Shown one piece after another: positions 1 to 64,000 of a DNA stretch of 64,000 nucleotides; the first letter of the stretch is position 1, and each line of letters opens with the position of its first letter. The stretch is from Perna viridis (Eukaryota), in contig CM074520.1 of the NCBI GenBank assembly GCA_037379345.1, positions 19,137,488 to 19,201,487 of the forward strand, written 5' to 3'. The position numbers and the translations under genes are program-made. The notes under the pieces were generated by a model. It worked only from the letters and a program-made list of their open reading frames with translations. It made no database searches and had not been told where the DNA came from.

Positions 1-377
1 TCTGTCAATTAGTAATGTTTAAAGTAAATGACAAATCTTGAGAAAGATTAAGTGAAAATTCATGTAAAATGTTTTCTTAACTGTTTCAAGTTTATTATGC
101 TGATGTTGATATTTGAAGTTTTCTTTGTATATTAACAAAATCAAACCCAATTCAAAGACAAAACTCTCCCTTTGTATGTTCAATTATAGGCATAAATTGA
201 AATAAAAGTATCATTCTTTTGTTTTCCTCATGTTTTACCATTTACCACCATACCCCACCCTTTGGTGATCTTCTTTTCATTCAATCCTCAAAAAGGCGAT
301 TTCATTATTGGAAACCTTGCCATTAGTTATGGCATCACAACTTAAATTTATTCCATTGTTGTTAGAACTGTCAAATT

Positions 378-482
378 CGCGATGCAAATTTTTTGTCGTT
401 CCATCTGCGAGACTCGAACTCGTACCGCTGTAAAATCTATGGCAACACCGCCTCCACTAAGTCCAGCGCCCTAGACCAGCTA
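378..482 (-). mobile_element. tRNA-derived SINE head (fragment)
   Basis: Minus strand reads TAGCTGGTCTAGGGCGCTGG (A-box-like) ... GGTACGAGTTCGAGTCTCGC (B-box GTTCGA). A second partial copy lies on + at 487-548. Confidence 0.6.
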
Positions 483-486
483 GGGG

Positions 487-548
487 CCATAGATGTCACT
501 GCGGTACGAGTTCGAGTCCCGCAGAGGGAACGACCAAAACAGCATCGC
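487..548 (+). mobile_element. Second, inverted partial copy of the same SINE head
   Basis: GCGGTACGAGTTCGAGTCCCGCAGAGGGAACGACCAAAA is the near-exact reverse complement of 391-428. Confidence 0.6.
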
Positions 549-1377
549 AATATATATATATGCAAATTATCCTCCCATCCATTATACAGTTACTACTGTC
601 GTCCTAACATTGTGAGCATTTCTTCAGCCATTACCATTAAACGGTAAACATGTCTGACATGCTACTGCTTCTACATCCTTTTGAATTCATCATCACTCAT
701 TAGGATCTTAAGATAGTTATCCTTTTTTCTTGGAATTTAAGATGTTTGGTAATTCATTTTACCCGGTAAATGTCAAATTTGATCGACATAAAGTGGTCGG
801 TAATGAAATAACTGTTTCAGCGAGAATGGCAAGGATTAATTAATGTCAATAAAATGCATTGAGAAAAATCGAAATGGTGAAAAAAAACTGCAACTATGTT
901 CAAGATTTATGTCATTGTCGTAACGTTTAATTTCAACTAAAAGTTTATCTAATAAGACAACCGCACGTAAACTTATTTATAAAATGTACTAGAGTTTCAT
1001 TTAAAACGTTCCATTAATTGCTTTTAGGGGTAGTTTAACTTGAAGTTATTTACTCACGAGGCATATACGAGAAAACAAATGAAGCAACTCGGACCAACCA
1101 CGACAACCACTTGGACATTAAGTGCGTAAAAACAAATTACCTAAACAAAATAATGCAAATTTTAAAAATCTGCGTAAATGTCCTTTTTATCAATAGTAGT
1201 GTAGTAACGTCATATGAATTCATTGATCTAAAAGACTTTCATGCAATAAAAAACCACAGACAGTAACTGTTCATTCCTTGTCCATAAACATTCAACGCTA
1301 TACACCAATTAGTTACTTCAAAAGCATAATAAGTATTTTTTTTATTATTAAGCATCAATTTATTTAATTATTTTCAG

Positions 1378-1997
1378 GTGTTTCAAACGGTGTACTTTCT
1401 GGCTCATTTACACACCATGATGAAACAAACTCTGCAAAGTACGCCAACTATGGGACGCAAAATTCTTCTCCTGATAATGGGTACGTAAGCGCAGATTCAG
1501 TACCAGCACGTCGTAATCGAGATTTCAGAAGAGGAATAAGGCGCTCGAATCCGGAACGAAACAGAGCAGCAAAGTTGAAAGTAATACGAATGCTAGTTGT
1601 TGTTTGTCTAGAATTTTTCATCTGCTGGACTCCGTTGTATGTATTTTTAACTTGGAAAACGTTTCACGTGGAAAGTTTGCGAACTCATTTTACACCTGTA
1701 AAGTTCACTCTGATATTTGTTTTGTCCTATGTGTCAACCATGTGCAACCCAATAACTTACTGTTTTATGAATCAAAAGTTTAGACAGTCTTTTATGATGC
1801 TTTTAGGATGCTGTCGTCCTAGACTTACTCGGAGATTCTCAAGCCACAGTACTTCTATGAAACTGAATGGGACTAAACTTAGTATCGTAAGGTCAAAGAA
1901 CACATGTAGACTGTCACCGAATGATAGAAACGTTTCTCCTGATGATCAATCTTTACTTGTGGTAATTGGCAATTCGAGTGATGGCGCTGCGGTATAA
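1378..1997 (+). CDS. Terminal exon of a cholecystokinin/sulfakinin receptor-like class A GPCR (end of ICL3, TM6, TM7, C-tail)
   Basis: Acceptor ttttcag|GT at 1377/1378 (phase 1); frame open to TAA at 1997. Motifs RRSNPERNRAAKLKVIRMLVVVCLEFFICWTP (CWxP, with the EFFICWTP seen in sulfakinin receptors), NPITYCFMNQKFR (NPxxY plus helix 8) and a CC palmitoylation site. Upstream exons are not evident in the window. Confidence 0.9.
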
Positions 1998-2779
1998 ATA
2001 CTACTGTTCGTTTTATCTAATTTTGCCATGAAATGTAATTATAGTATGTTATGACATTTTGGTGTAATAAAAGAAAAGCGAAAACTCATGAAATAGTCGT
2101 TTACTTAAATTGATAAAGCCAAATATACATTAACTACATACTACTAGAATTGCCAAAGTATCGAATTCAAAAATTGTTTTTGAAACGAGATTCGGAATCA
2201 GTACATTTTGATGTCAACTAAATCCTTATAAATGAACTACAACGCCTACGACTACCTTTTGAAATAAGACTGTATACTTTATTTTGAAAGGCAAGGATAA
2301 CAAGATGCATAACCGGAATTGTTCTTTTTATATGTCGTCTTGCTCTGTTTTCAAATTTTGTTTTTGTTCTTGTCCGTGTTTTTGCTCTGTTGTATTTTCA
2401 ATTTCTTCTTATATAGTGTTCTACATTTTAATGATTTAGGACCACAAGAAGAACACAAATGTCAATCCCTTCTTATTGATACATACAATAAAAAACCTAA
2501 ACACAAACTTACAACATCAGTGAACATATAACTGTAGAACTATTGTTTTTCACATTCGATTAAATCTTCTGTATCTTAACAAATATTTACTGTATCTGTA
2601 TATAATAAGTTTATTACGTGCATATCCGTAGATATACAAGGGCAAAAAATACTAACGTTAAAGAAACGACTTCAATATTTTACCAGTTTGATAGAATAGA
2701 GTCGTTTATTCAAGTAAAGAGTACTACCTTTGACAGAACCCTACATGTTACACAAATACATGGTTTAATGAGTTATGAT

Positions 2780-2925
2780 AGAGTAATCAAGGGAACCAAG
2801 CTTCTAGCGGTAAATCAAAAGAATGTAATCCAGGGAAAAAGACCAGACATGGAAAACAGACATACATCACAAAGAACATAAAATGGCCAAAATAATGCAT
2901 ACAAAATAACAAACGTAAATGAGCA
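2780..2925 (-). mobile_element. Naiad-like PLE 3' tail fragment
   Basis: AGAGTAATCAAGGGAACCAAG...GTAATCCAGGG...GACCAGACATGGAAAACAGAC is the reverse complement of about 30090-30237. Confidence 0.8.
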
Positions 2926-2975
2926 TTGATAGTGCTATATAATTAGTGGCGTTCTATAAAGTAATATTTTATACA

Positions 2976-3168
2976 CCTGGGAACATATATGGCCTACCAA
3001 CAACCGGGTTAATGGGATTATGTAAACGTGTTGCTAGGCAATTAAACTTAAGACTGCAGAGACACAATGCTTTCCTCCGTACCATAATAAACGTCTAGGA
3101 TTTTTAGTAGCTAGGAACACGTCTTAACAGATCCCATATGTTCGGGTGTTGTTGGATCATATACCAGG
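2976..3168. mobile_element. Small fold-back element / MITE with ~60 bp imperfect inverted arms
   Basis: Left arm CCTGG..TATATGGCCTACCAACAACCG..ATGGGATTATGTAAACGTGTTGCTAG matches the reverse complement of the right arm, CCTGGTATATGATCCAACAACACCCG..ATGGGATCTGTTAAGACGTGTTCCTAG. Confidence 0.55.
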
Positions 3169-5589
3169 GATTTACTATGTTGATTTATGGGTAGGAGAAA
3201 AACACCTGAACTAATTCCTAGCAACATATCAATATGAGAAATTGAGAAATATACATAACTTTACTTGAATATGTTGTTTCAATTGATGTGATTGATTTTT
3301 ATATTTCATTTTGTCAGCGAACTGTATATTTAACCCCATTGTTAACAAATTAACTTATTTATTTTCATGAAGTTTATGGTAAAGGAATAACCCATACAAA
3401 TCATTAGAACGTTTGTATTCATCATTTGACATCAATCTCATGTACATTTGTAACCATCAAAGTAACTTGGTATGATTTCATGATGTTTCAAATAAAAGCT
3501 TAAATGTGATAAAAACAGAAAGAGCACATCGATAGAAAATAGCGAAAAAAATAATTTTCTAAAAATCCATAGAAACGACTATTTAAGCTTGGAATTTTTG
3601 TGACCATCCGGTTGTCTTACATTCGTCAAATAATGCCAAAGAGAACTCTACTTTTAATTCGTCGCATCATTTTCCTTTTAAAACATGCATCATCGGGAAT
3701 CACACGTTCATATCTGTTAATGTTTTATACGTTCAAAGCCCCCTCCTCAGGGAGTAAGTAACTTGTAAAACGCCCTTCTTTTTGAGAATGTCGACTAAGC
3801 TATGTTCTCAAAACTATACAATTAACAAAGCAACAAATGTGTAAGAAGATTTAAAACCCAATAAAAAAAAATGCAATACATTTGAATGAGAAACAACAGG
3901 TCGCAGTATTAGTCCAATGATAATATCATCGGATGTATTATAAGGAAACTACATTTCAAGCCATTATTTTGTAGTATTCAGACGTAACGTAAGAAATGTG
4001 TGAAAATAACCTGCTTCTCACATCAAATTCTCAGGAAACCTTCATTTACATATGAAAGTTTTCTTCATCCATGCCTATATGATAAGGTATAGAGCAATTA
4101 TACGAAGCGTCCCCTAAAAAGTAACGTATATTTCCAAATCCAGCTTTTAAACCATATTTTTTTTTGTTTTTTTTGTCTTTTGTTTTTTGTTTTATTTTTT
4201 GTTTTATTTTTTGTTTTTCATTATTTTATGTTGCTCAATTCAATTTTATCATCCTCGATATGTTTAACTGATTGCTTTTGTTCGTGCGTAGATAGTTAGT
4301 GACTTCAATAGACTATTATTTATTGTCGTATCATGGCAAAAAAACCATTGATATAAAAATGTATTTTGATTGAAATCGTATTATTACTGTGACTTTGCTC
4401 GAAGGACTACTATTGGTAAACATTCGTCTTTGTCAATGCAATATTGTAAATAACTTTTATATTATTAAATTTTTCTTCTAAAGGATTGCATGAAATTTAT
4501 TAAACACAAGAAAACAAGCAGCATCGCTCAACCGACAATGATAAATGTCAGTATGGCAATATACGGCAATAAACACACTTTATTGATGTTATAAAATCAT
4601 GATAAAAGGGATCATTTACCAGATTGAGCGCTATAATGTGTTATTGTAATACTATTTTTATAAGAAACGCAGGCTAACGTGACATAACACCGATTAATTA
4701 ATATCTGTGGTTCTGGCTATTGGCACAATATCGAATATATTTAAACAGGATTGTTGACAGTTAAAGATGTTTTAACGCAAATGTTTCTGCTTTATCATCC
4801 CAACTAAGACAATAGTATTAATTTTGGGTAGCACTTGAATTCGAAAAACAATTTAACAAAGTGCATCTCTAAAATAACCAGTCATGAGACGTTCTTCAAA
4901 AGGGAGGACACTTAAATTAAAATATATGATAGATAAGCAATCGTTGTTTTTCTCTTTATTTTCTTTAGAGTGGTTGTCTCCATTTCTGATGTTTCTGATT
5001 GATGGGTCCAGATACAAAAGGGTATATAAAAGGTGCACATTAAAGGTACATTATGCAAGTAATAACATCTATTCAAGAAAAATTGACAGAAAAGGACAGG
5101 GAGCTTATAAATCCATCAAAACGAGCAGGACGCCTGCTTTTCAATACTTGGTAAGTAGCGAGCACTACCAATCAGGGGCATCGTTATATAATTTAAATGT
5201 TTCAATGGTGTGAATAACTCAGAAATGATTTAATATTGAATATATTATTTTTGAATATACAACTTAAATGCCAATAACTCTGATATAATTATTGAATATC
5301 TTTTTTTTTCAAACAGACAACTTAAATGTCGAAAATAAAACTTCAAAACATAAACAATTTATAACTCACTTATATAATAATATTGCTTAGACTTAATTTT
5401 GAAAATGTATGCATGTTTATTTTTGGCATAACCATAAATATATATGTCTAAATAAATGTTATTAAATACGTTCTGTATAATTCTATAGTGATTAGCGTAT
5501 ACATGTCCTTACCAATGTATTTCTGTTTCAAATTGACCCGATCATACTCTGGTTTACGTCAATTTAGTTTAAGCAATATTTTATTCCGT

Positions 5590-8068
5590 CGCGGGCGTAG
5601 CTACCATTAAGCAATGTAGGAATGTGCCAACACAATTTTTTTTATGTGGAAACAAAAGCTAAAATGTGAAAACAATCCGGGTCCTTTGTACAAGGGACCT
5701 TAAATTGCAATAAAGTACTCTCCCTGCATATACTGTTTAATGAAGTATTCTGTCATGTTTCTTGGACGACATCACGTGATATTTATAGTAATTTGGTTTA
5801 CCTCTCAAGTTAAAAGGCATTGTATGTGACTATGATGGTGTATAGTCATGGCTGAATCCAAGCGAAAAGTGAGGACACTGGATGAGATATTCAAAAGAAT
5901 GAGAGAGATTTCTAAAGCGGACAACCTCAGAGTGCAGCTTCTCACCCTGAAAAAGACATTGCAGTTACTAATAGTAACAAAAAATCCACCAGAAATTAAC
6001 GCTCCTGAATTATCCTCTTCACAGAATATCGACCACGAACATCTTTATCCTTATACGGCTAAATTGTCAGACTTTAATGACGCAGTAAGAAGAAAACTTT
6101 TGAGTGTTTAGTGAGACGATTGTTATCTTTCCAAGTAACCCAGCAGGTAGATTATTTTTGCCATGAAATAACATTTCAACCATGTCAAGAGTGGAAGTTT
6201 CAGGATTAATTCCAGAGGAATGCCAGAAAAAAGGGGATTCATGGCCAATATTTGCTCGTTTTGTCCAGGATCTCTTCCCCCTTTGATCCGCCACTGATCC
6301 CACACGGTGTGATATTGGGGCATATTTTTAGTTTGCAGGGTCGACAGGACATATTGTACATGTATGTCAAAACAAGCGCATCTTACCATCTCACAGATAT
6401 TCCCAATACATATACGAAAATCAAGTAAGGAAAAGAGGTGAGAAGTGAAGACTCACTTGAAGTGTTAAAAGCACAGCTGACAATCTGGTCCCCTACCCAA
6501 TGAGCACTCCAGCATATACTGAGGGATTCGTGAACTAGACAACTGATGTTTCCTGATAACCAACGATGAAATAGTGCTATACAGTAGTCATAGGGACCAA
6601 CCATTAATTTTTTAGGGGCATTTCTTCAACAGTTATGATTCCATTTTTGATATAAAAAATATCGTGAACAATCAGATAACGAACTGATATTCTCTGAACC
6701 CAGATTTAAATGATTAAATTTAATACACACACACAAACAAACAAATAAACAAAAAAACACTGAACATTCGTCTGATTGGTTTTAAAAAATTTCAATTCTC
6801 TAATAACCAGATCCTTTTGGCAAGATGTTAAATGGACAGGTCTTAGGACAATTATTGCCGGATTTCTCGGCGGACGGAGGGTCATGATATCTTGTGTGAT
6901 GAATTGTCTTGTACAATTTTTGGCGGAGTTGTTATTGATATTGTTAAATTTTCATAGGTTTATATTTCTTTAAATAACAAAAATAAACACACACAACACA
7001 GTTGTGTTATAGGCAATCAAGTATTATGTAGCCTTCACATCAGATAATACGTTCAACTCGTTTACGTGGTAAAGGAATATTATTGTCTTGTACTGACATG
7101 TTTGATGTTAAAGAAAAAAGGCGTTTTTATTTGAAAAAAAAACGTATGCATTCCGTTACACGCTGATGTTTAAAATATGACAATAACTGAGACTTAAATA
7201 GAACAGCACATGTGTTCATCCGTGCCAAGGTGCTCGCATACAAAGGTCTTTGGTCCGATCTCATGCCTACGCTTGTCAAGAAATGTTCCTGCTACATGTA
7301 CTCTTAATTCCGCCTACCACTAAAAAAGGACTATATGTACCTTTGTAGGACTTTTTGGTCAAAGAATAGAAAACTGCAATTTTCCTGGCAAAGAGAACAC
7401 TCATGGATGCATTATTTTATGATTACTGATGCAATTTATTGTACTTTTTGTGTGCTTTTCTCACCAAAGACAGTGGAGAAAAGGTATTTTCTACTAATGC
7501 AATATCCGATTGTCTGGCAAACTATTTTCTGACTTAGTGCGTTGGAATATGGAGGAACGGAATTAAAACGACAAGAAAGCTGATCCCAGCTTCAAGACTG
7601 CGTTATAATCGGAAACGAGTTTGTAAGAATCGTAGACAATGCAATAACTGAAAACTCTAAATGCAACTATCAAAGATCTTTCCCTTCATGTGCGTGCAAT
7701 GTTTGCCGTGTTGTTGACAATACTTGCATCCTCCGCTGATAGCGAACATACATGTAACGTAATGCGCCAGGTCAATAATTATTTACGAGCTACAATGGGA
7801 GACGAGAGACTTTCAAAACTTGCAATTATGCATATTCAATCACATAATCGTCTGCTTATTAGACCGTATTCACACTTTGCCACCAGAAAAAAACGGACGT
7901 CTTGACTTTATTTAACCTTTTTAAACCATTCATTACATTGCGAATGATTCTTTTCACAATTAATATCGGATGCTAGACATGAATATATTCCCAGCGAGGC
8001 GATATTTCACTTCATAAAAGCCGAAAATCGTTTTCCTACAACATGTTTGATGCCTAGCTACGCCCCTG
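5590..8068 (+). mobile_element. Internally deleted, degenerate hAT DNA transposon
   Basis: TIRs CGCGGGCGTAGCTAC (5590) and CTAGCTACGCCCCTG (8054-8068). hAT C-terminal dimerisation remnant LLTILASSADSE..MRQVNNYLRATMGDERLSKLAIMHI at 7690-7905. Possible N-terminal remnant from ATG 5848. No 8-bp TSD match. Confidence 0.8.
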
Positions 8069-10170
8069 TCAGTATAAGGCTGAATACGATTGGGCAGCAG
8101 GCATTGCCTACATGACCCCTCTCCAAAGACCGGAGGTCAATATTTACATTCGATAAACAATACAATATAAACGGTTATGTACATTTTATCCTGCAAAGAG
8201 GTAATTTGTTAAACGAATAGAGGTATACGGTTATTTTTTTTTTGCTGTATCCGTACATTAGCAGGTTATCGACTTTCTGGCTTCTCCCACTCACGTGATC
8301 GGAACTACTTTTTTCTGGTATGCGTAAACTAATCATGGCCGCCACCATAGATACGATATAAACAAATTGCGATTGCATATCCGGTTAATCCTTTTTTTTT
8401 GCTGTTTTGTTTCGTTTTCACCCGAATGAAATAAAAGATTTTATGTAAACCAAATAATGATTTGGTTTGTATTTTTTTCATCGTCATATATATGGCAAAT
8501 CCCAAATCTCGTTCAGATTTGATTCATTATCAGTTTGCAGACGACTTCCCCTGTCATTTCAGTCATGTCGGACTCAGAGCCAGATTGTCCGTCACAATTT
8601 AACATAAACTGGTCCCCACTTCAAGAAATTGAAGCATTACAATATGATAAAACTCTTGAAGAGACAAATGACTAGCACACTATTATGGTCTTGTATTTAT
8701 TACTGCCTTAACCCCAAGAGAATGAATCAGAGGAACACTACATTATAGATCTGCCCATACAACTGCCTCCTCTTCTTCAAAAATCTTAAACAAATATTTC
8801 AAATCCCAAAGAAACTATTGCACAAATTTCACCCCTGTACCCTACTGCCATATACCAAACAGAAACAAGTCAGCTTCCACCGTCCTCGCGAAATTCAAAA
8901 CTTTAATGTTCTTAAAATCGACTTTACAACATTCAAAATATTTGTATTTATTGTTCATTTTACTTAATTGTCTCTTGGAATTAAATAAATTTTGATACAT
9001 TGCTTATTTTCTTCAAACAGCTTTGACGGATAAAATGGTGCGGATTGAATTTCAATGTTTACTGAGTCATGCGCCATGCGTATTAATTTTTTTTTCTTCA
9101 GGTTGAACGATCGGGGCTCCTCGGGGGATATGCATTTTAAAATTTTATTTTAAACACGTATACACGCACAAAACTATTAGTATAACAGGACAAAAACAAT
9201 ATAGGTACATTGTCGAAAATTATTGAAGATATGTGATGAGGCGACGGAACGGGTAGGAAATGCGAGGCTCCGCCTCAATGCATATAATTAGCATATCTAC
9301 CGTTGAAAAATATGCAAGACACATTTGTTGACATATTCTAGTTTTGTTATGTATTTATAGTCATATATATGTCAATTTGCCGATCTTCTCATTATTAACA
9401 ATTGCAGATGAGGAATGTTATACAAATTACTGATACATTAAAACATTTAAGCTAGTTTTAGGTATAAATGTTTGATATATACCGGTATTTCATGCCTTGT
9501 ATTTTGTACATGTATGGATTACGTAATAGGGTTTTATGGGGAACTTTAATATACTTGATTAAAACTTTGAAAATTTGCAAGATAAAAATATCATGCTTCC
9601 ATTAATTGTTAGCAAACATCACAGCAAAAATCTCTGTGCGCTAATAATTTTTCGAAATTCTATTTTCACAGTCTAGGGTAATTGTATCGGATATTTGTAA
9701 TATTGGTAAATCCTCAAGGCATTGGAAAACAAACGTACAGAGATCAGTCCTAGAATATCAATTCATTTGAGTTCAAATCCTTGTAAAAAAGGTCAATCAA
9801 CCTTCAATAGTTTATCAATTCTTTCTACAAGCGACGAATTTGCTTCAATTGAAATGGTCACTAGCAAATATTTATCCCCAATACCGTTGTGCTATAACCT
9901 ATTTGAGTTTTAACAATGGCAATACAATCATATTCAGACAGTAGTAAAAGAGTTATAGCAGACCCACGCATTAGTTCATTTCAGATACATATCAGGTACG
10001 TTAGAACTTCTTTCTTTGTGTATTCAACAAAACAATAAGTTTGGTATTGTCGGTGGTATACCGTAGACAAATTTCTCCCGCAAGCTTTATGTCAAACTTA
10101 AACATATAACAGAGACAGGAATGGTTCGTTGACAAAAAATTACAGTTTAATAATGAGTGTAGAAAAGTGT

Positions 10171-10175
<5 letters not shown>

Positions 10176-10202
<27 letters not shown>
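10176..10202. repeat. (TG)13 microsatellite
   Basis: Direct reading; flanks the PLE fragment. Confidence 0.95.
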
Positions 10203-10260
10203 CAAGTATGTTTGATTGTGTGTTTTCCGCTATATGGATGACGTACTATCGTTAAACAAT

Positions 10261-11018
10261 CCTAATGAGTTGTGATATGAAAACTCCGTACCAGACGCTG
10301 AAAAGATGTTGTCATAGATGAAAGGCTAGTTGAGAATTCTGAATGAAAAGTCACCACGTTTGTCGTAAAGTTTGATCAATAATTTTCCTTTACCATTGAT
10401 CTCCAACAACAGGTCAAGATATGATGTTGACTTCGCAGCGTCTGTTGTATCCTTTATCTCAAGTTCGTTGGGGTAGATGCGATGTATCACAACCCCAAAA
10501 CAAGGATTGTTAATGCTAATACGTCATCTATATAGCGGAAGCTGAGATTAAAAGATATAGGTAAACGGTGTTCTTTCTTTCGGATCAGATCAGCTATAAA
10601 GTCAATCTCATAAAAGTGACTGAATTAGGCAGCAAGTAGAGAAGCAAAATTTGTTCTCATTAGAATGTTGGAAAAGGCGTCTACCACACTTGTCAAATAT
10701 GTTGTCGATGAAAAATTCCAGCATTTTGCAAACAGTTCCTTTAGTATACTTGGAAGATGGTTTGGAATCATTTTTTACAATGAGGAATCTCTACCAAGAA
10801 CTATATATTTGTATCTAGTTGTGCCGTCTTTTTTTAGAGTAACAACGATATATAATGTTTTTTTTAGCCGAGATTGTAACTGAGTATGATGAATCGAAGA
10901 ACAAATTGTTGAAAAATCATAGGTTTTAATTCCGAAAATAATCTTGAATTGAGGATCTCCAGAAGATCTTTCGAATTTTTCAGGAGCCATTTTGAATTAT
11001 TACCACCTACGGAAGTAA
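10261..11018 (-). mobile_element. Naiad-like PLE reverse transcriptase fragment (frameshifted)
   Basis: Minus strand gives WLLKNSKDLLEILNSR, IKTYDFST, RYKYIVLGRDSS, FRYIDDV and LYDKRGDFSF, colinear with 29070-29810. Confidence 0.9.
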
Positions 11019-11026
11019 AAAAAAAA

Positions 11027-13316
11027 AACCACGTAGTACAGCATTCGGGGTATGTAAAAACGAAACCACATAGTACAGTACTCAAGGTATGTCAAAAAAG
11101 GAACCATATAGCACAGTATTGGGGGTATGTCAAAAAGGAACCATATAGTACAGTATTCGGGGTATGTCAAACAGAAACCACATAGGACAGTATTCTGGGT
11201 ATAACAAAAAGGAACCACATAGTACAGTATTCGGGTATGTCAAAAGGAACCATATAGCACAGTATTAGGGATATGTCAAAAAGGAACCATATAGCACACT
11301 ATTGGGGGTATCTCAGTAAAGGACCTCATGCTACCGTATTCATGGTAGGCCAAAAAGTAACCACATAGTACAGTATTCGGGTATGTCAAAAGGTACCACA
11401 TAGCACAGTATTCGGGGTATGTCAAAAAGGAACCATATAGTACAGTATTCGGGGTATGTCAAAAAGGTATTACATAGTACACTATTCGGTATGTCAAAAG
11501 GAACCATATAGCACAGTATTAGGGATATGTCAAAAAGGAACCATATAGCACAGTATTCGGGGTATGTCAAAAAGGAACCATATAGTACAGTATTGGATGT
11601 ATGTCAAAAAGGAACCATATAATACGGTATTCGGGGTATGTCAAAAAGAAACTATATAGTACACTATTTGGGGTATGTCAAAAAGGTACAACATAGACTA
11701 TGTCATAGTACAATATTTAGGGTATGTAAAAAGGAATCACATAGAACAGTATTGGGGGTATGTAAACAGGGAACCATATAGCACAGTATTAGGGAGATGT
11801 CAAAAAGGAACCATATAGCACACTATTCGGGGTATGTCAAAAAGTTACCATATAGTACAGTATTGGGGGTTATTAAAAGGGAACCATATAATACGGTATT
11901 CGGGGTATGTCAAAAAGAAACCATACAGTACACTATTTGGGGTCTGTCAAAAAAGGTACCACATAGCACAGTATTCTGGGTATGTCAAAAAGGAACCATA
12001 TAGTACAGTATTCGGGGTATGTCAAAAAGGTACCATAAAGCACAGTATTCGGGGTATCTCTGTAAAGGACCTCATGCTACCGTATTCATGGTATGCCAAA
12101 AAGTAACCACATAGTACAGAATTCGAGTATGTCAAAAGGAACCATATAGCACAGTATTGGGGGTATGTCAAAAAGGAACCATATAGTACAGTATTCGGGG
12201 AAAGTCAAACAGGAACCACATAGGACAGTATTCTGGGTATAACAAAAAGGAACCACATAGTACAGTATTGGGAGTATGTCAAAAATGTACCATATAGTAC
12301 AGTATTGGGGTATATCAAAAAGGTACCACATAGTACAGTATTCGGGGTATGTCAAAAGGAACCATATAGCACAGTATAAGGGATATGTCAAAAAGGAACC
12401 ATATAGTACAGTATTGGGGGTATGTAAAAAAAGGACCATAGAGTACAGTATTGGGGGTATGTCAAAAAGGAACCATATAATACGGTATTCGGGGTATGTC
12501 AAAAAGAAACTATATAGTACACTATTTGGGGTATGTCAAAAAGGTACCACATAGCACAGCATTCGGGGTATGTCAAAAAGGAACCATATAGTACAGTATT
12601 CGGGGTATGTCAAAAAGGTATTACATAGTACAGTATTCGGGTATGTCAAAAGGAACCATATAGCACAGTATTAGGGATATGTCAAAAAGGAACCATATAG
12701 CACACTATTCGGGATATGGCAAAAAGGAACAACATAGACTATGTCATAGTACAATATTTAGGGTATGTAAAAAGGAATTACATAGAACAGTATTGGGGGT
12801 ATGTAAACAAGGAACCATATAGCACAGTATTACGGATATGTCAAAAAGGAACCATATAGCACACTATTCGGGGTATCTCAGTAAAAGACCTCATGCTACC
12901 GTATTCATGGTATGCCAAAAAGTAACCACATAGTACAGTATTCGGGTATGTCAAAAGGAACCATATAGCACAGTATTCGGGGTATGTAAAAAGGAACCAT
13001 ATAGCACTGTATTCAGGGTTTGTCAAAAAGGAACCATATAGCACAGCATTCGGGGTATGTTTAAAAGGTACCACATATTACAGGATTCGGGGTATGTAAA
13101 AAAGGAACCATATAGAACAGTATTCGAGATATGTCAAACAGGAATCTCATAGTACAGTATTTGGAATATGTAAAAATGTAACCACATAGTACAGTATTGG
13201 GAATATGCAAAAAAGGAACCATATAGCACAGTATTCTGGGTATGTCTATATGTATAAAGGACCTCATACTACCGTATTCAGTGTATGTCAGGAACAAAAT
13301 ACATAAAACAGTATTC
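11027..13316. repeat. Tandem array of a ~37-bp monomer (GGGGTATGTCAAAAAGGAACCATATAGTACAGTATTC), about 60 copies
   Basis: Head-to-tail monomers without unique spacers; recurring variant monomers; decay at both ends. Confidence 0.97.
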
Positions 13317-13971
13317 AAATTATTTCAGGAAAGACTACATGTAGATGGATTTGTTTAGTATTCCTCATGCGTATGTATAGGATTACATTGCGTTAGTGTA
13401 AATACATTCAGATTTGAATTAAAGACATTTCGTTTAAGAACAAATGATAATTATAGAGGTCATTCAAACGAAAAGCTTGGGCGGGAATTTAATCTAAGTA
13501 TTACCTACCAAAACAGAACCTTGTTTATATATCTGTCGACTCGACAATGTCATGATAAATCGTGTTTATTTCGTTTATTTACATTGTCAATGTTACTTTA
13601 ATTACATTTTTTTGGACTTTCATTTACATCCGAGAAACTTCTTCGTTAGCCAAATAAACACCCAATATTTTGCTAAGTATACGTCGGTAACTTAATTAGC
13701 ATAATATTTATTGATCGAAATAGACGATGATGTCAAATCGGCCAAGACAAGTTTAAATGAAGTTATCTTTCTAATTTGCAAACCATCATATAATGGTCTT
13801 AGAACACGTCACAATACAAGACGAATTGATCTATCCTTTCATATTTATTACAAATAGATTTTGTATTATAACTAAAATCGTATGTAACAGAATTCAAATG
13901 TGGGACATGTACAAATGTATGAACTAATTTGGTTACCAATTAGTTCGATTAGAACAGTTTGGAGTAATAAA

Positions 13972-14101
13972 NNNNNNNNNNNNNNNNNNNNNNNNNNNNN
14001 NNNNNNNNNNNNNNNNNNNNNNNNNNNNNNNNNNNNNNNNNNNNNNNNNNNNNNNNNNNNNNNNNNNNNNNNNNNNNNNNNNNNNNNNNNNNNNNNNNNN
14101 N
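13972..14101. other. Assembly gap (130 N)
   Basis: Run of N. Confidence 1.
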
Positions 14102-14566
14102 CCCCTGAATTGTAAGACATATTAATATTTCAAATATAAAAGATAAAAGGCTTTCAACATAAGCAAAGTAATTCCGCATGATTATCAAACGAATTTCATA
14201 TCATTTTCATTTGAGCTAAGGATATAAATTCTTTGAAAGAATGCTCATGAACTCCTGTTGAATCGAGTCTTCACGTGAAATTATCACAGGAAGTTCATGT
14301 GAAATGAATATTACATGAAAAGTACGTTTGTTTCATGATAATTTTATGTTCAATCTCGATTCACATGAATTTCACGTGAATATGCTACAATATCTGTCTG
14401 TGTATTAGTAAAATTTACACTAAAAGAGTTTGGGTCATTTATATTTTTATCTAGTTTTACATTGCTAGTTGTTATATATTGTTAGTGTACTTTCCTTTTG
14501 TTCTACATCGTCTTTTTATACTGGTTTTCTTTGGTGAACATATTAAGTGTCAGTATCTGTAAGAAT

Positions 14567-14982
14567 CAGGCACTGAGTGAAACATTGTATGAGAAAAACC
14601 ACTATTTTGAAGTTTACTTTGAAAAGAGACAAGATTTTCCATATCATTCTGGCCCATTGAGTTACAACTCCATTGAAATGAATTGAAAATGAACATTTAA
14701 AGGGCGGATAACTCTGTCAAAAACTTCATTTTTCTAACATTCTACTGAAAAATTTCTGAACAAAGCCAGTGATGCAGAGATTAAATTATGGTCTTTTCAA
14801 CTAGAGAAAATAGTCTAGAGTGATATTTTATTGTCTGATCGGTGGGGTTTTGACATGCATGTTTCTGATTTTTTCAATTTTGCCTGATTCTTACAAACAC
14901 TTACACTTAATTCATTGTTAAATCAAATAAGTATTGACAAAACTCATATCATGGAATAGAAAATGTTAATAGATCACTACCT
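14567..14982. mobile_element. MITE related to 26965-27385
   Basis: Ends CAGGCACTGA...TCACTACCT. Shared internal blocks ACTATTTT, GATAACTCT, ATCGGTGGG(G)TTTTGA(A)CATGCAT and TTTTG(C/T)CTGATT occur in the same order as in the other copy. Confidence 0.55.
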
Positions 14983-15498
14983 TAAACATTATTTTTGTAT
15001 CATAATTTAAAGGGCCTGCTGTAGTTTTGTCCTAGTTGTGAAATAATAAACTGCGATTCGAACCAGATTTTATGGGTTATAGTGATTACACGAAAACATA
15101 AACGTGATTGATCAAAATCAACAGGTTAGAACGTTTATGTATATGATTAACGAAAATATTAAAAAAAAGAAGCAAAATACAATTATGTGGTTACAACAAA
15201 GAAGGGATCAAAGGTTCTGAATGAGGCTTAAACTCGTGGCATTTAATTCAAGTGTTAATAATATCCATATTAATATTCAAACCTTGAACTCACCAATACA
15301 CAGATGTTCAAAATTACATTTGAACTGGTATCAATTAACAAGCATCAAACTCACTTTTATTAACTTTGTTCATCACAAGATTGTAAGTACATGCATGTAT
15401 TGCCTTGACTTGTCTTCAATGAATCACATGTACACGACACTCTATAAGATAAAATCATTATTTTTGTGTTCATGATAATTCATTAATTCAAAATATTA

Positions 15499-15530
15499 CA
15501 TCTGTAGGACATCTGTAGAACATCTGTAGA
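15499..15530. repeat. 11-bp tandem repeat x3 (ACATCTGTAGR)
   Basis: acatctgtagg acatctgtaga acatctgtaga. Confidence 0.85.
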
Positions 15531-18500
15531 GGCAATCGATACCATACAAAATCCCAATTTCGACGCAATTTTATTTCTTGTTTACCGCACATGATTGAAT
15601 TAAAAATGTACTCCAAGCCTGCACATGTTACACGATGAAGACGTATACATCATAAATTGTTTAAGAAGGAAAAAAGAGAGTATACCACAATCACTGATTA
15701 CTTTGACATCTGACACCATCAAAAGTTACAGTATATTTGTATATATATGGCTGCTTGTCTGTGCAATTAACCCGAAGCTGACCTAAGATCTTGAGAAGCC
15801 TTTTCATTATTAATGCTCATCAGCAAAATAGTTTCGATTCCCGCTTTCAATTAAATAACGACACAGATTTAACGTGTTGTGGATACTTTATGGAACTCTT
15901 ATTATCTTGTTGGTGCTAAATTTCCTTCATATTTAGAGACATTTTTGGTTAGGAGAAAGTTGTGTATGCAATTTCCTTTCGAAACTTTCTACGTATTTGT
16001 TTCAAATGCAGCTGATGAGAGGTTACAACTACAAACACGTATACTGTATACCGAAATTAGCAATATCTATATAATTCGTATTTTAAAATTCAACACAATT
16101 CTTTTTTTAAAACCAACCATATATGTATTGTTATTATTTCTATGAACTTGTATATGTTTAAGTTATAAAAGGTAACATTGATTACAACAAAACACACTGT
16201 TATGTTTCTAAACTTTATTCAGAATAAATGAAATTACAATGATATATATTTGTTTATCATACAAAAATAAAATAAAACCAATCAAAAATGCAAACACTTT
16301 GAAGTTAATAACCATCAGTTTTATATCATCAATATACTTCCATCTGAAGTGCAATTGTTAATATCTTTACCACCGCAATGTTTTAATTTGTTCTCTTTAA
16401 CATGAACAATATTTATTATTTATTTTCTTCGATAATTTGTTTAATTGAATGATATGGAGTGCTTTGATATTAATCATAATCATCACCCCATGTGTTCAGG
16501 GGCTCAAAAGTTGTATATTGACATGTTTAATCTTTCCATTTATTCAATACGACTGTGTATTTGTCGGAAAACAATATTCAATGACTTCAGTTCATTTACA
16601 CAATGTAAATATAAATATACAATTAACATAGTTTTAAATTCTAAGGCGTAATACGAGTTTACATTTCAGTCGTCCCTAGCTGTTTTAGTCATAGAGGCAA
16701 GGCTTTTTTAACGAAGACAAAATAAATGATAACATTTCTTGCTGCTAAAAGTTGGTTGGGTAGGTAGGGAATTTATCTTATTTTTCACATGCATATTACA
16801 TTGAGTTAATTGGGAAACAAACTAAACTATAAGGGTGCTTGAGTCAAAATGGTCATAAAATATTTGTAGGGACGTACACAGGCACAGTACATAATTTCAA
16901 CATCACTAGGGAGACCATTCTGTTTAAGAACTTTTCAACACTATCTCGTTAGCCATTGTTCATTTGTCCGCTTTATTAACTCGAGTAAGCCATCATCTTC
17001 AAGGTCGGCCATTGCATTCTAAATACTTTTTAGCTTATGGACGGAATTTTCAGCTATCATTTTCTATAATAAACAGAACGTGTATAATAAAAAGGGAAAT
17101 CCTAAATTGAAAATTGTCATCAACATCGTTAGGCAACTTCCTAACAAAGCGCAACGAAGGGAAATATTCTTAAATTGTTGCTTTCAGGACGGAAATTAAA
17201 TTCTTGAAGATGTTTATTTAATGTGAAAGTTAATCCGCTTGGAACATTTTTAAAAGAAAAGTTACATTAAAGGCTTATTAGGGCTTAGGAGGTTAATAAA
17301 CAAATAAAAATCATCCGTCAAATGTTTACAGAAAACAGAAAAAATGAAGAGACAGTACAAACATCCTAAATTACACTCTATAGTGCTGACAACATATCTT
17401 CAACACCTGGCGGAACTTCTTTGGAATTTTGTATTATGCTTTTAGATGCATTCAAATAAATAGCATTAAGTATGTTCTTAATGAAATATACTAATCGTAA
17501 TGATGAATACAAATATGGATATAGGAAGAAATCTTCCACGTCTCACCTCAATATCAAATGGTATTCTCCTTATCATTCATCCTAAGTATTACATAACCTT
17601 AAAAAATCGAAAAGTATGAACAAACAGCAGAACAGATGTTTGATTGTATGCTTTTTGATTATTTTTCTGATTTCTGATTGTTTAAAATACGATCGTTGAC
17701 AAAGTGGCTATGCTGCATATATCAATAAAGCACTTGCAGTTAACCTTAAATAGTTAATGTTCTATTAACGAAACGCAAATGGTATTGTAATATGAATAAT
17801 TCGGTCAATTATTTATACTACTATAATCCTGCGTAATTAAAAATGTTAGATTATTATGCTTTGTTAACCGTTTATAGTGCTAACGAAATTTATAATTAAA
17901 TTATATTTATCACATCTGCTTTTCAAAATATATGTGCAACCTAATCTAGTCAGAAATAGCATGTATAGTAATATTCACAAAGCACATAAGTCATGGTCTA
18001 AAGAGAGTTTGATTTTTCATAGCAGAAAAAATCAACTTGTCATGGAAATTATTTTCAGGCGGAAAATGATGATTGATGGGATCGACCTGAGTATCAACCA
18101 CGCTGTGACTCCCAATGTTGTATTTTGTTCCTTCCATTAACCCGTTCCTGACTTCTTATCAAAACTTTCAATCATTTGTTTCTGGCATGAAACAACATAC
18201 TTATTAATCATATCATTTATTATAGCAAAAATAAAAACAATTTTCTCGATATGTCGTACAAAACACTAATCTTTACTGTGTTACCGAGTAAGTATCCTTA
18301 TGCTTCAATAAAACCGTTTCCTTTTAATCATGAAAACCATAAGTTATGACATGATAAAATTGAGATATAGCCAATAATAATAAGGAAGAAAGAGAAATCA
18401 CATTCAAGCAACAAAAAAGCTGAAGCAGACGTTCTAAATCCGAAATTATCGACAATGTGAAGTTTCTGTATTTCTTGAAACATTACTTAGTTTCTTCTGT

Positions 18501-21500
18501 GCCTTTAGTGTTTATTTTATAGGAGAAAAAAAATAAATAAAGGGGTAATCGTACGTTCAGTTAAAGATACAAATGTTCTGAAATACGTTATCATTTCCTT
18601 GTTTTGTTTAAAGAAAATATTTGGTTCAGCTGTAAACATGTATTGCCTATATTTATATTGCTTAAACTTCATAATACAACAAATCACCAAATATTAAGAT
18701 AACAATCGTTCTATGGGTTCCGGGAATGTCAAAAACCCAACAAATTCATTTTTTTCTTTCTTTTTTGGAAACAGTTGTAGACCGGATGACCAGTCTTAGT
18801 TTTTCATTCATTCAGTTGTTAGACTTTTGATAAAAAATATGACATAAATTTTATGTGAAATTGGAACTTTGCAAATGTTATCATTCTTGATTTTGTTTGA
18901 TTTGTTTGATTGGGAAATTAATACATGGTTTTCTAAAACAGATCTGAATACAGAAATTACCATCGGTACATGGAAATGTAGCATATGTGGACTGAAAAAG
19001 TACCGTATGTTCAAAGGGGTTTTATTTCTACCTTAGGCAGCGTCTGACGTTTATAATCTTTATAATCGCTGGTACGTATATAAATGAACCAATATTGTCA
19101 CTATTAAACAAACCTTAATCCAGTCGAATGTCTACAACCACATCATTTGACATTTTAAATTTACAGTTAACTGAATTTTTCCAAAATGGAAATCAAAGAT
19201 ATTCCACGTGTTATTTACCTAATATCTATAAAGATATAAAAGGTATGAATAAGACCATAACTTAGAAATGCTTATCATAACTGTCAATGATATAAGAAAA
19301 TACCAAAACGAAAATTCGTTCTCAAAACAATATCTGTCATTCATGTTTACTGTGTTTTATTTTTATTTTAATTTAAAACGTAAAACCGAGTACTGATAAC
19401 ACGAGCGAGACTTCATTAAAAAATCGCATTAAGATAAGGAACATAAATGACACCAAGTTACAGGTTATGGCTTGGAATGCTTCAGAGATATTCTAGACTA
19501 TTTTCACCATTAAAAATGAAGCCGTAAAATATATCAGGATTATATAATAAAGCCCGATTAGACGGCTCAAGCGAGCTATAAACAAAAGTATACAATTATA
19601 AAGTATTTGACGTTTCTCTTATCTTGTTTATATAATGACGCAATGGACTTTAATAATAGTAATTTTTCTTCACATCTTGGTACGGCCACTGTTTGGTTTC
19701 GTATATGTTTTATCATAAAGATGTATCTTCGAGAAACAGGGCTGATGGAGTTGTTTTATTACGTTAATAGCAAACACATCGTCAACTGAAAAGGACAACG
19801 AAAATCTGGCAATAATTACTGAATAAAAGAAAAGCATCTTCCCTTCAGAACAATCCAATAAACGTTCCAAAATCGTCATGATGAAACTCGGGTCATGGTA
19901 AGTATTTGTTTTAAATGTTTTAAACGTCTATTTGTTTCATAAATTGTTTTCGCACTGAACATTTGAGATGGAGAAATACTAAAAGAGGCAGTATACACAC
20001 AAATCACAATTCTATGATATGAGTAGCACGATGGATGTTATTATTATTTATTTTGCACTGATTTTTCTTTGTTCCCATGTAATGTTTATACCTACAATGT
20101 AAGTATGTATGTCAAAGGATTTTTTTGTTATATTGAAAATAGATAGCTCATAATATAGCGAACACATTTTGCACAAAATAAAGAGTTATATCCCTTTTTG
20201 CAATGAATTATAATTCTGCCTATTTAATTTAGTTCCCTTTAATCAAACAATAATATTTATACTTTTATAGAGAAGAATTTTCAATATGAAATGGATGACA
20301 AAACGATTTTAAACTAAATTTGGCATAAGCACCCACTGCCTTGTAATTGTATGGACACCATTTTGAAGTTATACAACTTGTTTAGGCACGTTTATATCGG
20401 TTTTATGAGTTGTTGTTACATATAAAATTTCTATTGGTGTTTCATTTACCACTAAAAATAAAATGAAAGGAAATTCGTCATATATTTTATATTTTACCAT
20501 GCATCTTATAGTTGAAGATTGTATATCCGTTTTATTAAATTTTACTCTACTTTTCGTTTTCTTTTAAGCAGTGCTTTTTACTGACCAAATTGTTTAGTAT
20601 TTTGTTTTGTAATAAAAAGCAATATTTCGTGGCAAATAAGCATTTCTCTTCGTCAACTTTGTCTTGACCTCAGGTTAACCCATGTGTGGCTGCTCCATAG
20701 GGATTTATTACTGGACCTATATCACAACTGTTATCTATCTTAATAGCAAACACATTTTCAATTCGATATAAATCCTTTATATCGTATACATTAGTGTTGT
20801 CAGGACTTTCTGTAATATGCTATCTGACAGTAAACAATACCACTGTAATCAAGTCCAATTAACAAATGCTCTAAAGACTTAGCCTGGCACCTATCAGATA
20901 GTTCTAGTGTTTATGACCTGTTAAGCCAAGATAGATTATTTTTCGACCAAGACAGATCAGCAGTAATCAATTTTGAGACGACGTACAAAGCATAATTTTG
21001 CGGTATAAACATAGCATAATACATGAAAGTGAATATGTCCATCTACTTTTGATTTTGGTCAAAATGATCAGGTACAGCAGTAAAACATGCACTGATTACA
21101 CGTCACAACTATCGCCTTGTATATAATGAGTTAATAACAATACAAATGCTAATTCATAAATAAATCCCAAGTGAATGTGGTCTAGACTATTTTTTTTTCT
21201 TTTTTGTTACGAAAATTCTCTAAACCCCTACTATAACTCAAACTAATGCATTTTTTTAGGATGAGTGATTATTTTGAAAGAAAATAGCACATGAACTTTT
21301 TTTGTTGAAGAATGTTATGTCTTCTGTAGTAGTTAAAAAAACCTGATCTGAGGTTTTGACACAGACATTCAAACACGTTATAATGCCATGCATAATGATA
21401 TCTGATTTCTTCCGATTTAATTACGAACGTTTACAATGTACCATTAGAGTTTTCTATTATATCAAGCTACTTCATGTTTTTCGTATAAAATATCAAAATG

Positions 21501-21644
21501 CTTCTGCCAGTATGGTTTAGTCAACAAAACGGATATTATTTTAAAAGAAATTAAATTCTCTCTAAGTTGACATCTACCGAAGGCTTCTTTGTCTATATTA
21601 ATAAGTAAAACATCATAACGTCCCAGTCGGTATCGTGGTATTTA

Positions 21645-21790
21645 AAAATAGAGGCTCTAAAGAGCCCAAATCGCTCATCTGACCAGAATAAATACCGCCA
21701 TGTTTTTTCTTCGAAACGAAAACCTACATTCATTTTTTGCAAGAGACCCTGAGGAACAATCAATTCAATGTCATTGAATTCTATCAAAGG
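21645..21790. mobile_element. Helentron/HINE-like terminal fragment
   Basis: AAAAATAGAGGCTCTAAAGAGCCCAAATCGCTCATCTG: short hairpin GGCTCT-AA-AGAGCC followed by TCGCTCAYCTG, resembling bivalve non-autonomous Helentron ends. Confidence 0.5.
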
Positions 21791-23342
21791 AGAAAATTTT
21801 TTAAAATGTCATACATTTGTAACATACAAAAATAAACTTAAAAAAAGGCATTAACTTTTCAAACTAATGCATATTTTGCGAAGATAGCATATCTTACAAA
21901 GCCAGTTCTAATTGTTATGTGTGTAAACCGTAAGCACATTCATGGGTTCATATAGTTATTTGCTAGAAGAATTATGGTTGAGGATGAAACCATTAAAATA
22001 TTACGACCAATATGAAAGCCATGCATCTTTCCCAGTTTCCGAATAGTCCGATTAGCAAATGTTAATAACGTTTTTTCTAAAATTTATTTGCGTTTACAAT
22101 ATACCATTAAATATTATATCATATCGAGCTACTTCCTTTTCTTCGAATATAGTTTTAATGCAAGGATGGTCTTGGCAACAAATCGGAAATTATTTTTTCA
22201 TAGAATAATCTGATTCTTAGTAAGTTAACATCTGCTATATATTTTGATGTCAAACATACTTCAAGCAATATCGGAGGTATACACAAGGGGAAACCTCGAC
22301 AATGATGAGGAAACCAAAGGAGAATACACAAAACATGTTGCGAATTCAATAAAAGTAAAAGGTATACACGACAAAAAACAGCAGGAACAGTTCTTCATCG
22401 ATGACAATGTGAAAAATCCCAATCCTCCCATAGGATCCCTATTCCGCTTTTCGTTATCAAGTATTTATATAATCAAATTAAGCCTTTTTGTTAAATCTTT
22501 TTAAACTTTTCCCTCTCTGGGTGACAATGTGCCACAATCTCTCATCTAATCTGTTACTGCAAAGCCTGTGATTAGAACACAGACTTTTTCTATAGAGCAT
22601 GGATAAATAAACTTCATAGTTAGATCAGCCTTTGTAAATTTCATCAGTAGAGAATATTTACGGTCTTCGTAACCATATGATTGAACGATACGACCGATAA
22701 AACAAAATATTCAGTAAGATTCTACGTTTTACACAATAAACAACCTGCTGAACTGACACTTCTTAATATTTCGAAAAAACGGGCACACTGGACCCTTAAT
22801 TGTTTTACTGATATTGTTTAAACAAGAATTAAAGGTACTATTCCTTTACTGAATATAATGAAATAAATCCCGAGTAACATTTTCTGAAAATGAAATAATT
22901 TCATTACATATCATTTAGGTCACGTGGCCATTCCCCATTACCATTCGTTAATGTATAACTTGAAGTATAATACCGAACGGACTTCATGTCTGTTACTTAC
23001 CTCATTTAGACGCGCTTAATATAAAACGACGTGAAGCTGCACCTTACAGTTTATACTTCATTATCGAGTCAATTACTTTACTGATATTTTCATTGGTAGC
23101 TGTATTTGTATAGGCCATGATAAAATCTGTGGTAGGTGTATAATAAATGGAAAAAATATAGATTAGTAGATTATTCATAAAATATGCTAGTCATAGTTCG
23201 ACTTATGGATTTCGCCAATGTATTTTTACCTCGGTAGGTGGCGCTTCGGTACTTTCAGTTATTTGCTTCGGAACGCCTCGGTACTCTTTAGAAAGCTGTG
23301 GCCAGTGGAGATGCGGTAGACACAATTATTCCAGTAAATAAA

Positions 23343-23544
23343 ATGCCCCAGTATTGCTGTGTGCCCGCCTGCACTAATTCTGGTGGCCACAGATTCCCCT
23401 TTAAACGACCTGACATGGTTTTGAAGTGGAGGATAGCAATTAAACGGACAGATCCCAAGACAAAGGGCCTTTGGAACCCGTCTCAGTTTGACGTTGTTTG
23501 TAAACAACATTTCGACTCGTCGGATTACTTACCTTCGTTATTAG
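23343..23544 (+). CDS. THAP zinc-finger domain exon (first exon of a transposon gene)
   Basis: MPQYCCVPACTN..HRFP...LKWRIAIKR......WNP....VCKQHF...DY is a complete C2CH THAP signature, followed by donor G|GTTAGA at 23544/23545. No downstream exon found. Confidence 0.85.
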
Positions 23545-24460
23545 GTTAGATATGTTACCGATACACTAGTTTGTATTTGAAACTGTATATTGAAGGTATT
23601 TTCTTGAGAAACATGTTATCTGAACTGTCCGTATGGTTATCAAACTTGGGGAAAACAACATTAGATAATAGAGGGGTTATGAAGTCATGAACATTGTGTA
23701 CCAGGAAGTTGAAATATTTTGGTAATGTGAACAAATTCCATAAATATCACAGTGTTTTATTATCCCAACTCCTTGTAGTATACAAAATGTAGTGTGAATC
23801 ATTGCATTTTAGGGACTGCTAAATTATATAAAGAATGGGTAGAGTCATGAGTGCCAAATATACTACACACACATGTACTCACTACTATAAGCCTTTTAAA
23901 GTGCACATGGGTGCGGGAAGGAGAGGCAGTGATCCCTATGTCATGAGAAATATTAGGCCTTAAAATGTTCCATATATATTTACCTAAATTGATATCCAGT
24001 TCAGTGTCTTGACTTCATTAATTTTTTAAATATGTATTTTTATATGGTACTATTTTGTTCAAATAGGACATTTTTTAGGTATGGGACTGGGATTGCGCAA
24101 TAATTAGTTTTCTTACACCTAAAGCCCTGTACCTTCTAATTGTATTTGGTTTATTAAATTTCATAGAGATTCTTTATTGTCCATAGAAATGGGCACACGG
24201 TGGGGGGGATGGGGGGGGGGGGGGCATTATACATAACCAGACATTGCAATAAAAGGAACAATATTTCACAATACATAAATATATATATCAAGTTTGACCA
24301 ACATGAACAAAAATATATAGTGCAATGACTTCACATCCCTTCTTTTCTAATGATCCAAACAATATTTACTGTTAAACTACCATTTAATTAATATACACGT
24401 ACATGATGACATGTATATTATGTTTGTTCTGATTTTAAATGTTTTCTTCAAATGTTATTT

Positions 24461-24752
24461 AGGGAATGACCATTTAACCTAATTGGACAGGTTCTTGTAT
24501 TTTAGACAAATTTTTGTATCTTAAACGTTTAAAAATATTTCTACTTTATTTTTGGATAAAAACAAAATGGAAGAGACTTTCTCTCATACTTGTCGGATTA
24601 CTACATGTTACATGACTTGAAAAAAATGTTATGTATACTTATAATATATAAAGAATGATGTTTTGTTGCAGTAAATCTCAAAGCTAAAAAATCTCGCCCT
24701 AATTCTGTAAGTAAAAAGAAAAAAAGCCCTCCTCAAGTTAAATGGTCAACCC
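24461..24752. mobile_element. MITE nested in the ISL2EU-like element
   Basis: Inverted ends GGGAATGACCATTTAACCT and AAGTTAAATGGTCAACCC. Confidence 0.65.
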
Positions 24753-25848
24753 GTTTTGTATGGTTTATCAAAAAGTGATGCAAAAATTATTCATTGTTTA
24801 CATACAGTTCTAGTTGTATGTACAACATTTGTATATGTTATAAATACATGTAATTGTTTACATTGCACATGCATGACATATTCATACATGTACATGTATG
24901 GGCATGATGTAGAACACTATGTACTAAGTATAAATTTGTAATACTGAATAAATAAAATGACCCAATACACTTATACTTGGTATAAAAGGTAAACATATTC
25001 TTGTGCATTAATGCAACTTGTAGGTGATGCAGAAAAAGACAAACAGATTTGATATGAACACAAAGTATATAAAAATGTTTGAAATCTGTGTGCATAATTT
25101 TTGTACATTTTTGATTTTAAATGCATCACTTGTTGATCAAATGATTTCAATGCATGATTTTTGACTTTGTTTGCTTTGTGGTTTCTTGTTGTTTCTTTCA
25201 GTTTTATGACGAAAAAAGAGGAATGTGTAAGATATCTACGATTATTTTACATGCAAGGGAAGAAAATTACAGAATGAGGATTAAATAAATGGATTTGTAT
25301 CAAACTATTTAAATATGAGAAAAAATAATATATAATGTTATAGTATAAATTTTTAAGTATGTAAGGGACTAAGTGGTTCTAAATTTTATTTTGATTTCAT
25401 ATACTTTCATGGAATTTGTATAACATATATGTCAAAGGAAATTGCTGTTTAGTGTTTATGTGACTTTTGAATATAAGAATGGCTACTTTGTGAGGTGTTA
25501 GAAGCCATTCATATGAGTATTGTAACATTCAGACATTGATTCAGGGGCCCATGTGTGCTCAAAACGCCTTTTTCAATTTAGTAGACTGTAAGAACATGTG
25601 TGTGTTCTATCTGCTATTAAGTAAAGTTTTGTTGAAATTATTTTCACTCATGGTTATTGTTGTTAGTGCAGCTCAAAGACATATATATATATATACGCCA
25701 TTGCTAGTGTTGGGGAATCGGAAATATTTCATAATCGATCATCGGAAATATTCGGAAGATCACAATCGAAGGGGTGTCTTTCATTTGTGAAAATCAAGAA
25801 TTTTGCCATTGGAAAGAGAAAATATTTAGATGTCACATAAATTCGAAG

Positions 25849-25920
25849 TTACCTCTCAATCAAATCTTTCAAACGGTCGACTGTCCAGGTCAAGTGGCGA
25901 CTAGTTGCCACTGTTTTCAT
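25849..25920 (-). pseudogene. Start of a second, convergent transposon gene (SAP-like N-terminus)
   Basis: ATG at 25920 gives MKTVATSRHLTWTVDRLKDLIER; WTVxxLKxxLxER resembles a SAP helix. Ends at TAA or at a possible donor AG|GTAACT. Confidence 0.45.
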
Positions 25921-26964
25921 TGACAACAGCCCGGATGTAAAAATCATCACTGAAAGTACCGAAGCGCCACCTGGTGTAAATAACGTGAATGCAAACCATT
26001 AAGATTTCCAGTACAATAAGGACTCGTAAAATATTTTGTGTATTGTACTATAAACTATTTAAAAGCTTATTAGTATTACACGACATAGAGATATTTATAT
26101 TTATAATTTATAAAATCAAAAATCGTGTTACTTCTAAAGCTGACTAGGTAATGACTTAAATAATTCAGATAACGATACATTTCTCGGAGGAAAACATTTC
26201 CTTTCAAAGGAAATTTATACCCACGTGAAACTGACTTTTTTTAATTGAAATATTTAGCAATTTTCGTGTTTCGGAAATGAAGGTGAACTGGAATGGTACA
26301 TGTAAATTTCTTAAATAGGTCAGTTATATAAAAGCAAAAAAACACAGACTTTAGTTACTTTAAAGCTTTCGTGCTTTTTTCAATTATTGCAAATTTGTTC
26401 AATTTGCTGCTTATTGGTGATGAGAAACAAAAAACTTTTTTTTTTGGCGCTCTTGTTTGGCCATTTTTGTCCGATTTTAGGAATTCCCCGGTTTTATCCA
26501 TTTTGATTTTCTTTTCACATATGATTTTGTATGGGAAATTAAACCAATTATGGAAGAAAACTAGAATGTACGTAGAAAGACATCCCTCTCAAAACCAAGT
26601 CGATAACACTTTAACAAAATTAAAATGGAAAAAAGGGCTTTACAACGGATCTTAAGGTACAACAAAAAGGCAGAATCACCTCTAAAAAAATCTTATAAAA
26701 TCAACAAAAAAAAATCCATGATAATAACGAGCTATCACTTTAGTCTGTTTCTCGATCAATGTCATGACCCGTCAAATAGAAGGTACATCTGTTAGCTATT
26801 GGAAACAAATACTCTGAAACTTTCGGAACATCAGATGACAATTTAGATTTACAATTTACATAAATATGAAAATAAAACATGCCTACGTTAATGCTCATTT
26901 TTTTTTGTTCACTCACTGTTTCATTTTACTGTCTCACCATTTAAGTACCAGTCAATATAAAATT

Positions 26965-27385
26965 CAGGCACTGCCATATTTAAATGATTCATGACGAAGA
27001 AAAAACCCATTGAACAAATAATGCTTTTTCAATCTACATATACTATATTTTTATCTGTACTTTTGAGAAAATCAAACATTTATCTCCAACTAAAATCAAA
27101 CGAAATCAAGAATGATAACTCTATACAATCTATATGAGTTTTATCTCAAACGCGCATCACCCAAATGAAGAACTATGATTGGTTATGTGGACTGTACTGT
27201 AACTGATTCTGAATAAGAAATAAAAGTGAAATCGGTGGGTTTTGAACATGCATTAATCACCTTTTGTCTGATTTGTATAAAGACTAGTACTTAAGATGTT
27301 GACTAAAACCATATTTTGTCTAACTTTACATCAACATACGTTGATATAGATACCCAAATTAAAAAAAACAAAACATCACTGCCTG
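26965..27385. mobile_element. MITE with CAGGCA...TGCCTG ends
   Basis: CAGGCACTG ... CACTGCCTG|TA; internal similarity to 14567-14982. Confidence 0.55.
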
Positions 27386-27409
27386 TAGAGAGTTGTTTTC
27401 GACATTTAA

Positions 27410-27693
27410 GGTGGATCAAACCTATTACACAGAGCGTTGTTTTCTGTCATCTTGCAGAGAATCATACAGATGTATAATTTCACAATGAGCAATAGTGTTT
27501 GAAATTATGCAAAAAAGAATGTTTTTAAAAAATTCGAAAATATGTTATTGATATAAACAAATATATTGTTAAATTACAAACATTAATTTAAAAAAAAACA
27601 CTATTTTATTGGTGAAATAATTGGAGGGGAAATGTTCTATAGAAATGGTTATTTGTAAAATCTACTTACTGAAAATGTTAGGTACGATCTACA
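27410..27693. mobile_element. TTAA-flanked MITE (Kolobok-like)
   Basis: TTAA|GGTGGATCAAACCTA ... TAGGTACGATCTACA|TTAA. Confidence 0.55.
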
Positions 27694-27799
27694 TTAAATC
27701 CTTGAGCAAAGGATTTTTGCGTTGAGGCTGTAAAAAGTGGCTACATAGAAAATTAAAGATAAAACCATTTTGTTTACCTAAAAGAGAGAAGTCTTGTCG

Positions 27800-28300
27800 T
27801 AGACACCTGACCCATGCAGGTCCGGGTGTCAAAAAAGCAAACCTACAGCAGCGCTAAGCTTGTTATAAAAGGCGACTTAATAGTGCTCAGAATCCTAGCC
27901 GGGGGCTAGGGCGCTTTGCCTACAGATCAACTGGGTTGTGTGCCTCAGGTAGTTGAATGGGATAACCATGGCATGTAACATGCTTGGGTTGTCAGGCTAT
28001 AATACGGAAAACCTGACCGCAAACTATAGTGATGCACCGTGTTTGGGAAAAATGCCACGTTCCTTGCAGGGTAAAGAATCCTTCTGTGGTATTCACCTGG
28101 AATAGGAACCATAGGGCTCAGCAACAGTAGGCTACATTGCCCGACCCTACCCACCTCTCCTTATTTCTAGTGGCAATCAAAATTTGTCGACCCTATTATC
28201 CTTTTGTTCCATCCCTTTTTTCATTTCATCATCACTTCATGTTCATTTTATCATCAATTTCATGTTCATCGCCTGAATATGGCTGAAAAATTGCTGCATA
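27800..28300 (+). mobile_element. GC-rich, hairpin-dense SINE-like / non-autonomous retroelement
   Basis: Several hairpins; motif GCTTGTTATAAAAGGCGACTTAA; SINE-like blocks GCAGGGTAAAGAATCC and CCTGAATATGGCTGAAAAATTGCTG. Confidence 0.5.
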
Positions 28301-28736
28301 TTAATAACTTTTCGTAATAAAAGTTTTAGCAGAATTTTGATTTTTGGAAATATAAATTTAAACATCAAACCATGTACGCATGTGCCGTCTTTTCACAAAC
28401 GTTTCTGACCATCGTGACTGTTATATCTTTGTTGCATTTAATCATACATTGAAAACGCGTACAATAAAATAAATTATGCATATATTATTACAGCACTCAT
28501 GTTTTGTTTTCTTTCTATTACTATTACCCTGAAGCATGATCGGGCGCATAACCAGATAAAAAGTTAAAAATAGGTCTAAACAACAAAAGCTTTTTGTATT
28601 TTTTTCTGGTTATTTTATCCCATTTGGCAAGTAACAGGTGTGTTCTATTTGAAAGCAATAAGTGAAAAATAGATCAATCTGCAGGAAAAGAAATATGAAT
28701 TTTGATTCTCTACTAAAATACAATGTTTATTACTAC

Positions 28737-30239
28737 GCAGACATTGTTTTCGTCTGCAAAACGTTTTACATCCAATGTTTATTATTAGAGGTAGACGTAG
28801 AAAATAATAGCAGTGATAAGACCCATACTTCTACCACACTCTCCAAAGAAGAGATTGTAGAAAACCATAAAAATATTTTGGTCTCTCTACCAAGGACGAT
28901 GATTGTAATTTACCATCTATGTACTGGATTCATGAACTCCACATGAATCCATACAAGAATGTTACATAGCTGGATCTTCAAAATGTACCACCAAACCTTT
29001 TTCAAAACTTTTAACTTCTATACTCACAGCTTTCAAAGAGGGTCTGCAGCCCTACCAGAACACTTGTTACTCCCGTAGTGGTATTAATTCAATGTGGATC
29101 CTTACAAATTCGAAAAATCTTTTGGAGACAATCAATTCAAGACTATTATCAGAATATAATAGCATTACAACCAATGATTTTTCAACAATATATACTTCTA
29201 TTCCCCATAATCAGTTAAAATCCCGACTTAAACACATTATACATCTTTGTTTTTAAAAAAAAGACAAAAAACCAGAGATACAAATATATAGTTCTTGGTA
29301 GAGATTCCTCATACTTTGTAAGAAATAATTCCAAATCATCTCCCAAATATACAGAAGATGTTTAAAAAATACCGGAATTTTTAATCGACAACATATTTGT
29401 CCATTGTGGTGGACGCGTTTTTTATCAAACGGTCGGTATTTCAATGGGAACAAGTTGTGCTTCTCTACTACTTGCTGACCTGTTCTTTCACTCTTATGAG
29501 GCTGACTTTATAGCTGATCTGATCCGCAAGAAAGAATATCGTTTAGCTAGATCCTTTAATCTCAGTTTCCGCTATATAGATGACGTATTATCTTTAAACA
29601 ATTCTAATTTTTTGGGATTTGATACATCGCATCTACTCCAAAGAACTTGAAATAAAGGATACTACAGACACTGTGAGGTCAGCCTCATTTTTTGATGGTA
29701 AAGGAAAACTATTGACCAAACTTTACGACAAACGTGATGACGTTTCATTCAAAATTGTCAACTTTCCTTTCATCTGTGGCTGAATCTCTTCAGCAGTTGC
29801 GTATGGAGTGTTCTAGACTTCTTACACTAAGGCTCCTGGAATAGGGTTATTTATTGCTACAAGATTGAAGTCATCACCACAGAAGTTTTAAAGCCGTCAT
29901 CATGGATCGTTATGATGTATCCATCTGCGCCTTGAAAACTGATTTGTTCAACGTGTCATAGTTTTCCTTTCCTCTTTCGTCTACCACGGACTTGACTTTT
30001 TGTGAGCAACTCGGTGGGTGTTTATAGAAAAGCAGAGCACTCTTACCCTACCAGTGCACCTGATCAATGCTCCAATGGAGTCCGAGTTGCTCATTTGCTT
30101 TTTTTACTTTGTATGTATGATTTTAGTTACTTTATGTTTTTTTTTTTGTTGTGTGTGTCTGTTTTCCATGTCTGGTCTTTGTCCCTGGATTACATTCTTT
30201 TGATTACTGCTATAACCTTGGTTCCCATTATTACTCTTT
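28737..30239 (+). mobile_element. 5'-truncated Naiad-like Penelope element: RT pseudogene plus 3' UTR
   Basis: Across frameshifts: IVFVCK, LPSMYWIHELHMNPYK, YIAGSSKCTTKPFSKLLT, SGINSMWILTNSK, DFSTIYTSIPH, FLIDNIFV, ISMGTSCA, FRYIDDVL, KLYDKRDD.SF.IVNFP. The ORF ends at TAG 29961 with no C-terminal GIY-YIG. A ~280-nt tail ends ATTACTCTTT. Confidence 0.88.
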
Positions 30240-30404
30240 CAACAAACCCTTCATAGCGGGAAATCCTAAAAAAAAAACAAAAGAAAATAAACAAAATCTA
30301 CTTATACAACTCAATTGAAACAAGAAACGAATTAACAATCGCCTCTTTCCAGATGTCATGAGAATATTGATTTGGTGAGCGGCAAGGTAAGTGTAAAATA
30401 GTTG

Positions 30405-30675
30405 TTAATTCATTTCAGGACGAGAACGAATAAGTGATCAAACAGACCCTGCTGAGTCGAATCTTTAATGAGCTAGGTCACAAAGCAACTGCCCTAGGTA
30501 GGCGTGCTATTCTACTTTGACATATTATTCGGACTCCAAGCCCACCACACGTCTCATTATTTCCTACAATACCATACGCTTGGCAGAGAAGCAGTGACAA
30601 ACAGGTTTAAAGTAGACGTAATTCGGTTAAGGATTGAACCCACGACACCAAAGTCGAAGATAGCACGCTGCCCAG
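30405..30675 (-). mobile_element. tRNA-derived SINE, near full length, degenerate
   Basis: B-box on minus (plus strand GGATTGAACCCACGA). Body blocks GCTTGGCAGAGAAGCAG, ATATTATTCGGACTCCAAGCC, GCTGAGTCGAATCTTTAATGAGCTAG and TTCAGGACGAGAAC match a common bivalve SINE layout as I recall it. Confidence 0.75.
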
Positions 30676-31762
30676 TGAACATTGGTAAGTAAAATTCAAA
30701 TTAATGAATAATCGTTGATACTGAGTAAGTCAATTATTTACCTATTTTAGATGTGGTAAATGAACCCTAATAATATTACTTATGGAAACCTAACTTATAA
30801 TCTCTATATAATGCACTTAAGGCCTCCAACTAAGGTCTTTTGATTTGTCTAAAGGATGGTGCATGACATTTGTACTTGTTTATCTCTTTTTATTACTTAA
30901 AACTGAATGCCTCTTCGAAGTCTGGAGCACGACTAAGTCATTAAGGACATCCCTATATGTGAATGCGGTCGATGAATTTTACGATTTGTACTTAATGTTA
31001 TATCAAAAGATTATATTCTGATTTTATGCGTTTAAACGCTTCGCCTAGTTTTGAAGGAAAAAAACTCATACAAGCTTAAACGTAAAATCAAAACTTTAAA
31101 AAAAAAATATAAACTGTATGAGAAATGAAAGAGAAATACTATACAAAGGTGTCGAACAAAGAAGCAAGGCATAATAGTAAATCCGAAACATCAAAGACAC
31201 AAGAGACACAGAACGGGTCATCTAACACAAAAACACATCTGTATACATAGACAATATCGCGAAAACTTGAGCTTTCCATTAACACGGAGCTAAGGTGCTT
31301 TTGGGAAGTAAACATTTCTTTATATTTACAGGATAACCATCTTGCAGTCTACATGAATTTATATCATTATTGTTGTTTTTATTTTTTTCTTGTTTTGTTT
31401 TTGTTGTTGTTGTTGTTGTTGTTATACATTATACACAGGTACAACGAATGAGTTGCTACTATATATTCTAGCCATGTTTAATTAACAGAAGTCAGAGTAT
31501 ACACGTGTACAAACGTAATTTTTGGCTTTGATTTGAAAATGCTTAATTTATTGATTGCAGAGTATATAGTTAAAGGCTAAAAACCACTAATTCCACTTTC
31601 CATAGGCTTCTATGCTAATTTCACAATATTCAATGGCTTCTCTGGACTTTACCTTAACTTTAACCTACAGAGGACTATATATCAGCATGATTCTACATAT
31701 GTCAGCTCACAATCCTCAGAATGGCATGTGGGGTTAGCAGACTTGCAGTGCAGTACTGGTCA

Positions 31763-31800
31763 CCGGAAGTGAAGGGTCTATAAATAGCATGGGAAATCCC
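31763..31800 (+). promoter_or_regulatory. Candidate promoter cluster: ETS, TATA and NF-kB sites
   Basis: CCGGAAGT (31763), TATAAATAG (31779) and GGGAAATCCC (31791) within 38 bp; second TATAAAA at 31878. Confidence 0.3.
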
Positions 31801-33710
31801 AGTGTTTTCACAAGATAGGGGTATATTTAAAAATCATTATGGAGATTAGGCTTCACATCACAAGAAGCAAAATGCACCTATAAAATGTACAGAAATATTT
31901 TTCCTTTCAGAAACTGTTTAAATTTTTAAAATAAGATGAGAACTTTTTTCACAGCACTATGAGGAACAGGGGTAATTTCTGCGTAGGACTATTTTTGCGT
32001 ACGTTCCAAATGCTCATTGGTTGAATTGGTGGTCTTTAACCTAAATGTTTATCAAATTTATATACCATTTTCTCATGAAACGTCTCATTTCTATATACAC
32101 ATTCAAAGTTTGATCTTTAATATCAATTAAGCTGGAGATCAATGCATGACCAATATTTGACTTTTATTCTCGCTATAAACATATATGATCGTGAGTAGTG
32201 GATTTAATTCATTTCCCGGTTAGCAAACGTAAACAGAAAATAATTGTTGTGATGGGTTTTGAGAAATTACTCTTAGAAATAGAAACATCCGCTTACCGAA
32301 TACAAGAAAGTAAACATCAATTGCATTAACAAACGTAGAATAAAGTGGCTTTGACGAACATCAAACAAAGGTTATTTGTATGAGTTGACGTTAATCAAAA
32401 ATGACCTTAACGGTCAAGCCAAAAATCAATTGCGCTCATATCAACCATTCTGTGTTGAAAACTGCTCTTGTCATGACTAGATCTAGTGCATTTATCGGTC
32501 CTTTTACTTTTGTCAATGGACTAGTATTAATCTAACAATTCGGTTAAACCTGTATATTGATGTAAATGATATATTTTTTATGAACGTAAATTCAGCATGA
32601 CCTGAACTGGTTTATTTAAAAGAAAATGTTCGTTTATGATTTAGAAGATTTACACTTCATTTAGGCAAGGCAACATCAGCAATTCATCTGACTTTGTATT
32701 ATTTTATTGGCAATTTTGATTTAACAAATTTTGTACAGTTTGTATTAAGTATCGCGGGTGATTTGCCATTTTATAACCTTAACTAGATTCAATATTTCGA
32801 TAAATTAGATAACATATAATAATAAAACAGATAACCATTTTGCATATAGATTTTGTAAAGTGAGATTATATGTAAGGATATAACATTTGTTACGAAAAAA
32901 AAACAAAGAAATATCAAACTGAAATAATACTGTAGCAGGAAAAATGTATGTCATGAAATAAATAAAAAAAAGTAAAAACTACTAGCAATGGGTGTTCAAT
33001 TCCTCTTCGATGAACCGCTGCATCCCCCCCTCCCACTGTTTTTGTTTAAGATATACTGGAAAGGATATATCGATATACCATGGGGTGCCGAGTAATATCA
33101 AACACGTTTGTCCCGAAATTGGAAGTTTCTTCTTGAAATATCAGAAATATCTGTCTGCGGCATCCAGAGTGTGCTCCAAAAAATCAAAAGGTTCTCAGAG
33201 CTTGGAAAAGATGTGGCAGAGTGGACAAAGTTTAATTTAAAGGCGCATATATTTGGACAAATACGTTACAGTTATATTTGGAAAGTTTAAATTAGTATTG
33301 TTTGTTTCAAAATATCCAGGGCCAGACAATGATCATGTTAAGGCCTTGTGATGAATTTAATTGTTACGAGGACATATTGTCCTACAAATTATTGTTACAA
33401 AACAGACAGGTTTGAAGTGTAAGCCGCAATTCTATAGAATTATTATACAAATGAAAGATTCATCAGGACACAAGTTGACAGGCAATTATGATTGTGATTA
33501 TTACTGATATACTTACTCTCAAATAAGATATTTGTGCTAAACAATTTGTCTTAATTATAAAACTTAATAACTTAATAGACACAGATAGATTTTATCTAGT
33601 ATTGACACACACTGAAACAACAAACAAAACCTGGTAGAAATCTGAAAACTAAAATGTATACATAATTGTAAAAATTAGTCAGTCTCATTGGTTTAGTTTT
33701 ATAGACGTAC

Positions 33711-33826
33711 AAGCATGCTTTTATTTGAGATTACTGACTGCTTTTCCAGATGTTTAAGCATGCTTCTATTTGAGATAACTGACTGCTTTTTCAGATGTAT
33801 AAGCATGCACTTACTTGAGATAACTA
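33711..33826. repeat. 45-bp tandem repeat x2.6
   Basis: AAGCATGC...TTGAGAT.ACT at 33711, 33756 and 33801. Confidence 0.85.
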
Positions 33827-34667
33827 ACGAAGCAAACTATCATATTTGTATACCAGAGTCTAAAAACTGTGACAGTTGAAACGCGGTGATTTTTCGGCAT
33901 TATCCAATTTGATATCAGAACAAACAGCACCATAAAAGTAAAAATATTTTCATCTAAATACCTTTCTGGACAGTCAATCTGTTAAGTGTTCAGAAATGTC
34001 CTTGTTGAACACAGATATTATACAATATGTGAAGTTAAATGCAAAAGACATTGACGTGTTTATGGTCACTATTGCCAAAAAGACTAATTACTTCTCTTTG
34101 CGAGGTGAAATGTCTGAAACAAGACATATTGAAATACTATACATGTTGATATTGTTTTATTGTCAAATAATATTATTACTGGACGTATATAATTATAATT
34201 TCAAGTTATTAATTATGATAATTTGGTTGTCGGTTGTCATTAATTATTATTATAATTATAATTATATTGTAATTATCTATGTAATTATTGTTAATGCAAA
34301 TGTTGGGTCATCGATCCGATTTTTATTTGTTCAGGAACTTGATGTTTTTACGTTGTGCCAAATTTAACATTAACATATATTTCAACTCTTAGTTACAACA
34401 TGCTTATAATTTAGTTAGTAGTTATAAAGTCAGTATTGCGACAACTTATTATCATTGTACTGTCACGCGGGTTTTTACTACATCAATGACATTGACAGTA
34501 AGATGAAAGCTGGTATCTGATTTTCACCACTCCTTTCAAGATGAATGGTACCGTTAATAACTTTTGAATATAAGAGATTTTCTGCAATAGTCGCCTTCAT
34601 CATATTTTCCACATGCGTATCAAAAGTATTTAAGTTGTAGATTCTGTTTAGAAGATCACTATTTTTC

Positions 34668-35050
34668 AAAGAGTAATTATAGGAACCAAGATTCTAGCGA
34701 TTATCAAAAGAACGTATTTCATAAACAAAGATAAAACAAGGAAAACACACAACAAAGAAAATAAAATAACCAAAATAACATATTCAAAGCAATAGCAATA
34801 CACGACCAACTCAGAATTCACTAAAAACTTGGAACTTGGACAAGGTACTCTTCCTCAACTTTTCTATAAAAATCCCCGAATGGCTTATAAAATTCAAGAT
34901 ATAAGGCTGACTTCACAGTGTTTGTAAATGTAGTAATCATTATCTCGCGTTATTTGGGGTAAATGCGATGTTTTAATCCCCGAAACTATGATTGTTTAAC
35001 GATAATACGTCATCTATCTAGCGGTAATTGAGGATCTGGCGATCAGATGC
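34668..35050 (-). mobile_element. Degraded Naiad-like 3' tail plus RT motif remnant
   Basis: AAAGAGTAATTATAGGAACCAAG marks the tail end; ATAATACGTCATCTATCTAGCG at about 35002 is the reverse complement of the R(Y)IDDVL codons. Confidence 0.7.
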
Positions 35051-35104
35051 ACAAAGAAACAAAAAAAATAGGTATAGAGCATTGCACAACGATACCAATA
35101 AAAA

Positions 35105-36750
35105 AGTTAATACTTTATAATAAATAAACATGTAATGAACAAAATTTTCAGCCAACCAATGACCTTCATCAGTGCCTTAAACAACCTGAGTGTGTATGAA
35201 AGTAAATGGTAAATGAAAACAACACACTACCTGAAACGTATTAAACTGTCAACAGTAAACATTGTGTTGTAGAGACACGTTTTCGGCTGGTCTTGAACTT
35301 GTGTGAAATGTAACACAAGAACATACATTGATGAGGCCGAGCGTCAACTTTAAGACGACCGTTTTTATATCAAATTAACCACGGACCCTACTAAATCCTT
35401 CGCGGACGAAATAAAAACTGAGTTAAACAAAATGTACGAACACGACCACATTGACATTAAAACTCTTGAATATCACAAACCTGAAAATCCTAAACATGGT
35501 CGATTCTACATTCTTCTCAACATTCATAAAGTCAACGACGAAGGTAGACCTATAGTTTCTGCTAACGGCCATCCTACAGAGTAAATTTAGGATTTTTTTT
35601 ATCTCTATCTATGCTTACACAATGAAAAACTTTCATCATTTATAAAAGATACGACTGACACTACTTACAGAAGATGCAGGCTCTGAATCCTCTTCCACCA
35701 AACACCGCCCTAGTCACTATGGACGTCACATCTCTCTATATCAACATTTCTCACTCTGATGGTATCGAGACTTGTTGGGAAGTATCGGATCCTAGGGAGG
35801 TCAAAGTTCCGACCATTGACTGCTTGGTCACTTTGCTCAGGATGTTTTTAAAAAAGAACAACCTTACTTTTAATGGAGACCATTATTTACAAATAAATGA
35901 AACAGCTATGGGTTCCAAAATGGCTCCATGTTATGCCAACATTTAAATGTGAAAAAAAATGCTTGAACCTCTACAGAAAACCGTTGTCCTCGTATAGGTT
36001 TATTGACATGAATTGGACACTTGACGAAGCAGAACTGAAAAATTGAATCACACCTGCCTACAATCAACACCACTCAATCAAGTTCACTTTCTAAAATGTG
36101 CTACCAGCATCACATTTCTTGATACATCTAGCACTTTGTCAAATTATGAGCAGTCCTATAACTTATGCTCAAAAGCTGTCATCCATCTCCCCTGACTAGG
36201 AGTATAATATTCAGTCAAGTCCAAAGGCTAAGGCACTTAAGTAGCCTGTTACAGCACGTACAAGGCAAAGAAAACATGAAAAAAAAGAACTCCTTGTTTC
36301 TAAAATACTACCCTTGCTTTAAAACAGCCATACTACTGCTTTGTGGGCACTGGGTCTCTATAGAGAAAAACGCTTTGCAAAGTCATTCCTGAACCACCTA
36401 TGACTGCTTTTAGACAGCCATACAGTTTGCGTAGTCTCCTAGTAAGGGCTGAAATATCTAAACCCATCTTAACTCCACACGAGAGTAGATCCAGTGGTGA
36501 CAAAAGGTGTAAATGTTGCAAACAACTGCTCCATTTGTCATTATTCACCAGCACGGTCACGAAGGTACGCTAAAAAAAATATTTTGTAACGTGCGCAGCA
36601 AGAGTGCTAATGTGTTATATGTACTTTCCCAATTGTGGCCTTCCAATATCATAAATATGTTGGTTTTGTTTACAGACTATTTACTTTCCTACACACCCAG
36701 TTTGTTTAAGGCACTAAATTTATTAGGGATTAGTTGACCGAATTTTTTTC
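35105..36750 (+). mobile_element. Canonical Penelope-like element (RT then C-terminal GIY-YIG), 5'-truncated, with an inverted pseudo-LTR at the 5' side
   Basis: [59 protein letters not shown]...SIIFSQ..RL, PPMTAFRQP.SLR.LLVRA, KRCKCC and ANVLYVL. 36680-36715 is the reverse complement of 35171-35207. Confidence 0.88.
35137..35178 (-). ncRNA. Hammerhead ribozyme core (minimal type I, PLE-associated) in an inverted pseudo-LTR
   Basis: Minus strand AGGCA CTGATGA A GGTCA-TTGGT-TGGCT GAAA ATTT TGTT: both catalytic boxes and a 5-bp stem II are present; stem III is rudimentary. Confidence 0.6.
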
Positions 36751-37184
36751 TCAGTATGCTTTCTTATAGGTTTATAACATTTTAATCGATTCCTAGGTAG
36801 ATGGTAGATTATTCGTAGATTTAAAGGTGAGAATACTTGTGATACCAAGACTTGATACCTTCAAGACTCTCGAGTCTACCACTCAGACTTAGTATTTCGA
36901 ATTTTACTTTTTTTATGAGTCTCACTATTTATATTCAAAACAATAACATGAAACGCAATCAGTTGAATCAACTTCTTTGACTTGAACTGAACTACAACTT
37001 CTTGCAGTCCATGGGCACAGACAACCACCGAAATCACATACGTTTTTATTTGTTTGTTTTTTGCTTTTGCTTTTGTTTTTGTGTCTGTTTTGTTTGTTTG
37101 TTTGTTTGTTTATTCTTTTGTTTTTTTTTTGTTGTTGTTTAAACGGGACAACCATTGTGATTAACTATTGATGAACTATTTAAG

Positions 37185-37648
37185 GTTATTCTGGTGGAAG
37201 TTGGTACGATCATTCTAGAGCAGCGGCAGAATACGTCTGTCTACCACCTGACCCAAATTGCTCGAAAACAACTTATTCTGGACAACATAGCAGAATGTAT
37301 GGAGGTGAATTTGGCACAAACTTTTTTGTATCAGATGGAGATAGCAACGATGTCACCTGTTCTGTATGTAGAACTAAGAGTGCTTCAACTGTGCTAATGA
37401 TGCTTGGGAAAAATAAATGCTACAGCGGATTATAAATGGAATATCATGGATATTTAGCTGCCCACGACTACGCAGTTAAATCAGCAGCATCGTATGTTTG
37501 CATGCATATTGAACCTCAATTCATAACTGGGGGAGGTCAAAATCATAATGGCAAACTGTTCCATCCTGTTATTGGTTTCTGTGGAGCTCTTGAATGCCTT
37601 CCTTACATTAACAACTATCCATTAACTTGTGTTGTCTGTTCAAAATAA
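37185..37648 (+). pseudogene. Terminal exon of a 'short-chain collagen C4-like' cysteine-rich gene with one in-frame stop
   Basis: Acceptor tttaag|GT. Single frame GYSGGSWYDH...EYVCLPPDP...MYGGEF...DVTCSVC...CYSGL*MEYHGYL...YVC...NGKLFHPV..CG.L.C.PY....LTCVVCSK*. The TAA at 33 of that block is at 37433-37435. Confidence 0.8.
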
Positions 37649-38711
37649 ATCAGATATTCTATTTGAAATTTCAATTTGAACAATAATTTTGCCGGCAATA
37701 CATTTAAAAGGTAACAGTCATTCTTTCGGTGTTGTTTTTGTTTTATATGTTTGGTTATTTTCTTTTATACTTTTTTGTGTTTAGCTTTGTTTTCGTTTAT
37801 TCCAATTCATTAAAACTACTTTTGAATTCCTCATATGCGTTATTTTAAACTTTAAAAATATATGCTCCCCCCCCCAACCTTTGATATTTAACAAAACATA
37901 TAATGCAAATTGAATAGTTTACCAGAATAATCATTTACGAATACTATTGGATAACTTCTTTTAAGTATATAATAAGTTCATAAGGTCAATTTAACATGTT
38001 TTATTCAGGATAAACTGGTTGTTAATAGGCTTTGACTTTTTTACCTCTTACTTCACTACAATATTTACACAGCAAGTCTTTAAATTCTGAGCCACATCAG
38101 ATAGACTTGTAGCCATTATACTGGATATAAGTCATCATAGGTTCTTTTAGGCAATTTGTGTAAAAGATTAAGAATTTTTAATTTCTATCAGCCTCGTTTG
38201 TCAACAATGGTATACTTGAAATCAAATTGGCTAACACTCTCCATATTCAAAGACAAGTCTGTACCGATTATTTCTATTTTTGTTCTTTAACAATTGCATC
38301 AGAATATTTCAGTGATTAAAGGTTAAACCGTCTCACTGTCTTGCCACAATTCAAATATAGACCTACAAGTCATGTCATTTCACGAGATTTAAATATCGTG
38401 GAAAACGAATTCATCCATTAAGTATTTGCTTACTGATAACATCATAAACCAAGCTCTAAAATGAAGCTTATACTTTAAAATTCTTATGGATTTTGAAGTG
38501 TGATTTGCTAGAAAATCGATAAAAATAGAAACACAGAGACCTTGATTTCCCGCCAGAACGCTTTAAAGCTGTGAAGCTTCAAATGGGAGATCTAAATAAG
38601 TCAAAGTGTGTCAATGTCACACAAATTTTCAAAGATTCCGATGTAGCTAAACATTGTTTACTATACATGAAAACTACACCGCTGTTCAAATACAAAACAA
38701 AACAACATTAT

Positions 38712-39621
38712 GTTGTCGAACCTCGATGTGTCGAACTCGGATAACTCGAACTAATTACAAAGTCCCAGCAAAATTCCCTTTACTCCAGTACAATTTTAGC
38801 TCGGATGACTCGAACTTGGATTAATCGAAACCTCGGATAACTCGAGGTAATCAATCAGTCCCCTCGATCGGACTTCGATGTTAATTAACCCTGATGTCTC
38901 GAAGTCAACTAATTAGTCAGTTAACTGATTGCTTTATTACAAACCATAATGGAAGTGTGTTTTAACAACAATTTGCGTGGCTTTTAAAATTAATGTGTTG
39001 ACACTAATTATGGTTTGATTTTTTTATTTAATTAATTTGAAATTGCGTGTGTTGTTTAAAGACACGAATTTTATTAATAACACGTCGGTATTTACACTAA
39101 CAGTGATGTCGCATATTTTGATATTTTGAAATAAAAAAAATACAGATGAAATGTAATGGTATCTGACTATTTAATGAAACATCAAACAGACGATAGTAAG
39201 GCTATTTCAACGACTACATTCGTTTCGCTAGTGAATTTGAAATTTTATCGTAATATTTTAGAGCACATGGTTTGACTATACTCCTGATTATGAATCAAAC
39301 AAAGCAGCATGTTTATATGAACTATGAAGTTTTTGATATAGAAAACATCTCACTAAAACATTCGGTGCCGTTCAGAATTTCAAAAATGATATACAACATA
39401 CAAAAATATCTTCCTATATGAAACGCATAACATTACGAAGTACCGTGTAAAGTGAGGTACATTTTTGTACATGTACAAGTACAACAAATGATGTAAATAC
39501 AGAAACAATCATGGACCAAACTATTAGTATTTCCGGTTTATTTTCGACCTCGAATTACTCGAATCTCGGATATCATTTTTGCATGGTCCCTTCGACTTCG
39601 ACTTAACGAGGTTCGAATGTA
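38712..39621. mobile_element. pogo/Tigger-like MITE
   Basis: Ends GTCGAACCTCGATGTGTCGAACTCG and CGACTTCGACTTAACGAGGTTCGAATGTA, with multiple subterminal CTCGAA/CTCGGAT repeats. Confidence 0.75.
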
Positions 39622-40419
39622 TGAATATTTAATGTTTTTTAGGTAGAAAAATTCTGGAACACGAATTGTGGTACTACCAAACTCTCTAAGGAAGAATTAG
39701 TTTACAGCCACTAATCCGTACTATCATGTTTTTGTTTCTTTTTTGTATCTAGAAACGAAGACTGGGATCATATGTCTAGTTTTGGATTTTAAAACTTGAA
39801 ATAAATACAATTAACAATGAACATAGCTGAATCTGCAAAATGTACAACACCATTTTTTTCGAAACTAATTAGCAATGTGAAAGTTTAAACGAAACGAAAA
39901 CCATATGAATTAAAACACCTAAGTCCTTTCATAGTTTTTGTCAGCCCTGCTATTATTATCTTCCAAAACGGTAAAATGTTTTACGATATACGGTCTTCAT
40001 TGTCCTTATGCATTCTCATATTGTAAAGGTCTGACGTATGTATGAGCCGATATGTCCGGCTTTGGTAAGGAACTGTGTTTGTCATGGTCCGAAATGTTTT
40101 TGTGTCGAATTGTTCGGTATTAAAAAGCTGATACGTTATTTTCGTAAACATTTGGGCGGCTTGTTTTAGCATCCCTTTCTTGGAAAAAGCTAAAATTCGA
40201 TTTGTATTTAATCATCGAAGTTAGCTGATGTTTCTTGAGTGGAGTGGTTCTCAATTTCATTTACCAAGTATAAGAGAATGAAGCTGACATGATTTTTTTA
40301 AGCTCCAGATTTTACATGCTTAATCGGATATTGATGATTTTTTGTGGCTAAAGTATACTGAAACCAGTTGATAATACGACCATTAACGCTTAGCGCATTA
40401 ACTTTTATCTTAACAGCTA

Positions 40420-40652
40420 TCAAAGAAGGTTTCCATACTTCCAAAGACACAAAGTGGTATCATTTTGATGTGGATCCTGCAAAATTCGAAATATCTACTG
40501 GGAACTCCTAAAGATAGATTGTCAACGGAATATGATAGCATCATAACCAATGATTTTTTAACTGTTTATACAAGTTTTTCCATGCTCAGTTGGACTCAAA
40601 AGCATTATACAAATACAATGCATTTGGCAGAGAACCTTCATACTTTGTAAAA
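40420..40652 (+). mobile_element. Naiad-like RT fragment
   Basis: MWILQNSKYLL, SIITNDFLTVY and GRE.SYFV are colinear with 29030-29320. Confidence 0.75.
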
Positions 40653-41122
40653 AAAACGAACCCAAAACATATTCTAAATATTGTAAAGCAGAATTATTAT
40701 TAGTGAAACAGGAAATGATTATGAGGCCTGCATTCGCAGATGAGATGAAGAAATGCAGTAATGCGAAATTTGTAACATTTAAATATATGTATCAATATTC
40801 GATTCTTCAGAAAATGTACTATTGATGCTTAAATAAGGAGGAACTCAATTGTCTATCTATAGACATCTACAATCACCAGTAATTATTCTTGGCTAAAACA
40901 TATGGGTTCTATTGAGACACCATAGTATTAACTGCAAGTTGTATTATTATATCAGTTCATTCCTTATGAAGCAAACTGACCTACCTTACAATACCTTTTT
41001 TGTTATCTGAAACCTATGTCTATAAGTACATTTTGTTGATTAAGTCCTTATTTCGGCATTGCTTTCTAACCTGAAATTGGCATTAAACATATAAGAATAA
41101 ACTAACAATATAGAATGTATTA

Positions 41123-41188
41123 CTTTTATGCACCTGCGACTAAAATTCTGGGGTGCATTAATTTATTCCTGTCAGTTTGTCCGTTTTT
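41123..41188. mobile_element. Helentron/HINE-like terminal fragment
   Basis: TTTTATGCACC...GGTGCAT hairpin followed by CCTGTCAGTTTGTCCGT. Confidence 0.45.
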
Positions 41189-43040
41189 CAGGATGGAGGT
41201 ACATGTTCTAATGTAGCGGGCCTTTTTTAGTTTGTTCTTGCTAGGGCTAAAAATGAAATAAGGCGTTTTAACACATACTGATTTAAGCTGGGAAAAACGA
41301 TTTGATATTCAAAAACAATTACTAATATCGATATTTCATAGTGTCAATTCGCGGTAATTAAACATTTCTCTAAGAGTCAAACAATGCAAATTGATGTATG
41401 TTTTATTACTTACAAAAAGCCTTCTGTGCTGAAACATGGTTTAAAATCTAGCTTGAACACTTTGCCCAAACACTTTGAACAGTTGCCCAGATATGATGCT
41501 TTAGTATTGTACTGAGAAGTTATTTATTTCAACTAAATGAAGAGGCCTAGATGCATTTATGTTGTAAGAGAAAGCTGTATTCCAAAATCTTGTAGTTCGA
41601 CTGACCTATCTAGAATGCTGACTAAAATACAAATATGGTTGCAACAGCTATTTACGACAACTGTATACGTGTACTTGAATTGAATAACAAAATACATCGG
41701 CAAATACATACAAAATAGTGTTCCCATTAAGTCTAAATACAAATGCATGACCTTTATGAAGCTACTGTGTAACATCCAGACTATTTATCTCTACTTTTTG
41801 ATCAAAGATATAAGATTAATATAAGATGCTTTATCTGATTCTATTTAATCAGACAAAAATGACATTTGATTTTTAAACGCAAAATAAAACTGTCATTACA
41901 AATATAAACCAGTTGTTTAGCCAGTTTTGGTTTACCGAAACTTTTTAACGAACCGTCAAAGTTTACTCGTGATTGTCGTTTTATTTTTTCAAAAAGAGCT
42001 CGATGATTGATAGAGCAAAACGACTGCCGAAGCATCCATGTGTGAATCTTTTTTATTGAAAATTTGGGTGTTAGGGTTTACAGAGATGGGGTAATGTGGT
42101 TTGTTTTTTAAAGAAGACATAACGTTATAAATAGGAATGAAATGTATTGCTTTTACACTGAGTAAGAAATACTAGAAAATTTTCAGTTGAGTTTACAGCT
42201 TTAAATTTAATCACACTGACGAGCGTAAATTTGGAAATCATAATAAAATACACAAAATCATAACTTTTTGTCTTTTGGTGGTATCCGTTGATCTGGCAAT
42301 TTAAAAACTTACTTAAAGTCATGTTCTACAGTTTTGTGTTAAGATTATACTGGTGTGTTTGCTTTATATCAAATTTGGACCTGTCAATAACCCTGTATGG
42401 ATATTGCATAACACTTAACAGAATATGTCCTTACTTAGTACTTAGCAAATAAAACCTTTTTGCTGATCACATACCCATAACATGGAAACATTTAGACAAA
42501 TGGAACCGCAATGCATAAATGCAGCCACATTGTGGAAAACACCTGGTTGCATTATATTTGTCTTTTCAGGAATATTTGCTGCAAGCCATGACGACTTGAC
42601 ATTTCAACCATAAAACCCTATTGTATCAAGACAAACAAGAAGTACGTGGCCTATTTGTCTGGAAAAAAAAAACATTGGTAGACCTGCTTATATTGGCAGA
42701 AATTAAATTAAGTTTAATTGAATTGATACAATATGCCGTCATTTTGATAAGTACATGTAACAGCTTAAAAGTCTTGGATTAGTCACCTTTCATTACTATT
42801 TTTGTGTGTACACTTTTTAGCTTTTGTTTTTTATCATTATTAATTGTTTTGTTTTATTTTTTGTTTTTTTGTTTTGTTTTGTTTTGTTTGCTTTAGTTTA
42901 GTTTTGTTTTTGTTTTTGTTTGGTTTTTTTTAATTGGGAGGGGTGTGGGGAGTACTAATTCTTCCAGTGGAGTGCTTCTCGTGTTTCACCTTACTACTAT
43001 CCCCCTGTATCACAGGCGATATTCTTCTAACCGTTTCCAC

Positions 43041-43260
43041 ATCGAAAGAAATACAATTTACTAAGGTAGATTATCCTAATATTGTCCTTTCATTCTTTCA
43101 CAAAAGTTAGTCCGTAAAGGATTAAGAGAAAAACATAGTACCGATTTTTAACTTTTTCTACCTTGGACAATTTGGTTTTTTTTTATTCCTTTTTAATTAC
43201 TTTCGTTCTTTGAATCGTATCTGTATTCAAACATGTCTTTCACTTACCTTATCCTTTTTT
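43041..43260 (+). repeat. Dispersed direct repeat, copy 1 (copy 2 at 52403-52630)
   Basis: AGAAATACAATTT..AGATTATCCTAATATTGTCC..AGAGAAAAACATAGTACCGAT..TTGGACAATTTGG(T)n..TTCGTTCTTTGAATCGTATCTGTATTCAAACATGTCTTT is present in both copies. Confidence 0.9.
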
Positions 43261-44599
43261 GGGTTTTTTTTGTTTTTTGTTTTTTGTTTTTGTTTTTTTT
43301 TTTGTAATTTTCAATGGAAACAAATAATGCAATAGTTTCCTATTTTATTTATTTATTGTAGAAGGTTGGCTTTTGTTTTCGTAAGGTGTTTACCTAAGGA
43401 AATCTAATATTAAGTACGGCACAAAAATATGTGCCCGATTCAAAAGTTCAGGGAAACTAAAACTAATTACAATTGACAATCACCTATCTGTACTAACATA
43501 GTTCACACATACGCTGACCGAATTTTGTTATTCAGATTAAAAGATATTATGTGCTGGTTTTATGTTGAAGGATTCGTTTAAAGTTTATAATTAAATCAGA
43601 CAAACTCCTTCAAAAGGCATAATAAAAAAGGATGAAAAGTACAAAAATAGTGAAACATTGATAACATATTTTACTGATTGCCATGTTGTCTCAGTAGTAC
43701 ATATATGTATTATTTAAATTGAGACATTGCTTAAGCATTTTTAGTCTACATTTATTTTACAAATATAGCGCCCTCTAGCACCAAACTCCCTTTCAAATGT
43801 TCTTTATATAATCTTGAATTGCCTTACTCAAATCGTTACAAATATCAGCTATATCATGGAAAATTAAACAAAAATAACAGAAAGATCAAATAGATGTTAT
43901 ATCTATTCGACAATATGCTTTCACAAACTGATTTATGGTCACAATTGAACTTTTTCCCTCAATAACATGGTAGGAAATTGACAAACCAATACATTACCAA
44001 CATTATTCGAACATTCAACACACATTCAAAATAAATGGTCAGAGAAGAACCCCATTCTTGACAGATATTGGGCATTCAGACGAAAACAGATCCTATTAAA
44101 ACTGTTGATGTTGTAGTATCAAATTGAAATATCGTAACTTTATCAAAAGTATTATCACAGAAATTATTTGTCTTATCATAAAATTACTGGAAAAGCTTTT
44201 GGAAGTGGAAATGGCATAAAGAAACTCATTAATAGATACATAGTTATATATATGCTAAGAACTTTGACTAGTTGTAATTATAATTATAAACAAGGATCTT
44301 TATCAAATTTTTGTCAATTATAGAACTGAAGCCATTTAACAAAAACAGCTCTTTTTGCCTAAAGACACCAGCAAGGGTCTGTAGTAAAGAGGATACCAAT
44401 AGAACACGTTGAAGAATTAATGTAGTTAACAAGAGTTAATCATCTCTACATATCGACAAAAAAAGATACCGGAGCGTTAGCGGATGAATGATTCAAATAC
44501 GCACGAATAAAAAAAAATATAGCTTAATTTAAACACATGAAACAGATCGATATCTAGTGACGATCTACATACACAATGTAGCGAACCGAATGAAAAAAG

Positions 44600-44716
44600 A
44601 TTACACGCGAAAAACTGAAGACAATGGTAACAAGACGTCACATGAAAACACTACAGCACTTGCCATATGAACTTCCACAAAAAAAGGAGTGACACCAACT
44701 GCTCCGGAAGGGTAAG
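44600..44716 (-). mobile_element. 3' tail of a sister PLE family, truncated
   Basis: Minus strand CTTACCCTTCCGGAGCA...CACTCCTTTTTTTGTGGAAG shares the CTTACCCT core with the Naiad-like tail. Confidence 0.5.
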
Positions 44717-44975
44717 TGTAATCAAGGGAACCCAGATTCCAGCGGAAATCAAAATAATGCAATTCAGGGACAAGGACCAGACAGAAAATAGACAAATATA
44801 ACAAAGAACATAAAATAACCAAAATAATGCAAACAACAAACAACGTAACAAATGTAAATGAGCAATTCTGACTCCTATAAAAACTGGGAGCATTGACCAG
44901 GTGTACCGGTAGGGTAAGCGACCTCTGCTTTTCTAGAAACACCCGCCGAGTTGGTCATAAAAAGTCAAGTTCGGG
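44717..44975 (-). mobile_element. Naiad-like PLE 3' tail
   Basis: Reverse complement of about 29990-30235, including the structured block. Confidence 0.88.
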
Positions 44976-47504
44976 GATGTTCTAGCAACAATAACAATGC
45001 TTACCTCAAGTGTCAAACACTATTCACACTAGGGCGAAATCATTCATTTTAACTAAGTATAATGATGTAAACTGAGTACAAAACATGGCGTTCAGTAAGA
45101 GCTTTGTGAAAGGACATTTCTTTCAACATCGACTGCATATCAAGCAAAAGGATTAATAAAAGTTTTATAATGATCAAACCGACCACAAAACATGTTTTTA
45201 CTGTCATCAACATGTCGTTGACGTTTGGTAATAAGTTTCGTTGTCGAAAAAAAGTTGGAAGGCCATTGTCCGGCCGATGTTTACAGATATCATAATATGT
45301 GTATTCTTATATTGTCTTGCAATAGATGGCATAAATATCGTAGAAAAAGTTCAATCATTTGTTTCTTTGGTAATTTAGACTGACAGAAAACGTGTATACT
45401 GAACTCAAAGTGCATGAATAAACGTAAACCGGCGGTCAAATAAAACAAATAGAACGAAACCGCCATTACAATTTTCTGCTTTTTATGTTTATATCTGTTT
45501 TGTACTTAAATGTTTTGTCATTGTCATCTTTCTTGGTTGAAATTCAACGAGTCGAGCATTTTAAGTCATTTCAAAAATAGTTGTACCCAGTATTTTTTAA
45601 GGCCCAAGCTACTATATTACATCTATTCTAATGGTTCTTAAATAGTATGGGTTCAATGGAAATGGAAAGAAATTGAAAAAGTCTCAGCTAGAATTAGACT
45701 AGGATTATGACTCTTATCAAAAGGTCTAGACTAACTCTTATCAATTTCTAACTTAACCAAAATGTACTAAAGGAGAATAAGCTCTAAGTAATCATACACT
45801 CTTTCAAATACAATCTTTAAACTTACGTAAAATGGAGAAACTTTCTTTTTTAAGTTGCTTTTAATATGTGCTTAAAGAATTAAGGTTTGCGTCTAATTTT
45901 GGCAGAGATAGTATTTCAATTTCATCAAAACTTTTCCTACCTAATAACAACTTTTTAAACAATAAACAGTCATTTGAAATCTTGCTCAGTTTGTATTCAT
46001 AACTTTTTTTTATAGTAAGCATTTTATCAAAACTGATGAACCGAAAGTTTATGTATGTATTTGATGACTTTTTTGTACATTTTGGAATTTGAGTGTAATT
46101 ACTTTCTTTCTTTACAAATCAGTTCAAGCTTCTTTATTAGCAATAAATGGTGGATTTCCATGATAAAGAATAGATGAAATAGTCTGGATGTCAAACAGTC
46201 GCTACATAAAGGTCATTCCATTGTTTTTGGTTTAAAAGTAAGTATTGTTTAATGTCTTGGCCGAATCGGTTTTAAATGAAGCTGCCACTAATTTATCTGG
46301 TCTAGACAATTAGTTCGTATTTATGATTCATCTTTTCAACGCTCAATTGATATGAATCATTTCTGCACAATACTTAATTTTAGATACTGTATGTATACAG
46401 AAAAGATGCAGGGATAGGAACAAATACAACAGTCTTCTACAGTGGTTATGACAACTTGAATAACAGACATAGAATGTCTTTAAAAATTGTTTGAACTGTT
46501 CAATGATTCATGTACTTCACATCTCTTTATGTTTCGATTATTATAGTTTTGATTGTTTCTTCTGTTGACAGTCTGTTAGTGCGCGGGTATTGTCAAGTAG
46601 TCCGACATAGTCGTATGGTACAACATAAATTCTGACGTATGTCTTCAAATCTGAAATAGAGTTGATTTTTTAGCGTGCACTATAATGGTCATATTATATA
46701 TGGAAATTTGCTGTAAAAGGCTCCACAATTTTTTTCAAAAAATTATCTTTTGATTTTCTTTATCTATTTATCCACAATTTTTATTGAATTTGACGGATTA
46801 AATAGTTTCAGATTCAATTGACGTATGACATTTTATTCAATTATTCTTTCAATTTAATGAATAATGACATGAAAAAGTAGTTTGACTAAAAAGTTGGAGG
46901 ACATCACTAATTATTACTGACAGTAACCTGTCTGCACTTAAACAGTTCAAACAAGAATTGACAAACCATAACGAGGTGTTTTTTCTTTATAAAAATATAT
47001 TTCGTTTTCTTTCTATACGATAAAATTCAAACTTTTAAAAAAGAAACTGAAGATATTATGTTTTATGTGTGAAATACTTATTTCATATCAGTCTAAGATT
47101 ATGACGATGCTATAATGATGATTTTAATAAAATCCGAACATACCATTGTTATCAAAGCTAATCAGACAGTATTCTTGCCCTACACACCCAACAATGACAA
47201 ACCACTTGTTAAACCATAGTTTTGTTAAATTAAAATTAAGAAAGACAAAATTTACAATTAAAAAGATCAGCCCATTTTTCATTCGGTTTTGATTTTATAC
47301 GTCCTGTATCTTCATTTTGTATACATGTGGTGTGGTGCTGAATATGTATGGATCAGAAAAAGGTGAAATCAGTTGTCTCTATAATAAAGAATTAATTCAT
47401 TAAAAATCATTTATCGTCAACATAAGGATTTTTTAGATAAAACATTATATATATTACGAAAGCTGAACCTAAAGGACTGGGCTGGTCAATTCTCATATGT
47501 GTGA

Positions 47505-48270
47505 AAGAGTAATCAATGGAACCAAGGTTATAGCGGTAATTAAAAGAATATAATCCAGGGACAAAGACCAGACATGGAAAACAGACATACACAACAAAGA
47601 ACATAGAGTAACTAAAACCATACATACAAAGTAACAAAAACATTTGGGCAACTTGGACTCCACTAAAAACTGGGAGCATGGACTAAGTGCACCGGTAGGG
47701 TAAGCGTCCTCTGCTTTTCTAAAAACACCCGCCGAGTTGCTCATAAAAAGTCAAGTCTGGGGTAGACGAAAAAGGAAAGGAGAACTATGACACGTTGAAC
47801 AAATCAGTTTTCATGGCGCAAATGGATAAACCGTAACGATCTATGAGTTCATGATGACGGCCATAAAACTTTTGTAGTGATGACTTCAATCTTGAAGCAA
47901 CATAACCTTTGTGAAATCCTCTGTTTATACAAAAAACATATAACAGATCAATCAAAATTTGTACACAGGTTGTTCCCATGGGTATTCAAATGATCTGTTG
48001 GAATACCTGTCATTCAAATTCAATAAAAATATTGTCGACCAGAAACATTTCAACAACTTCAGTTTAGAGTTCTTTATGTTAGCTTCAGCTTAGTTTTTCA
48101 TAAATATGCTTTTTTTTTCCTAACTAGATAAGCTTAAATTTTCTTCCTCTGTTTTATACAGAAAAATTGGTAAATAAGATCACACAAAAGTTAAATTTGA
48201 TTGTCATGTTAAAGTGTTGTGTACATGGTGGAAAAATCAAAAATTTTATGTATTGTACCAAAGACTCAGG
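47505..48270 (-). mobile_element. Naiad-like 3' end joined to a diverged RT fragment
   Basis: Tail and C-terminal peptide RLKSSLQKFYGRHHELIDRYGLSICAMKTDLFNVS* (47505-47915). Upstream: FDFSTMYTTL, FLVDNIF and IPMGTTC. Confidence 0.85.
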
Positions 48271-50589
48271 CTTATGGAATAAAAACACGTCTTGTAGCAT
48301 GTAGACCCTTCGATCTTTTTTTTTCTGATTTTTTTTAAATCAGATTTACGGCGCTCTTAGAGGAGAATTTGGTATAACTGTTATTTTTGGTATAACTGTT
48401 ATTCTTAATTCAATTTTTACTGTTGTGGGGAAAGGTATAGTGAAATAATCCAGTTGTAAACTTGGCAAACCAAAGCAAACTGCGCACGTCGGTTCGCAGG
48501 GAAAACAATGAAACAAACGAAAAGAAAAACTAGTTAACAACTAATAAAATCTAAAATACACCATCGTCCTACAAGTACTTTCTTGTTTTACTTAACAATT
48601 GTATTTGCTCTTTGACCCAAATTCTCTTGCAAATGTCCCAATTAAGAAAAACAGCTTCAATTCATTTGTTTTAAATATTCAATATACAGATATCAGCTAC
48701 ATTATGATGCGTTTAAACCAACAAAACGCTAATTTCCTATTTTGACTATATGCTTTCCCAAAATGATTGATAATCATGAATGAACTTTTCCCCTTTATGA
48801 TTTTGTAACACACTGACAAACCAGTACAATGCCATTTTGAACTTATACATGCATCAAACATTGAATTAGAGTAGTAAGAAAAATGCACTCATTCTTGGCA
48901 GATATTGACCATTCAACAAAAACAGACGTAGATGAATTTACTGTAAATTTTATCAGAAATAATATCATACTAGTTAACCAATAATTCGTAAAATTACTAG
49001 TTAAATAGAGGCTATGTTCTTTGAGTGCATTTGTTACAATATATCTTCTTGTATTTTTGCACTTGTTATTAATAATTCAGGATATGTACACACAATACCT
49101 AGAGGTAATTAAAAAAGGATAAAATGACCCATTTTTTTTCAATATGAACACCATTCAGAATGTTTTGCCTGTGTTCAAGTGACTCCCAGAAGTAAATCAA
49201 TTCTGCAGAAGCAATCAAGAGTAAAACATTGCAACGTCAGAAAAAGTGATAAACAAAGTTTGTAACCTAATGCGGTTATCTACATTTATCAAACCATCTA
49301 TTATATTTGTTTTAATCATCTACATCTACAATTGTATTTTTTCAAAAAGTTTTGTCGTTAGAAAACACATACAAATATCACCACAACAGCAAAGACAGTG
49401 AAAAACTCTACGGCAACCTGTAAGTTCGCGGAGCTAAGAATATTAACAAGCATACCTGGTATTGAAGTGTTTCGGTGCGTAGAGAATTCAAAATAACAAT
49501 AAGATATTCAATTTTTTTTAAAAGAATGTCTGCATATCTAATTCAAATAGTCGAATGAGGATTAATTTGTAAGAAGGGAATATCGCTATCATTTTGTTTT
49601 TACTTCTGTCGCAAATCAATTCGGAAAGCAAATAATTGGAAAACAGTGACGGTATTTTAACGAATAAAAATGTATTTACTGTTAAAACATTAGTACTTTT
49701 ATTTTTATAATCGTTTTAAGATAATTTTACCCATATGAATATTCAACAGTCTCTGCTTAATGCCAATTGCTATTCGTTACCTATTCGAAGTCAGTACGTG
49801 ATATATGCAACTGTTCCGATTATATTGAGCGAGGTCGACGGACGAAGTCCGAGGTCAGTACAATCTCACAGGTCAATATATCACTTTCTGACTGAGTGAA
49901 AGTCCTAAATTTATATATTATATATGTAAATAGTGTATTACATATAAGAATGGTCTCTAATTTTGTATTTTCCAGATTTACACATGCCATTGAAAATAAG
50001 AATAAAAAACATGTTTTACTATAAAAAAAAAGAAAAGACATAACATATTTTGGATATTTTCTGTTAAGAATTCATATGGAACAAAAACTTTTCAAAGCCG
50101 TTTTTTAACATTACTTTTGAAATGGAATTTTTTTTATCAGTATAGCGTATATATATATATGTCATATATACATGTGGTCTTTCCATATAGGTTTTCATGT
50201 AACATCGAAGTGATATGGACATGCATATTTTAGTGTGATTTCGTTGTCCAAACATATTAATTGCCACTGTCATTCACTGTACAACGACATGGGAATCGTT
50301 TTCCGTCTTAGTCTTATTACCGACGGCTACAATATCTTTTAGAATTTAAATTCAATTCAGATTTTTTTCTCCTTGCTCGCTTTTATAAAGCTTAAGATAT
50401 CTTAAGTGTTTATGACTTTATGACAGGACATATTTCATATAGAAATGGCGTCATGGCTGATGGTTGTATCATTACTTAATAAATACATCCACCATAGAGT
50501 CTCACAGTGTCCAACATAATATATAGTAAAAAGTTTATTAACCCGGACAAAAGTAGACCTATTGGATAAATTTGGCCAGAAATTAAACA

Positions 50590-51015
50590 GGGAAACAAAA
50601 ATGATCATATTGGAAATCAAACAATGCAATCCAGGGATAACGACTAGACAGAGAAAACAGACTCGCACAACAAAGAACATGAAATAACCAAAATAACACG
50701 TACAAAGAAACACAGATAAATGATCAACTCTGACCCCACTAAAAACTGGGAACATGGATCAGGTGTACGGGTAGGGTAAGCTTCGTCTGTTTTTCCTTGA
50801 GTGTCAAGTCCGGGATAGACGAAAGAAGAAAGGAATACTACTATGACACTGTGAACAAATCGGTTCTTATGGTGCATATGGATACACCATCACGATCCGC
50901 GATGACGACCATTCTGAAGTGATGACTTCAATACCCTATTCCAGAAGCCTAATTGGAAGATGTTTATTGCGGTACAAAAAATTTCCGTTGTAACGGCACG
51001 CTCTGGTATAAAGTA
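50590..51015 (-). mobile_element. Naiad-like PLE 3' end
   Basis: Tail block GGTAGGGTAAG, GTCAAGTCCGGGATAGACGAAAG, CTATGACAC, plus the C-terminal coding remnant. Confidence 0.85.
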
Positions 51016-52402
51016 CGAGATGTTATGTTAATATGCAAATACATAGTTTGTGTTGTTGATTTTAAGCTTTTGTAAACCTTGTCTGTTTGCCCGACAATCT
51101 ACGTTTTAGCGAGTTTATCATAATTCATTCCCAATTTCATATTTTCACTTGTCAAATCAAAAGCAAAGATACAATGCTACAGTTGAAGTGCGTTATCGTT
51201 TAGAGTATCGTTGACATGATTTATACAAGGGAAATTAGAAGTCACTTTTCTTTACATTCATATAAATTCATTTAAATATTTTAAATTTGACGACATTGTT
51301 TTTCAAAAACAAAAATGTTTTCATTGATTAAATTCCATTAAACGTTCCCAGTTACAAATTTAAAAAAGCATTAGTTCTGAATTGTCATTTTCTAAAGAGG
51401 TATTGGCTTTAAAGGCCACAGTCACCACCAAATCTTAATCAAATATATGTTTTGTGTTTCATCTAGAAATTTAGCTTACTTTGAGGACTTGATAGTTTAA
51501 TAACGCTTCTGTAAAAGTCAGTTTTAATTAACTTGATGCAAAGACGTTATAATAAAGTCATGATAAGGAGTATTTTGTATGAAATTATGATAATTTATTT
51601 TTTGGAAAATCACTAAATTTACACTTGTTATTTGACAAAAACATAGTAACTTCTTAAATAAAACAAGGATTGTCTATCAGAATTTGAAATGCACACATAT
51701 TCAGGACAGTAGAAATTAATTTCATTTTGGGGCCATTTTGAGCAACTCTCTCAGACAAGCATGCACTTGAATTCCAAAAAATGACCGCACTTGATACCAG
51801 TATTAAGTACAAACGTTTCTGAGTCTAGAGCGGTACAAAACTTTTACTTAGTTTCATCAACCTGTGGCATAACGAATGAATTCAAAAGTCAGCTTCTGAT
51901 TAAAATTGCAGTTAGAATATATATTTTTACTCTAAGTGTTTGGTTCTCAATATAAGACATTTTAAGAATTTTAAAGTAACTTAAAGTGCAATTCAAAATG
52001 TTAACATTCAATTGAAACAAACTTATTTACTTTATATAGCTATATCCTGTGTAATAACATTGTCTGAGTTGCATTGGGATAAGATGTTCTTGCTAATTTT
52101 GGGAAATAACTATATGCAAGTCTTTTATTTGAGTTTAAAATGACACTTCATTAAGGTTTGTTGTCAACGTAATTTAGAAGCCACATGTAGGAAGATAACC
52201 ATATCAGACAAGAAGAAAGTGATTTTATCCATGATAATAATTGGTTTTCGTTTCAAAATTTCAAGACAAAGTCTAGAATGATACCGCTTAATGCTTTATA
52301 AAAATTGGGCAATTGACTTATCAAGTACATGTTTACGCATCTTCTCAATGTCAATGTACTTTACTCGTACTTTCTATCAGATTCGTTAAATACCTAAACC
52401 AT

Positions 52403-52516
52403 ATCGACAGAAATACAATTTGCTAAGGAAGATTATCCTAATATTGTCCGTTCATTCGTTCACAAAAAGAGAAAAACATAGTACCGATCTTTAACTTTTT
52501 CTTACTTGGACAATTT

Positions 52517-52565
<49 letters not shown>

Positions 52566-52630
52566 ACTTTCGTTCTTTGAATCGTATCTGTATTCAAACA
52601 TGTCTTTTAATTACCTTATCCTTTTTTTTT
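52403..52630 (+). repeat. Dispersed direct repeat, copy 2, with expanded poly(T)
   Basis: Matches 43041-43260; contains a T run of about 44 nt at 52518-52561. Confidence 0.9.
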
Positions 52631-55600
52631 AAGACAACTTTTTATAACTTGAAAAAATCTGTACCTTATAATGGTTAACTAAACGGATAATTATAACTCA
52701 CGATAATTCACTGTCGGATTATGACATGAAAAATATAGTATTGGACTAATCGTGTTATATATGGCTGATTACTGTCTTTGCTGCATACATAATCCTATAT
52801 ACGGACGCCATTCAGACTACTCCGGACAGCTCGTGATCTGAATTTAATGGGAAAAAAACGTCGTTTTGGGTTTATTACATAAGCTACATCGATGCCTAAT
52901 ATATCATAAATAAAACAGTACATGTCTTGGACGAAAAATGGACGAAGACGAACTTAGTTTCCAACATTTAATTTAGTTATACTTTGTTTATAAGATATGA
53001 ACCAATACAGCAATTTACACACTATTTTCTACCCATTCATTGTTTCTTGGAAATTGCTAAAGCTGAAAACATAGTACGCCTAAAATTCAATTCTTTCTTA
53101 AGGCAAAGTATATTTTTACATAATAAGCAGCCAGATTCTATACTTTGGGCACATGTTGGAAAATGAATAAAAGATTAAATACTTTAGTCGACATTCGCTG
53201 ACTTTGTTAAATGTGACTTGAATCAATTCATTCAAAGTTAATGAAACGGCGACCGCATCATGACTATCTATTTTCTACCGTCGTAATGAATGATGTTGGT
53301 ATCTCTATAATAAGAAACTATCGTTAATCTGCATTACGTCAGGATGTTTCCCAGACTAGTGAAATAATCCAGCCATTGCACGAACGTACTTAATGTACTT
53401 GTTTGTAGTATTAAATACATGTAATAATTATATGCTTTTAAAGGTTAAAATGTCCCTCTTTCGCTTATTAGTCAAGTGTGGGTATATACATTAAGATCTT
53501 ATCATTTGCTTAGTATGTTAATAATAAATGAAATCTACGTTCATGTTATTTCAGTCTATGCAGAAAATGAGTAATGTTCGTTTTTTCGAAAAGCACCATA
53601 TTGCAGTTTCATGTTGCAAATCCATTTCATATCTATTCATGATGCATACCTTTTCTTATCCAAGTAGCCTCTGTCTCCCCTTCCGTTTCAACAATTAGAC
53701 ATACAAGACTAAAAACGTGTATTAATAAATTAACTCTTTCTGTTGGAATTAATGTTTCATTACTGTAAAATATCGGTATGTAATTTGTGCCCTTTTTGTA
53801 TTTGATGTTTGACCTAATGTAAGGAGATATATAACTTATCTAAATGTACTCTGTCCTGCAACTTTGTTTTGTAATGACGAACTGCATTACTGATTTACTT
53901 AGTGTCTACATTTCTGAATATACCTTCTATTGCCTTTTCCAAAAATATGGTTAAAAAGATTGTTTTTATTGTGAATGTACCATTCAAAAGCAAAAATTCT
54001 AAAAAAAACTCTAAAGGAAGTAAATGAAATTCTTCAACTAGACTGGTTCCCGATCGTAATATTCAGAATTTTACACATGAGAGTGTATTGCTAGTAGCTA
54101 ATACCTGGAACGTAGTCCCGAGAACAAAGATATTTTTCGTCGAACACCCACCTTAATGTAAAATGTCTAGAAACAAGTTGCTTTGAAAGATTTAGAAACT
54201 AATGAATCGGTACCGTTGCCAATTCAGTCAGACGTTACTAACTTTACATTTAACGTATAATGTCCAGCAGAAATCGTTATGGAATAAAAAGCAAATTACA
54301 AAGGGAAATGACAAACAACCGTAATACTGAAATATCATCTGTGACAAATTGGCTCTATATAATAATGTAGATGAAACTCCGGTTCGTTACACGACTTTAT
54401 TGCATTAGAAAGAACTGGATTCGTAGATCTTTGCAGAAGTAATCATACAAAAACACTAAAGGCGAAGTAAGTCACATCGTTAAACACATGAAAAGCTATA
54501 TAAGTGAAATCTATTCGGTTGAAAGTGTGTTCCATTTTGTTGAAAATGAATCATTATTGACCATTAGAAAAACAGGTTTTTAACCAATGAATATACAATA
54601 AATGGTATGAGGTTTCTTCATCTTTATATCATTTCATATACTACATGTCCTTGTAGTTTAAAAAGGGATACTTCAAGTATTAATTTACAAGGTCAAAAGA
54701 CTGTTTCGAAGAGTCAAGCCATTTGTGGTTAATTCGTGCTGAATATATCACAAAATGAATTTGTTGTAAAAAAATATAGTCTGTATTTTGTAATTTCAAA
54801 ATTGAATCGATATAAATTTTATCTAAATGTAAAATCTGAGTGAGTGGCTGATACTACTAAGGTTTCAACCTCTACAAACCATAATCTCCTAGAAACAAGA
54901 AATAAGTTAACTCCCATTGTATATTTTTTTCCTTTCCGATTAAAAAAATTCATATACTCCGTTGATTAGGAGAGTTCTTAAATGTAAATCACGTTAAATC
55001 TAGTATCAAGAATAGAATATCTTAACGAACAGTCCTTGATGAGATAGAAGACCATGTTCCGGGTTCTTTATTTTTGTGATTATTTTACTCCGCCAGTTAA
55101 CTGCAAAGCTATTTAAAGTTGTCAGTAGCAGTATTTTTGAATAATTCAACGACTGATGCAATAATATGATTGGTATTTGTTGTAGTTTGAATAAATGATT
55201 GATGAAAGTTTGAAATATATGTAGGCAGACAGCTGCAGAACGTGGAAGAAAAGAAAATTGGCACGATGGTACGAACAAGCTAAAAGTGGATTGGATGTAA
55301 ACATTGGTGACGAAAAGTTATTCGTACAAAATCCTAAAACTAATAAAAGTAGTCCAGCGCGTTCAATTAGTTTTACACCCTAATGTTGTTTAACCATTAA
55401 AAAAAGCGATCTTTATGAAATTCAGACAGGAGGTATTCATGCATGTCAAAAACTCACCGAACTCACTTTTATTTCTTATTCAGGAACAGTTACAGAATCT
55501 TAGTTTTTCATTCTTTTATTGCACTTTAGAGATGTGTATGCAGAAATGAGTAACTTTACTTTAAAATATAACATATGTAGAACAAAAAAGCATTGTTTGT

Positions 55601-56858
55601 TCGGTGGATTTTTGTACAGCATAAACGATCTCTATTATTGGTACTGAATGAATTTTATATGAACTGGTACTTCATACTGTTGCTCACTTTGCAAAAACGT
55701 GAGCTCTTGAGAGCAAATGAACAAAATTTATAAGTTAAGTTTCCATTTATTTCACAAATAAAACATCCCATTTATTTCTTTCCCCGGTCAATTTCGAACA
55801 ACTAACTTTTTTATCTACATAATTTAAATTTTTCAATTGCAGGACATGAATACTTTTACACAATTATATGCATTGTTCATGGAATCGTTGTACGAAGTGT
55901 TAACATTCTTACAACAAATAAAAAGCCTCCTGAAAATTTATTTTATAATTGTACTGTGCGTGACAGTAAAGATTGAGATGTGTCATTAAGCTGTTTTAAT
56001 TGTTTCATTAAGATCGTGTAATAGATTAAACAGCCCTTGAATTGGGTGCACGGATGTTATAATTTCCGCAAATGAGTCTTAAATTGATTTACAGCATTTA
56101 TTAGAATTGCGCAATTAATGAACAGGATGCACATTTTATTTTGCTGATATCATCATTTAGAGTTACATAATTGAAATTAATTCTAAAATTGTATAGTCAT
56201 TGACAAATCATTCGGTCTGACTTTGATATCTTAGAATCGGTTTGAGTGCTATTTAAGAGTTCGTTAACGCATATTTATCGACAGGGCAAACGTTTCATTG
56301 TTCGTAGAGTTGCCTTTTCTCTTCCAAATTAACTCCACTTACTATGGCAAAATATGCACAGGACCACATGTGTCTTTTGGGGGGTTTCTAGTTGCATGTT
56401 GGAGAAGAAATTGGAAACAGGTAATGTGTTAAAGAGACAGCTATCCCACGAAACAGCAAAATCAATATCTCACGGCAGTGTATGGGCCTTTAAAAAAACG
56501 GTTCAAAATTGTCGCCCTTGAGACAAGCTGTGGGGCGATAAGCATCATACTATCCCCCTGATATGAAAAACGAAATTCAAGAACAAATAAACAAGATTAA
56601 CAATTGCATTATAAATTATAAATAATGAGTTCTCTTAAAGGATTTCATCATTGATCTTGATGCTCATTAAATGTAAAGTTCCAGGATAGTCCTATAAAAC
56701 CAAATATGATACATTATATAATTGTAAAATCAGCATAAGGATGTCAGGAAATACACAAGAAGTGAATAATCCATGCCATTTCTTCAATTAAAAAATCGAA
56801 ATTCGAATTTGTTAAGACACTTTTACTTCAACATACTCTTGTCGAGATTATTAATGAT

Positions 56859-56934
56859 GGATAGAGCTTCCCTTTTCGATGTTTTTAGCCTGAGAAGGAT
56901 AGAGATTCCCTTTTCAATATTTTTGGCTTGAGAA
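56859..56934. repeat. 38-bp tandem duplication
   Basis: GGATAGAG.TTCCCTTTTC.AT.TTTTT.GC.TGAGAA occurs twice. Confidence 0.85.
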
Positions 56935-58043
56935 CTTCTGGTGTACAAATAACGATTGAACCTTAATCAAGTTTATCAAATTTTTACTATAAACTAATCA
57001 AATAAAAATGAAGCGATGCCAGAAAAGCTAACGGAGTTTACTCCTTCATACTGGCTTTAGTCAATTTCAACTTTTGCCCAATTTTTTGAAGAAGAATTTT
57101 AAAGTACAATTAAAAACCGGACGAATACGAGGTTTTTATCAACCATTCATCAAGAATGGAGAAGGAGGCCATAGATAAAAGCTGCAAACCTTAATCAGCA
57201 ACAAAATTCTTTAAAAGGAGAAAACAGACACAGACAGTAGGTGCGACCATGAACAACAAGGTAATGCAAGGCCGAGGCCCACGTCACTAGCTGTCTTCCA
57301 TGGGCCGGTCATTAATATCGTTCACAATGACTCAGGTGATATCACTCCAAAACATCAAACATTCTAAGGGAACAAACCGTTAGCCCAAAGAATTGCATGT
57401 ACAAATTCTAAGCCGGAAAATTGGTCAAACTAGACCATCTGCTACACTTTTGATTTAAAACTAAAATTGATGAAGTTATTTGACCCCTTAAGTTACTCAA
57501 ATACTGCATCCAAATAAGATTTCAATGGCTTTAGTCTACCACAAAGCTTTTCACTCTCACGGGCGGTACTGTCTTGACAAAATACCAGTTCATTACAGTT
57601 CTAAAAAGTGCTCTGAATTCTGAAGAACATCTTCTCATATTCGCTAACACACTAATCAAATTGAGAGATCTACTGATATGGCAAAAAATAACGTGGTGCA
57701 GAAAGAAAGGCTTGCTTTAACAAAATGAATTAACAAAAGCAGTTCCGGATGAAAGTGCTTTTGTGTCCCCCCCCCCCTTTACCTTTGATTATTTAGCTTG
57801 TCTCTAACGATTTGGGAGATGTTAAATCAGTTGAGTGAATGGAGGATATGAAGCGAGATACGTTAAAATTCATGCTTTGAAATTTTGATGCGCCAATATT
57901 AGCATAAATCTTTAAAACGGAAAAATGTGGCGGCAGCTAGAAATAGGGTAAACAGTAATAATTATATCACATCGGCAAACCACTTTATAATACATCACCA
58001 AAGCATTGGATTAAAAGAAATCGCCCTATATATATATATATAT

Positions 58044-58136
58044 ATGTATAGTTTATTAATTATAATATCATGTGTACCCAGTCGATTGTTTATATATACT
58101 GGGTACACATGATATTATAATTAATAAACTATACAT
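58044..58136. repeat. Perfect 39-bp inverted repeat with a 15-nt loop
   Basis: ATGTATAGTTTATTAATTATAATATCATGTGTACCCAGT and ACTGGGTACACATGATATTATAATTAATAAACTATACAT, preceded by (TA)n. Confidence 0.95.
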
Positions 58137-60339
58137 TAGATGCTGAAATTGTGCCCATTAAATAAATGCACACCAATGTGTATAACGTTGTTTATAATTA
58201 GTGATAACAGATGATGAGGCTCGCGAGGGATGGGAGTAGTATATAGATTCACTAAAATGGGACGATAAAACATCATTACTTTCCAGCTATTTCCATTGGT
58301 TCATGTCGCGTATAAACATTCCTATGATACCATATGATGTTTGGTTAGACTTTCTCTTGTCAACCATGAGTGGTCGACTATGAAATGTTACCATGTCTAA
58401 CTTTTAGCAGTTTACCATTTTAAGTAAAAAATGTGGTAATATATATAAATGAAGGATATTTATTGCGATTTTAAAATATACAGGTGGTAATACATGTACA
58501 TGTTATAAATACATTGTCAGTTAATATGGTGTTTTATATATATAGTAAATGCTAACATTTAATCTGAAGTTCATTATATGTGGTAACAACAATTCAAAGC
58601 CGAACTCCTTTGAAAATAGTAAAATCAAAAGGGTATTTGACGTGAGTCGCCGTATGACTCCATTCTCTCTTGAGCCATCAGTAGGAATTTGACCACCCAA
58701 TGGTGCCAGTCTTACCAACATCAATGGAGAGGTATTTCTGTTATCTTGTCAGATCTTTAATGCGTTCACAATAAACTGAGGCCAGTATACTCCAATGTGC
58801 AGTTATTTGTTTATAGCCTGATATTTGATTAAATGTTATATATATTCGGTGCTAATGTGGGTGTTGAGTTTACACCTCGAGACGCGTGTACAAAATTTGC
58901 AAAATTTATATGATTGTTATTTTGTTATATTTTGGTAAATACTCTCTCAGTTTTGATGGACAAATCTAAGCTATAAAGTCATATTCCTTCCTACAATATT
59001 TTAATCTTTAACAATTTCAACTTCAAACCTTTTGAAAAATTAAGAAGTGAGAGGCAACTATTATTGTGCTTTATAAGAAATTTAACCATGAATGTAGGTT
59101 TTCATTTCATATCTTCAGGTATGGTTAGAGACTTAGACTTTAATGATTGGACCAAATAAAAAAGGGCTAATTCTCGATGGTATAATAGATAAATAGTGAA
59201 TCTTCCATCTGATTTGGCTGAATATCTCACTACATTGTATTTTTAATGTAATTTTAATGGCTGATCATATATTTGCTCTTGAAATTGGCAAATTCGGTTC
59301 ATGAGAAAAGATTTCATGTTCAGTAAGGGACAAGGGAATCACTTTTACTCTTTTTCGGTGTTATGCTTTAATTTTAATCATCTATATGAAATATGTGGTA
59401 TTTATCATTCTTAAAACATTTCGGTTGTCTTGTGGTTGCATGTTGTGGTCTCAGAAAAGTGTTTGTACTAAAGGAGGTAGACCTAGGGTAAGGGACATAA
59501 CCCTTTCAAATCGTTGGGACGTTTGTGTAAAGCATTTTACATCAATCTCAACTAAACATCAAAGTAACTTGGATTGATTTCATTCTATTTCAAATGAAAG
59601 CTTGATAGGCTTTGTTGAAATTGAATATGACTTTAATAGTTATTCCCTTACCCTAAGTCTACCTTCTTAAAAAGACACACAAGTACTTAAATTTTGTACG
59701 GAAACAAACTGTCAGCTCTTGAAACTGTTGGAATAGGCTTTCTTGATATTGACAGTCAGCTTCAATGCCATGCAATAATTGAATAGATTTAGAAGTCCTG
59801 CTGGTTTTCCTGTGCAAGCAATATCTTAAAGCGTCAGCAATATTTTTTCTCTTTGCAATTGCTTCATTACAGCACTGCAAGCAATGGTAATTTGAAGCTT
59901 TTAATTTTTTCTTATGTTTAACGAGATAAAAGCCTATTTAGATTGTCAATAAAAATATAATCAACTGCCGGATGGGATAAGTAAAGATAAAACATCGCAT
60001 TATAGCAGTACAAACAAATCTTCAACTTGATAAAAAGAAGCATGTTATTTTTAGTTAATTGTTTGCAGAGTAGAGTATGTCTCATACTGTCTTGTATGTA
60101 TCCTCACTGGGAAATGTGTCAATGATGTCCTGTAATCTGTCGGCTTTTCGTAATTGCATATGAGTAATTGTCACCAACATCAAATCATTCCGAGTTTTTT
60201 TTAATGCTGCAAAGCCAAATCAAAAATGACAATGGAAATAAATTGGTACGTTTTAAGTAATTTGAAGCAAGTTTACCATACTAAGCTCCAATCAAAATTT
60301 ATAGATCAGTTGATAATAGCTCAAATTAAGTGTTATTTA

Positions 60340-60612
60340 AGGTCACCAGCGCTATAAATGGGGGAAATATTGAAAGTGCAGAAATATACTTAAAAGAATA
60401 ATCCAGGGAATTACGATTATAGCGAAAATCAAAAGAACACGATCAGACAGGGAAAATAGACACACACAACAAAGAACATGAAATAACCAAAATAATAAGT
60501 AAAAAAAAACAGAAGTCAATGAGCAACTCGGACTCTACTTAAAAATTGGGAGCATGGATCAGGTGAACCGGTAGGGTAAGTATCGTCTGCTTTTCTAGGA
60601 CCACCCACCAGG
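60340..60612 (-). mobile_element. Naiad-like PLE 3' tail
   Basis: AATGAGCAACTCGGACTC..GGGAGCATGGATCAGGTG.ACCGGTAGGGTAAG..CTGCTTTTCTAG. Confidence 0.85.
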
Positions 60613-60884
60613 TTTGATAAAACACATTCCAATACGGTTGTAAATGCCTCGTCATGCTACCTATTACGCTGTCAATCACCTAAAAAATAGTTATGACCTA
60701 AGGGCGACACAAAGAAAATGGTGTACATAGAACCTTCTAAAGTTTACATATATATTACGGATGGTGTGTTGTGTTGATCAAATGAGAAGACATTCGCCTC
60801 GCCACCCGAAGTCCATCATGCTAACCTTTAGGCTGATAGTCATCAAATAATAAATGATTATTATGATCTTATTATGGTGAAATG

Positions 60885-61330
60885 TGATATATTTTTCTTA
60901 CATTTCAGCATGTTGTCACTTTATATTGAAGGTGGTACCTACCTGGTGTAATCTGTAGTTCAAAATATTTTACCGATATTATCTTTACATTGCATCGTAC
61001 TTATATGCATCTCGCACGGTGGAGAAGTTTTTTTCTTACATTTTTATCATGTTGAACTTCTGTATAATCTGTAACTCAAATAGAACAATACACATATCAT
61101 TCAAACTTTGCACTGTTTATATAACTTATTGAAGATGTGCACCTCTTATTATGTATAATCTGGATATTTTTTTTTACATTTTTTCATGTTGAATTTTAAG
61201 AATCTTTGTCACTTAATGCGGTAGACGGTATCAAATTGCGAAATCTGTAACTCAAATAGAATGATGCCAATATTATTCAATCTTTGCATGGTGTTTATAT
61301 GCATATGAAGGTGTACACTTCTTACTTTAG
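60885..61330. repeat. Degenerate tandem array of up to ~175-bp units (Helentron/HINE central-repeat-like)
   Basis: TTACATTT..CATGTTG three times, AATCTGTA.(C/T)TCAAA three times, GAAG.TGT.CAC.TCT twice (61131, 61307). Confidence 0.6.
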
Positions 61331-64000
61331 AGACATTTTATCATTTGTCAACTAAACCATTAGAAGGTAAAATAGCTGACATTAATTGATATTAAATTAA
61401 TAACCCTTATCAAAGTCGGCTTTGTGTCTTTAAAAAGTGATAGTTTAATCATTTCTTAAGACCTGTTGAAGTGTAATAATAAAATACAACAGACATAGTA
61501 TACAGTGTTGGTGTCATTTTTGGTAACGTCGAAATCGACAAAATTTGACGTCTTTTTTTGAAAATGCGACGTACATTGTTTTATAATTGTTAAATGTAAA
61601 AAGATGTGTGCGTATTTAAATGTTTACATACAATAACACACACGACATGTTTTATTATTTAATAATCCGATTCGACATTTTTCGTACATTTTGGTCAATT
61701 GCAATGATCAGATTACATCCTGATATGGTAAATAGTTTGGCATCAACCATTTAAAAATGATTTGAAGGAAATTTTATCCTACGAGAAAAATGTTAGGAAT
61801 TATGAAAACAAATTTCATGATACGCAAAAAAAAGTAAAACACCCTCACTAAAACAGAAACCCAACAAATCTACAGGCGAAAAAGGCAGTAGCACTCCCCC
61901 TTGAGAAAATTTGAGAGCGAAATCTCCCGTTTTTATTTTACGACGAAAAAAACTTGCGATAACTTTAGTTGTGGTTGACGAATTGTTCTGAAATGTTGAT
62001 ATGATTTTACCAACAACTAAGAAGATTCCTATTTAATTTGGACTTTGTTGCCCCTGCCGCTTTAGAAAAAGGGGGGAAAAAGGGTAAAAAATTTGTTAAA
62101 ACCCATGTAGATTGGTTTCTGTTTCGATTTTGAATATTCTATTTTGAATGTGTACTTTATTTAATTCGGCTAAATAAATGCACAGCAGATTTTATGTGTT
62201 TTGGACCGTTTTCAAGTTACAGGCGGTCAAAGTTTAGCAACGCCTAAAAACTTTTTCATAACTTTTTTTTTGAGTCCGATTTCGATTTTTTTTTATTTTA
62301 TTGGATTCTTCGTTGGATTCCTCATTAATATACCTGCTCATTAATAAACCTGCCTCCATTTTTCAATCAGATTTCGGTTATCTCTCACGGTTTTCGAGTT
62401 ATAAGGGTCAAAAAGGTCACACCAGAATAAATCATTTTTTTGTTTTGATTTTGGTCCGATTTGAAAAGAAAATCCAAAAAAAATATTTTTGAAATATTTG
62501 TACAGCTTATTATATCTTATAGCTAAAATAATTGTCAAGAGGTAATTAGATCATGAAATTCGTTGCACTTACAATATTTCACTTGCGAATGTGCAAGCGC
62601 GCGTCTACAAATTTCAAAATACTTTGATGCAGGCATGCTGATTCTGATTTCACCAGGACATCATTGCATATGAATAGACAGGAGTGCGCGCAAATGGGGG
62701 GAGGGTCCTTTTCCTGTTTTCTTTTCAACATTTCTTTCATTATTTTATCAGAAAATAAGTATTTAACGCTAAATACGTATTTTTTTTATTATTCATTACA
62801 TCCACAGTCGTAATAATTTAATCTTTCGTATAGTAACTTTTCAATACTTTCAATATATATACCCCATTCGTTAAGCCGATGAAAAAATGAAATGATAAAA
62901 CCATAGAGGAGGAAGAACACATTTTCATTTTTAGGTATGAAGAAATCGACACCATTTTAAACAATTCGTTCGAATTTCGCATGGTGTACGAATGAATAAA
63001 TACAATATACAAATTTTAAATGTTTTGGTTAGACACAGACGGAATGCTGCGCTTAGATATATGTTTTACCAAGTGCCATTATTTTAGAATATACTATTTG
63101 CAGCATATATACATGTAAAATTCAAAATTTCATAGTTATTAGTTCACTCAATGCTAACGAATAAAGCTTTTGATAAAGACAGGGTAGCACACAGCGTGTA
63201 GAAAACGTCGGGAAAAATACAACGTGACATCACAACATACGTACGTATTTATGTACTATTAGATAATAAAACTCATTATTTTTTAGAATAAACATGATAT
63301 TCCGAATATTTATAAAGTCCTTTAAGCGTGAATATACTTTGGTAAAAATATTATTCGTTGTTATATTTTACAACCGTAAGCAAGAAAGTAGCCAAAGGCC
63401 AACGTCGAAAAAATTAAGATTTGTGACATAATTGAAATACGGACAGAAAGGCTTTTAGCAAAAAGACTGATTGAAAATTCTATATATGTTTTCATTGGGG
63501 TTATGTAATCAATTGTCATTATAGTCCCGATTAAAAAAAGCCGTTCGCATAACTTAAAAAATTGTCTAAAATTTTGTCTTCAAATCGGTTTCTTTCCATT
63601 TTTACAATGTCCACATCAAAGGGGAGACATTTGTGATATTGTAATACAATTTGACCTTATCATTACGTCATGAAAAATATGACATCGTTTGCAGCACAAA
63701 CTGCTCATTCCAAAAAAGTTTGTCTTTTTTTTCAAACTACGCCACGAAACAACTTAGATATATTGGTGAAATGGGAAGTAAGCATTTCTTAATGTTACCC
63801 GTTCACATGTGAAAATGGACGCACTTGTGATCAAATCATGCTTTCTCTCCACAATTAACGGCATCTTTCAAAGATTTATGATTGTAATCCTAAAACAACA
63901 ACCATTTTCGATCATTTTAATATCTATATTGCCTTTGATAACTCCACATTCTAATAGCAATATTTCATTTTTCGTAACCAGCCCCTGTTCAATCGAATGC

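Follow-up and report, generated by a model that had tools for sequence, protein, structure and literature searches.

The locus and its host element

The window analysed here is a 64,000-nt stretch of the Perna viridis genome (723 Mb in 46 contigs), and it carries remains of Naiads, a clade of Penelope-like elements (PLEs). On the plus strand, the broken C-terminal part of a Naiad reverse transcriptase (RT) ORF, with frameshifts and stops (28730 to 29961, start approximate), is followed by a structured RNA motif at 30003 to 30093 and by the remainder of the pLTR, which runs from 30094 to the fixed 3′ end of the element at about 30241. The motif lies in the 3′ UTR/pLTR of this 5′-truncated Naiad and is a decayed copy of family A. 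Recurrence at five other places had been pointed out in a preliminary description of this DNA and is borne out: the core 11-mer, with at most one mismatch, has 6 matches in the window against 0.32 expected, those at the five other places all being on the minus strand. These places hold a second family-A copy (44858 to 44958); a third copy, the best preserved in the window, with 4/4 pseudoknot pairs and both palindromes intact (47644 to 47744); a copy from which the 5′ arm, GGGUG and a portion of palindrome 1 are missing (50720 to 50795); a fifth, more decayed copy (60519 to 60614); and a family-B copy, truncated on its 5′ side so that it begins at the C of the GCU strand (44660 to 44716, lower coordinate approximate). 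The piece at 44690 to 44716, formerly taken for a sister family keeping part of the motif, is this truncated family-B copy joined to the 3′ end of a family-A copy.

Other remnants of Naiad RTs or pLTRs are present at 10279-11021 (-), 34662-35032 (-), 40453-40681 (+) and 2776-2925 (-), and the last exon of a rhodopsin-family GPCR lies at 1368-1997 (+; Pfam 7tm_1, E 9.6e-13). Upstream of the Naiad remnant, 27790-28140 (+) is stem-rich and GC-richer, and Rfam gives no match for it; it presumably resembles another retroelement's 5′ end, one that bears a decayed HDV-like fold.

Full-length relatives carry an N-terminal zinc finger with GIY-YIG, a CxC linker, DKA and a C-terminal RT, a layout that identifies the host as a Naiad, as had been proposed, by comparison with the clade features in the portion of PMC8557442 used here. 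GIY-YIG falls at residues 255-343 of locus L214 (E 0.00019, just under the curated cut-off) with an RT-like frame downstream, and in the translations of L213 and L214 the linker reads DCSC and the DKA motif ADKAQ. The motif sits 50-350 nt past the stop codon of Naiad RTs that are as little as 31-37% alike. Its core was found downstream in 28 of 30 loci picked by RT protein alone, the other two having deletions in the core. A 26-mer from its 3′ part has 13,674 exact matches in the genome and the family-B core has 60; the palindrome, pseudoknot and closing-stem letters of family B differ from those of family A yet pair at majority level.

Two local arrangements of the element may be recorded here. 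At L213 (G000:C3, about 46.03-46.08 Mb), some 15 Naiad units of 3,409 bp, 99.97% identical, stand head to tail; they share identical stops and frameshifts, so the array was likely amplified as DNA. At L015:1717-1755, the last 38 nt of the element are repeated head to tail in reads and contigs.

Anatomy of the motif

Window coordinates equal alignment column plus 30000 up to column 53. The outermost element is the P0 closing stem, whose arms at 30003-30014 and 30082-30093 retain 12/13 pairs against the family majority and whose letters vary between families. Within it, GGGUG at 30016-30020 has two possible partners, CACCY at 30057-30061 (P1) and YACYC at 30044-30048; being invariant, it offers no covariation. 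There follow palindrome 1, 10 nt self-complementary through its centre (30021-30030, 4/5 pairs left), an R-N-C-A-G strand that is predicted to belong to the core and whose CAG is invariant and lies outside the search pattern described below (30031-30035), the pseudoknot 5′ strand (30036-30040, partner 30063-30067, with 1/4 family-A pairs left), and a G-C-U-Y-A-C-Y-C strand (30041-30048) whose first G is mutated to T in the window copy. Palindrome 2, of 6-8 nt (30049-30056, 3/4 pairs left), is like palindrome 1 a predicted inter-copy helix. CACCY, a G and the pseudoknot 3′ strand occupy 30057-30067, and the P4 hairpin 30069-30081. The window copy, which folds with z = -4.0, is a worn copy of the Naiad motif.

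The fold is real and more elaborate than in the preliminary description, which is confirmed in part. Its closing stem, its GGGTG/CACCT stem, its invariant CTTACCCTACC (30042-30052) and its GCTCC/GGAGT hairpin are all present; in that last hairpin, P4, the stem stands and the loop, given as CAGTTTTTAGT, is down to 3 nt in this copy after an 8-nt deletion. The AAGC..GCTT hairpin is broken here by G>T at 30041 and may not be a true pairing at all, since its middle pair is mismatched in 4/20 rows of the alignment described below. No other feature is as well supported as the pseudoknot and the two palindromes, and all three had been missed.

Differences between copies of the same family had been offered as supporting variation, and this reading finds no support. 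In 47 distinct family-A copies selected through their RT or junction, a single change in a paired column preserved the pair 39 times and broke it 75 times, against 42.5 preserved pairs expected from the mutation spectrum, and divergence is 3.6% in paired and 4.1% in unpaired columns. Such differences are the neutral decay of dead copies, so the examples of covariation drawn from them carry no weight.

Covariation between families

A metagenome search with a pattern that fixed only CGGGTG, GCTTACYC and CACCYG gave at least 122 loci (an earlier, too tight pattern gave 0 matches). Among the matches listed, a Naiad-like RT lies upstream in sense at 31 metagenome loci; all the listed matches, with one copy from the genome itself, form 45 clusters, 12 of them RT-linked. 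Covariation was scored in the 12 RT-linked families at positions that the pattern left free, by permutation tests that ignore relatedness.

The pseudoknot, formed by the 5 nt before GCU and the 5 nt after CACCYG, is paired in 55/60 cells, 54 of them Watson-Crick, against a permuted expectation of 37.7 ± 2.8; with kinship ignored, 0/20,000 permutations reach 55. Palindrome 1, the 8-10 nt after GGGUG, is fully self-complementary in 12/12 families with 12 different sequences (0.69 expected). Its central dinucleotides (AT in six families, TA in four, CG in two) are all self-complementary, which a hairpin loop would not need, and this marks the palindrome as loop-less. For palindrome 2, before CACCY, the summed length is 82 in the same families against 49.8 ± 5.4 permuted. 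P0 holds in 11 RT-linked families (82 against 59.1 ± 4.4), the truncated L068 being left out; P4 is weakly supported (63 against 53.1 ± 4.7; 61/2,000 shuffles). A 20-row alignment, partly circular in that 11 RT-linked rows are joined by 9 chosen for showing the features, has double changes at 5/5 pseudoknot and 5/5 palindrome-1 pairs (78 cells against 22.1 shuffled), loses pairing from 95% to 33-43% when registers are slid, and has G-U pairs that read on the sense RNA strand. No RT is visible in 33 clusters: 13 of these have CAG and keep 56/65 pseudoknot pairs, and the other 20, with 43/100, are mostly chance matches.

The closing stem, the pseudoknot and the palindromes therefore re-pair with changed letters between families, the level at which the covariation anticipated in the preliminary description is found, and roughly 20 nt of the motif are constant behind RTs that are as little as 31-37% alike. 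Judged from these comparisons, the pLTR of one group of Naiads holds a deeply conserved RNA fold of the sense strand, in which a pseudoknot is combined with two loop-less, covarying palindromes. In 11 families, dimers are predicted to be favoured over two monomers by 8.7-16.7 kcal/mol, a figure that comes without a shuffled control and is not counted as support.

The same data bear on whether the motif does some other job, be it 3′ end protection, translation control or the work of a DNA-level promoter in the pLTR. In tandems the ORF comes after the pLTR, and pLTRs are where PLE promoters are found, according to the excerpted text of PMC6765202. A transcription-factor site is nevertheless a poor fit for palindromes that keep their symmetry and not their sequence, and G-U pairs on the sense strand together with a covarying pseudoknot are features of RNA; with ribozyme-like folds filling the slot in sister elements (see below), we consider any such job quite improbable.

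Taxonomic range and other folds in the same slot

The motif ends 12/54 Naiad consensi in File S5 of PMC8557442, as far as about 400 nt of 53 3′ ends inspected by eye and word searches of the file go: two from the hydrozoan Clytia, five from bivalves, four from hemichordates and, by file order, one from the fish Chatrabus. Prokaryotic genomes gave 12 matches and no real copy was seen there, 11 of the matches having 0-3/5 pseudoknot pairs; the remaining one (L270), a 407-nt contig of a bacterial assembly with a Naiad RT end and the motif, is likely animal DNA contamination. None of 53 matches in viral contigs had 5/5 pseudoknot pairs or an RT, and an RT scan of these contigs was empty. Four motif-like matches (L067, L094, L131 and L137) lie in contigs with microsatellite flanks and no RT seen, L067 beside an alga-like gene, and are possibly non-animal PLEs.

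Rfam 15 returned nothing relevant for the window, for 20 motif loci or for one 161-nt copy, so the fold is without a match to any motif described there. Our literature search found no prior description, with PMC10085705 and PMC5737381 covered by word search of their main text, whose supplements may bear on this. The portion of PMC8557442 at hand reports no canonical hammerhead in Naiads and does not mention the motif. As far as these searches reach, the fold is undescribed, and the kind of slot that it occupies is known.

What else fills that slot can be read from the same consensi. By eye, within the inspected part of File S5, a twister-like core is seen in 7 of those without the motif, and in 14 others the core is hammerhead-like, its stems long or rearranged (Nbra-1/2/3, Hcon, Hpol, Asuum, Plae, Smim, Amil, Aacu, Anas, Obim, Ovul and Esco); in the remaining consensi neither core was seen within that part. 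In the genome analysed here, the twister-like core has 545 exact matches and lies behind a second Naiad RT (L245-L264, e.g. L250:1440-1530), in a permuted fold with compensatory pseudoknot letters and, in well-kept copies, a palindrome. Its alignment to the twister-P1 consensus of Rfam is weak (E = 0.6), and Rfam at E 1 gives nothing for 16 twister-like loci, which implies that Rfam misses permuted forms.

The two folds keep apart in the genome, with no motif copy within 400 nt of the twister-like core at 20/20 loci and no twister core near 22 motif copies. Counting against exclusivity of the slot, the motif-bearing Naiad-1_Chem is flagged by the authors of PMC8557442 as also holding an HHR core, at an unstated place. 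In an RT tree (13 RT pieces, unrooted, no outgroup), three twister-bearing RTs form their own branch (99/95) within a 100/100 group that also holds seven motif-bearing RTs, and three further motif-bearing RTs fall outside that group; a twister-bearing family thus sits together with RTs of bivalve type that carry the motif. This distribution over close RTs points to a module that is swapped or lost between them; midpoint-rooted, and with no outgroup used, the tree would read as a swap within one lineage. The suggestion that the fold replaces the hammerhead thus gains real support from sister Naiads with hammerhead-like or twister-like folds in the same slot, and its self-cleavage is predicted.

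Likeness to known ribozymes

C33-A34-G35 occurs in 12/12 RT-linked families among the matches listed, though absent from the search pattern. With G41, C42, U43 and A45, these residues equal twister-sister C6, A8, G9, G59, C60, U61 and A63, a match made after the fact in which four of the seven residues were set by the search pattern, so that invariance is partly built in (twister-sister L1 and SL4 after the excerpts of PMC5660989). The long strand of L1, G59-C60-U61-C62-A63-U64, finds its counterpart in G-C-U-Y-A-C with the last residue differing; against the short strand, G5-C6-A7-A8-G9, the motif has N-C-A-G, with G at the G5 position in 8/12 families and no A7. Shared with twister-sister are possible A8-U61 and G9-C60 pairs, a G59 extruded beside a helix, and a pyrimidine-A step at the cut. 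Twister-sister L1, however, has two Watson-Crick stems where the motif has a pseudoknot helix on one side and, by eye, about one pair before the junction on the other, and no conserved loop in the motif corresponds to the SL4 loop (G29-C37) that docks on L1; the two palindromes and the animal-retrotransposon setting are further differences. With SL4 and the second flanking stem failing, the motif is, by its sequence, not a twister-sister member, and a twister-sister-like core, taken alone and argued by analogy, seems to us possible though rather doubtful. Minimal TS-like 'lantern' ribozymes are reported to cut without SL4 in the portion of PMC11620745 used.

The minimal type I hammerheads of PLEs, as given in the excerpts of PMC6765202, share with the motif the pLTR location, a long outer closing stem and a palindromic helix that implies a dimer. 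The motif differs from them in having two palindromes instead of one, a pseudoknot and no hammerhead core: CUGANGA and GAAA are absent from the invariant columns of the 20-row alignment, and Rfam gives no hammerhead match. Twister (Rfam RF03160 and permutations) is like the motif in its sister-Naiad slot, in a G between helix and pseudoknot strand and in the palindrome of its Naiad form; its UAA cleavage loop and CAAG-bearing P4 loop are absent from the 20-row alignment, and no Rfam twister match was found for the motif.

HDV-like ribozymes are built as a nested double pseudoknot, with P3 directly joined to P1 and a cytosine in J4/2. The motif shares with them a 3-bp hairpin whose 7-nt loop can pair with the strand after P1, a hairpin after that, and a P1 that opens with G-U or G-C; it is unlike them in that at least 12 nucleotides lie between the first hairpin and P1 and that P2 and J4/2 have no equivalent. 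An HDV-like identity was rejected: the layout was not found in the 20-row alignment, Rfam gave no match and there is no 5′-end excess at G1 (HDV-like ribozymes of non-LTR elements are named in the part of PMC6765202 used). Rejected too was a telomerase-template role for CUUACCCU, because this strand is ACUC in most families not of mussel type and forms part of the fold itself.

A candidate dimeric ribozyme

Self-cleaving ribozymes cut site-specifically and leave a 2′,3′-cyclic phosphate and a 5′-OH. Our main reading of the motif, to which we give a probability of roughly 0.6 on sequence grounds, is that it is an undescribed, probably dimeric, candidate ribozyme of this self-cleaving kind. A stronger proposal, that it would represent a new class, an obligate domain-swapped dimer built via two palindromic helices, spread by Naiads through animal genomes and cutting only when both terminal repeats meet, is put forward more tentatively, at something short of even odds.

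In the proposed mechanism, the two terminal-repeat copies of one tandem transcript would pair through palindromes 1 and 2, and the middle segment of one copy (the CAG, pseudoknot and GCUYAC strands) would be held in the GGGUG/CACCY, P4 and P0 frame of the other, a swap between paired pLTR copies that would complete two cores. The CAG and GCUYA strands may then zip into a twister-sister-like loop, with A-U and G-C pairs, an extruded G and a flipped-out pyrimidine, which would stack on the pseudoknot. By analogy with twister-sister, the predicted cut is GCUY^A, between 30044 and 30045, with the variable pyrimidine at the flexible cut position; it would trim tandem transcripts, a role proposed for the hammerheads of other Penelope-like elements. 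According to the account excerpted from PMC6765202, the stems of PLE hammerheads are palindromic and cleavage likely takes place in a dimer. The loop-less palindromic helix, a feature of such dimeric ribozymes, is found in 12/12 RT-linked families of the present motif, with the dimer itself predicted. The choice of GGGUG between CACCY and YACYC is left unexplained by the dimer model.

Ends at the predicted cut and the non-catalytic alternative

RNA reads from one run map to both strands with a smooth rise and no pile-up of ends, and mostly represent read-through of dead copies; the largest internal loose end is at column 43. An active PLE hammerhead likewise left no such read ends, according to the portion of PMC11167929 seen. 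In the genome, 24 partial tandems form pLTRs, and their variable upstream pLTRs start at positions scattered from -622 to +203 (6 array copies set aside). Of the copies chosen by anchor, 97 could be aligned and 2 could not; 27 of the 97 start within motif columns 1-78, most densely at columns 7-13 (10/97) and none at column 45. Starts at columns 7-13 fall inside the P0 5′ arm, as though the RT drops off when the cDNA becomes able to fold back.

Apparent 5′ ends counted genome-wide show no peak at the predicted cut, column 45. The raw counts are 32 at column 16, 85 at 42, 131 at 43, 58 at 44, 40 at 45 and 53 at 49, from patterns whose anchors are not quite the same and whose counts take in some small indels and tandem duplicates. 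They form a two- to threefold bump 2-3 nt upstream of the predicted cut, and this bump at columns 42-43 could stem from pausing of the RT, from microhomology or from cutting at a different step.

This lack of a peak at the predicted cut speaks for a non-catalytic cis element, in which the palindromes would dimerise the RNA and the invariant core would bind Naiad protein for priming about 150 nt downstream at the fixed 3′ end, with template jumping building the partial tandems. Naiad insertions share a single sharp end point downstream of the motif, the pLTR/5′ junction is constant (109 exact matches), and about half or more of the sampled copies read through the motif intact, all of which suits such an element. 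So does the precedent, taken from excerpts of the two sources, that ribozymes of other retroelements (R2) double as protein-binding sites (PMC6765202) and that cleavage by the PAc hammerhead needed the presence of protein (PMC11167929). One would expect a site specific for a protein to change along with it, yet the roughly 20 fixed nucleotides persist behind RTs of 31-37% likeness while RTs about 44-49% alike to a motif-bearing RT use the twister-like fold. The twister-like fold behind the closer RTs counts against the protein site, and the RT-binding or telomerase-like role raised in the preliminary description is weakened; we regard the non-catalytic element as unlikely, if well worth keeping in view beside the self-cleaving dimer.

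Implications

Naiads dominate many invertebrate genomes, and few classes of natural self-cleaving ribozyme are, to our knowledge, known. As a candidate, the motif is compact and alignable; a cut site and two dimer helices are predicted for it, and natural variants supply compensatory mutants. If it does not cut, it would serve a telomerase-related RT as a deeply conserved element of RNA dimerisation and protein recognition. If it does, Naiad terminal repeats would host at least three interchangeable ribozyme folds, and the role of PLE ribozymes would become a comparative experiment.
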